Below are positions 1 through 64,000 of a stretch of 64,000 nucleotides of DNA, piece by piece. The notes beneath the pieces were generated by a model. The model worked only from the letters and a program-made list of their open reading frames with translations. It did no database searches and had not been told where the DNA came from. The first letter of the stretch is position 1; every line of letters begins with the position of its first letter. Where the stretch lies: positions 7,626,001 through 7,690,000 of the forward strand of contig OZ059896.1 of the NCBI GenBank assembly GCA_964057225.1. The letters are read 5' to 3'. Position numbers and translations under genes: made by a program. The DNA is from Auanema rhodensis (lineage: Eukaryota > Animalia > Nematoda).

Positions 1-77
1 TTACCAGTTACTGCTGTCGGACCCCCAATCCCCCTCGTTATTGAGTTTCTAATACCTATTCACTCGTTATATTTTAG

Positions 78-326
78 TGAAGCACTCCGGTGACTTGACC
101 ATTGATACCATCATCAAGATTGCCCGTATCATGCGTCCAAGATCCATGGCCAAGAAATTGGAAGGTACCGTAAAGGAAATCCTCGGTAAGTTAAACAAAA
201 AAAAACCGGTTGATAAAATTGTTTTTCAGGAACTGCTCAATCCGTTGGGTGCACTATCGGAGGACACCACCCCCATGATGTCATCGACCAGATCGCCAAT
301 GGAGATATTGAAATCCCCTCCGAGTG
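78..326 (+). CDS. rpl-12: 60S ribosomal protein L12 (uL11), last two exons; gene starts upstream of the window
   Basis: Spliced translation [37 protein letters not shown]|[31 protein letters not shown], matching the RPL12 C-terminus; short GT-AG intron at ~186-229. Confidence 0.96.
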
Positions 327-705
327 ATTCTGTTGTTGTTACTGTTTTATAAATTGTTATCTCGCATGATTGTGTTTCGGAAATTGTTTTAAGTTACAGC
401 TTTACCGGTACGAACCAACATTGGCATAAATCGAAAAAAGTTTGAAATTTTAATTTGGATGTAACTTGTTAGGGATGGGTGGTACCATGATAGGGTGGAA
501 ATGATAATAGTATAATATGAGTGGCTGATAAGGGTATTTGTTTTGGCGGTTCTATAGGTCATTAGCATATAATATTAGGCTAAGATTAAATTAACTGCGT
601 ATCGGAAGTTGTCTTTAAAAAAATTATGATCCTTCAGTGTTGACAACTCTGATTTGTTGAGAGGTTTTATTTTATAACAATGCTGTAACGTAATTATGTC
701 GAAAA

Positions 706-1277
706 TTGGCGCGAAAGCGACGGTTTCTTTTGTTTAAATCTTGATCGTGTCGTTGGTTCAGGGATGTGGGGGATCTTTCTGACAGGTTGCTTTGGGTTCA
801 CTTTCTTATTCCTGCTTGAATATTTATTTGTTTTTCATTAGAAGTGGCTAAAAACATTATTTTCCTTGTGGGTTAATTTTCTATTAAAGATTTCTACATT
901 TTGCAGTGATTGTATTACTGTTGACTCATGTACATATTCTTTGATATAGAAGACAATTGATCAGAGGACTCCCGAGTGGTGGATAAATTCATTAGATTAA
1001 CAAGCGTTTTTCGCGCATAGGTAGTTTACCTTTTTATCTTTTTGAGTGACGCCTTATCTTATTGACGATTGGAGCTGCAACTACTACGGAAACGCACTCA
1101 TGGCAATAGAACTGCAGCTGTTAAATATTTTCATTATTTGTTTCATATAATTTCACTTCATTTTCAACAATTAATCCCCGACCTCTTGCTGTGAGTATGT
1201 AAATGATCACATCTGCGGCTAGCGCAGAAAATCTACTTCATCTAAGTTCGGTGCGGCTGTTGCCGTTTTGGCGCCAA
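706..1277. promoter_or_regulatory. Three E2F/DP consensus sites upstream of the Myb-C-like gene
   Basis: TTGGCGCGAAA at 706-716, TTTCGCGC at 1009-1016 and TTTTGGCGCCAA at 1266-1277 all fit TTTSSCGC. Confidence 0.6.
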
Positions 1278-1632
1278 TATCGTAGAGAGGATCGATCGAT
1301 GAATACGGTTGTGAGGGGGGTTGGTATTTTAGCTGTGTGAGGCAGACAGGCTGCGTAAGCACATGGGCAAGGTCAAGCAGTGAGGAAGAGATGGTTGGCT
1401 TGGTTGACCCCTACTGCACAGCACAGTCTCCACCTTCTTTTCATGCATATTTGTGTGTTAACCCACAACTGTTTTGGCTGCATATGCCGTGCTTGTTTCC
1501 AGCTTATTTCATTATTATACAATATACTTTCTTAAAATGCTAGAATATTTCATAATATATAATTATATCCTTTTTTAAACATAAAATCATCAAACTTGTT
1601 AAAAATGCTAAAGAATTTTTGTTTTAAGCTCT

Positions 1633-3425
1633 ATGTGGGAAGGACCCTCCTGGCTCGTAGCTGAACGTGAAGCTAATCAAGCTCTTCAGGAAGCAAGTCC
1701 ACCCAATAAGTGGCCTAGAGTTACTACACCTCCAAGCAGACGACAGTCGCTGCTTAGTAATATTGACGACTCCGGAATAGGTTTATCATTTTGTAGCCCA
1801 CCAATTTCTCAAAAGGTTTGTTGACAGTTTTTTATAAAATTGTAGTGTGGTGTAAAAAATGAAACAAGATATCGAATTTTAGGGAGCCGTCAGGACCTCC
1901 CCGCTTAGAACTCCTAAAACTCGTACAATTGTGCACATGAGTACAACACCTTCACCTTTCCGGTTAGTATCTATTATTAATAATGCGCATGTTTCAAATT
2001 TCAAAGTTTTAGGTCTTTTCGGTTGTCGTCATTTTCTTCGCCAACTTTATCAGGCCGCGTTTTAAAATTATCCAATACGAATAATGTTCTTGGTTGGTCA
2101 TGAAGCTTTATTAAAATTGCAAATAATTTTATTATTCAGGTGTCAAATTTTGTGAAAATTCGATGGATAAATCCCATGGGCAAGTAGACTTAACTGGCCT
2201 TGCATCTCCCAGCGCTGCTAGGTAACGTATTCTTTTATTTATTCATTTAATTTGTTTTCTTTAGAACTCTTCAACTTCCCACAACTAGTGAAGACATAAA
2301 TTCAAATACATCGATGCAAATGGAGCCTCCTGAAACGCCCAGTAAATGTCTTTCGGTATAAATTTTTTTTTAATGGAAACTTATTTTTAATTTAAGCTGG
2401 AAGAGTCCGGACTATTCGAAGATAGCTATCCTCTTATATCAACATCAACTCCTCTTAAGAGTCTTTCATTCGAAACGAATAGGGTCCCACTTCCTGGTTG
2501 TGATATATCGTGCGTTATTAAAAAAATATTTCTCAGTAGTATCACTTATTCTGATTCAGATTGATCTCGGATCCTTCGTTTCCTTACAGCGATGCTGATC
2601 CCCAATCTCCTACTACGCCTTCTTCCTTCAAAAAGGTGATGATAGACGTGGAAAGAAAAGGAAGCCTTCGGCCATGTCAGCTTATGGTAAGTTTTCTTTT
2701 AATTTTATCTGAAGATTATTTAATATTTTCTTATTATTTTTAATTTTTATAATGCTAGCTTTTTAACTATCGTTGTTTCTCTCTCAATTTGCTTCAAATG
2801 CCTTTAACACTTTTCTAAAATCTTTCTTTTTTACTTCTATGTTTCTCTTAAAAAAAAAAAGGTAGCATTAAGTAGCTGATAAGATTCCTACTGTAATGGC
2901 AGTGTGAAATTTTATTCGGTTACCATTTTGAAGTACCGCTACCTTTTCCCGATAACGTGCTTTATCAGCTCACAAGTTTATTCTGTGCTTGAGAAAGCTT
3001 CAAAGTTTTAATTCGAGTGACCATATGAATGATACTTTTGATCATTCTTTTTTTTATTCTAGGGATGAGCAAAATAATCAGTCTTAGAAAACATTTCAAT
3101 CTTTTTCCAATACTGAAAATGTCTTGAATATAAAAGTATATATTTCAGGAAAGAGATGAAGGCCCTCCAATCAAAAAACCAAATATCGACACAAGTGAGG
3201 TTTTCCGCTCCCCAAAGAAACCAATAAAGCCCGTAAGTTTCTGTTTCCTGTTCTCATGTCTATTTTCTGATACAAGGACATGCATACCGTTGTGTTCTGA
3301 TACCCTTTACTAATTTTTTTCAGTATTCGCGAAAGTGGTTGCGTATCGTAACAGGCGATACTAAAGCCCAAAGAGACATTACGCTATCAGCCAAAGCTTT
3401 CTTAAGTGAGATGGTTAACTCATAA
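1633..3425 (+). CDS. ~314-aa Ser/Thr-Pro-rich protein with Myb C-terminal motifs (Cmyb_C-like and MuvB-binding-like) and no Myb DNA-binding repeats; 9 exons
   Basis: Open frame through 9 GT-AG-bounded exons (1633-1815, 1883-1962, 2013-~2092, 2140-2222, 2265-~2355, 2397-~2509, 2560-2687, 3149-3232, 3324-3425). Motifs ISTSTPL, PTTPSSFKKVMIDVERKGSLR, EGPPIKK and terminal YSRKWLRIVTGDTKAQRDITLSAKAFL. The gene model is well supported; the Myb relationship is motif-based inference. Confidence 0.7.
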
Positions 3426-3781
3426 CAATTGTATTATTTGCGCTACTATTTTTGCTAGTCGTATGTAGTCAATATGGACTAACCCTTTTCATGTGACGGT
3501 TTCTGAACTTTCAACTGTATAGTGGCTCCGCCCTTTGGCAACCTAACATTTTTATTTAACCTCATCTGTTTTATGCTTCCTCACTCTATTTATCAGGCTG
3601 GATCTCTGATCGTTATTAATTTATGTACCATTCGTATACATTTTAGCCAATAATGGTTGCTTATTTCATATGTTTTTTTTATAACTAAAGTTGACTAATC
3701 TGGTGAATTTGAAGATTTGATCGCTTTATGATTTTCATCGTTTCATAGTGCTCAGTTTATTTCTTATTGTTGTAGGAAGAC

Positions 3782-6700
3782 ATGATCGCTCATAAAAGCT
3801 CTGTTTTTTATGTTTTTCTTTTCCTGTTCAACGTAAGTGCTTTAAATAATTATTTTAGAGTTCTAGTGTCTTATCTAAATCAGTTTGGGTGGCCCAAAAA
3901 AGAGAAGATAATATTTAATTTCTCTTGTCTGCATTTAATATTCAAAGTAAAAGGTGTCCTTATTTTATTATAGGTTTTTTTTAAATATCTGGTGTTTCGT
4001 TAAGTGTCATTTCCATGTGATAAACGCCTCAATTCACTTGGATTGGTTTTAAGCTTTTACCTAATATACGGCAGTTCTTGAAAATTCATTACTTTTATGC
4101 GACGTATTACTAGAGCTGAGGTTATGCTACGTTGAATGTGAGACTTGCTTCATTTCAATCTTGAAGTTTCCTGTTTGATCCTTTCAACCAAACACTGGTG
4201 GTGAAAAGTTTGTAACATTTTTTGCTAGTTCAAGATTTTAGAAAAATTCAATCATTTAATCGACCAATTAGCAGACCAGACACTTTTTCATACATCTCAA
4301 CCAGATTTGTGAGGGCAAATTAAAAAAAAATCAATTAATCGTCTGTAAATGGATAATCCTATTAGAAGTAGACGGCAAGAGCGTTATTCGATTAAAGCTG
4401 ATAGGGGCTGTGTTGCCGTACTTCACAAGCACATTGCCAGGTCTGCAGAACGACACATTGACACTTCGGCTTAGTTAAAAAGCTGTTTCCTTTTTTTGGC
4501 AGAATTTAAAGGACCATGCCCCTCCCCTTCTTTGTCATTTAGTTTTTCAATTCATCATTTTCGTTCATTGTGCCAGCTGCTGATATATCTATATTTCGTT
4601 AATCATGTTCACTTTTCATTTTTTTCGCTTTTTACTATCACTTTTATATTTTGATGGGAGGAGTTGAATTAGGACATAGGGGGTATTGCTATGGTGTGAA
4701 TTGGTTTTCAGAGACCGGAGAGATCGTATTTCCGAGATAAGCCCATCTATGCCATGTGGACAAAATTTTGTGAAGCAGGTGTTTCCCTGTTTTTTTGCCC
4801 CCCTTTTTCAGGATAATTCATGGGAGAAGAATAGGGAAGAATTAAGTTTGGCATTGCGGTATTGCTTTAAGATATAATTTCCAAAAATGTGTCACTTCTG
4901 AGATGAGAATTGTGATTTCAATACCATTGAACATTTCTTTTTTCATGTAATATATATGTTTATATACAATTGAAAACTATTCAAAAGGGTTCTATCATTT
5001 GTTAAAAGTGTACGAACTCTTTTCTGAGGCAAACATTAGACTTTCAACTTCTGGTTTCTATTTGACAAGTTTAAGAATGATTGTAAAACCTTGAGGAAAC
5101 ATTAGAAATTTTTGTTTCCATAGAACGTTGAAATTCTTTTGTCCGCTTCTTTCATTTTTCATTTTCTATCTTTGTGTCTATGAAAATTAATATTTCTATT
5201 CCGAATGAATAGTTAAGCAACTTACATGTTTCTATAGCAACATAATGATAGAAAGCTATGTCAGATAACGACTAGTTCCATTTTAACAACATTTTTTATT
5301 GGAATTTTACATTTAAAATAAAGATAATTAGAAATCAAATGCTAAGTGTCACATGTATGTTTTGATTTTCATTATGCATTAAGAATTTTACTGCATATGA
5401 TAACAAAATTTGCTTTCATTCTAGTCTTCTATATAGCTTTCAATCTATATCTTTACTTGTAGGCAATTATGGCGTTAAACGAGTGGGATAAAGGTTTTAC
5501 TCAAATAAGAGCTTTAGTTGGTAACGATGTTCCAGACGAACGAATTAAAAACGTTATGCGAAAGTTTGCACATGTAAGTCTGATATTTCTTTTTTTCTTC
5601 TTGTGTAATTAAAAGAAGAAATATCGAACCGTCTTAATTCATGCGTTATACTCTAATTCTTTCAGTCTAATGAAGGTATATTAACTTCTGATGAGTGTAA
5701 TCAATTGCATTCAAAAGTACTTCAACCACTTAAGGAGATGAAAATCGCTTTGTTAGTTGTGGACTTTCAAAATGATTTCGTATCTGGATCTCTGAGCATT
5801 AAGGTTAGATCAAAGGATACATGAAAGAATTAGATTATGTACCACCTGTCTACATTACTCAGTTTTCTCTTTTAGAGTGGTGATTCTGGAGATGATCCAA
5901 TAGATGCCTTACCTCCTTTGAATAATCTCATTCAAAGTCCTAATCTTGATCAAGTAGTTTATACAATGGTAAGTTTATCTATAGATATACACGTTGTTTA
6001 TTTTTCCAAGTTAGTTTTTTCAATAAAAGACAATATATTTCAAGATCTGGAACTAGATATTTAAAGTGCGATCCTTTTGATATTCTCTTGTTCCTTTCAG
6101 GATTGGCATCCTCCAAACCATATATCTTTCTATGAACATGCTCGTAATTCGGATCGCGTCTTATCGCCTGACGATAAAATCAGAAAACTGAGGCCATTTG
6201 ACATTGTTAGGTTTGAAAAACCTAATACAGTGCAGGTTAGTACCTTTAAAATTTTGGTTGTTTAACTAATTTAATTTGAAATTGGCTTTATTAATTCAGT
6301 TAATAAACATATATTTAACATGAATTAAGTATGTATAAATACGTCGATAAAGGTCTTATGCAAAATAACATAAAAAATGAATAAAATCATCTCAAAAGAA
6401 ACACCGACATTTCTTTCACTTAGTTGACTTTATAAACCATATTTTGTTTGTCTATATACAACTCATTAAAGGAAAATAATATCTTAATGAATGACACATA
6501 GGTTGTAAATCTATTTTGTTGACAACAATGCCACCCTTTCTAGTCGTTGTCTCTTCGTATAATACAATACATGGTATCTCTAACTAACCTTTATGTTGCA
6601 ACTGATCTATATATCCTTGGAATGATACTAGTATTACAGTACAAATAAAGAATAATCCAATCCGAAATATAATAATTTTTGAATAAAAAAAGATTTTTCA

Positions 6701-7250
6701 GATTCTCTATCCAGCACATTGCGTTCAAGGATCATGGGGTGCACAACTTCATTCTCAAATGATATTAGCTCCTGATGCTAAATATGTACGAAAAGGAACT
6801 GATGTGTTTGTTGATAGTTATTCAGCTTTTAAGGAAAATGATGGAGCTAAAAGGTTTCTAGTATACACTTTAAATCACAGTATTAATGCTTGAAAGAGTT
6901 TTAGAACGGAATTAGACTCTGTACTGAAAAACGAAGGCATCACTGCGGTACTAGCTTGTGGTTTGGCTTATGATATATGTGTAATGCATACTTTAAAAGA
7001 TGCAGCTCAATTTGGATATTTATCCGCAATTATAACAGATTGCAGGTAAAATTTTCTTAAATTTCAAATTTCAAACATTATTTCTATTTATTTCAGCAAA
7101 GGATTATCTAAAGAAAAGAAACAAGAAGCCGATGATCTCTTTAATAACAGAAAAATAGCAATAGTTAATGAAACCCAAGCTACCGAAATTATTGATCGTC
7201 ATATCGTTCCAATGGAATGGGTTGAGTATTTGACTGCACGAATCAAGTAG
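3782..7250 (+). CDS. pnc-1: Nicotinamidase (isochorismatase family, PNC-1/PNC-2-like); signal-peptide exon 3782-3832 and internal ATG at 5469
   Basis: Motifs ALLVVDFQNDFVSGSL, DWHPPNHISF, LYPAHCVQGSWGAQLH, RKGTDVFVDSYSAF and CGLAYDICV; stop TAG at 7248-7250. Assignment to pnc-1 versus pnc-2 is not resolved. Confidence 0.92.
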
Positions 7251-7512
7251 ATAGTTCGATAGAACACATGTAAAATTAGAGTTCATTGTGATTGATATGG
7301 AGAGAACGTGTCCTTAGTATAACTAAATTTCAAACTTGATGCTGAGCAGAAGTAATACAACTCATAATTTCGGCCAATTTCTACTTATCAATTTAGTACA
7401 CTTTCTGAAATTTTTATGTATTTTTTAACTTTTTAAATTATTGTAATTTAACATTATAATATTCTTGTAATAAACATAAATACCAAATATAGTACAGTAG
7501 AAACATCAATCA

Positions 7513-8029
7513 TCAAGATTCATCCTCTAGAACTTCATCGGAAGTTTCTTTCAATTTCCGATTCTTAGCTCTTTGTTTCTTAGCCTTTTGTTCTTTCGCT
7601 TTCTGCAATCTTTTAAACTGTTCTTCATAACAATTGTCCCCATTCACATGTCTATCAAGTATGAATTTCATTCTTTCGAAAGCTATATCTATATTTTTCG
7701 GAAGCAGTCTCGACTCATGAACCTTAAATTTAAGATTATTATATTGTTTTTATAGTATATTTCTTGCCTTTACTACAAATCCTGTAGGAATATGTCTTAA
7801 CTGAACAGCATTTTGAGCAGTATTTACTTTTTGACCTCCTGGTCCCCAACCAGAAATATATTTCTAGAAACAAATAAAGTCACTTCCGTTGTCCTGTACT
7901 TATCATTCATCATACTTGTTCGCAATCTTCTTTCCGAACTTCCGGAAAATTATATCCTTTTAACTTTTCTTTGATTGAGGAAAACCGAACAGAAACAGCA
8001 GAAAAATTGACAACTCGTAACAAAGCCAT
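7513..8029 (-). CDS. Mitochondrial ribosome rescue / class I release factor homolog (C12orf65/MTRFR-like), 3 exons
   Basis: Presequence-like [18 protein letters not shown], then [38 protein letters not shown] (GGQ motif) and a basic C-terminal tail. Confidence 0.9.
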
Positions 8030-8281
8030 TCCTCTGAGCACAGATTACAAACTTTTATTGCAATTTAAATATCACAAGGAGCATCCATGAACATTCAGCA
8101 GCTAATTACAAATTCAGTATTAAGTTTATTCAGGTAAATTGAAGAATACCCGTGTATATTATTACAATCGGCAAGAGCTCAAATTAAACAGATCAATAGC
8201 TTAGTTATGAACACAAAATTCGTCAAAAAACGAATTAAGGATGACACACTGTACCTACAAAGGTTTGGGTGAGCACAAGAA

Positions 8282-10312
<2,031 letters not shown>

Positions 10313-10778
10313 TGTTACAGCATAAACGAGACTAAGCTTTTAGTAAGTAGGTACCTGAAAAGAAGCAAAATTGAGGCTGATATTTCTATTTAAACATGCA
10401 AGCAGGAAATACGCATATTACACGCATGAAATCTTAATCGAGAGTGAAGGAATAGAATGCTACAAATAAATAAATAAGATGGAAGAAAACCACGATACTT
10501 TACAATGGAGTAACAAAATACTGAAGTAATTACCGAAGTTTACACGAGCAGCCCTTTTATAGAAATATTAGCTTAAAATGATAAATAGAAAAACAAGTTT
10601 AACAGCTTTACTATTTTCACATAAACGATTTATTGCGACTATACTTTATAACCTTCTTGGAATTTAATGAACTCTCTTTTAAAATAAGTAAAATTTAAAT
10701 AAATATATATAAATAAATCTCTGAAATCTCTGAAATCTATGAATCAATATGATACAAATGTTTGAAAAAAATGCGAAA

Positions 10779-13020
10779 TCATAGTCGAGCCGAAAAATAG
10801 GAGCTGACATGTATGGGAATTATAGCTAATCCATCGCTTCTATGTAAGTCTGTAATAGGAACAACCGACACCATCTGAAATCGGGCTATTAAACAAGCAA
10901 AGAGGAATCTATCACAAACACTGCGAGAGAGCAACCGTCCGTCGCTATGCTTTAGCATAGATGATTCAAGTAAGTCAACGTCTGGAGAACGTTCATTCTA
11001 AAATGCTAGCAGAAAGTGCAAAATGTCTAGAAATATTAAACATACCCTTAGTGTAATGAACACGATTGACATTGGATGAGGAGCTGAATCAACGATGGCG
11101 TCAATTGTTCTGCGCGGATTAGAAAGACCTCCGTTGGTGAATATTACCAGAAGAAAATAAAGTCCCAACTTCCGATTACTTTCTGCTTTTGCAAACCTTA
11201 AATAATAAATAACAAACTTTTTACTTTGTATAACTAACTTTGTCGTGTGATAAATTATGTCTGCATAATCGGTAGGAGCAAAAGGCTGAACGGTCAATCG
11301 GGCTTTATAGTAAGCTTCGAGTACTCCTGCTAGTCCTTCAACATTACAACTAGTACTACTTCCTGACTAAATAAAACTGTTATAATTGTTCAAAAATCAG
11401 ATTTTACCAAATTAAAACATTGGGAAAATGCATGATTTGGTGGTGCATAAGCACCAAATCCTAGAGCTCCTATTTATAAATAATATAAAACTTAATAAGC
11501 TCAAAGAAATACCAATTGAGTTGTTTGCCTGATATTTTGAAATACATGGTATAGTAACCTTTATTGCTTCAGTATACGGTGAAGGATGTTCAGTGGAATG
11601 GGGATGAATATAATGGAGAGAAGAAGAATTTACAGGATTTCCATTAGAAGCAGTCAAATCAATTGCAATCGTTGTTGGCATATGCATTCTTAATATGTGA
11701 ATATATTCATTTCTTGAAGAAAACGTCAATACCCTCTTTCCAATGCATCAAATATTGAAGGAGTATCACAAACATTGAAATAATTAAGTTGAAAACAGGA
11801 CTTCTCATTAATTCGTTCGCCATTCGGGCTTACAAGCTAAATATTATACATTATTTTACAGTATTTTACAGTATTTCAAAAATCGTGTGATTTTGTTTGT
11901 ACAGTATACAGTTTTAAAATAATAATTAAACAGTTGAGCCAGTTTTTAACACAGAAATTTGCATTTTGCGATTGCTTAAACTTTTTAGGAAGTAAAAATA
12001 CTAGTATTAGAATTTTAAACAATTTTTAAAACTATTATTATATATTATAATATAAATAATACGAATATTATATAATATTTTCATAAACTTGCCATATAGG
12101 TGTTCATTGAACCTACACCTTGTTGTAACTTTGCTATGGATGTTTCAAACGTTCCTGAAAAATGTTCTTGTATATTTCAGGGAATATCAATACACACCTA
12201 TTAAAGTATCTTGGGAATTTACATTATAATTAAAACAATGAACTCTTAAAGCTGAATTAGGAAAAAGTTGTATCAAATATGCTGGTATTGCGAACTGTTT
12301 CCACTTAGGGTACTTGTCAAGCTACAAATTTTATTGTTTGATGTGGAATTTGTCAAGAAGTAATGTAAACTCTCACCTTTATAACTTCAGAGGAATAAAG
12401 CAATAGATCTCTAGAGTCCAAATGCAAGATGAGAGAAAAATAAGTTGCCAAAGGCAAGGCATTTGGTGAATGTAAATGTTCTCCATAAAATTGTAGAGCT
12501 ATACCATTTGAATAGTATCCAGGAACATTGAGAGTTACATCGGCATATACATCGTTGGGCAGAGGAAATGTTAATTTATTTTTATTCATTAAAAGTGAAG
12601 GAATATCAAATGCACATCTTCCAATTTCACCAGAAAATATTCCTGTATCACGAACACCAAAACTGTAATATTATATATTTAAAACCTTACAATGTGAAAA
12701 CTTTTCATACATTTTAATTAAAACCGAATTACTTCTATCAAACCTATATTGTAAATGACATTGATGTCGGAAATAAACATTGGTTTCTTCCAGTACTGTT
12801 TCTGTTTGAGAAATCTAGAAATCGAAACATCTATATTAAAGAGGACTATTGAATTTGCACCTCGGTAAAATATGTTTTACCACTCAACAGCACTGAAAAG
12901 CTGGCCCGCGTACCCACGACATCAGAATTTAATTTCACATTTCTATGACAAAGAGAGAGTATGATTTTTTATTAATACCAACCTGACTCTCAGACTCAGA
13001 CTGAAATCAAAGGCAACCAT
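10779..13020 (-). CDS. Divergent copine-family protein (two C2-like domains plus vWA)
   Basis: MHMPTTIAIDLTASNGNPVNSSSLHYIHP, GALGFGA, PFAPTDYADII, YFLLVIFTNGG and PMSIVFI are copine vWA motifs. The 5' exons are C2-like and the start is approximate. Confidence 0.8.
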
Positions 13021-13605
13021 GGTTTAGTACGGTCCAAAACACAAAAGCATCAAGGTGGAAAAACTCTTTCTATTTATATAAATTTTCATTCACCTTGAAA
13101 TGTTTCATCGTATCACTTAGATTCTTACTTCCTCTCGTTATAAATATATAAAGCGCGATGTTGCGTATTTTGTGTTATGAAATATTCTTCGTTTATATAC
13201 ATTCTTATGAAGACATTGTTTCCCATTCACTGAATCTCCGATAATAAGTTCCATAGTGTTAAGATTGTTGTTGCATGCAAATATATAATAGTATATATAA
13301 TATATATACAAATAAAGATTTTCATTAAGGATAATAACATTTACCCAAAGACTTAGTTCAGGTTTAATTAAAAATCCGTAGAACGACAGCTTCATTGCTG
13401 ATTTCTAAAATTAATACTGGAGACTTGTTAAATCTTAGCTTCTGTACAACTTATTATCATTGCGTACTTACTTGCGTACTTCACTAATATAATTTTTTTA
13501 TGGCACCGTGAAATTATACTTTGCTTATTAAAATTTTTTATTTCGGTGTTCTGTCTTGTATTCAAACTTAAAATTGTTTTTGTTTTAAGCAGCCTTAGTT
13601 TAGGA

Positions 13606-16278
13606 ATGTGGCGGAGAGGAAGCCAATATATACCTGCAGTAAAAACCAATTAAATAAAGTTCTTGCTTATTATTCAATTAAGGTAGCGAAAAGATTATCT
13701 TCTGCCTCTGCTGGCGCTAGACAACTTTATGTTCCTGAGACTAAAGTGACTACATTACCCAGTGGGTTCAGAGTTGCGACAGAAAATACAAATATTCAAA
13801 CAGCTACTGTAAGTTTAATGACAACATGTATTTAAATATGTAGTATAGGTAGGAGTTTGGATTGATGCTGGATCCCGTTATGAACAGGAATACAATAATG
13901 GTACTGCTCATTTTCTTGAACATATGGCATTCAAGGTGAGATAATTTAAAATGAAAGGGAAAGCGTTTTGGTTTGCAGGGAACGTCAAAAAGAACAAGAC
14001 ACGGGCTTGAATTAGAAGTTGAGAATATTGGTGCTCATCTAAATGCTTATACTTCGAGAGAACAAACAGTTTATTATGCAAAATGCTTCAAAAAAGATAT
14101 TGAACAATGTATGTGAGGAAAGAAATGAGACAATTTTCATTTGTATATTTTAGCCGTTGAAATTTTATCTGATATATTGTTGCATAGTGTCCTAGATGAT
14201 AGGGATATCGAAGCTGAACGTAGTGTTATTATTAGGGAAATGCGAGAAGTTGAGCAAAACTTGCAGGTTGAATTATCTCGATTTGGTTTTTTCAAATAAT
14301 TATTTTAGGAAGTAGTTTTTGATCATCTTCATACCGGTGCATTTTCTGGTAATCCTCTTTCAATGACAATTCTTGGGCCAGAAGAGAACATTAAGTAAAA
14401 CAAGTATTTAGTTTTGTCTTTAAAATTTTTATTTTAGTAAGATAAATAAGCGGGATCTACTGAATTATATATCTACTCATTATCGTTCTGGCCGCATGGT
14501 TTTAGCAGCAGCTGGTGGAATAGATCATGATGAGGTATTTTTGATTTTTTTACATTATTTTTACTTTTATTATTATTTTATGCTTTTTCGACTTCTATCA
14601 AATTACTTATTTTATTAGGCTGTACAACTGGCTGAGAAGTATTTTGGTAAATTACCTCTTGGTGATGCTTCTGCTAATTTCCAGCCAGCAGTCTTCACAC
14701 CATGTGAGGTTTGTTTGGTGGGAACGCTTACGTGTTTTACAATTATTTTTAGCTGAATTTCCCTGTAGACGGTATGGGATGCATATACGGTGCTCTTGTA
14801 GTTGAAGGTGTTTCCTGGACCCATGAAGACAATCTTACTCTTATGGTGGCGAACACGGTACGTAGATCAGAAGAGAACTCTATACCATATAGTTTTCAGC
14901 TCTTAGGCGAATTTGATCGAAGTCGTGGTTTTGGAATGACTGCTCCTTCCAGATTAGCTTTACGATTAGGAAGACATGCTGGAGTTCAATCGTTCCAAGC
15001 TTTTAATACTTGTTATAAGGTAATGATCTATCGTAAATATAATTTAAATCTTATTTCTGTTCTGTAGGACACTGGATTAATTGGTGTATATTTCGTTGCT
15101 GAAGAGGAGTCTTCAGAAGCTCTGGTTGATGCTATCACTGAAGAGTGGAAATGGTTGGCTAGTGGTGAGTAGCACAATTCGTGTTGTTCAATTCATATAT
15201 GTTCAATTTTAGCTGTTGATGCAGCAAGTGTTGAGAGAGGAAAGCGAACCCTTCTCACCAATTTATTGCTGATGTTAGATGGATCAACACCTATTTGTGA
15301 AGATATTGGAAGACAGCTGCTTTGTTACGGAAGAAGAATGCCGATCCCGGAATTGGAAGAGAGAATTAAGGTGATTCCTTTAAATACCTTTTGCTGTACA
15401 AGTTGCATAATGCTGAAAATAGACCACAGTTGCGCTAAAAATACACAGCATAAGGTTTTTGAAATATCAAATAGCAGTCGTGTGCACTTCTGGAGAATTG
15501 TGATGTGTTAATGTTTGTACTTAACCTTATCAACACCTTGCATATCGCAGCTTTTAAATACGTAAAATAATTAATCAATAGTGAACACAACTCGGTCACC
15601 CCGTATTACAACATTTCAACAACAGCGCACCTGTTTTCTTATACATGCATCAGATAGTAGAAATGAGCTCTATATCCTAGTTTGCTGAACATTACAACGT
15701 AGGATGGTTATATACAGATTGTCGCAATCCCTTCAATCACACAGTAACATTAAGAAAAACTTTGAAAATCGTTGAAAGTCATAGTAGATCTTTATTACTA
15801 AGAAGATAGCTAATGTTGATAAGGTTTTTAAGAGTGATATATGAAAAACATAAATTAGACAGCTGGAGTGAAGGAAAACAATATTTTTTCAGGCTATTAC
15901 TGTTGATACCGTTCGAGATGTCTGTTATAAACGATTTGTTGGTAGAAAAGTTGCAACTACCGTAGTAGGTGAGTTAAGAATGTATTAGCTGGTTGAACCA
16001 TCTTTTTTAAAAGTTTGTAAATTATATATATATATATATATACAAATCATATTGGGACTTGTCGAAATTTCACTCATATCTAATCTTGTTCCGAAGAACA
16101 ACTTTAGATTTTTCTTAGGTTTGACTCGTTTCCTTATACGATTGTATGAAAGATATGATTTTGTTGCGACTTTATCTTGAAATGATTCTATCATAGTAGT
16201 CAATAATCCAGAGTTATTCCAGGACACACTGGCCGATGGCTAACAAATGAAGATATAGAGAAGAAGCTGTTCAGCTGA
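13606..16278 (+). CDS. mppb-1: Mitochondrial processing peptidase beta subunit (M16 peptidase)
   Basis: [27 protein letters not shown], intact Zn motif [32 protein letters not shown] and [21 protein letters not shown]. Confidence 0.9.
16023..16042. repeat. (TA)n microsatellite in the last mppb-1 intron
   Basis: Run of about 10 TA units. Confidence 0.75.
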
Positions 16279-16567
16279 AAATTGAAATAGAATGTAGGGA
16301 GGAGAGAGTGACAAAGTTGTGAAAGAATGAAAGGACTCGCAGCCGTTATGTGATGCTTGTTTCATTAACACTTCGTACATGTCATCAGCTTTTGTTGTTT
16401 TTTCTTTCGACCTTAACTCCTACCCTTGCATATGATGTATTATAGAGATTGTTATAATGTTATTGTTATATTTTATATGAATTAAATTTTCAATTCAATT
16501 ATGTCTTCTCAGAAGTTATTTTATTCTATTATTCTAGCTTATATTCATAATCCTATAGTATAGTTCT

Positions 16568-19500
16568 ATGCCTGTCCTCCTTCGAGCGACGGGCGCCGGT
16601 TCGCGTCCCACCGGCCCAATAAGACCAACTTCACAGGTTTGTTTTAACGATGAAGATATGAGTATATGGCCCTGAAGGTTCAGGTTTCGAATGATACGTT
16701 GAGAGTTCCACCGGCTGCTAGTAGACGTGTTTCTCAACAATCTGTAACGAACAGTGTTCTCACTGGAACTACTGTTATTCCAGTAAGTTATTCACAATTT
16801 CTGTACTGTACATCTGAAATACTAATGTTTTAAGCTTACTAACATCCTTTTTGTTTCGTTCGTAATGCATAGTCGGATTGATATAACTGTTTTTTATACC
16901 CGTAACTGTCTATAATGTTTTTAATAGGGAGTTCGAAGAACTGTGTCTGGAGCTCCTGCTCCCCAAACATGGAAACAATGGATTCGTCTAGCTTATCGTC
17001 GCTATTATTTAAAAAATCTGCTTCCATTGGTTGTCATTATGTTTTATATGCTTCTTGGATCTTTAATATTCTATTGGCTAGAAGGTTCTTTCGATTCGAA
17101 CAAGAGGAAACTAGCTTACAGACAGTATCAGTAAGTTATATCAATTTTATTTTCATTGTGATTTTTCTCTTGATGCCATGAATAGCTTGAAGCTCAAGGC
17201 ATCATTGGTCCATCAAGAGTTGAAGTGGAATACACCGGAATTCAATGCTTGTCATACTTGTCTACAATGGTGACAACATCTTGAAGGTCCCACAGCGTCA
17301 TTATGCTATGATCCAGAAAATGCTGTAAAGATATCAGTTGGTTTTTGGAAGGATATTGAACATGTGCTTCGTTTTGTGGGTGGGGAAATGCGATATAGGA
17401 GTATGCCTAGCCTTTCTATTAACTGAAGTTGGACAGGTTGGGGTTGAATTAAGTTTGAATAAGGAAAGAAAAATTAGTGCTGTCATCTCTATGAACAGAA
17501 GCTGAAGCGCTTTGTTATATCAGAAGGAGAAAACAGCTGGTAGACACTTTTTCCTGATTTCTCTCTAATTCTTTCATATGATTCAAGATGAAAATAATGA
17601 TAACTTCTGTGCCCGCGACTATGGTTGCAATTTCTGAACATCTGGCTATATTATAACTTTGCAAAAAAAATTTGTATCGTGTGGTTTAACAATAGATATA
17701 TCAATATGTTTATATTACAATATATTATTAGTGTAAGTGTTTGTATAAGAAATTATACTGTTTATATCTATTTTAGTTGGTGTATTTTTGGAGTTTACGA
17801 AAGTTAATTTTCTAGTAGATTCTTCCAACCTCATAAAAAAACTTTTTTTCACACCACGACAACAGTATGACGTAAGGGAGAAGGTGTAATGAGATTTCAG
17901 CTTCTCAAAAAGCTTATAAATGATACGAAACGATAACGGTGTTCAAGTAATTAAATCGTGGACAGCTTGAAGGACTATATTTTGGAAATTCTATCTAAAA
18001 ATATAAATTATTAGCAAAACAGTGCAAGGAGAAAAGAGCTGAAAGACAGAAAAGTATTTTCAATTAAAATTTTTGTTACTCAATACTCGAAATTATGATT
18101 TTCAACATTTTCAGAAAAGAACGAGAGTTTTTCTATCGTAGAGTAGAAGAAATCGTTCAAGATCAAGCATTAACGACACGTGTTTCTCGAAAAAGAGCGA
18201 TTCTTGATGCTGTCACGTATTTTGAAAAGAACATCGGATTTTCGGTAAGTTTTATCTTTTATTATTTCAATCAAATGCAATAATCATAAATCATTTTACA
18301 GATTTCTCCACAGTCACCTTGGGATCTCATGACAGCTATGTACTATTCCGGTACACTGTTTACTACCATTGGTCAGTTTTTACTTGAAATTTTGAGAAAA
18401 AGGTTCTTCTTTGTAGGATATGGAGATATAGCATGTGTAACTACAGCTGGAAGAATTCTGACTGTCATTTACTCTTGCGTTGGAATACCATTAATGCTTA
18501 TTACCTTGAATGACTTAGGAAAATTTTTATACAATAATATCAATGGATGTGTGAAAGTAGTGCTTTACCATCGGGCTTTATGATAATTTTCATATTTTTT
18601 AGAAAATTGATTCTACTTATTTGGGAGTTGTACGCTTATGTAAAATTCCATTTCAGTCTCAAGCTCCAGATGCGGTAAATTTGATTAAAAAAATCTTTGA
18701 TAACCTCTATTTTCATTATAATATTTAGGTTGATATGATAGAACGAGGTGATGGATGTGCAGCTGATGTGTCATCTCTTGCTTCTGAAATAGGTTCTGAT
18801 CATGCAGACGATGATCTAGAGGACGAAGAGTTAGGTCGACAGGCGCCACGAATGAGTGTTAAAGTACCTTAATTGAAAAAGAAATTTTATGTTCAAAATG
18901 ATATTGTTTGAAGGTAGCTTTGGGAATTACAATCGGATGGATCTTTTTCTGTTCTTTCTTATTCCGTTTGTGGGAAGATTGGACTTATGGAGAAAGTTTA
19001 TACTTCATGTACATTTCTCTGTCAACTATTGGTCTTGGTGATATTTCTGTTGTACGAAGAGAGTACGTTTTCTTGAATAATTTTCAAAGAGGAAGAACAT
19101 TTATTTTAGTATGATGGTATTATGCTTCGCTTTTGTTATTGTTGGGTTGTCACTTGTCAGTATGTGCATTAATGTTGTTCAGGTATTCAATTTCTAGTAC
19201 AAACTTTTAAGATTTAATAAGAGTTTTAGGTTGCTTTAGAAGATTTCTATATCAATATGATGATGAAATTGATTATGGAATATCAAGAAAAAATGGCTGC
19301 AGGTATTCTACTACATACTTATTAGATTCTAAATATTAAAAAATATATAATAGGAGGAGATAGAATGGGTGCTTCTGTTGGAATGATGAAGATGTGGGGA
19401 AATAATAAGAAAGCCAAATACCTTATGCCCCTTTTAAGGTATTTACCTCTATTTCAAGCATATACTAAACTTTAGAATAAAAATAGAAATGTAATCAATA

Positions 19501-21320
19501 AAAGTATTTTGATCTTAAAAAAAAATAACTAAATTACTGATTTTGACATAAAACTTTATTTTTATTATGCAGTCTTCTTTCAAAACATATAGAAAATATA
19601 ATTAATAACGCTCTATAATATATTTTGGATTTGTTTTAGTAAAGAAAAGAAGAAAGTTGCTATGGAAAGAGTAGAAGTTGAAGCAAAAAGTCAAGGATTA
19701 GAAGTACCATCAATACTAACTGATTTGGATGATAAAACTGGTTCGCAAACATTTTCAATGGTTTTTCTGGTTTAATCTTTGGAATATTTTGTATAGGAAT
19801 GCCAAAACTCTTGTGTATTGAAGAAAAGGAAGACGAAAGTGCTTTGGAATTAGAAGCTATGGTTCAAAAACAAGTATATCTTTTAAAATTATGTTTTTAT
19901 ATACATTTTGTTTCATAGATTTTGGATGAAGAAGCCGCTTTAGAGCCAATATTTATGGCTCATGATTCTGAAACACAAACAGAAGCCATTTCCTCGTAAA
20001 AAGATTGTTGTGATAAAACGTTCATCTAATTAAGTATTTCAGTGCTGAGAAAATGGAACAAACTATGGACACGCCGATATCGGAGGAAGGAACTCAAACG
20101 GAATCAGAAGAAAAAACAGAAACTGGAGAAGTTGAAACACAAACTGAGACAATTCAAGCTTCAACCAGTAATGCTGAAATCCAAACAGTTAAAGCAGACA
20201 CGTCTGATGCTGATACTATCACTATATCGGAGCCAACAGTTGTATGTTCCTTTATTCGAACTATTTTTATATTTTTATATCATATATTCCTTTCATAATC
20301 CCTTAGACATCAAAAATCTATTGAGCTTGAGGGTGAATGAAAAAATTGTTTAAAAGCATCTGAACATGCTATGTCTAATTGAAAAGATAGAAATAGAATA
20401 TGTAATGAAATTTCTCTTTATCTAATACAGAGTTCATGAATTTTGTAATTAGACGTTCATCATTTAAAAAAAAATTTAAAAAGACGAAAGTTTCTAATTT
20501 TTCATATTTTTAGGAAGAATATAGTCAAACAGATGAACAACAGATTTGTGATCAAGAAGTACAAACGTATCTTGCTGAGTTATGTGATGCACAAACAGGT
20601 CTCACTTTTAATATTTATTAATTAAAATAAATATTTTAGGTATTGAGATTGAAACCAAGAGCATACGTATTCAAACACCTAGTCCACAAATTGAACAGAA
20701 AACTATTCAAACAGAAGATCTTGTACTAAACTTAATTATATATTAATATTGATTATATATATACTTTAGGAAGAAAGAAAGTCTCCTTCTAAAATGTCTG
20801 AAGCGAAGAAACGGCTGAGACGAGCATTTGCAAAGCCATCTAAACAACGCTCACTGGAACCTGCAATGAGTGATTGGAAGGTAATCTATTAGAAATATTT
20901 AGTATAACGATTTCAACAAAACCTCTCAATAATCAAGTAAAATAATAACAAAAGTTATTCCTGATCCTCTTGTTTTGCTCTGTTAATGAAAACCTGATTT
21001 CATTTTTTTTATAACCCAGATGATTCACATCATCAATAAGTCAAATCTGTAGACAAATGAATTATAATTCAAAACAATATATAGTTGCGTTTCAAATATC
21101 ATATAATGATCAGAAAATATATATTGAAGATATCATGGGATTTATGTCCAGATTAACAGAATACCAGGCTTTCAATGACGATTATCCTAACTTAAATATA
21201 CTAATTTAACTGATGAATATTATTATTTACATATATACAATTCTAAATTTTTCTTTTATTTTCATTTTATTTGGTTAATATAGGATTCTATAACATTTAT
21301 TGTTTTAGGAAGTTGTTGTT

Positions 21321-21351
<31 letters not shown>

Positions 21352-22258
21352 GAACATCCAATCAGGAAGAAGTAGAAGATGAAGGTTCAGTTGAATCTTT
21401 ACATTGGGATCCCGTAAGTATACATTTCGAAAATCAATCCTTTCACCTGAAATCGAAAGAATAGCAGTTTTAATGGTCTAAGAACTGTTTTTGTAATGCC
21501 AACGTCATGGTCTATTCCTTTTAATTGGTTATCAAAAAAGTACAGAAAGTGTATAGAATCGAGAGAGAAAAATACCGGTTATTTGTTTGTCGATTCTGTC
21601 CAGAAAAAAACAAGTTGAATTTCCTCATGTTTTTTAACAGATACTGCTAATTTTTTGATCTTTTTTTCACTTTAAAAGATTTTATATCGAATAGCAAATC
21701 ATTGTTGTTTCGATACAAATACTAAAATTATCTAGAAAAGATGCATTATTAAGACATAGCATAATAGAAATTAGTTCTAAATATAATAATATAATAATAG
21801 TTTGATGATATGTACGTAGATAAGAAAACAAGAATATAGTTTCTATGTACTGTTTTCTTGCTAATTTGCTTCAAAATATTTCTAAAAAGGACGAAAGTAC
21901 TAAATATAATACTTTTCTCCACTCAATAATTATTTATTTATTCTATAAAGTGATGTTCAAACATTATATTATATGAGATATATACCTTAATCAATAGAGA
22001 ATATACATATGTATATACTACTCATGACATTTTTTGAATAAAACAAGAATTTTAGAATGTTTTTATCACAAATTAAATGATAAATAAGCCAAAACAATAC
22101 TTCTTTTGATAAATATAGAAAAATATTTTGTTCAAGTAAATAATGAAAATAATATCTTGCAGGTTGATGGTATGCATGCAGAAAAACAGTTACCTGTATC
22201 ACGATTGAAGGATATGTTTGATAAGAATTTCCAGGATTCCAAGAAACGTTTCGAGTGA
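16568..22258 (+). CDS. TWiK-family two-pore-domain K+ channel with a long acidic C-terminal tail; a possible alternative last exon extends to ~22633
   Basis: M1 LLPLVVIMFYMLLGSLIFYWLEG; P1 MYYSGTLFTTIGYGDI; P2 YFMYISLSTIGLGDI; four transmembrane segments. Confidence 0.9.
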
Positions 22259-24262
22259 ATTTTAGTTTCATTTTGTTTTCATTTATTTTGATTTTGATTT
22301 TGGATATTTCCTAAAGGAAATGTTTAATAGTTATATTGGTGCTTAGCTTGAAAAGCTGCTGTCCTTTGGTCCAGTTGATCGTTTCATGCCGATTTGGGTA
22401 GAGAACCGAAACAAGCGCTACTAACATGTCAAATATACTAGTCTTTCTTCTTTTCAATAACTTTTGTTTTTTCTAATTTATAATATTTTGTGGTTGTTGC
22501 TGCATGTGATCGGGTCCCCATTACCCTCTGTTGCTTTTCAGACATCGTGGACGTAAATACTCATCATTCAAGAAGAAACAAGAATGCTCACGTACACGTA
22601 AGAGCTCCGAATAAGTCAAGAAAAAAGCTTTAAGCTTTTAAAATTTATCTGTAAAAATTGATATCATATCCCATTTTCAACTGATACCTCGATGTCTGTT
22701 GTTAACTTGTTTCTTATTCTGTTGTATTTGTGGCCCAAAATTCCGTTCGAAGCTCATTTAATTTCAATTAAAACAATTAATCCAAACTAATTTTGATAGA
22801 GATTTATTGTGATCAAGAACGTTTCCTACTTTTTCTCTTCATCATATTAGCCCTTCAAAGTATCAATCTCACAGTGATTAACTTATAATTTTTGAAAAAA
22901 AAGGTTGTCTGGTCTCATTCATCAAATTCTTTTCAATCAATTTATTCCCCATGTTTAGTTATAAATAACTTACTTACTTGCTTGAATGATGTTTAGTTTC
23001 CTGAGACGAAAAGAGAGTAAAGTATCCCAACACCAGTTAACCGTCTGTTATTCTGGTCTTCACTAGCACTCTGGAAATTCGTCATTTTTCTCCTCATTTT
23101 AACGCTTGCCCCCCTCTCTACCTGCCCCTCTACCCAGTCCGGCTCACAAATCTGCCTTCTGAAATAACCTGTCTGCTTATACATCTCAAACATGCCTAAA
23201 AGTAAACTTAATTTCAATTCAATATACATAGATTGCAGAGAAAAAATTATGTTCTCCTTGTGTATTTTATAGTCTATTTTTTGTTTTTATTTTCTTGTTT
23301 TTTTTCTCATTATCGGATTGCCATTTAATAAAAGAAAAACTGTCAATGTTCTCATTTTATTTCATTCAAACATACACCGTCAGCTATTCAAACATTCGTT
23401 CACTATTATTTCAAATACAAATGAATTCTGTCATTAAAATTGAGCTTTCATATACAATTTTTCGCCATGTTTTTCCTGTTAGCTTGATGTACAATGATGT
23501 TTTCAGCGTTGTAGGTAAAACCTTCGAGCGTTCATTTTGAATATTCATTTGATATAAGTTTGTCTTTCAATTTCTCCATAAATTTAGAACTTTACATATG
23601 TAGAATACAAAATATATCATAATTTTTATATGAATACAAATATAATTTATTTTTAAAATTGAGGTATAATAGCTGTAATGTTTAAGCATATTTAACATCT
23701 ATTCTTTTCAACAACTTATCCTTTTTACCTTAATAGGTTTAAAATGTTGAGAAAAATACCTTATTTACTGCTATGTCGTGATTTTACTTTGCTTTCGCTT
23801 CAAACATATTTTCGTTGATTTGCTCATGCGGGTATTAAAACCAAGAACGGAAAGCATTCCTCTCTTGAATGACTCCACAACAGTTCAATTCAAAAAAAAG
23901 AGAGAGAATGAAAGAAAAGAAAGAGCCGTTGGATAGAGTATCGAGTTTAAGAACCTCATCTAGATGCTAGTGAAAATGAGGAATTTGACGACGGGAGTTA
24001 CTCATGGAGCCATTCACACATCTTTTCGTTTCATCTTCTGCTCATTTTCTAACGTTTCTTACTTTATTTTATAAATTTAATTATTCTTTCGAATAACCCT
24101 TTCACTTATATCAGTCTTTTGTTAATTTTCAAAAGACAAACACATTGATAGAGGCACTAGTAGACCAATATAACTCCTCCCATTTTTGCCCCTCCCCTTT
24201 TGGCTCTCTTTTCGTCTGAAGAAGGTAAACGACTTGTATAGACAGATTGGTGCCGCTTGACA

Positions 24263-27054
24263 ATGCTTCGAGTAACTTCTCTTTTCGTTTGCTCCCTACT
24301 TCTAACACTTCCAAATGCTGAGGCCGGATTTTTCGATGACATCTCAGGTAAGCTAAATGTTTCATTTGGTAAAAAATATTAAATATAATATCGTTGTGAA
24401 GAGAATATTCTATATTTTTCTTTATTTTACTCACACACATTCTCATTTATATGGTTAGCACAAGAGTTTTTGAAAAGATTTTCTATACAATGGTACGAAA
24501 AATCCTGAATGAATATGAAAGTGTATACGAATAAGTGTAGAGATGTAGAGAAATGATGTTGTAGAGTAATAGAGAAAAGCTTGTATTTCTGTTCCAGTTT
24601 CACCTATAGGCTGTTTTGAAGAGTTCTCATACTGAACTAATTATTAGATTGTGAATTTGGAACCGTCACAATGACAAAAGACTTTTCAACTAAGTTTGAG
24701 CAGTGTAATGGAGATAGTATTCTTTAAGCTTCACGCATAACTTGAAATAGATTTAAGCTTTTCAAGTAAAAAAACAGCTTTTCAACAACAATTGTCGTCA
24801 ATTGTTAATTTTACTCGCACTGCGAGAAGTACTGACAACTGTGATTTGAAATCTCAAACCCTTTTTTTTGAAAATGTGTTGCAAACAAACATTATAATAA
24901 TGATTTTAAATTCAAACTTTAATGGATTTCAAGTTGTAACGGAGCCCATGAGAAAGTTGTAAATTGTAGCTAGATTGATCACATCAGTTCTCAGTTGACT
25001 GCTATTTGAGAATAAAAAATATAAAAGCTTCCTTAGAAGGAAACAGACAACCAGAAATGTCACTCATACTCAATGTTTCATGTTCTCTTAGGGATTTCTT
25101 TCTCATAGCAGCTAAAAAACGAAAAAAAATGATAGATTGATCATAGGTCATAGTTATTTTCCAAATAATAAAGAAAATAAATTTAAATACATAAATATTA
25201 ATAAAATTTAATCAATAAATTATAATTAGATTATTTTATTTTTTTTTAGGTATGGCCTCAGATGTTGGAGATTTCTTTACCAAACAATTCAACTCAGCTA
25301 AAGATTTATTCGCAGGAAACCAAAACGTAAGTTGAAACTAAACTGAATAAACATAACAATCAAGATTCGTTTCTATTAAATTTGACCTTTGGTAAAATAT
25401 GCTAAAAATTGGAAAATCTACCAGAATCATCTTGATATATTAGACTTAAATGTCCCCTCCGGCTTTCCTTTCATGGTTTCTGTCATTGGCATAGAAATGC
25501 TTCTCATTAGTCAAACTGATGGTAACAGCTGCCAGCCAATAGACGAATAGCAAGCTGCTTGTGCTACAGATTTAGCTAAACTAGGGCTTATGGCCACTCT
25601 TGAGGGATCATACATGTCAAGCAAACGATTTCGAAAATTTGCAAATGCCTAGCTAAATCAAATTTCATAGACTGAAACGCCATATGGTGTTTGTTGTTGA
25701 CAAGAAAAGATTGAATAGTTTTGATATTTTCATGATTGTTTTCCAAGGCTATGATCATAAAAGACAGAAATGAGCGTATTATTTTGAAACAAGATAGTTA
25801 CAGAGAGAGAGTCAACTAGTTTTTCACAAATATTCAACGAAAACGTGTATGCTCTTCATCTGTAAGCATTTGTTTAAATGTGAAAAAAAAGTACAAAGAG
25901 AAAGTGAAGTAAAACTATCAATGATGGGCCAGGTTATTATACTCATAACAGGTTAGAACATAAAAATAAACAATTTGACAGACATATTCTTATTGTTGAT
26001 TCATCATATATCATATTATGATAGATAGATCAATTGTTTTCATAATATTATTCATTATTTTCAGGAACTTGAACAAAATATTAACCGTGTAAAGGATCTT
26101 CTTACAGCTCTTAAGGATAAGGCTAAAGTTCGTTTATATATCTTTCATTTATATATTTTTACAATTCAAAAAATATAGTACGAAAAGATAATTTTTGAAA
26201 TGTTCATTGGAAACAAACATCTTTGACCAAAGTCATCAAATTTCTCCTCATTTGTCACAATCGAGGGACTTGACTAGAACTTGTCAATTGAGCGACATGT
26301 CTTCATTTGAAAATAATTCGATAACATTTGTTGGCCAAAGATTTCCAAAAATTCTACTGAATTTCTTGCTCCAAAAATCAATTTCAAGAATAAAAATGCT
26401 TTTGATGACATATTTTCATTATAAAATTGGAAGAGGATATTATAAATAGTTCGGTATAAACGAATTTTCGATGTAGAACGAAACAAAAGTTTCTCAATCA
26501 GACACATTCTCTCCTAATCACAATCTAGTCAAGACAATGCTTTTTCTGGCAATTTCGGAACATCATCTGTACTTATTTGATTTGAGGAACTTTATCAAAA
26601 AAACTTTCTAGAAGGCATTAGGCGAAACGAAGAAATTGAGAATTCAAGGCTGCACATTCGAAAAAAAGATTAAAACTATTTCTATTTTCAGACATTGGAG
26701 CCACTTGCTAGTGATGCTCAGAAAGAAACATTATCCAAGGTTAATGATTATTTGGGAGAAATTGAGAAATTCCAAACTACCGTAAGTTTTACTTATTTCC
26801 AACAAATAAAAAATTACAATCTTACAGGTAAAAACTGAGGGCCAAAATGCCTTTGAAGCCAACAAAGGAAAATGGCAAGAAATGGTTAGCAGAATCTTTG
26901 AAACCGGAGGTCTTCAAGACGTTATGAAATTGCTCAATGTTAAGTCCGCTGGACAGGTATATCTCTAAATATTATTAAAGAATTAATCCACTTTTTCTAG
27001 TTCTCTCTTGCAATTGCCGCCGTTATCCCAGTCGTCATGCTTCTCTTCCGTTAA
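24263..27054 (+). CDS. Small secreted, possibly GPI-anchored alpha-helical protein, 6 exons
   Basis: Signal peptide MLRVTSLFVCSLLLTLPNAEA followed by GFFDDISG, an amphipathic helical body (ELEQNINRVKDLLTALKDKAK) and a hydrophobic end KSAGQFSLAIAAVIPVVMLLFR*. Confidence 0.8.
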
Positions 27055-27484
27055 GCAGATAATAATATAATATATACCTAAGTTTTTTCTAATTATCTTC
27101 TCTATTTAGTTCGATTTTTTTTGTAAAATAAATAAACATTTTTTAACAAATCGGTTTCACAACATATTGCTATTCATTAAAGAAAAACATCGTCTTGTTG
27201 AAACAACCGAATGGTCCTTCAAAATATTTATGTTTTTGTTTTAACTCCGAAGATCACAGCATGAGACTATCTTGTATTAAAAGAGATTTTCTTCATTACT
27301 GAAACAGCTTACATATTCGACAACATTCCCTATTGAATATTCGCCTTGATTTCATCACGAGGTGTTTTTCCATAAATTTATTGACAACAAAGCAACAGTT
27401 AACACAACAAATGAATAGTTCAACATCTAAACATGAATTCTAAAAGCCTATAGAAACAGATCACAATAAAGTCATGAAGTTGGC

Positions 27485-28350
27485 TTAATTATCAACAGTA
27501 CAACCGAATGTTTCAGTAAAAGAGTTTACCATAGCTTTTAATGCTTCATCAGGACTAATATCTCGGGAACATTCTTTTGATAACGAAGTAGTTTCCACAC
27601 CTTCAATACCACATCCGACAATCTGACCATAAAACTGATTAGAACAGAAGAAAAAGAAAACACCAACATGATCAAACCAAGATAAATCAGTGTTACAATT
27701 CAAAGCTAAGCCATGATGAGTAACACCATGAGAAACATTAATCCCAATAGCAGCAATTTTTCTAATCTTATTTACCCATACACCTGTATGTTCAGTTGTG
27801 CCAACATTCAGTATTCCGAAACTATTCGTGGCACACGATATAATGGCCTGAGAGGGAAAATTAACGAGTATAATTAAATTTAAAATAAAGTACCTGTTCT
27901 ATGGAACTTACAAAAGTTCGGACACCATGAGGTTTGTTTGAGATTGCTTGCAAATTGAAAATGGGATATAGGACAAGTTGACCAGGTCCATGAAATGTGA
28001 TCAAACCTCCGCGCGAAGTTCTAAACAATGATCTTATCTAATATAATTAATTTTTGGCAAACCAACCTATGAAAATCAGCGCCTAAGGATTTTAAACGTC
28101 TCTCTTCTTCAGCTGTATAGAGTTTTGATCGTATGCCAACAGTATAAACAGGATGATGTTCCAAAGCTAATAAAAAATTTCTACAAAAATAAACGATAAA
28201 TGTTTAAAAATATAGAACGACTTACTTTGACTGATTATTAATTTTACAGGCCTTAGCAATATTCAAATAATGCGTTTGTTGCTTCAACCCCTCTTCATAT
28301 GATATTCTACCTAATTTGACTACTTGAAAGGAATACTTAGGATTTCTCAT
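27485..28350 (-). CDS. LIPT2: Octanoyl-[ACP]:protein N-octanoyltransferase (LipB/LIPT2)
   Basis: LALEHHPVYTVGIR, RTSRGGLITFHGPGQLVLYPI, TGVWV..RKIAAIG, THHGLALNC and IVGCG. Confidence 0.92.
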
Positions 28351-28361
28351 TATTTCTATAT

Positions 28362-28841
28362 TTATCTTCTTTTCGGTAAAGGAGAAGAAACGTTATACAA
28401 TTTCTTTTCACGTGTTCTAAACATATATAGTGTATATACTAAATCCAACAAAAATTCTAGTTACCTTGTGTACCACTCGTTCTTATCCGTATAGAAAATC
28501 TCCTTCAAATCGACGTGTTTAGGAACGTATGTAGATTGTTTCAAATTTTTGATGTCAGGGGACAATACCGACTAAAAATTGATATAAATTAAAATCACTA
28601 AAACTAAAGATACCTTATGGGTTTGTGTTGTTTCGTTAACTTTCAAATCTATAGGCTTTGTATGTTCGTAAGGGAATTTAGAAGCTGGATGCCAAGATGC
28701 AACGGCTCCGTTAGAACAAACCACTACTGTTCTAAAATAGATATTATAATTTAAGATTACATGTACAAAATATAACCTTGGAAATTCAGTTTTGCTCGAA
28801 AACCGACGAACAAGATTGAGAGTAGCCAAACCTCTCGGCAT
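28362..28841 (-). CDS. Mitochondrial ribosomal protein mL42 (MRPL42/MRPS32-like), 4 exons
   Basis: Presequence MPRGLATLNLVRRFSS, then VVVCSNGAVASWHPASKFPYEHTKPI, KHVDLKEIFYTDKNEWYT and terminal PLPKRR*. Confidence 0.8.
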
Positions 28842-29501
28842 AACTTCAATTGTACAGAAACCCAAGAAGAAGGTTCTCCTAAATATATCAGCATATGTTG
28901 ATTAAAACTTTCGCAGTTATAAAAAAGTATTAATTCTAATAATTCTTATTTAAATAGTTATGGTTACAGTGTTATATATATATATACATATACATATTAG
29001 CTTCATCTTGAAATCGAACAATTTTATACAACTACCAGGCGTAGGCACGGTGTTAAAACGAGTGCTAGCACACTGTAAATTAGAAATAATCGTTGGCCAC
29101 GTGTCTTCAGGAAAGGAGTTAAAATAATAAATTTAAATTGGTTTTATATTATAGTTTTAATTATTATGATTTAATAAGGTATAATATGTATTTCTTCAAG
29201 GTTTAAGTAAATTTCAAGTTTGTCCTTTTTTTTTGTTATTTTTACTCATCTATCTGTTTTATAGTTGTTAGTATGACTTGTTCAATTTCTATGTTCAATA
29301 TTTAGATTATTTTTAATCTGGGGAAATCATATATTTTAAAATCTTAAATTATGAAAGGTACAACTGTACAAGTGCCAAATCTTCCTGTAATTAAAGGTTT
29401 AATATTGTTGTTGTGATAGTATTTGTGATGTTTTTTGAAGTTAGCCGTAGTCAAATTTTTAAAGAAATTTAACAAATACATCTTTTATAGGAACGAAAAA
29501 A

Positions 29502-32500
29502 ATGAAGAGAGACAAGAAAGATGAAGAATCTAGTGGCAATCCATTTGCCAACTTGGATAAAACTTCTGTTCTCCAGGAGGCCAGAGCTTTTAATGAAACC
29601 CCAATTAACGCTAGGAAATGCAGTGTAATATTAACCAGATTGCTATATATAATTCAACAAGGTAATTTAATGTTAACATAACCTAAACTAATTCAATACA
29701 TATAGGAGAACAAATTGGAAGAACTGAAGCTACTGAAGCTTTCTTTGCTGTCACCAAATTGTGGCAAAGCAAGGATGCTAACCTTCGTCGTCTTGTCTAT
29801 TTGGCTGTTAAGGATCTCTCTGGTATAGCAGATGATGTTATCATTGTAACCAGTAGTTTGACAAAGGTTTGTTCAAAATATAAGCTGTTGCAATTTTTAT
29901 CTTGCAGGATATGACTGGACGTGAGGACGTGTACAGAGCTGCAGCTATCCGAGCATTGTGTAAGATCACTGATACAGGAATGCTTCAAACTATTGAACGT
30001 TATATGAAACAGGTATTGAGGGTATTGCAGAAAATTTTTTATTTAAAAATGTTTAGGCTATTGTGGATAAAAATGGCGCTGTTGCTTCGGCAGCACTGGT
30101 TTCTTCTAATCACCTGATGGCAAAGAGTGCCGAAGTGGTTCGTCGTTGGGCCAACGAAGTTCAAGAAGCTGTTACATCTGATAACCATATGGTTCAATAT
30201 CATGCTCTCGGATTGCTTTATCATATCCGCAGCAACGATCGTCTTGCCGTTAATAAACTTGTACAAAAGTTTAGCAAGTCGGGGCTTCGTTCTCCTTATG
30301 CTGTATGTTACCTTATCCGCATTGCAGCTAAATTATTAGAAGAGGATGACCAGTAAGTATTTTTCAATTTACTTGATAATTTTATTTACTATATCAGAGC
30401 TGATTCTGCTTTATTCTCGTTCATTGAATCATGTCTTCGCCATAAGAGTGAAATGGTTGTATATGAAGCTGCTAGTGCGATTGTCTCTCTTCCTAATACA
30501 ACTTCGTAAGTTTCTATTAATCGTCGAATTTGTAATTCGTAGTAACAGGGCTGAGCTTGCTCCTGCTATCGCAGTTCTTCAATTGTCGTGCTCCTCTGCA
30601 AAGGCTGCTCTTCGCTTTGCCGCTGTTCGTACATTGAACAAAGTTTCGATTAAGCATCCAGAAGCTGTTATGAGCTGTAATGTCGATTTGGAAAAGCTAA
30701 TAACCGATTCCAACAGGTTGAAATTTAGTGGAATAAAACTTCGTTATCCTATTATTTTAGATCTATTGCTACATTAGCAATCACTACTCTGTTGAAGACT
30801 GGTGCTGAAAGCAGCGTCGAAAGATTGATGAAACAAATCAGTTCTTTTGTTTCTGAAATCAGTGATGAGTTCAAGATTGTAGTAGTTGATGCCATAAGAT
30901 CTCTTTGTGGAAGATACCCACGGAAACATGCTGTTATGATGCCTTTCTTGGCTAACATGCTTAGGTGATTATATTTAAATCATTTCTTATTTCTATTATT
31001 ATTTCTTTAAGATCTGACGGTGGATTTGATTACAAAAAAGCCATTGTCGAAACCATCATAGCAATTGTTGAAGAGAATCCTGATGCTAAGACTGTAGGAT
31101 TAGCTCACCTTTGTGAATTCATTGAAGACTGTGAGCACGATACTCTATCAACTAGAGTTTTGACTCTTCTTGGAAGAGAAGCTCCAAAGACAGCCAATCC
31201 ATCCAGTTACATCCGTTTCATTTACAACAGAGTAATTCTTGAGAGCACAAAGGTAAAATTCTAATTAGTGATATCCTCTTATTTCTAATAATTGCAGGTT
31301 CGTGCTGCAGCAGTTACTGCTCTTGCTAAGTTTGGAGCTCAATGTCCTCAACTCCGGCCATCCATTGAAGTTCTCCTTAGAAGATGTTTGTTGGATAGTG
31401 ACGATGAGGTAAAAATTGATTTTTAAAAACATATCAATATATTATTTTTCCAGGTTCGTGATCGTGCAACATTCTTCTTAAACTTATTGTGCGCTGCAGA
31501 AGCTTCAGTAATCAACAATTTTGTTCTAGATACTCTTCAAGTTTGTTGCTTTCATTTATGATTTTATAAACCTTTTTTAAGGTATCTCCCGCTGGTTTAG
31601 AACGTTGTTTAGCTGATTACGTTCGTTCTGATAACTTTGTCACACCCTTCGATCTTCGTGTTGTACCTGTTGTTAGCCAACCCATAACTCAGACAGAGAA
31701 GAGAGCTCCTGTTTTGGCTGATCCAGTTGAAGTAAAGCCCAAAGGACCAAAGACCGAGCCATATGCTGGTACGATCTGTTCTCTCATTTATAATGTAACA
31801 CTAAACACGCTTTCAGAAAAACTCGCTGCTATTCCACAGTTTGCCCAGTTTGGTCCTCTCTTCCGTTCTTCTAACCCTGTACCACTTACCGATTCTGTCA
31901 CAGAATATACAGTACATGCTATTAAGCATGTATTCGCAAACCACATTGTTATTCAGGTTTTATTACTTTGATATGGCGCAAGTTAAAGAATTGTATTTAG
32001 TTTAATTGTAAAAACACGTTGAATGATCAATTACTGGAAGATGTTTCTGTGGAATTAGAAGATTCAGAAGACAATTGGACTCCAACTTTATCCATTCCTA
32101 TTTCGAAGCTACCATATGGAAGCGAGTCTCAAGCCACTTACCTTGTTCTTCCTTTCCCCGATTCTGGTCTGCCTTTTTTGTTCAATTTATGTTTATATTT
32201 AAATTTCAGGCCAAGTTGTTGGAACTTTATCAGCTACCTTGAAATTCAAGGTTAAGGATGTCGATCCAGCTACTGGTGAGCCTGAATCTGATGATACATA
32301 TGACGATGCATACGTGGTATTCTTTTATTGGCGTTAAAAGTTTTCTATAATATTTTATTTAGTTGGAAGAGTTAGATATTGTTATTGGAGATTCAATCCA
32401 ACCCATTGCTAAACAAAATTTCGCTGCTGCTTGGGAAGCTTTGGAAGAAGTTCAGCAATTCCAAGAAGCATTCCAACTTACTAACGTATCTACTTTACCT

Positions 32501-32994
32501 GATGCTTTTAAGAAGGTATGAATAGTTTGTGATAAGCAGAAACTAATTTTATAATCAAGGTATCTGATCAACTAGGATTAATCGCTTGTGAAAGAAGTGA
32601 TCGTGTTCCTGAAGGAAAAACTAAGCATGTTGCTAATTACTCTGGTATTTTCCGGGGAGGGCTTGAGGTATTTTGTAGAAATCGAGAGAAATATATAAAA
32701 CTTATAATACTTTAGGTGTTAGCTAGAGTTTGCGTTGCTATGGACCCATCTGATGGAAGTATCAATATGAATATTATTGTGCGGTGAGTCATTCATGTTT
32801 TCTTTGAAGTTTGTCATGTGTGTTGTTCATTCGAGTGTTCAATTTCACTTTTGCTCTTATTTGTTCGCTAAAACTGTCATCTCGACTTACGTATTTTTCG
32901 TATTTGGTTAGACTAGTCGTTTGTCCTAATAGAGCATGTTTTCAGATCTGATGAGCCAATTGTAGCCGAACTTGTAGCTTCTGCTATCGCATAA
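29502..32994 (+). CDS. copg-1: Coatomer subunit gamma
   Basis: [77 protein letters not shown] and appendage-domain motifs. Confidence 0.97.
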
Positions 32995-33212
32995 ATAACT
33001 AATCTATTTATTTTATTTATATAGTGATGGATTTTTCTGTGATGGTTACAAGACTTTTCAAGTTATTTTCGAAAACCCCAAGTTTTATATTAATAAATTA
33101 TTGTTATATCTATGAATTTATGCGGAATGTTGTATCGGTTTTACTCGTGTATATTTTCTTCGTCATGTAATCATTTGTACTTTTTCTTATGAATCCGTTG
33201 TTTTAGTAAAGA

Positions 33213-33777
33213 ATGTGGTGGTTCCTACTTGTCATCCTACCTAATTATGTTAACTGTAATACTGAGTGCTTGTGGGCTACTGGTAGAATTGTATGCAAGC
33301 GCGATCCCTCTCTTGTTAAAGATACTGTAGTTGAAATTTGGGATAAAGATGGCCCAGAGAAGGTAACTCTGTGAGTGATAATCGTAATTCATTTGGTGGA
33401 GTTATAGATAGGTGCTATTGATGTGCTGGACCCGGATGATATGGCTGGGCTAGCTGTAGTAGATGGGGATGATGGTATTTTTAAAGTCGAAGGTGGGGTT
33501 TCGTTGTAGTACTTGTGCCCTGTAGTTTGCAAATTCTTTTCTCTTAGGGTGTGCATCGGATATTGACTGGCTCGGTCCATTCCACCGTAATCGTCCCGAA
33601 TTTTATTTAAAAATTCGACATCGCTGCCTTTCCCCCGAGTTTGTTTTTCATGACTCATTATATACATCTTCAAATTGTTTTAGTTGGACTGAAATGACAG
33701 TGAAGCCGCCGTCAAACGTTTATGCTCCCGTCACTATGGATTACTTCATTGATCATCCTATAGTTCTTGACCCATAA
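33213..33777 (+). CDS. Transthyretin-like (TTR-52/DUF290-type) secreted protein, 4 exons
   Basis: Signal peptide, then CLWATGRIVC, VEIWDKD, LDPDD, FKVEGC and PEFYLKIRHRC. Confidence 0.85.
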
Positions 33778-34478
33778 GTCAGGTAACGATCGCTCTTAGT
33801 CTGTCCTTCTTAGTCTTTTCCCAGTTTGCTGTGATGTCTTTGCTGTGATTATTCTGTTAATGCATGATTTTAAAGTTTATCCTGTACGTTTTAAGCCCTT
33901 ATATGTTTTTATATATTTTAAAAGATTTATTATTACATTTCTATATATGTATATGTTAGTCTGTTCAACTAAGTATCAATACTATTTTTCGACATGTGTT
34001 GTCTATAAATTTACTAAGAGAAACTGCATATAAGGGCCTCTTTTCAACGATTGTGTTTGTATAAATAGTCCTTTTCAACTGTCATTAATGCTGTATCGGG
34101 TTCCAGTTCCCGTCATCTGTAGATGATATTGATTACCCTCAGCATAATCTTAATTCATTTAATCAGTAAAGCTTCATTGCGCTATAAAAAGCCTTCCCAG
34201 TAAAAATAACAAAAATAAATTTTAATTGGAGCCTGTTCAGAGTACAGCAGCTTGATTCCTTTGTTGTATTGATTTCCTATTTAGGATATGACATTGAGAT
34301 TCCTTGAACATCTCTTCTGCGCATGCAGGTGATTCATTCATGTTCCAGTTAGTTGACCATGTTTGTTTAGTCTGTAAAGCTGTTTCTGTCTTTAGCTTCA
34401 TGCACTTTATTCGTTGTTACATATCTTTATTACCTTGAAAGCTCCTATTTTCTTAAATTTCCTGGTTTATAGTCAGTT

Positions 34479-35280
34479 ATGTGGCAATCGCTGCTTTTAT
34501 CGTCCGCTTTCTTTGCTGTTGCTTTTGCTGGACATGAGTGTGTTTGGATTATCGGAAAAGTTGAATGCGAGAAGGATTCATCTAAGAATTTAAACGTTGA
34601 GGTCAGTACTTCCTCTCTCGCTTTTTTCCATAGTTTATCATAAAGTAGATGTTGCGGTTAGTGTTTGGTTTATTAGATAAGAGTTCAAAAATAACTTTGA
34701 TTCCTTTTTTTCTTTTAGATACGTGTTTATGATCGAGATGGTGTTGGACCACTGCGTTTAATCGATCCTGATGACCTTATGGGGTAAGTTTTTGGTTTCG
34801 TGTAATTTAATTATTTCAAGTAATTAGTGGATATTACCAAAAATATGATATTTTTTTAAAAAATACGATAAAGTAAAAATGATACACGATACTTCTTTCT
34901 ATTTAAGATTTGTATGACAAATTATTATTCTATTTTCAAACAATTAAGATTGGATGCTACTGTAAAGCATTACAATTAGTATTTTTTAGAGTAACTTTTT
35001 CGAATGATGATGGTAGTTTCCAATTAGATGGATGTGGTGATGATTTTGATTGGATTCCAGGGGTAAAAAATGTTCCAGAACCATATGTTGAGGTTTGAAT
35101 TTGAACAAAATCCATCATATGATTCACAAAGTTTAGATTCGTCATTACTGCAACAATGCTGAAGGAGAAACTATTACTCTACCAGAGTTCAGCAAATTCG
35201 TTCCTGAAACCTACGAAATCGGCACAATTGTTTTAGACAAAAAGTCGTCTTCTTCCAGAGCTTCTCGTAGCAACAATTAA
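34479..35280 (+). CDS. Transthyretin-like secreted protein, tandem paralog, 4 exons
   Basis: Signal peptide, then CVWIIGKVEC, IRVYDRD, IDPDDLMG, DGSFQLDGC, PEPYVEIRHYC and YEIGTIVLD. Confidence 0.9.
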
Positions 35281-36877
35281 AATATTGTATTTCTCATATA
35301 CTTATTGCAATTTTCCTGTAGATACATTTTTTTTGTCTGTCTTATGTTTTTATGCTACTATTTTTATTTCAAATGTTATAATTCCTATGAATGCATAACT
35401 AAAGCTTGCCAGTTTTATCTGATTCTTTTGAAGAGTTCAATGATTATTCTTATGATTATAAATTTGTGAGTGGGTGTTTGTTCAAGTAAAGCATATAATT
35501 TTCAGCTATTTTGGTTTAAAATTGCTGGTTAAATCCATGCTATTAATACATAAGATATACCAATTATATATTTAACCTACGCCAGTATATTCCTTATAAA
35601 GCTTTTCGTCAATGTATACGGAACTAGGATATTCAAGTATTTTTTCTTATCTGAACAATAAAGTATAACTATGCCCTCTCTTATTGTAAAACATATAATA
35701 TGACCTTACTCATCTTGATTTCCAATTATAATAACATTGGTTAAAATGGTAACAGGTTACTCTTTAACAGTCTTTCCTGTTGATGTTTTTACCTTTGCTG
35801 CCTATCAGCTCACATACTGATACGTGTCCTTGTTCATAGTGCGATACTAAGTAGTCGACGTCAGCATAGACATAATGAAGACTACTGTGTGATCGTATCC
35901 AAATACCAATCTTTGAAAGTGTATACTAGTTAGTTTTCTCTTGCTCTCTTATATCTTGCTGATATTTCAGCACTTCTTTATCAAAATGTTAATGCCTTCT
36001 TCCATAAATTTCTGTGTTTAGCACTTTGTTCCGGAAGACTTCCAAAATAGGAATACATTTCTTATATAAAACTTCTAAATAGAGCGAAGATTAAATTTGA
36101 TCTTAATCGATTATCTGTATGAACACAAAAAAATCTAATTGATGAGTAGTGTTCTTCAATTTAATTTTTGTTAAGCCTAGAGCAAAGACATCTTTTCGAT
36201 GAAAAACCGTTTCATGAGAAGGGTTTTTAATTCAAGTATTCCAGGTACGATCCCAATAACTCGTTCCAGTGTCATCGAGATCTTAGATTTCATCGGCTAG
36301 CGGCTAGCAAGAAACACGACGTGTACAGAGATAGAAGAAAGCGTGTCGCGTGTGGAAGTTGCTTCTGTAAGTGGTTTTTCTGGTGTTAGTGGATCTCGTG
36401 GGAGATCAGGGGAAAGAGAAAGGGATAGAGAGTTACGAGAATAAGACACATCTCTTTCTTCCACTTTCGCTTTGTCTGATTCGGTAATTCATACTCACTC
36501 ATTCACTCTTCTTTTCTCTCCATCTCTATTTCTTCATAAGATCTTCTCACCTTCCCCTATCATCGGAAATCCTTTTTCTTTCTCTTGCATGATAGCCCTC
36601 TTGTTACTTCATCATCTTTCCATGAATATTGTCGAATTTGACGTTGTCTTGTCTTCATAATCGGCCAAGTATCTATCGTACGTCTTCCCGTCGTGATTGC
36701 GACGTCCAACCCCCTCGATCTTTAGCAGTCAGCCATAGATGTTCCTGCAGCATCAGCAGCATTGTTATAAGTCATTTCGCTATTCTATTTCGAGTTCACC
36801 TTTATCTTATTCTTGTTCATCCCACCTTCACCATTTGTATTTATATGTTTCCTAAGTCTAAGTACTTGATTTCAGTC

Positions 36878-39800
36878 ATGGAAGTTATAGCCGAGAAGAC
36901 TGCCAGAATCCATGAGGATTCTTTAACTACTGAAGATATTCCTAGAAAGAAGTTCAAGCTTTCTCCAGTAAGTACTTATATATCATTCGTAATGCTTTCA
37001 AAGCAAAACCAATCTTTCCAAGTCTTATCAAACAAAAAATAAGTTAGTTATGTTTATAACGACATCTAAGTCGTTGAAATTCTAAACAAATATTCCTTAT
37101 CAATGCTTTATTATGTTTACATACGACGACTCATAAATTAGAGGCTGTATAACATTTTACATTAAGATTTACCTTTGTTATTGAGCATAAATCCGTTTTT
37201 TTGTGAAATAACATTTTGTGCGATGTAAACACTTTTAAAAAATATTTTTGATTGCCGAAAACTCAAATGATCAGTTTAAAAATCGTATTTGTGTTTAGTG
37301 GCCCTCTTTGAATCATCAGTTTCGACCAAATATCCCGATTTTCGTCTAAATTAGGGATGATCCTTAATCGAGAGAGAATTGGAAGAGGGCGGGATTACCC
37401 AATTCCAGCGTTTAAACAGTATACTTTGTTTGAACATTTCGAACGCAAACTCTCTCTTACCTTACAAATTTATTTCTTGAAATGTCCCAATTATTAAATT
37501 CTTTTGATATGCTTCCCCACGTTCGCAAACAAATAATGACTGTTGTAAGTTTCTAATATATATATTGAATAATTCCTAAGCCACTACATTGAAAAGACTT
37601 TTCCAATTGCTGTTTTCAGAGTTTTCAAAGTGGGGCTACTAATGTGACTTTCCAAGAGCATTCGACTGGTAGAAAAGAAAGATCGGCTATCTTAGGAAAG
37701 TATCCTGGATTCAGAGGATGTACCCTTTGGTTCACTGGCTTATCTGGTGCTGGAAAAACTACTGTAGCATTTGCTTTAGAAAAAGCTTTAACTCAAGTTA
37801 GTTCATCGTTCTATTTGGAATAATAAAAATCGAGATAACTATATATATTTATTCAGCTTTACGAACTATAAACAATTATTAAATATACGAAAAAATTTTG
37901 CTTACTAGATATTTATTTGCTTAATTATAAGATTATAAGATTATAATTATCGTAATCGTCTTTCAGATGGGAATACCTTGTTATGGTCTTGATGGCGATA
38001 ACATTCGTCATGGGCTTTGCAAAAATTTGGGATTCTCTAAGGATGAGCGTAGTGAAAACATTCGTCGGTTTGTAACTCTTTTATTGTGACATGAGGTTTA
38101 TATCTCCTGTTTCTAGAGTAGCTGAAGTTGCAAAACTTTTTGCTGATATGGGTATTGTTTGCCTCGCTTCTTTCATCTCTCCATTCAAATTTGATCGTGA
38201 TCTTGCTAGAGAAATTCATGCTTCCGTAAGTAGCTATTTACTTCAAATTTGGAATTATCTAGTTTGATCACAACATTTTTTCACCGTTTTGGAACTAAAT
38301 TTATACGCTGACTACGTCACAAAGAACTGATATTATCTATTTCCAGGAAAATATTCGGTTTTTCGAAGTCCACATGGCCACCAGCTTAGAAATTTGCGAG
38401 TCTCGTGATCCAAAAAGTGGGTTTTCAATTGCATATTTATATAAAATATCATGCTCTTTATAAGCATAAGTTTATTATATATTTATATATATTATTCAGA
38501 ACTCTACAAAAAAGCCAGAGCTGGAGAAATCAGAGGATTCACTGGTATTGACAGTGCATACGAACCACCAGAGGGAGCTGAATTGGTTTGTAATCCAAAC
38601 AAAGAACTGTTGACTTATCATTAATATTTCTAGGTTCTCGATGCTGGAAAGCAAAGCGTTTCGGAATGCCTCCAGTATGCTCTTCAGTATTTGACCGACG
38701 AAGGCATCCTACCACCAGAGGTATGCTCTCCTCTTCAGAATAAAGGTCTCATATCATTCATTTAGGCTATGAAAGAATTCAATAAGCCCGCTGTTCGCTC
38801 TCTATTAATTGAAGATGCAAGTGAGAAGGCTGCTCTTTTAGAAAAGGCTTCTTCTTTCCCAGAAGTTGCTTTGAGTACTGTAGATCGTCAATGGCTTCAG
38901 GTTGGTGTTACACATTGTAATAAGTATTGTAATTATTTATTATTCAGGTGCTCTCTGAAGGATGGGCTTCTCCACTCCCAGGATTCATGAGAGAACGTCA
39001 ATATCTCCAATCTCTTCATTTCGGACAACTCCTCGATCTCAAGCACAAAACAGTATTCCCAGGAGATGTGGTATGTAATATGAAGTTTTTCTTTAAAAGC
39101 CTAAAATATTCAGGATAATGGAGTCGTTGATTCCTGGCCACTTACTGATCCAGTTAACCAAAGTATCCCAATTGTTTTGCCTATCAGCGATAAAATTCGT
39201 GAGAATCTTCTCCTTCAAGGTAAGCTGCAACCTTTTCAAGTTAGAGTACCAACTGTTTTGTTATTTCAGATGGAACTGTAGCACCTGGTGTTGCTTTAAC
39301 ATACGAGGGAAGAATTGTTGCTATTGTTGAGGATGGCGAAATATTTGAACATCGTAAAGAAGAACGCGTTGCCAGACAGTTCGGTATATTAGATAGACGT
39401 CACCCAACCGTTGATCTTATAATGTCTTCTGGAGACTATTGTCTTGGTGGAGATCTTAAGGTTTTCATTTTCACAAATATCTATCTTCTAATGTCACATT
39501 TCAGGTTCTTGAGCGTGTTCAATGGAATGATGGGTTGGATCAGTTCCGTAAGACTCCAGACGAACTTCGTCAAATTTTCCAAGATAAGGGAGCTGATGCC
39601 GTTTTTGTCTTCCAACTTCGTAATCCAATTCATAATGGACATGCTTTACTGATGAAAGATACTAGAGAAAAACTTTTGAAGAAGCACAAAAACCCCATGC
39701 TTTTGCTTCATCCTCTTGGTATATATACCATATGTTATTGGTTATTAAAATCATATTTGTTAGGTGGATGGACTAAAGATGATGATGTACCACTCCCAGT

Positions 39801-40503
39801 TCGTATCAAGCAACACGAAGCGGTTATGGCTGAAGGTGTTTTAGACCCCTCATGGACTGTACTATCCATTTTCCCATCTCCAATGCTTTATGCTGGACCA
39901 ACTGAAGTCCAATGGCATGCCAGGTTTTCACTATATTATTTTTCATGTTGTATAACACATTGTCTTCAGAGCCCGTATTGCTGCCGGAGTACACACCTAT
40001 ATCGTAGGACGCGATCCCGCTGGAATTCAACATCCCGATCACGGAGGATACTTGTATGAACCTACTCATGGAGCCAAGGTATTGTCCTATTGATCATTGA
40101 CCAATATCGTAAAAGTGAAACAGTTCAATTGATTCTCAGAAAGATCGCCGTATCAAGAATATCCTTTGAACAGGACAAGAAACTAGTTTTTTCTCAATCT
40201 TTGATTTAGGTGCTATCAATGGCCCCCGGCTTATCCAAGCTGGATATCATACCTTTCCGTGTGGCTGCGTACGATAAATCTGTGGGAACAATGGCTTTCT
40301 TAGACGATAAAAGAAAAGAAGATTTCGAGTTCATTTCCGGAACTAAAATGAGAGGATTGGCCAGGTTTGAAGACAACGTAAAGGTTTTAAAATTAATGCT
40401 TATACTTCTTAGAAGTGGCACAAATCCACCAGATGGCTTTATGGCTCCTACTGCTTGGAAAGTTTTAGCAGATTATTACAAATCTCTTAATAATAGTAAA
40501 TAA
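36878..40503 (+). CDS. pps-1: Bifunctional PAPS synthase (APS kinase plus ATP sulfurylase); alternative first exons at 36878 and 37509
   Basis: [67 protein letters not shown] and FISGTKMR. Confidence 0.97.
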
Positions 40504-40780
40504 GGAGACAGTTTGATTATGGAAAGTAAGAAGTTCCTTCAGATTTCTATGTATAGCATTGTATAGTATTGAATAAGGGTCTAACCAACGGTAATATATG
40601 CACAAATTTCAATTTGGTCTTTTTCAATTTCTCATCCTCACCTACATTATATCAATTATTAACTTTACTTTATTAAACAAATATGGAATAATTTTATTCC
40701 AAAAGCAATAATATAACATTAATAGTATTAAGTGTGGTACTTTTTATTTACTTATAATATAATATATACATTTTTATCAA

Positions 40781-42930
40781 TTATATTTTATATCCATAAC
40801 ATGCCCAATAAGCTATCTGAATTTGATAAATTTATTGAAAGTTTTTAAAACGTTTTCAAGTCTTACATTGAATATACTAAAAGCAGCAGGAAATACTATA
40901 CGAGCAATTGAATCGATATACATGACAGTTGACCGGGATTTTTTCTAAATAAAAAAAAAATTAATTCAAATATGGATAGTATTCATACTTCTGTATCATC
41001 TTTTTCATAATATCCAACTAAAGCTAATTCTAACAGTGATAAAAACACAAAAGTCATTGAGCTTAGCATCCAAACATCTATAACTTATAAATTATAGATC
41101 GAAGATTACAGAGAATGCAAGAACCTATGGCCTTTACATACGATACTCGAGGAAAACTTCTCATTATCGAACCAAAGTGAAACATCATAGACAATAAAGC
41201 ATTAACTCCAATCATTGTTCTAGGTGCAATTGATTGAGGACCCAATGAAAATGCCACCCAACTGAAAACTCTTATGTGATCTTCCAAATAACTTTTCAAC
41301 TTTAACCTTATGAAAATGGAGAAATAGGTTGGTAAATAGGCTTGTAGGAAATACCATATGTATTGTCTTTCAAACACGAAAGTAACTACAAGTTCATCCC
41401 ACATACCAGCTGGATATTCCTAAAAACATTTACCATCTTACTATTTTAGTTGAAGTATATGTCTGATATACCCTTTGAACAACAGATGGAACAATATCTT
41501 TCAACTTAAAATTTGGAAGTTTTGCTTCTCTAAGAATGAAAACAGCGTCACTTCTAGGATTCCATCGCATTCGTACTTCATGATTGTTGTAAGAAAAACT
41601 GTAAAAAACAGTTTACATCTTTGGCTTTTTGCAGTTTAACCTCTGATAGCTTAATCTACAAGATTGGGTATCCATTGGAAAGTTAGCTAAATCCATTGAG
41701 CATGGTCCTTTCACTCTAACTCTCTGAAAGCATATCAGGTTTTATGACAACTTAATTGATGATTTATTATAAGAATGGGGTATGATCAGTTTTCATTATA
41801 TCTTCTATTTGATCTATATTCGAGATTATAGATGGTTTCATGATATATGAATGTTCAATAAAGGTTTCTCAAAATTTTTAAAATACACTATGATCAATGA
41901 GTATACAAAGGTTTTCACTACAATGCGATGATTCTCCATAAAAACCTGTTTATTCGGATAAAGCAGATGCTAATATGATAGTATTGTGTCTTTATGGAAC
42001 CAGAAGATTGTTGAAAGGATGATCCTTATAGAGAAGACACAAGGATATATATATATAAGCTTTAATTATATTATTTTCTATAAATATTATTTAATAAAAT
42101 AATTATTTTTATATAAATATTAAATAATATTTTGTATTTCTAGAGGAAATTCAATGAATCATTTCATTGATGTCATGATCACTGAATCAAATAAACAGTT
42201 TCCAATCTCTTTTCCGTTCATTTTTTTTTTCGAAAGAGAAAATCAATGTATAGATCAACTTAATGTCATCCTTCTATCTAGGAATGATTTGAATGTTTTT
42301 TTTCTTCTAAAAACAAAATCTCCCTACTTAGTTCATTGTTGGTTTGAAAATAATAAAAAAAAATAAAACTTTGCAAGACATACATAGTTTACCCATACTG
42401 TACCATTCGAATATAATGTCAGAAAAACATTTGTGAATGGTGATTCATGAATTTCAGCAACTTTTGAGTTCACAAAGCAGGTATTTGGGGTCCAAAATCT
42501 ATATGAACAGTGATGTTAGATGTTGAAAATCTTCTTCACCTGTTTAAAGCTGATTGATCTAAGCTTAAATTTGATTTACATGAATTCAAGTGATCAAAAT
42601 ATAGTTTTGGATCAACCCATAATTCATTTATATACATTTCTAATTCAAAATCATTAGTTAACTCATCAATGGAAGTGAATTCTTGTATCCAGAATTCAAC
42701 TCTAACCAGAACTCCATTTTTATCTGAAAAAATATAAAAATATAGAGAAATCTAATAGATATATGTATTTGAGATAACTTACATGGTAAACGATGTTTAT
42801 TATAAATAGATGAATTAACTAATTTTTCAATAATTAGCTTTTCTGATAAACAATGATGATTTGATGAATGTACTTTTTTAATAAAATATATTAAAAATAT
42901 ATTTAAAAAATAATTTTTTAACCACAACAT
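40781..42930 (-). CDS. Cys-loop ligand-gated ion channel subunit, ACC/LGC-47-group-like
   Basis: [12 protein letters not shown], Cys loop [59 protein letters not shown] and [10 protein letters not shown]. Confidence 0.88.
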
Positions 42931-44085
42931 TGCTATCGTAAAAATATAAAAAAATTATTTATATTAACCTATATGTTGAACATGTATTCAACTATTCAAT
43001 ATTAGTCTTTTGACTATTTAGAGACAGCATGCTGCTTATGAACAATAAGAACTTGGAGCCTTTTAAGATTATAAAGAAAAAGAACATTAACCATTCTAAA
43101 TCATATTCATATTCATGCTCAATAAATAAATGTTCTTCTTATTTAAATTTAATCAATAATCATCATTTTCTTATATTTTATTCTTAAAATAAAATTTTAA
43201 ACAAAAAAAAAACTAAAAAACATAAATTAATGTTTTTTTATGTTGCAATTTTTCTTTCAGAATGTGTACTCGTAGAATTTCTATATCATTCATGTATCAT
43301 AGATTTTTTTTTCGGTTCAACCTAGGCAAGTTTTCTATTTCATTGAGATTCACATAATCCAGAAAATATCTTGAAAAATAAATTTCAGTCAAACAATTAA
43401 AGATCAAATTGAGATAGAGGTTTGCGTCACAATGAGAAGCAAGAAACTGAACATTTGCTAACGAAAGACATATTAAGCGTATTCCAATTTCCAAATCAGA
43501 TATGAACAATATAAAATTAAAAGATTTTCTTTGTTTTTAATAATTGCACTATCAAAATATTCTTTAAAAAGATACAAAATGAAAATACATGCGAAGAAAA
43601 GTTTTTTATAAACTTATGTTCATTGAAAACTCGAAGTGCTATCTCGTAAATCCAATAAGGAAGTAATTATTCTTAAAAAGTTCAGATGTGTCTTTTAAGA
43701 ATTTTGTGAATTCTCTCCTAGAAAAGTTTCAAATTTAAGAAAAAATGTGTGTGTTTGTCGGGGAAAGAGATAGAGAGAAATCAAAAGATTGATAGCCTTA
43801 AGATTCTTATGTTAAAGTCTTTTTAAAGAATATCTAATATATATATATATCTTACAGGTAATTTAACATTAATATAAATAGTTTAAAAGATAATTTTGTT
43901 TTTTTTAAACTGACGCCACTCTATTATACAGTTTATCAATTCAATACAGCTGATAGTTGATAGATTATGAGCATATGATTGAAACCAAACTACAATATTC
44001 GATATTCTTATCTATTTAATATACAAATAAACACATTTAAAAACAAAAATTATTAAAAATTTATTAAAAAAATTAAAATAAACAA

Positions 44086-46528
44086 TCAATGATTAGAGTT
44101 TTTTTCTTCATGAGATTTATACAACATCTGCAGTACACGAAGTACAAGTTCTTCCTTGTATGGAGGAGCAGCAACTTGAACTCCAATAGGGTATCCGAAA
44201 CCACCCTATAAGAAGAATACAAATTAAATATAATTCTTAAAAAAAATACTTGAGATTGTTGTTTTATAATCTTTTCGATAGGATCATTTGCAGAATAATA
44301 TTCCAAGTTTTTTATATCTTCTTCATTTACTGTAGTTACATTAACTGTACCTATAAATCAAATATTGTTATTAAAATAATATTTTCTTCAAAATTCATAT
44401 AAACCTGCTGCAAAATCTAATAAATTATATAAAGCTGTATAGTTACATGCTGACATGATTTGTGGAGCAACTTTATGCTCTGGTGGATGTGTAGACTGAA
44501 ATATGTCTTTTTTTTTACGATTTTCGTTAATTTATAATGAAAGTACCATAATAGGGCATACAATAACATCAAGTTCATGCTTTTGCATTTCTAACATGAA
44601 ATCTCTTCGATAAACTTTAGCATCAGCTATGATACATCTAGCATCTAAAATTGAAATTAAACAGTAAAATTGGTTAAAGAGAGGATAATCAAACCAGTGG
44701 CAGTCTTGGGGACTGTTTTAAGAATATTTGCTAATTTAGGGAATGGCAGAATTTTGGATAGGAGATGCTTCATACTAGGAGAAAACTTTCGAACAATAAT
44801 ACCAAAATCACAATTGGGATCATACAAATCCTGTATAAAATTGATTTAGTGTTAGCTTTTTCAAAAGTAAATAAACTTCATCTAATTTGTTATTTAAGAA
44901 TTCTCCACCATCTGCTGATATCAGAGCAGCAACTAATGGGAAGAATTTATCCGGATTTGGTACAGCAAATGGAATGCATTCATGTCCTAAATCAGTAAGC
45001 ACTTGTATACTTTCAACAACAGCTCTCTATAATGCGGAAACAATATTTAATCTTTCAAAATTAATTTATGAGTAAAACCTGATATGCTGGAACAGGCTGA
45101 ATGTAATCGTCAGTTATATAATATCCTTCAAATATATAAGTTAAATTGAATATATCATATAGTTTGAATACCAATTCGTAACTTTTGTTTTGAGTTCAAC
45201 ATACTCTCTTGAAAACGAACAGGTGCCAGATAGCTATCAAGCTCATAAAGCGTGTTAGAATTCCAAAGCTAATAAAACAAGCATTGTTAGGCATACACAT
45301 ACACTGTTCAACTTACAGCACGGCAGAATTCAATACAGGTATCAACATCTCGAGCCATAGGCCCAAGATTTGCAAGTACTAAACTTCGACCGGGCACAGA
45401 ACCTAGGCTTTTGGTGTGTGGCATACGTAATGTTGATGGCTATAATCATTCAATTAATTAAAAATTGAAAAACAAAACTTCACCTTAAAGCCAACAATAC
45501 CGCAAAAGGTTGCTGGAATTCTAATTGATCCTCCAATATCTGTACCTAATCCAAGAATACTTCCTCCACAGGCGATCAAAGCAGATTCACCACCAGAAGA
45601 GCCTCCAGGAACCAATTTAGGATTAATTGGATTTGTAGTAGTTCCATAAATAGGATTCGAACATCCAAAAGAGCAAAGAGATTGAGGTATGTTAGTTACA
45701 ACAAATGGAATAGCTCCTGTTTATAGAATAACATATGACCAATGAAAATTAATAGAAACAACTAACCATAAATAGATTTTATAACCGCGTGATCTTCTCC
45801 TTGAGTTTGATACAGGTTACTAGCAAAACCACTAGTACAATCTCTTCCATGTAACTAATATTAGAATTATATTATTTAGTTTGAATATTAGAAACAAACA
45901 TTGATACTTTCTTTTACACTTATTGGTATTCCAAATAGATCTGGTAGACGTGATACTGTTGTTTCACTAAGCTTATCAAAGAACTCAGCAGTTAGTATGG
46001 CTTCCTAACATAAAAAAAATAATTATATTTCTCACAGAAAATAGATATGAAACAAAAACCTCTAGAAATAGACATATACAATTAGTAGAAGCATGAGCTT
46101 TTAAAGCAACTTGCCAATACGCTTGTAAAACTTCGGTACATGTAACTTTACGTAATTGAAGCTCCTCTATACAATATTATAGAATTAAGCTTTAAAAACT
46201 TTAAAACTTACCTCGTAAAGCTAAAAATGATAATGAACATATGTAATCTTTCCTTGTTTCTGGCAAAATATGTGCAAATCGATAAACACGTTTAATACTT
46301 TCTGATTGTTCTTCACGACGTAAGGCAACCTTTTCCTTCAAATGTCGTATGTGATATCGTTTCTAAACGAAATATTATTTTCAAAAAGAAATATAATTGG
46401 CTAACAATTACCTTTATAATCTTTCTTACAACCTTAGCTGTTAATAAACAAATAATTGGAACAGCAGCTGTTACAGCAAATTTCTTCCAAAATCCCATAT
46501 AGCCAAAAGAGTTAGATAATGATGACAT
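44086..46528 (-). CDS. Amidase-signature enzyme, fatty acid amide hydrolase-like
   Basis: N-terminal hydrophobic helix, [42 protein letters not shown] and PIGVQV. Confidence 0.9.
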
Positions 46529-47363
46529 TGTATTGATGTTTATATACAAATCAATCTCTAGAACAACAAATATTTTGTTATTGTTACTGCAGTTAGCAAT
46601 CAATAATATAAAAGAAATTGACAACAGTTGCATTTAAAATGTTTAAAAGTTTTTTTTTTTTTAAAATAATGAAAGTTTTATGAAAAACTATCATACAAAA
46701 GCACAAATAAATACAAAATGCCACAAGGAGAACTTTATAAGACTGAAAACAAATCCTTTTTTAACTTTATTTATGAACCAACACTGTTTCTTATCAATCT
46801 TCTAATCAAAATGGGTCCAACCTACACCATTGGTTCTTCTCCTCACAATCCATAGGCCTTTCTCAAAGAGTGTTCACTCTTTATTTTTCTTATCATGATA
46901 TTATACCATTTGTTATAAGATTGTCTAAACTATATGCTATTGAACTCAAATTTATTCATATATCTGTTTATTTAGATAATTCATTTAAAAATTCTTTATT
47001 TATAGGATATAGTATTAACTATTTCTGAGCATTTTCATACTTAATCATACGAACGTCTAATTGCATTTGATTTTTCGACCTTCTTATCAATATCTTCTAG
47101 TTTATATTAAATATTTTTATATTAATTAGTTTTTTATTTCAAAAATACAAAAATTTATTGTAATAAGAACTGTTTCCTTTAAGTTTTCGAAACCTTTTTC
47201 TTCAACTCTTTTTCTATCTCTATCCAAAAAAAAGAAATGTTTTGTAGTTTATGCTCCGCACAAACTCAAACACGAAATTCATGTGATAAGGCTTAATCAC
47301 AGAAACAAACGACAAACTGTATCCTCAACAGAGTTTAGTTAACAATAATTAAATAACAATTGA

Positions 47364-49982
47364 ATGGTTAAAGTTTGTACAAATCAAATACCTATGGTAA
47401 TTAATATTTTTCTTCTTCTTTTTGTATTTGATGAAATATAATTTAAGAATATGTTACCAGTAAGATCAATGATGCCTCAACGTTTTTATAATTTAATAAG
47501 AAATAATGATAACGGACGAGTAGTATGTATATCTTTATTAACTTCATTATTTACAATTATGCCAGTTGGGTTAGTTAATAATATAACACATAATATAGAA
47601 TATTTTATATTTTAAGATATCATATGGTAGTACTTAATGTTCCTGAAAAAATTATTCAAGACTCTATTAGTGACAGTTTAGTAAATACATTTGGTATTGT
47701 ATTGGATAGAACAGCGATGAGTATTTTATGGTATTACATATTATTTTATTTTATAATTAATAAATATTATTATAGGTCAATAATAGTATCTTGTCAAGCA
47801 TTAGGAGCTTTAATTGGATGTATATTTGTATCACCTATACTGAATAGATATGGCACAAAAACAGGTTTAATTAATTAATTTTTATTTAAATAATAATATT
47901 ATTATATATTTCAAATTACCCATAAATAGAAATTAGAATAAGATGTGATAGTTTCACGTGATCATTTCACGTAAAGTTTATTTTAAAATCGAATACGATG
48001 AAATACGGTTGTATTTTTAATTTAAATTATTCTCATATAAATAATGGTAATTATGATAATTATTTATAGCAATGATGACGTTTAATAATATTATTCTTGT
48101 ACTGGGATCATTCGCTATGTCAGCTGCAGCATTTTTCAATTTTTCAATTTTTCTATTTATTGGACGAGTTTTAATTGGAATATACACTGGTATAGCTTGC
48201 GCACTTTTACCTCTCTATGTACAACAAATAGCTCCAAAAGACATTAAGGTTAATATAATATAATTAAATAATATAATTATACTTTTGTAGGGTTCTTTAA
48301 GTTGTTTCTTACATATTGCTGTATGCTTTGGATCTGCAATAGGTGCTATATTCTCTTTAGATTTTATGCTTGGCTCGAAAACAACATGGGGATATTTACT
48401 AGGTTTACCCGGAATTTTAGGTATTTCTCATATCAGTTTGATCAATTTTTTTTTCTGATTTCAACATTATAAATTATGTTTTGTTTAGGTGCTGCACAGA
48501 TGATAGCTGCAATGTTTATACCGGATACTCCTAACCATTTGCTACAACACGGAAGTTATTCACGAGCAATATCTTCAATCAAGTACTCAATTGTACTCTA
48601 ATAACTAAAAAATAATATTTATTTAGTTTTTACTATGATATAGAAGAAATAGATGAAGATAATACAATCAAATCGTATTGGGATATGGTTCCAGAGGCTA
48701 GTTAAACCATATACATATGTATATAGTTTAATCAAAATAAATGTTTTAGGTTCCAGAACAAATTACTTTATGGGATGGACTGAGAAATGTGAATATTAGA
48801 AAAGGTATCTTACTTGGTATGGCAGTAAGTGCAACTCAAGTTTTCTCAGGAAGTATGGCTACAATATCATATTCTAGTAGGTTGGTGATAATAAAAAGAA
48901 TAAATTATATATTATTATAATTTATTTATTGTTGTTTAGCATGTTTACAGCTGTATCATTTATTGAAGTACTTGTACCATTTCTACCAGCATTAGGCAGT
49001 ATTATATCAATGGTTATGACAGTTCCAGCATTAGAATTAGTGAGTCGCATATATTAAATAAATTTTACAATAATTGACTCAATAAAAAATTTGCAAAAGA
49101 AGGTGGGAGTGAATAATCAAATTGATTGCACAATATGATTTTTGCCCTCAAAATTTAAATTATATTATCAGATCAAAAATGAATCTGATTTATTCTATTA
49201 ACATTATTATATATTATATATTTACTTAAAATATATTTATAATTAAGGTTGAAACATCTGGAAGACGTCCATTATTGTTATCAACATTAGTTATATGTAT
49301 AATATCTGATTGTCTATTATTAATATTTTCTTTACTATCAGTTGATCCAGGTACTATTTCTTTTGTGAATCTTTTCATTTTATTTTGTATAATTCTATTA
49401 AGCTGAAGGATGGGCTTCTTGGGCTTTTGCTATAAGCTTCTTCTTTTACGGAATTGGATATAATCTAGGTACTGGCCCCGTATCCTACTTCATAGCTGCA
49501 GAGCTTGTTCCGGCTGAAGCAGCTAGTTTATCACTAGGAGCTGCCGTCGCTACCAACTGGCTTTGCTCCTTAGTAACAACTTTCTCCTATTATCCGTTAA
49601 TGACTCTAATTGGCGGATGGAGTTATATGTTATTTATAATTCCAACGTGAGTTTCAAATATTCAAAAAAAAAATTTCATAATCAAAAATCTCAATAATTA
49701 CGTTTATATCATATGCTATGATATACCCCATATTTTACGTATCAAAGTTTAGCTCGTGATAAACTTGAAGTCAACTCAATTAAACTGTAATAGTATTACT
49801 AATATATATAAAAAGTTTAATAAAAAATAATATATATTGGACATTATAGATCTATATTATTGATTATTCTCTGGATATGGTTACCAGAAACGCGATTTTA
49901 TTATAAGGAAGATACAACTGAAGCCAAGCTATTGCGAGATCTCGGACAGCCTTATGGCACATTTGAAACAGCCATATACTAG
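47364..49982 (+). CDS. MFS sugar porter (GLUT-like) transporter, divergent
   Basis: GYHMVVLNVPE, NRYGTK, FIGRVLIG, IPDTPNHL, VETSGRRPLL, GTGPVSYFIAAEL and WLPETR. Confidence 0.85.
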
Positions 49983-50435
49983 TCATGTTATTGTACAAAT
50001 TTTGTATTTTTTTTTCGAAAATAATAAAATGTAGATTACTTTAATTGTATCTTTTATGTATTTTTTCCTTTTCCTTTTCAATGAAAACAAAGGCATATAT
50101 ATTGGATCGAAATGAAATTACATGAAAGAAATTTTCTGTTGTCATTCATGAAAATATTATAATAATCAACTACTACATTGATGTTGAGATTTGCATTACA
50201 ACTCTATAAACTCGAAAATTATTAATCAAAATGACATTGTTAGCTTTTATCTAATAAAATCTATATTGTTGAATAAAGCTATGCAAAGTAGTAGTTCCTA
50301 ACAAGGCGTTTATAACAAAATTCATCAATTTGCTCTCGTCATTAATTTTTTTCTGTCACCGCCTCTAAATCTTTTAGTCTTTGATTTTGATCAAACGTTT
50401 TCAATACTTCAGTTCAACTATATCCAACTTGTCAA

Positions 50436-52153
50436 ATGCTCTTTCTTAATCCTAAAACTGGTGAGCCTTCAAGCTCTAAATCACGAGGTACTGTTAAATT
50501 ATAATATTTATCTATCTCAATTAATATATATAATTCTATTAACGTTAATCATTTTTTTAGATGAAACATTGTCTACTTTAGAAGAACTTCATCCGTATCC
50601 AAATCTTGATTTAGTTTTTGCTTTGAGAAACATGATGGATATTGCAACATTAGTTCTCAATCTTCTCGTTCTAACTGTATTATATCTTGAAAAATTGAGA
50701 GAATACAGAGTAATATCTTCAAAAATATATTTTAATTTGAAGAAAATATTCTTTTAGTGTACTTTCTACGGTATTATGTCTATATACATGGGTATAATGG
50801 TAGTAACATCAGCTTGCAGTATGATGTATTGTATATCTGCCGAACTATTTACTGAAGTTCGTCATAATAAGACTTTAGCTATAATCTCAATCGTAAGTCT
50901 TTTTTTCTTATTGAAAATCATTTTTCTTATTTCGATATCTATTTAGGTTGTGGATTATTTTACTTCATTCTATACAGTTTGTTTAATATTCCTAATGAGT
51001 TCTAATAGATGTTTTATTCTTGTTTATCCAAGATTGTATGAAAAATTATTTACAAAGTATATTATATCTTAATTTAACCTTATAATAATCATATTAAGGA
51101 GAAATCTTATTCTATACTTTGTCATAGCAGCTATAGTTGTAGCATCATTGACAGTTGGTGTAGCATTAGCATCTGGTACAATACGAGAATATGATGCTGT
51201 TTCCGGAGCTCTTACTGATTATACAGCAAATGCTGCATTTGTCTCTGTATGTTAAAACTAATTCATTATCTATTTAATTTATTAATTTAAATATATATTT
51301 AGATGGTTAATAATATAATTTATATTATTCCTATATTGACAGCAGGATTTTTTTTGCGAATATATTATCATTTAAAACAAATAAGACAAGATGCTTTTTT
51401 GGGAAAAACTAAACTAATGGTTGATAAAGCGGAGGTCAACAACTGTCATCAAGCTGTTGCTGTTGTTGGCACTTATACTGTGAGATTTAAATAATATTTT
51501 ACTAGAAATCTAATGAAAAGTATGTTACCGAGGAAACTAAAAGAGTACAGATTCATTCAATATTAAATACATGAACGTTAAAAACCAAACTATAAGTCTA
51601 TTAGGTTTTTCCTTTATTTAATTTCTTTTTGAATTAATATCTGAACAGATTTTTATATTTTAATTGAATTTATTCATATTATTATTCATTTCAAAAACAA
51701 GTAGGAGTTCTTCATGATCAAATACATTTAATGAAATTATTTAATTTCAAATTTTTAACAAAAAAATTAAATTTAAAGAAATATATTTTTAGAAAAATTA
51801 GATATAGTATATTCGAAATTATTATAAATTTTATTTATTTTAGGCTTGTTTCATAATTCATTATGTTCTAACTTTTATTGAACCTGGTGAATTGCAACAA
51901 TTTCTTGAAATAACTGAATCAGCTATATCTTGCTTACCTGGTGTCCTCATGCCACTTTCCATAATCGGTTGTAATAGCCAGGTAATTCATCGAATTGTTT
52001 ATTTTCTTAAAAAATAAAATTTTTAAGATGAGAACTTCTATAAAGAAATATATATGTTGTATGTATTCAAAAACTCGAGTTGGTTCAGCAACAAGTTTAA
52101 CAACGAAACAGAATAGTATAAAATTATTTTTTTCATCACGTGATTCTGGATAA
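50436..52153 (+). CDS. Nematode chemoreceptor-type 7TM GPCR, family unassigned
   Basis: Multi-exon model with seven hydrophobic segments; TM3 ends LMSSNRCFILVYP and the post-TM7 segment is IIGCNSQMR. Confidence 0.7.
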
Positions 52154-52917
52154 AACGAAATTTCATTATGTTCAAAAAAAAATTTTATTGAATGTATAAT
52201 TTGTATATTGTGATTACAAATAAATTGTTTTATATAGTTTTAAATTATTTTTAAAATTATTTAAAGTTTGAAGCTGAAGTTTTAAAGTTTAATTAACTTT
52301 TACATTTATAATTTTTGTAAAAATATATACTTTATATAATATACTATTTAATGTAAAATATAAATTTCATATTTTATAATTTACATTTGAAATTAAAAAA
52401 ATTTTTTTTTCTTCTAATGAAAGAAAATATTTTTCATTTTTTTCTCTCAAAGATCTACTGATCTGAAAGCTTATGAATCTCGCCTACTCTATTCCAACTC
52501 CTCCCTCTCATCCTAATCTGTATTTATGTTTCCTGACACTCCTTAATCCTACAATATCTCCAAAATTCTTTTATATTTCTTTCATCATCTTGAATTTGCT
52601 TAATGGTCCAGCTTATCTAGCTCATTTAGATCCCGCTCTTAACTAATAGCTTTTTCAATCTATCCAACCTATTTCATATTATATCTTTACTTTCTCTTTA
52701 AAATCTTATATATGTATTATAATATTTATTTATATTAAGAATAAGTAACTGTATAATCCAAAACATCAATTCAGTTCAAAATTTCTTTAATCAACCCATG
52801 TTTCCTTTCATTCAAACTTCCTTTTTACAATATTTTATAAGTTCATCTTCTATATACTATATACTATATATACATATATTATATTGAAAATAAAATATTT
52901 TAGTTCCAGCTACTGAG

Positions 52918-53812
52918 ATGTTAGAAGATGTTCTTAACGAAGTTTTACCAATTGCTGGTTTTGCTGTCATTTCTTCATCAATTTTCATTATAATAGTTTT
53001 AAGTAAATGCAAAGAAATATTTCGATTTTTACTTTACTTTGCTATTATAGGTAAATATAATTTTTATTTTTTTTATTTAAAAATATAAAAATATTTAGAT
53101 TTAATTCAAGGTTTATCTATAATATATGCTGGTTTTTATGGAGTTTTCATTAGTGTTTATGGTGAAAAAATTGGAAAAGTATGAAACATTTATTAGTTTT
53201 TTTGATAAAATATATAATATTTCAGGTTATGAATCCATGGAATTGTTATTTTAGAGCATTTCATAATCTTTTATGGTCATTCATCGATGTTTCTCAAATG
53301 CTTTTGCTTCTTCTTTTTGCATTTGATCGTTTTTTGCGAATGATTATACCTGTTCATCATAAAAAAGTAAATTTATCTTTATAATATTTAAGAAAATTTG
53401 TTTTTGAAGATATCAACGTTTTACTTACTTTGGAAAGTTTTTGTCATTTTTCTTATATTATCAATGGGAGCAACAATACCATCTTTAGATTATGCTATAC
53501 TTGTAAGTATAAAATATTAAAATAAAATAAAATAATTTTATTTTAGTCATCAAGTAATGCTTCAATATCAGTCTCATCCTTATGTCGTTATAGTGAAGTT
53601 GTTGGAAAAGAATATTATATACAACATATATTATCATTTCAAATATATCCATTTTTAGGTTACAGTTTTTATTTTTGTTTTTATTTAAATTTTGTTTTTT
53701 TTAAGCTTTATTTATTCTTTTTATATCATTACTTATCAAGGGAATTCGTCAAACACGTCCAAAATGGAGTTATAATTGGTCAGAAGATCGTCTAGATTCT
53801 AAACAAGTAATA

Positions 53813-53856
<44 letters not shown>

Positions 53857-54946
53857 TATAAAATATAATTATTTAAAATTTTAAATAATAAAAGAAAAAA
53901 AACAATTAAATGGTTAATCATGGAGAAAGATTCCAAATTTCTTGATCATTAGATTATCCTCCCAGCTTATGTAACATTATATCTATCTAGTTTATAATCA
54001 AAATATTGATAAAACTATTGTAAAATATTAAAAACTACCAAAATGAAATATTTATTTGAATTTTAAAAATATATAATATTTAAATTTTTAAGTTATTCAA
54101 TGCTTGCTTTATAAGATGTATCCTTACATCTCTATCAGCTCATTTGCCATTCATGGTCTTACCAAAGAATCTCATATCGTTTTCCAATTTATCATTGGAT
54201 TATATTCTAAGGTAAATTTTGAAAAATATATAATTATTAATTATAATAATTTAAGATTATTCTATTGTGTACTTGTTCCAACTATACAGCCATTATGCTA
54301 TATATTATTTTTGCCAATTTTCAATACTAGAATTCAGATGGTTTTCAATCGTTATGGTCATAATACTAAAAGAGATTGGATAAGTGCTTGTAAATATATA
54401 TTAAAATATAAAATATATTATATATATAATATCTATTTAGCTGATCCTCCTGCTGCCCCTGGTGAGAAGAAAGACAAATTTGGTGAAGTAAATCCTTTCG
54501 GATCCTGGTATTCTTCAACAGGAAATGTTGTTGGTAAGTTAATACATTATACATGCACACAATGTATAATATGTATTGAAGCAGAAAATATTTCTTTTAT
54601 TTTCTTATTCAAAGTTGAAGTTTTAAGTTTTTTTTCTTAAGTTTTAAACAAAAAAAAAACAAATAATTGAAGACAATTCTATTATGTATATAGGTTCTAT
54701 GCAATCAGTAATAATTTATAAACTATATAGATTCAAAACAAAACAAAATGGAAAATAAATAAATTTAATTTTGCAGGTGAAGCTGGAGTTCCTATGGAAG
54801 AGAAAATGCATATGGAAAGAAGTGTTTCTTTCTTTTATGAGAAGGAAGAACGTGAAGAATTAGAAAAACAACGAAAAAATCAAATTGTAAATTCAATAAC
54901 CGTAGTTATTCCTCCTACAATTCCTTCTGTATCTCTTGATTTTTAA
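52918..54946 (+). CDS. Chemoreceptor-type 7TM GPCR (Srsx-like) with extended C-terminal tail; start uncertain
   Basis: DLIQG, MNPWNCY, LFAFDRFLRMIIP, SVSSLCRY, PTIQPLCYI and a tail ending PPTIPSVSLDF*. Confidence 0.72.
53819..53853. repeat. (TA)n microsatellite, about 17 units, intronic
   Basis: Uninterrupted TATATA run. Confidence 0.9.
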
Positions 54947-56914
54947 GTGTAAGATCAGTACGAGCAGAAACTTTTTTGCATCCAGTACTGGCATATGAAT
55001 GTTTAAAATACTGAAAAATAAAATTATTAATTATAATATACAAATATATATAATAAAAGTAAAATATATTAATTAAATATGAAAAACCTGAATAGAATCA
55101 GCAACTTGTTCAACTAAATCAGTATTTTCAGCTACAATTTGTCGATTCGTTGATTCCAAATAATGTTGAATACATTGTACAATATGTTTACGTTCTAAAG
55201 GTAAAAATGGTACAAATATATCAATTAGTCCATTTTGTAGAACAATAGATCGATGAAATCCACCTAAAAACATTGTTTGATTAATTAATCTCTAAAGCTT
55301 ATTTCTAAAACTTTAATATAATCTAGAAAAATATAAAATTTTTTAATATAAACCTTGTCCATTGAATACAGAATTCGTAATAGACTTTTCAAACTGGATT
55401 AATTGTAGATTTTCCCTTAAGCCATCATCCTTCTTCATATGTCCAATCACAATATCATTGATTACTGTACCAGCTTCTCGTCTAAAATATGAGCATAAAG
55501 AATATTCTTTTAATTTTTTTATATAATTAACCCAATAAATATAAATGTTGTTTTACGATAATCAATACCATCCACATTTTCTTGATATTCCATATATGGA
55601 AAAAGTGCATCTAAAGTTTGTTATATTCATTAAGATATTCATATATCTATTGAATAATTTATAAATTACCTATTAATCTATTATCTAATAAATCATTTTC
55701 ATCAAATATAAACATAGCTCTATTACATGCTGATGTTGTTTTTTGAATTGTTTTCGTTACCAATTCCTAAAAGTATTTTTATTCCAAATTATTAATAAAG
55801 AATCATATCTTACAATTTGTTCATCAATATTGCGTCTTGATAGAGTTGCTCCATGAAAATATTGAACATTATTATATTTTCTATAATTAGAAATATAGAT
55901 AACATAATATAAATTTATTTTATTTATAGCTTACGTATTAAATATTTTCATTATGCTCATGGCAGTATATGTCTTTCCAACACCAGATGATCCATGTAAT
56001 GATAAAACCAAACTTTTTCGAGGTTGTTCTTGTTCCAAATGTGACTAAAATGTAATTTTTCAAATAAATATATTAAGATTATAGTCATTGTTTTACTTGG
56101 ATTAATGTTGGAATAGTAGATACAGCTATATGTTGACCATAGAGATCTTGAGAGAAAAATTTGGATAAATCTAATAATTAATATAAATTATTTCCATATA
56201 TTATATAATATAGAATGTTATTACCTATAATTACTTGTTGAATATCAAATTTACAATCAGAACATAGGCACTTATTGTGATCAATTTCAATATTTTCATC
56301 TTCTTTTTCATTATTCTAAATAATTTATTTTATAAAAATGCTTTTGGTTGAATTAATATTAACAAAAAAAATTATTTTTTTGGATATTCAGTGATAATAT
56401 ATATCTATTTTAGATGAATAATCAAAATAGCCTTTTATATAAAAGCTTTTGACCATAGATTGACAACAAAAAAAAAATATTTTTTGATGAAAGGTAGTGA
56501 TAATGTATTTTTATTTTTTGTTGAATAATCATAATAACATATTGATTAATAGGATGCAACCGTTCAAAAAGCAATACTTAAAGAATGAAAATCATCACGT
56601 TGAATGCCACGTAAGCATTATTATATAATTAGAATATTACGTGTTATTTATTTATATATAAGTTACCTTTATTTCAATATTTTCATCTAATTTTGGCTCT
56701 GTTTTATGACTTTCTTGAGGAACATGTACTGTTTTTGCGCAACCATCAACTAAAATATTAAATTATTTTTATATAATTACACTTGATGCATATTTAATGT
56801 TCTTAATTTACAAATTAAGTTGAACTAACCTGATATTGCATTTATTATAATTAAAATAAATATTAAAATTAAGTTAAAGCTTGATAAATGGTATCCATTC
56901 ACACTTCGTGTCAT
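54915..56914 (-). CDS. Torsin-family AAA+ ATPase (ER/nuclear-envelope lumen)
   Basis: Signal sequence, LYGQHIA, PRKSLVLSLHGSSGVGKT, FIFDEND, DGIDYRKTTFIF, LIDIFVPFLPLERKHIVQCI, STGCKKV and terminal QKEL*. Confidence 0.9.
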
Positions 56915-57508
56915 TCCATCTAATGTATTTCTTGATCCAATCGATTAATTTCTTGTCCCAAGTATAGGAAATTGCGACGTCACCTCCACCCCCTCTCTCT
57001 ATTCTCAAGGCCAGAATATCAATATTTCTTAACGTAAATGAATATAATACTTATTATTCAATAGAATAATTAAATTTTTGTTTTAGTTGTATTATCTTTC
57101 ATAATCATGTCTTGTTTATTCATAAAGAAGTACACATTTTTAACATTTCAAAGTCCACAATCAATTAGTTTTCAATATTTAAAAATATATTAATATTTGA
57201 GTAGCAAATAGATGTTTTATGATCTTTTAAGCTATACCTTATTGAAGTCTTTCTATTTCTTTTTTCATATTAATATTTAATGTTATATGACATTGTAATA
57301 AGTAACTGTCCGTTCATCATGATCTGTCTTTTCCATTTTCTTATTTTATTTTTATTTCATTCATATATTTATTACTTTATATTGAATTTCAGGTAAAAGA
57401 AATCTAATGAAACGAATAAATTATATTATTTGTTTCATTTTTATTTTGTTTTTTAATGTATTTCCGTGTATAAAATGTGACTTTGTTGATCCAAATGAGC
57501 CATATTCT

Positions 57509-58715
57509 ATGTCGGATTTATTTGACGAAGATCCTAATCCACACGATTCTTTTCAGGTAATTATATATTTTATAATTAAACTTTAATTATTTGTTTTTGC
57601 ATTTAAGGATTTAATTAAAGAAGAAGAAGAAGCTTCCGAATCCCCGGAAACTACACTAGCAATTGAAACCGTTATAGAAGCTGAAGATGAAATTGCTGAA
57701 AACAACGAAGCTGATGGGTTCTGGACTTTTATCAAATCTTGCCAATCCGTTTTGACCAAAGCTGCTTTGTTAATGTCACTGATTAAAGCACTTCAACGTT
57801 GCTGTATTGGATTAAAGGATTTGATATTCAAACGTGGTCGATCACGTCAACGTCGCATATCTAGTGATTCGGAAGACGACTCAAATTCGTCATATCGACG
57901 AAGCCCATCAAATGGTTTGTTCTGTTTTCATTCTTCTTCTTTCTTAATTTGGATGTTGTTATCAATATATTGTTTTAAAAATACTTTTTATTCGGGCTTC
58001 TGCTGGGCATTGAATGATCGTTTTCGACTTAGAAACAGCTTCATATATGAGATAACAAAAGCCAATACTTCAGCATATATAAGATCGGTTTCATTACTCC
58101 TATTCGAGAATATTGGAGGAGGAGAAGGAGGGTGGGTGTGTGGTTACAAGTGATCCTCACACTGAAAAAGCTCATGTGTGATCACTTTGGAAACCGAATG
58201 CATATGCATGGATATAGATACATATACATATGCACATATACTTATATTTCGTTGCAAATATAGACAAACTGAACTATTAATCAACTTTTTTATTCTGTTA
58301 ATCTAAATATATTATATTTATATATACATACAGATGTATTTCTTTTTTTTTATATAAACATAAACTATTTAGACTCTGAGGTCAAGCCACGAAGGATACG
58401 CGACAATCTAAAAATTCCTCTAAAAATTGGTTCGTTTGTATTCTTTTTGTTATTGATCCAGATGAATCTATTTATTTTATCTTTTTGTTTTATCAGTCTA
58501 ATTTACAATCAAATTTGAAAAAATATTCAGTTTAATTTCAGCTAAGGAACTAATTACTTCTGAATGCGAAGAGCTTAACGTCGTCAAACAAATTAGGTAT
58601 TGATTGTTGTCTTTTAATTTGGATTACAAGATAAGTGTCAGCATATTTCAATGACACAATTCGCTAAAGATATAGCTGCGATATAGTACGGAGATTTCTA
58701 CTGATGACCGGATGA
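57509..58715 (+). CDS. Hypothetical protein with an acidic N-terminus and basic/Ser-rich middle; 3' end uncertain
   Basis: Frame-consistent GT-AG exons MSDLFDEDPNPHDSFQ|DLIKEEEEASE...RRSPSN|DSEVKPRRIRDNLKIPLKI|AKELITSECEELNVVKQI; no family recognised. Confidence 0.5.
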
Positions 58716-61447
58716 GCGACGGATGCGCAAAAGAAAGACGATGATGACGAGAAACAGGAAGATGATGCTAGCTTGGAGCTATTGGCTTCATCTTCTCCTA
58801 GTTTTCTTCTTGTTCTCTCTCTGTGTCTTTCCTCATTCTCTACATCAGTTAGCATCACTCTTATTGGTTTCTCTGTTAGGATCCTTCCGACCTTCTAGAA
58901 TAGCTTCTCCCTCCTTCATTTATCTCTTTCTTTCTTCACATGTCCACTTCTCTCTTATATATCTTAATTTCACTTTTGCTATTTTCCACTTAAGCTGCAG
59001 TTATAGTTTTATTCTTCATTTCAAGACTCTTGCCGTCAATTGGATCTTATCTTCTTTCTTTTTTTTTTTGAAATCTTCCTATTTTGACATTCATACCACT
59101 CTCCTCAAATTCTTATTTTCATTTGATCTGAGCTCTTAAGAAAGCCAATATTCCTGTTTGATGGGCCTAAAACAACTAAGTCAATTTAGAAATTTCTGCT
59201 AGATTTCTGCCCTAAGATAAATACTTAAAAACCTTTTTTCAGGCTACCTAACCTTGGGCTAAAGGATGACTGATTCACAAGGTTCCTTCTATTCATTCTC
59301 CAGTCAGCTTGATGCAAGAGATCTTATATAAAAACTTGCCATCTTCAATCTAAAAACACCACCAATCTACATTTCGGGTCATTTTTCAGATTCACATCAC
59401 ACTTTTACCTTCTATTTTATTTTAATATTCATCCTTTTTTTTGTTTTTATCCGATATTTTTTATTTTTTTTCAATGTTTTTATGTTTCAGTTTTCTTCCC
59501 CCACTTTTTGTTATAAATCATCACACATGAAGTTTACAACAATTTCCAAAAAAAATATATTAAAATTCATTTGTAAGTGCCTCATTATTCTTAGTTTAGT
59601 TACCAAATGTTTCTGTATAAACTAGTGATCATGAAGTATTATTCAAAATCAGCATGAATATGTATGACTGAACCGGTTCAACGGTTATCAAGTCCTTCTT
59701 CAACATAACAATTTGATGCCATCATGGTCACTAGTTTCATGAAAAATCTCCTAATATCGTATAAACAAGTCTATAAATGAAAGTAAAATAATCTCTCCAT
59801 ATGTGACTAATTCACATCCACATACATATGTGCAAAAACTATTACATGAAGTGTTCAAATCTAAAAATAGCTTTGTACCTTTTTTTTTTTTTAAATTAGC
59901 AAAATATCATACAAACTTTAAGTAATACTACACCATATTCAAATTCTGCCTTAACTGTACTTTGTCTTCGATTTTTGTTAAACTTGAGGAGCAGATCGTC
60001 CAGCAGCTGTACCAAATAATCCGATTATATGACTCTTTCTTGTCTATCCTTTCACCATAAGATATGACCTATTCAGATCATTTTCTATTGTTTTTCTATA
60101 TCCTTAGTCAGTAGAAGACTCTCCTTTCTCACCTGCTTTAACTAGCATTTCTTTGAAAAGAATAGTTTTCACTTTAGTTGTCATGTTATTCCCTCGGGAA
60201 CTGGCCTTCAAAGACTTGAAGAGAGCCTTTTCTTTGGCCTCGCCTTGTCTCATTCTCCTCTCAAATAGCTCGCTTTCATATGTTCAATTTTTATATACTC
60301 TTCCTTTTTTTTTCATTTTCGCATAAATGAATGACCTAGCTTTTCGTGTTTTTTTTTTCGAAAGTTACTGCATCGTATGCTTTTTTCTTACGAAAAATTG
60401 CGAACACTTTTGAATTTTTTCAAATATAATGAAAATTTTCGATTTAAAATCATCGAAAATTCTTTTTTTCATCTCAACTGCTTATAAACTGATTCAATTA
60501 TTGACCAATATTGCATGAGTAGTAAACCTACTGTCATCTTATTTCTCATGAATATGCTCTATTCATCAGAATTTTCGTCTTCAATCTAACTCTTTCATAA
60601 AATTTCAAAGATTATTCATAAGAAGGCATGGTATTTTCCTTGCGTTCCTTCCTGAAAGAAGAAAAACTGGCCTTTTTTTCAATATGAAAGAATTCGAGCG
60701 AAATCAAAGACCCTCTTCAATTAAGTATGTTATAACTATATGAATTAATATATTTGTATCTTACCATCAATAAGCAATGTATTTCAGCTTAGCTGACACC
60801 CTTTTTCCCTACTCATTATGCCAGCATATAGAATTGAGCGATGACTCCTCCCTCCTTCTCTAGCTCTCCGCCAGCTGGATCCAGAACTCTAATTACTTTA
60901 CCAATTCGATCCATTCTATTCTGTCAACACATATACAGCGCATTGTATGGCCTAGAAATGTTTGAATTTTTCAAAATTAAACAAATGAATGCTTCCTTCT
61001 CCTTAAATTTCAAATCTGCTCAACACATTTCTCTTCACTATCGTGCGCCACCAGTAACCAGTAGCTAAATTACGTCTTTACGTCCTTATTTTCCAGTTTA
61101 ATACCGTAATCAAAAAAATATGGCAGGACAATTTCGATTTTTAAGAAGTAGTTCTTCTCTAACTTTGTTAATTTGTATTTGCTTCTTTATAATGTTATAA
61201 AACTATTTTATACTCCATTTTACATAATTATACGTATTTAGTATTGATTTATTTCATCTTTCATTAAATATCTTGTTTCTGATATGTTAATTATTTTTTA
61301 ATTTGTTCGCTATATTTCTAAAATAATTTTTTCTTTGTTTTGTTATTTTAAATTAATTTTTTCAGTTGATCGGATTATCGGTCAATTTACGCTCTCTCAT
61401 CATAATTTTGTACGAACATCGTCAGGGGCTTTGCCCCCAAATCTGAC

Positions 61448-63468
61448 ATGTTTCACAGGAGAGCTCATAGAATTGTCAATGTTTTAATCACCTTATGCCT
61501 AGTAAGTAATTTTTTTCAAAATATTTACCGTTAATTGTATTTGTTTTAGTTTGGATTTTTTGTAATTTTTCTGAAAACTCCCTCTCAGCCGAAGCAGGAT
61601 CTTATATTTCCAACAATAGACGAAAAGCAATGGAAAGAAATAGGAGAATTAAATTCAACTATAGACACTACTTATGATGATTTTCAGCAATGGCGTTTCA
61701 AAAGTAAGTATTAAACAATTTTTTTTGCTGATTACAATTTCAGTGTCAGCAAATAATACCATAAATGGCCGAGAAGTAGTCGAATCGGTTATGTTTTTGA
61801 ATGAGAACTTTGATATTTTGAATGTTGAAAAATTTGGACCCGTTGAGGATGTAAAAACAGTTATTGTAATTCAGGTATCTAACAAGTTAACAAGCTTCAA
61901 TAAGTTTATATTTTTATTTAAGGTGCATAATAGAATAGCATATCTTCGGTATTTAATTGACTCATTGGAAAAAACCAAAGGAATTGAAGATGCTTTATTG
62001 GTTTTCAGTCATGATATTAACGTTGAAGCAATTAATCATATGGTTCATAATATTTCTTTTGCTAGAGTAAGTTTATTTCTTATTTCTTTGTCTACTTATT
62101 TCTCTTCTAGGTATATCAAATATTTTATCCTTTAAATATGCAATTGTTTCCAAGTGTGTTTCCTGGTCAGGAACCTCTTGATTGTCCTGAAAAAATTGGC
62201 AAAGCTAGGTTAGTATATTTTATAATTATTGCTTCTCTTCGCATTCGCATTCACATTGCAATTTAATTTTATTTTTTGTTAATCATTTAATTTGTTATAT
62301 CTGTCGCAACTATTTGCTGATTTTCATTGTACTTCAATTTAAATTGGATGCATCACTAGACATTTTGTGTTTGATTACACAATTTCTTCAAAGTTTACTT
62401 AAGGGATTATATTTGTTCATTGCAGAGCGCAAATTGTAGGATGTCAAAATAAGGACTTTCCAGATAAGTATGGCAATTATAGAGTTGCTCAGTTAACACA
62501 GATTAAGCACCATTGGTGGTGGAAGGTATGAAAATAGTATTTGGGGCTTCAATCCTATATTTTTTTATTCTAAAGATGAACTTCGTTTTCGATGGGATAA
62601 TTGATAGGTTCGGGTTGCATAATTCATGGGTTCTTCTTCTTGAAGAAGACCACCTTGTAGTTCCCGATGCTTTGTATGTGCTTAATTATATAACTGACAA
62701 CAAAGATGAGTAAGTAGCTTTCTAAAATTATTATTGCTCATTTCAAACATTTAGACTTTGCCCTAATTGTGATTTGATTTCTTTGGGTGCTTACTTAAAA
62801 TCTACTAGAAAATATGGAGAGACGATCTCTTTGCTCGGCTCACATCCTTGGTTTAGCAGCAAGCATAATATGGGGATGGCGCTTCAGCGTACTGAATGGC
62901 TTAAAATTAAAGGATGTGCTGAGGTAAAAATTAAATTTTTTCTTATTTGTATTTATATATCTGTTTAGATGTTTTGTACTTGGGATGATTATAACTGGGA
63001 TTGGTCGGTAATGCAAGTAACAGCGAAATGCTTACCTCAACGATTTCGGGTTATCTTTGCTAAAAGCCCTAGAGTTCTTCACATTGGCGACTGCGGAGTT
63101 CATACTCATAGGTTTTATTGAAGCATAGCCAATGGTTTATTTTTATTTTCTTAGATGCACAGCTTCTAATGCATATACTCAAGCTACACAATTAGTGGAA
63201 GAGCATCATGGGGCTTTGTTCCCTAGCCAACTAAAAGTGACCGATGTAAGATATTTCAAAAAAATTAAATTAAATTTTAAAATTTATTTAGATTTCACGT
63301 CGATCGTTAAAGCCCTCAAAGGAAAATGGTGGTTGGGGTGATAAAAGAGATCATGAATTATGTCGACTTAATACTCATCCTCTGACTTGGAATACAAAAG
63401 AAGCCAATATGAGCATTATTGAAAAGCTTCTGAACCATCGTATACATGTTCCTAGTCAATCAAAATAG
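61448..63468 (+). CDS. gly-20: Alpha-1,6-mannosyl-glycoprotein beta-1,2-N-acetylglucosaminyltransferase (GnT-II/MGAT2)
   Basis: Type II membrane anchor, VIVIQVHNR, LVFSHD, QIKHHWWWK, LLEEDH, SSKHNMG, FCTWDDYNWDWS, RVLHIGDCGVH and NGGWGDKRDHELC. Confidence 0.95.
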
Positions 63469-64000
63469 ATTTTTTTGTTTTGTTTTTAGAAAATAGTTTG
63501 TTTTATGAAAATTTCTAACGGGTATTTCATGGACTTCGTACTGATAAGAACTAAGCTATCTCTGTAATAATTCCTTGAACCTCGTACTAGCAGATCTGCG
63601 GGTTGCTCCCTCTAACTACTTGCTTTTTAATCTACTTTATTTCATCCACCAAGCGGTGTGATGTGCATATTACAACTTATTTACGGGTTTTTCTTAGATT
63701 GTCTAATAAATTTTTTTAAAATATTTGTGTTTAAAATACATATCTTGTTCTGAACAACTATTACATAATAATTGCTTCATTTAATTTTAAAATGCTGTAA
63801 GTATCATCTCGGATTAGAAAATGCCTAAAGGATATAAGAATAGTATTGCTGCTGGGTAAAAGGATTCGTGATCAAAGTACTGTGATCTGATTAGGTCATT
63901 TGTTGGTGCTATAGGCATTTTTTGGTGGGCGGGATGAAGTAAACAATGTAGTTTGTGACTATATATACACCACCAAAAAGAGTCAAACTCATTCCTTCAC

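What the first reader, a model, noticed from the sequence alone, without database searches (positions are those of the whole stretch)
1633..3425. 'Headless Myb': candidate missing nematode MuvB partner with the Myb C-terminus but no DNA-binding domain
Seen in sequence: the spliced ~314-aa protein carries four motifs in order: ISTSTPL, PTTPSSFKKVMIDVERKGSLR, DEGPPIKK, and a final exon (3324-3425) YSRKWLRIVTGDTKAQRDITLSAKAFL. Knowledge, recalled rather than aligned: animal three-repeat Mybs have the same series in the same order, namely LTSTP, PRTPTPFK.AL..E.KYGPLK, ENGPPLLKK (c-Myb) and the MuvB-binding domain (B-Myb approximately MSSAWKTVACGGTRDQLFMQEKARQLL). The last exon reproduces the spacing W..[VI]..G.T..Q......A[RK]..L of that domain, which binds LIN9/LIN52. 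C. elegans is described as keeping MuvB/DRM and its Myb-binding surface while having lost Myb. No W-x19-W Myb repeats are visible between rpl-12 and the ATG, and the ATG follows a trans-splice-like TTTTAAG. Inference: this may be a truncated Myb descendant that still docks on MuvB as an activator, adaptor or competitor. That would explain why the binding surface is conserved in nematodes.
Basis: partly seen in the sequence, partly recalled or inferred. Interest (0 to 1): 0.92.

Follow-up and report, generated by a model that had tools for sequence, protein, structure and literature searches.

The report
Nematode Myb tail without DNA-binding head
This nematode gene encodes a mostly disordered protein that ends in the same short MuvB-docking module as animal Myb oncoproteins but has no Myb DNA-binding domain, making it a concrete candidate for the Myb-like partner that nematodes were thought to have lost.

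Summary
A 9-exon, 313-aa gene (window 1633-3425, + strand) is confirmed by an annotated Auanema protein that is 89% identical.

- **Family:** orthologs occur in nematode clades III and V, with a partial clade IV model. The last ~40 residues are one of the two best conserved blocks.
- **C-terminal match to Myb:** a profile of 18 nematode C-termini searched against all PDB sequences finds exactly one chain, the human B-Myb MuvB-binding peptide of 6C48 (E = 3e-4). A family profile searched against 5.8 billion proteins finds one non-nematode hit, a Myb C-terminal fragment carrying Pfam Cmyb_C.
- **Second motif:** the PTTPSSFKK...ERKG "hinge" motif also matches that Myb fragment, in the same order.
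- **No DNA-binding domain:** there are no Myb repeats upstream, and cDNA contigs of two orthologs carry in-frame stops just before the ATG.
- **Structure and promoter:** AlphaFold2 predicts disorder except for a confident two-helix C-terminus. Three of the window's four E2F consensus sites lie in the 5' flank.
- **Not supported:** the ISTSTPL and DEGPPIKK resemblances. The conserved N-terminal two-thirds is not detectably Myb-like.
- **Untested:** binding to LIN-9/LIN-52, and orthology to C. elegans TCL-2.

This scan had not reported the finding on other DNA.

The parts
709..1274 (.). Promoter region with three E2F consensus sites (TTTSSCGC at 709-716 on the minus strand, 1009-1016 and 1267-1274 on the plus strand)
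   Evidence: only 4 matches in the whole 64 kb window, and 3 of them lie in this 566-bp stretch 5' of the gene.
1622..1632 (+). Trans-splice-like acceptor TTTTAAG followed by CTCT directly before the ATG
   Evidence: The strongylid ortholog cDNA contig L002 has GTTTGAG (the 3' end of SL1) and an in-frame TAG just upstream of its ATG.
1633..1815 (+). Exon 1 (aa 1-61), with the conserved WP..TTP motif (1711-1731) and the invariant DSG (1768-1776, a possible phosphodegron)
   Evidence: W27, P28, T32, P33, D46, S47 and G48 are invariant in 18 orthologs.
1883..1962 (+). Exon 2, with the LRTP and TPSPFRSF CDK-type sites
2013..2092 (+). Exon 3 (FSSP, LKLSN conserved block)
2140..2221 (+). Exon 4
2265..2355 (+). 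Exon 5, with the conserved ETPSK site (2329-2346)
2397..2509 (+). Exon 6, with STSTPLK (2439-2459); S-T-P fits the Polo-box docking consensus
   Evidence: (TSTPL invariant in A1). The consensus is quoted in PMC4362466.
2560..2686 (+). Exon 7, with the Myb-type hinge motif SPTTPSSFKKVMIDVERKGSLRP (2606-2674)
   Evidence: 10/18 identical to PRTPTPFKKALAEMERKG of the Myb fragment L001, E=0.002. (15.0 bits versus at most 8.9 in 5000 shuffles).
3149..3232 (+). Exon 8, with the basic patch DEGPPIKK (species-specific; a K/R-rich patch in orthologs, possibly an NLS) and the conserved F..P.K.IKP lead-in to the C-terminal domain
   Evidence: F1 and P4 invariant.
3324..3425 (+). Exon 9, the MuvB-binding-domain-like module YSRKWLRIVTGDTKAQRDITLSAKAFLS (3324-3407) plus the stop codon
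   Evidence: only PDB hit is B-Myb 6c48_F. (hhalign probability 97.8%, P=1e-12). (pLDDT 78-94 with two helices, in the ortholog P0001).

Best explanation
The gene encodes a DNA-binding-domain-less relative of animal Myb. It is a mostly disordered, CDK-site-rich protein of about 313 aa. It probably belongs to the nematode family whose Haemonchus member is named TCL-2.

Shown here:
- The gene model is correct.
- The family is conserved across chromadorean nematodes.
- The C-terminal two-helix module is homologous to the Myb MuvB-binding domain (MBD). The Trp and Gln that are critical in Drosophila Myb (W607, Q618) are invariant, with the same 11-residue spacing.
- A collinear Myb hinge motif is present in clade V species.
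- There is no Myb DNA-binding domain.
- The 5' flank is rich in E2F sites.

Inferred:
- The C-terminal module docks in the conserved LIN-9/LIN-52 pocket of MuvB, as the B-Myb MBD does in PDB 6C48.
- The protein is expressed under E2F control. It is probably regulated by CDK phosphorylation (14 S/T-P sites), Polo docking at S-T-P, and a DSG degron.
- Once bound, it either converts MuvB towards activation of cell-cycle genes or competes with DREAM assembly. There is a precedent: the DBD-less C-terminus of Drosophila Myb is necessary and sufficient for Myb function.
For: Gene model and orthologs.

MBD homology:
- Nematode profile A2 (7 sequences) against 177,635 PDB sequences finds only 6c48_F 'Myb-related protein B', E=0.011.
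- Profile A4 (18 sequences) again finds only 6c48_F, E=3e-4, 23.5 bits, covering peptide residues 2-30.
- The family profile searched against 5.8e9 proteins finds one non-nematode hit, P0039, which carries Pfam Cmyb_C at E=5.9e-15.
- BLASTP of Toxocara P0017 against that Myb fragment gives 14/24 identities, E=3e-8.
- hhalign of A3 against L001 gives E=6e-6.
- hhalign of A4 against a 3-sequence Myb MBD alignment gives probability 97.8%, P=1e-12.
- The Toxocara MBD is 13/29 identical to human B-Myb, more than two bona fide Myb MBDs are to each other (9/29).

Hinge: E=0.002, collinear with the MBD hit; beats all 5000 shuffles.

Headless:
- No Myb repeats upstream.
- No Myb_DNA-binding Pfam hit in 10 orthologs.
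- In-frame stops upstream of the ATG in cDNA contigs L002 and L003, plus an SL1-like GTTTGAG in L002.
- rpl-12 lies directly upstream in Auanema, Pristionchus and Heterorhabditis.

Structure: AlphaFold2 gives pLDDT below 55 everywhere except residues 271-316 (78-94), with helices 286-292 and 297-313.

E2F sites.

Literature:
- Nematodes lack an animal-type Myb yet keep the LIN-9/LIN-52 Myb-binding pocket, which still binds Drosophila Myb. K606/W607 and D617/Q618 are critical. The Myb C-terminus alone suffices in flies (PMC7225089).
- As of 2025 no B-Myb ortholog had been described in C. elegans (bioRxiv 10.1101/2025.08.04.668394).
Against: - No binding data or complex model could be produced here.
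- Pfam Cmyb_C does not hit any nematode member at E<=10.
- A single-sequence search with exon 9 finds nothing in PDB.
- The N-terminal two-thirds, which is as conserved as the C-terminus, shows no similarity to the Myb fragment. Descent of the whole gene from Myb is therefore not shown.
- The hinge motif is clear only in clade V.
- The Asp equivalent to Drosophila D617 is not conserved; it is Ala in the window.
- L001 and L005 were found with nematode-derived queries, so only B-Myb is a fully independent reference.
- No Caenorhabditis ortholog was recovered.
Confidence: 0.7

Rival explanations
1. The protein is primarily a Bora/SPAT-1-like mitotic kinase cofactor. Its conserved N-terminal S/T-P array would activate Aurora A and PLK-1, and the C-terminal helices would serve another role or be an added module. 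MuvB docking would not be its main function.
For: Two orthologs carry the UniRef auto-name 'Protein aurora borealis'. The N-terminal block is as conserved as the C-terminus. It holds many S/T-P sites and an S-T-P Polo-docking-like site roughly where SPAT-1 has S251. By eye, G.FRF..SIEK loosely resembles the Bora FRWSIDQ motif; this is recalled, not aligned.
Against: Pfam BORA_N gives no hit at E<=10 on 10 members, including the two so named. Auto-names across orthologs are mutually inconsistent (Bora, MAKR6, bHLH, PDZ, E3 ligase, TCL-2), and most are 'uncharacterized'. No conserved FF...P-S-P element like Bora M2/M3 is evident in A3. This rival does not explain the significant and specific Myb MBD match.
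Confidence: 0.13
2. The C-terminal similarity to the Myb MBD is convergent or fortuitous. On this view it is a nematode-specific amphipathic helix pair that binds an unrelated partner, and the protein (TCL-2-like) acts in Wnt and cell-polarity pathways with no MuvB link.
For: The matching segments are short (about 29 and 18 residues). Pfam Cmyb_C is silent. The Haemonchus ortholog carries the name TCL-2, and the title of Zhao et al. 2003 (cited in PMC5153639) links tcl-2 to Wnt signalling.
Against: B-Myb is the only PDB hit, at E=3e-4. A Myb fragment is the only non-nematode hit in 5.8e9 proteins. Two independent motifs match in the same order and at the same C-terminal position. The functionally critical Trp and Gln are conserved with identical spacing.
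Confidence: 0.1
3. The gene model is a fragment. A full three-repeat Myb exists whose DNA-binding exons lie further upstream or were missed.
For: Gene models of disordered proteins are often incomplete. One ortholog (P0002) is mis-fused to rpl-12.
Against: rpl-12 ends about 1.3 kb upstream on the same strand, and there is no Myb-like ORF in between. Two RNA-seq contigs have in-frame stops before the ATG. Independent annotations in many species start at the same Met.
Confidence: 0.02

Closest known systems
Animal three-repeat Myb proteins (human B-Myb/MYBL2, Drosophila Myb): C-terminal hinge and MuvB-binding domain (PDB 6C48 chain F)
   Same: Both have a C-terminal module of about 30 residues at the extreme end of the protein, with the pattern S..W..[IV]..G.T..Q..[MLI]...A..[FL]L. 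The Trp and Gln that are critical in fly Myb are present with the same spacing. AlphaFold2 predicts two helices; I recall, but did not verify here, that the B-Myb MBD in 6C48 also forms two helices. The preceding P.TP..FK..[ML]..[VM]ERKG hinge motif is also shared in clade V species. Both have E2F sites in the promoter; for B-myb, E2F regulation is established knowledge, recalled here.
   Different: The nematode protein has no R1-R2-R3 DNA-binding domain and no Pfam Cmyb_C hit. Its N-terminal two-thirds is a different conserved S/T-P motif array. The Asp before the critical Gln is not conserved. The hinge is degenerate in clade III species.
C. elegans TCL-2 (Zhao, Sawa & Herman 2003)
   Same: The Haemonchus ortholog CDJ97475.1 is named 'Protein TCL-2'. 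The window gene sits directly upstream of a nicotinamidase gene. From memory, C. elegans tcl-2 (Y38C1AA.4) neighbours pnc-1 (Y38C1AA.3).
   Different: The C. elegans sequence could not be retrieved, so orthology and the presence of the C-terminal module in TCL-2 are unverified. TCL-2 is described as a novel protein acting with Wnt pathways, not with MuvB.
Bora / SPAT-1
   Same: Both are disordered cell-cycle proteins rich in CDK sites with a Polo-docking-type site. Two orthologs are auto-named 'Protein aurora borealis'.
   Different: There is no BORA_N Pfam match and no evident Tpx2-like M1/M2 or P-S-P M3 elements. Bora is not known to carry a Myb-type C-terminus.

Membership tests
Animal-type Myb (3R-Myb) | N-terminal DNA-binding domain of three Myb repeats | tested here: not met
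   No Myb_DNA-binding Pfam hit in 10 orthologs at E<=10. No repeat pattern upstream of the ATG. cDNA contigs have in-frame stops before the ATG.
Animal-type Myb (3R-Myb) | Central proline-rich hinge with the P-R-T-P-T-P-F-K type motif | tested here: met
   The window and P0001 motif matches the Myb fragment L001 at 10/18 identities, E=0.002. The clade V profile scores 15.0 bits versus at most 8.9 in 5000 shuffles. The motif is not evident in clade III orthologs.
Animal-type Myb (3R-Myb) | C-terminal MuvB-binding domain | tested here: met
   B-Myb 6c48_F is the only PDB hit, E=3e-4. hhalign against Myb MBDs gives probability 97.8%. BLASTP gives E=3e-8.
Animal-type Myb (3R-Myb) | Residues required for MuvB binding (Drosophila K606, W607, D617, Q618) | tested here: inconclusive
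   W and Q are invariant in 18 orthologs with 11-residue spacing. K is present in the window (RKW) but variable elsewhere. The D position is Ala in the window and variable elsewhere.
Animal-type Myb (3R-Myb) | Match to Pfam Cmyb_C (PF09316) | tested here: not met
   No hit at E<=10 on exon pieces or on 10 full-length orthologs.
Animal-type Myb (3R-Myb) | Physical binding to the LIN9-LIN52 coiled coil | not testable with these tools
   No multimer prediction or biochemistry is available here. The single-chain AlphaFold2 model shows a confident two-helix C-terminus.
Bora / SPAT-1 | Match to the Bora N-terminal domain (Pfam BORA_N) | tested here: not met
   No hit at E<=10 on 10 members, including the two auto-named 'aurora borealis'.
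Bora / SPAT-1 | Tpx2-like motifs M1 and M2 (FF) followed by the P-pS-P motif M3 (PMC7997955) | tested here: inconclusive
   Tested by inspection of A3 only. No conserved FF...PSP element is seen. No Bora sequence was available for alignment (one search found none in PDB).
TCL-2 (C. elegans) | Orthology to C. elegans TCL-2 by sequence and synteny | not testable with these tools
   The only evidence is the name on the Haemonchus ortholog and a conserved rpl-12 - gene - nicotinamidase order in Auanema and Pristionchus. No Caenorhabditis sequence was retrieved.

The most novel reading that the evidence does not exclude
Nematodes never fully lost Myb. They kept a DNA-binding-domain-less Myb C-terminus (the TCL-2 family) that docks on LIN-9/LIN-52. 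This would be the 'other protein' postulated by Vorster et al. 2020 to explain the conserved Myb-binding pocket, and possibly the missing activator of G2/M genes in C. elegans.
Probability: 0.5. Interest if true: 0.92.

Novelty: new variant of a known kind. Interest (0 to 1): 0.86.

Why it matters
The literature held here states that all sequenced nematodes lack an animal-type Myb. It also states that their LIN-9/LIN-52 Myb-binding pocket is conserved and still binds fly Myb (PMC7225089). How G2/M genes are activated in C. elegans is described as unknown, because no B-Myb or FoxM1 ortholog has been described (bioRxiv 10.1101/2025.08.04.668394).

A conserved nematode protein with a statistically supported Myb MuvB-binding module makes that open question directly testable with peptides, mutants and existing worm genetics. 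If the C. elegans member is TCL-2, it would also reinterpret a 20-year-old 'novel protein' mutant. Finally, it would be a natural example of what fly genetics showed artificially, that the Myb C-terminus can function without the DNA-binding domain.

Tried and rejected
- Pfam on the nine exon peptides and on 10 full-length orthologs gave no relevant family, neither Cmyb_C, Myb_DNA-binding nor BORA_N.
- phmmer with exon 9 alone against PDB gave nothing. Only the profiles detect B-Myb.
- The N-terminal profile A6 gave no hits against PDB.
- DEGPPIKK is not conserved in orthologs.
- The W-x19-W spacing inside exon 1 is not conserved in orthologs and is rejected as a Myb-repeat relic.
- Foldseek against PDB gave no matches. 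VIA wide gave only generic helical hairpins with Z below 3. Both are uninformative for a 45-residue module.
- The first metagenome scan, using the hinge pattern, found nothing. The second found two further MBD-like exons of unknown origin.
- The third protein search, with the 19-sequence profile, hit the candidate cap and added nothing. It returned no Caenorhabditis, Bora or Myb.
- Paper searches for tcl-2 and for Y38C1AA gene names were unproductive. Guiley 2018 and Zhao 2003 are not held.
- The full spliced protein of the window could not be submitted to the tools because it has no contiguous reference. The 89%-identical P0001 was used in its place.

Full report
**Gene and observation**

Window 1633-3425 (+ strand) holds a 9-exon gene with canonical GT-AG introns that encodes 313 aa.

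A search of 1.84 billion representative proteins with exon 1 returned a 316-aa protein, P0001, from Auanema sp. JU1783. It aligns end to end with my model at 280/316 identity, so the model is essentially correct and the window comes from a close Auanema relative.

The 3' end of rpl-12 lies at about 77-330. No three-tryptophan Myb-repeat pattern occurs in any frame between it and the ATG. The ATG is preceded by TTTTAAG|CTCT.

**Family**

Profile searches of 5.8 billion proteins recovered orthologs in these groups:
- Strongylids: Haemonchus, Ancylostoma, Dictyocaulus, Cylicocyclus and others.
- Pristionchus and Heterorhabditis.
- Ascarids: Toxocara and Anisakis.
- Oxyurids: Enterobius and Syphacia.
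- Filariae.
- A partial Acrobeloides model.

No Caenorhabditis sequence was recovered.

Names attached to these proteins are mostly 'uncharacterized'. Where present they are inconsistent: 'Protein TCL-2' (Haemonchus CDJ97475.1), 'Protein aurora borealis' (two entries), MAKR6, bHLH, PDZ and E3 ligase.

Conservation is bipartite:
- An N-terminal array of short motifs: WP..TP, an invariant DSG, SPP, LRTP, TPSP.RSF, SSP, LRLSN, ETPSK and TSTPL.
- The last ~40 residues, with the pattern F..P.K..KP.S..W..I..G.T..Q..MT..A..FL.

**Test of the Myb claim**

Single-sequence and Pfam searches see nothing. Profiles do.

*PDB search.* A 7-sequence C-terminal profile searched against all 177,635 distinct PDB sequences gave exactly one hit at E<=10, 6c48_F 'Myb-related protein B'. 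This is the MuvB-binding peptide crystallised with LIN9-LIN52 (E=0.011). With 18 sequences from three nematode clades the same sole hit improved to E=3e-4, 23.5 bits, covering peptide residues 2-30.

*Large-database search.* The only non-nematode hit of the family profile in the 5.8-billion-protein search was P0039. P0039 is a fragment from a JGI contig, L001, and carries Pfam Cmyb_C at E=5.9e-15. Its ORF is open to the 5' end of the contig, so its N-terminus is not visible.

*Pairwise and profile comparisons against L001:*

| Comparison | Result |
|---|---|
| BLASTP, Toxocara P0017, MBD region | 14/24 identical, E=3e-8 |
| BLASTP, Auanema P0001, hinge motif | best HSP, E=0.002 |
| BLASTP, Auanema P0001, MBD | second-best HSP, E=0.012, collinear with the hinge |
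| hhalign, family alignment A3 | E=6e-6 |
| hmmsearch, C-terminal profile A4 | 27.5 bits versus at most 9.9 in 5000 shuffles |
| hmmsearch, clade V hinge profile | 15.0 bits versus at most 8.9 in 5000 shuffles |

A second metagenome scan added one more clear MBD-like exon, L005. hhalign of the nematode C-terminal profile against B-Myb + L001 + L005 gives probability 97.8%, P=1e-12 over all 29 columns. L001 and L005 were found with nematode-derived queries, so B-Myb is the only fully independent reference.

Ungapped, the Toxocara module is 13/29 identical to human B-Myb. That is more than B-Myb shares with the L001 Myb (9/29). The nematode modules therefore lie within the divergence range of real Myb MBDs.

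Vorster et al. identify K606/W607 and D617/Q618 of fly Myb as critical for MuvB binding. The Trp and Gln are invariant in 18 nematode sequences with the same 11-residue spacing. The Lys is present in the window, and the Asp is not.

**Headless**

- None of 10 full-length orthologs has a Myb DNA-binding Pfam hit.
- Two RNA-seq-derived contigs of orthologs have in-frame stop codons just 5' of the ATG. One of them also has GTTTGAG, the 3' end of SL1, next to an adapter remnant.
- rpl-12 is the immediate upstream neighbour in Auanema and Pristionchus, and is mis-fused to the gene in a Heterorhabditis model.
- The order rpl-12 - this gene - nicotinamidase is conserved between Auanema and Pristionchus.

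**Structure and regulation**

AlphaFold2 with the family alignment predicts disorder throughout (pLDDT below 55). The exception is residues 271-316 (pLDDT 78-94), with helices at 286-292 and 297-313, which is the MBD-like module. Fold searches on this tiny module are uninformative.

Three of the four TTTSSCGC E2F consensus matches in the 64-kb window lie at 709-1274, in the 5' flank. About 0.05 would be expected there by chance, which suggests cell-cycle-regulated transcription.

The protein has 14 S/T-P sites, a conserved S-T-P that fits the Polo-docking consensus quoted, and an invariant DSG.

**What is not supported**

- The ISTSTPL and DEGPPIKK resemblances were not shown to be significant. 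DEGPPIKK is not conserved in orthologs.
- The N-terminal profile has no similarity to the Myb fragment or to any PDB chain.
- Whole-gene descent from Myb is therefore plausible but not shown. A fusion of a Myb C-terminal cassette to another disordered regulator cannot be excluded.
- The Bora alternative rests on two automatic names. BORA_N does not match, and the defining Bora elements described in PMC7997955 are not evident. It could not be tested by alignment, because no Bora sequence was obtainable.

**Mechanism proposed**

I propose that the C-terminal two-helix module docks in the LIN-9/LIN-52 pocket of MuvB. This is inferred, at about 70%.

The disordered body would carry CDK, Polo and degron regulation and possibly effector functions. 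The protein would either switch MuvB towards activation or antagonise DREAM; the direction is unknown.

There is precedent. The animal-specific C-terminus of fly Myb is necessary and sufficient for viability, chromatin association and G2/M gene activation.

**Novelty**

In the held literature, nematodes are described as lacking Myb and Myb-type MuvB-binding domains. As of 2025 no B-Myb ortholog had been described in C. elegans. No paper linking TCL-2 or this family to MuvB was found.

I class this as a new variant of a known kind: a natural Myb-family protein without a DNA-binding domain.

The link to C. elegans TCL-2 rests on one database name and on my recollection that tcl-2 neighbours pnc-1. 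It needs checking.

Noticed in passing
window 1651-1713 (exon 1): Exon 1 contains W-x19-W (WLVAEREANQALQEASPPNKW), the spacing of a Myb repeat. The spacing is not kept in strongylid orthologs, so it is probably coincidence.
   Followed up: partly
window 5690-7046 (+) and 8681-10178 (-): A nicotinamidase (isochorismatase-family, pnc-1-like) gene lies directly downstream, tail-to-tail with a NAMPT gene (Pfam NAMPT_N and NAPRTase hits). The order rpl-12 - this gene - nicotinamidase is conserved in Pristionchus fissidentatus (L004).
   Followed up: partly
L001 1-1425: A JGI contig (sample 3300012469) encodes 474 aa of a Myb C-terminal region (Cmyb_C) from an unknown animal. Its MBD is closer to ascarid nematode modules (14/24) than to human B-Myb. 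The ORF runs off the 5' end, so it is unknown whether this protein has a DNA-binding domain.
   Followed up: partly
L005 322-417; L006 781-849: Two further metagenome contigs carry MBD-like sequence (GWERVACGRTTTQLELIHQARDFV in L005; LQLGWEKVAC in L006). Their organisms and gene context are unknown.
   Followed up: no
P0002 (Heterorhabditis), P0021 (Toxocara), P0036 (Thelazia): Several public gene models of this family are mis-fused to neighbours (rpl-12 and a tyrosinase domain) or truncated. Automatic names for orthologs disagree with one another.
   Followed up: partly
A3/A7 alignment, clade III orthologs: A motif PEQ.NGPLESS.C is strongly conserved in ascarid, oxyurid and filarial orthologs and in Pristionchus, but is absent from the Auanema and strongylid proteins. 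Its function is unknown.
   Followed up: no
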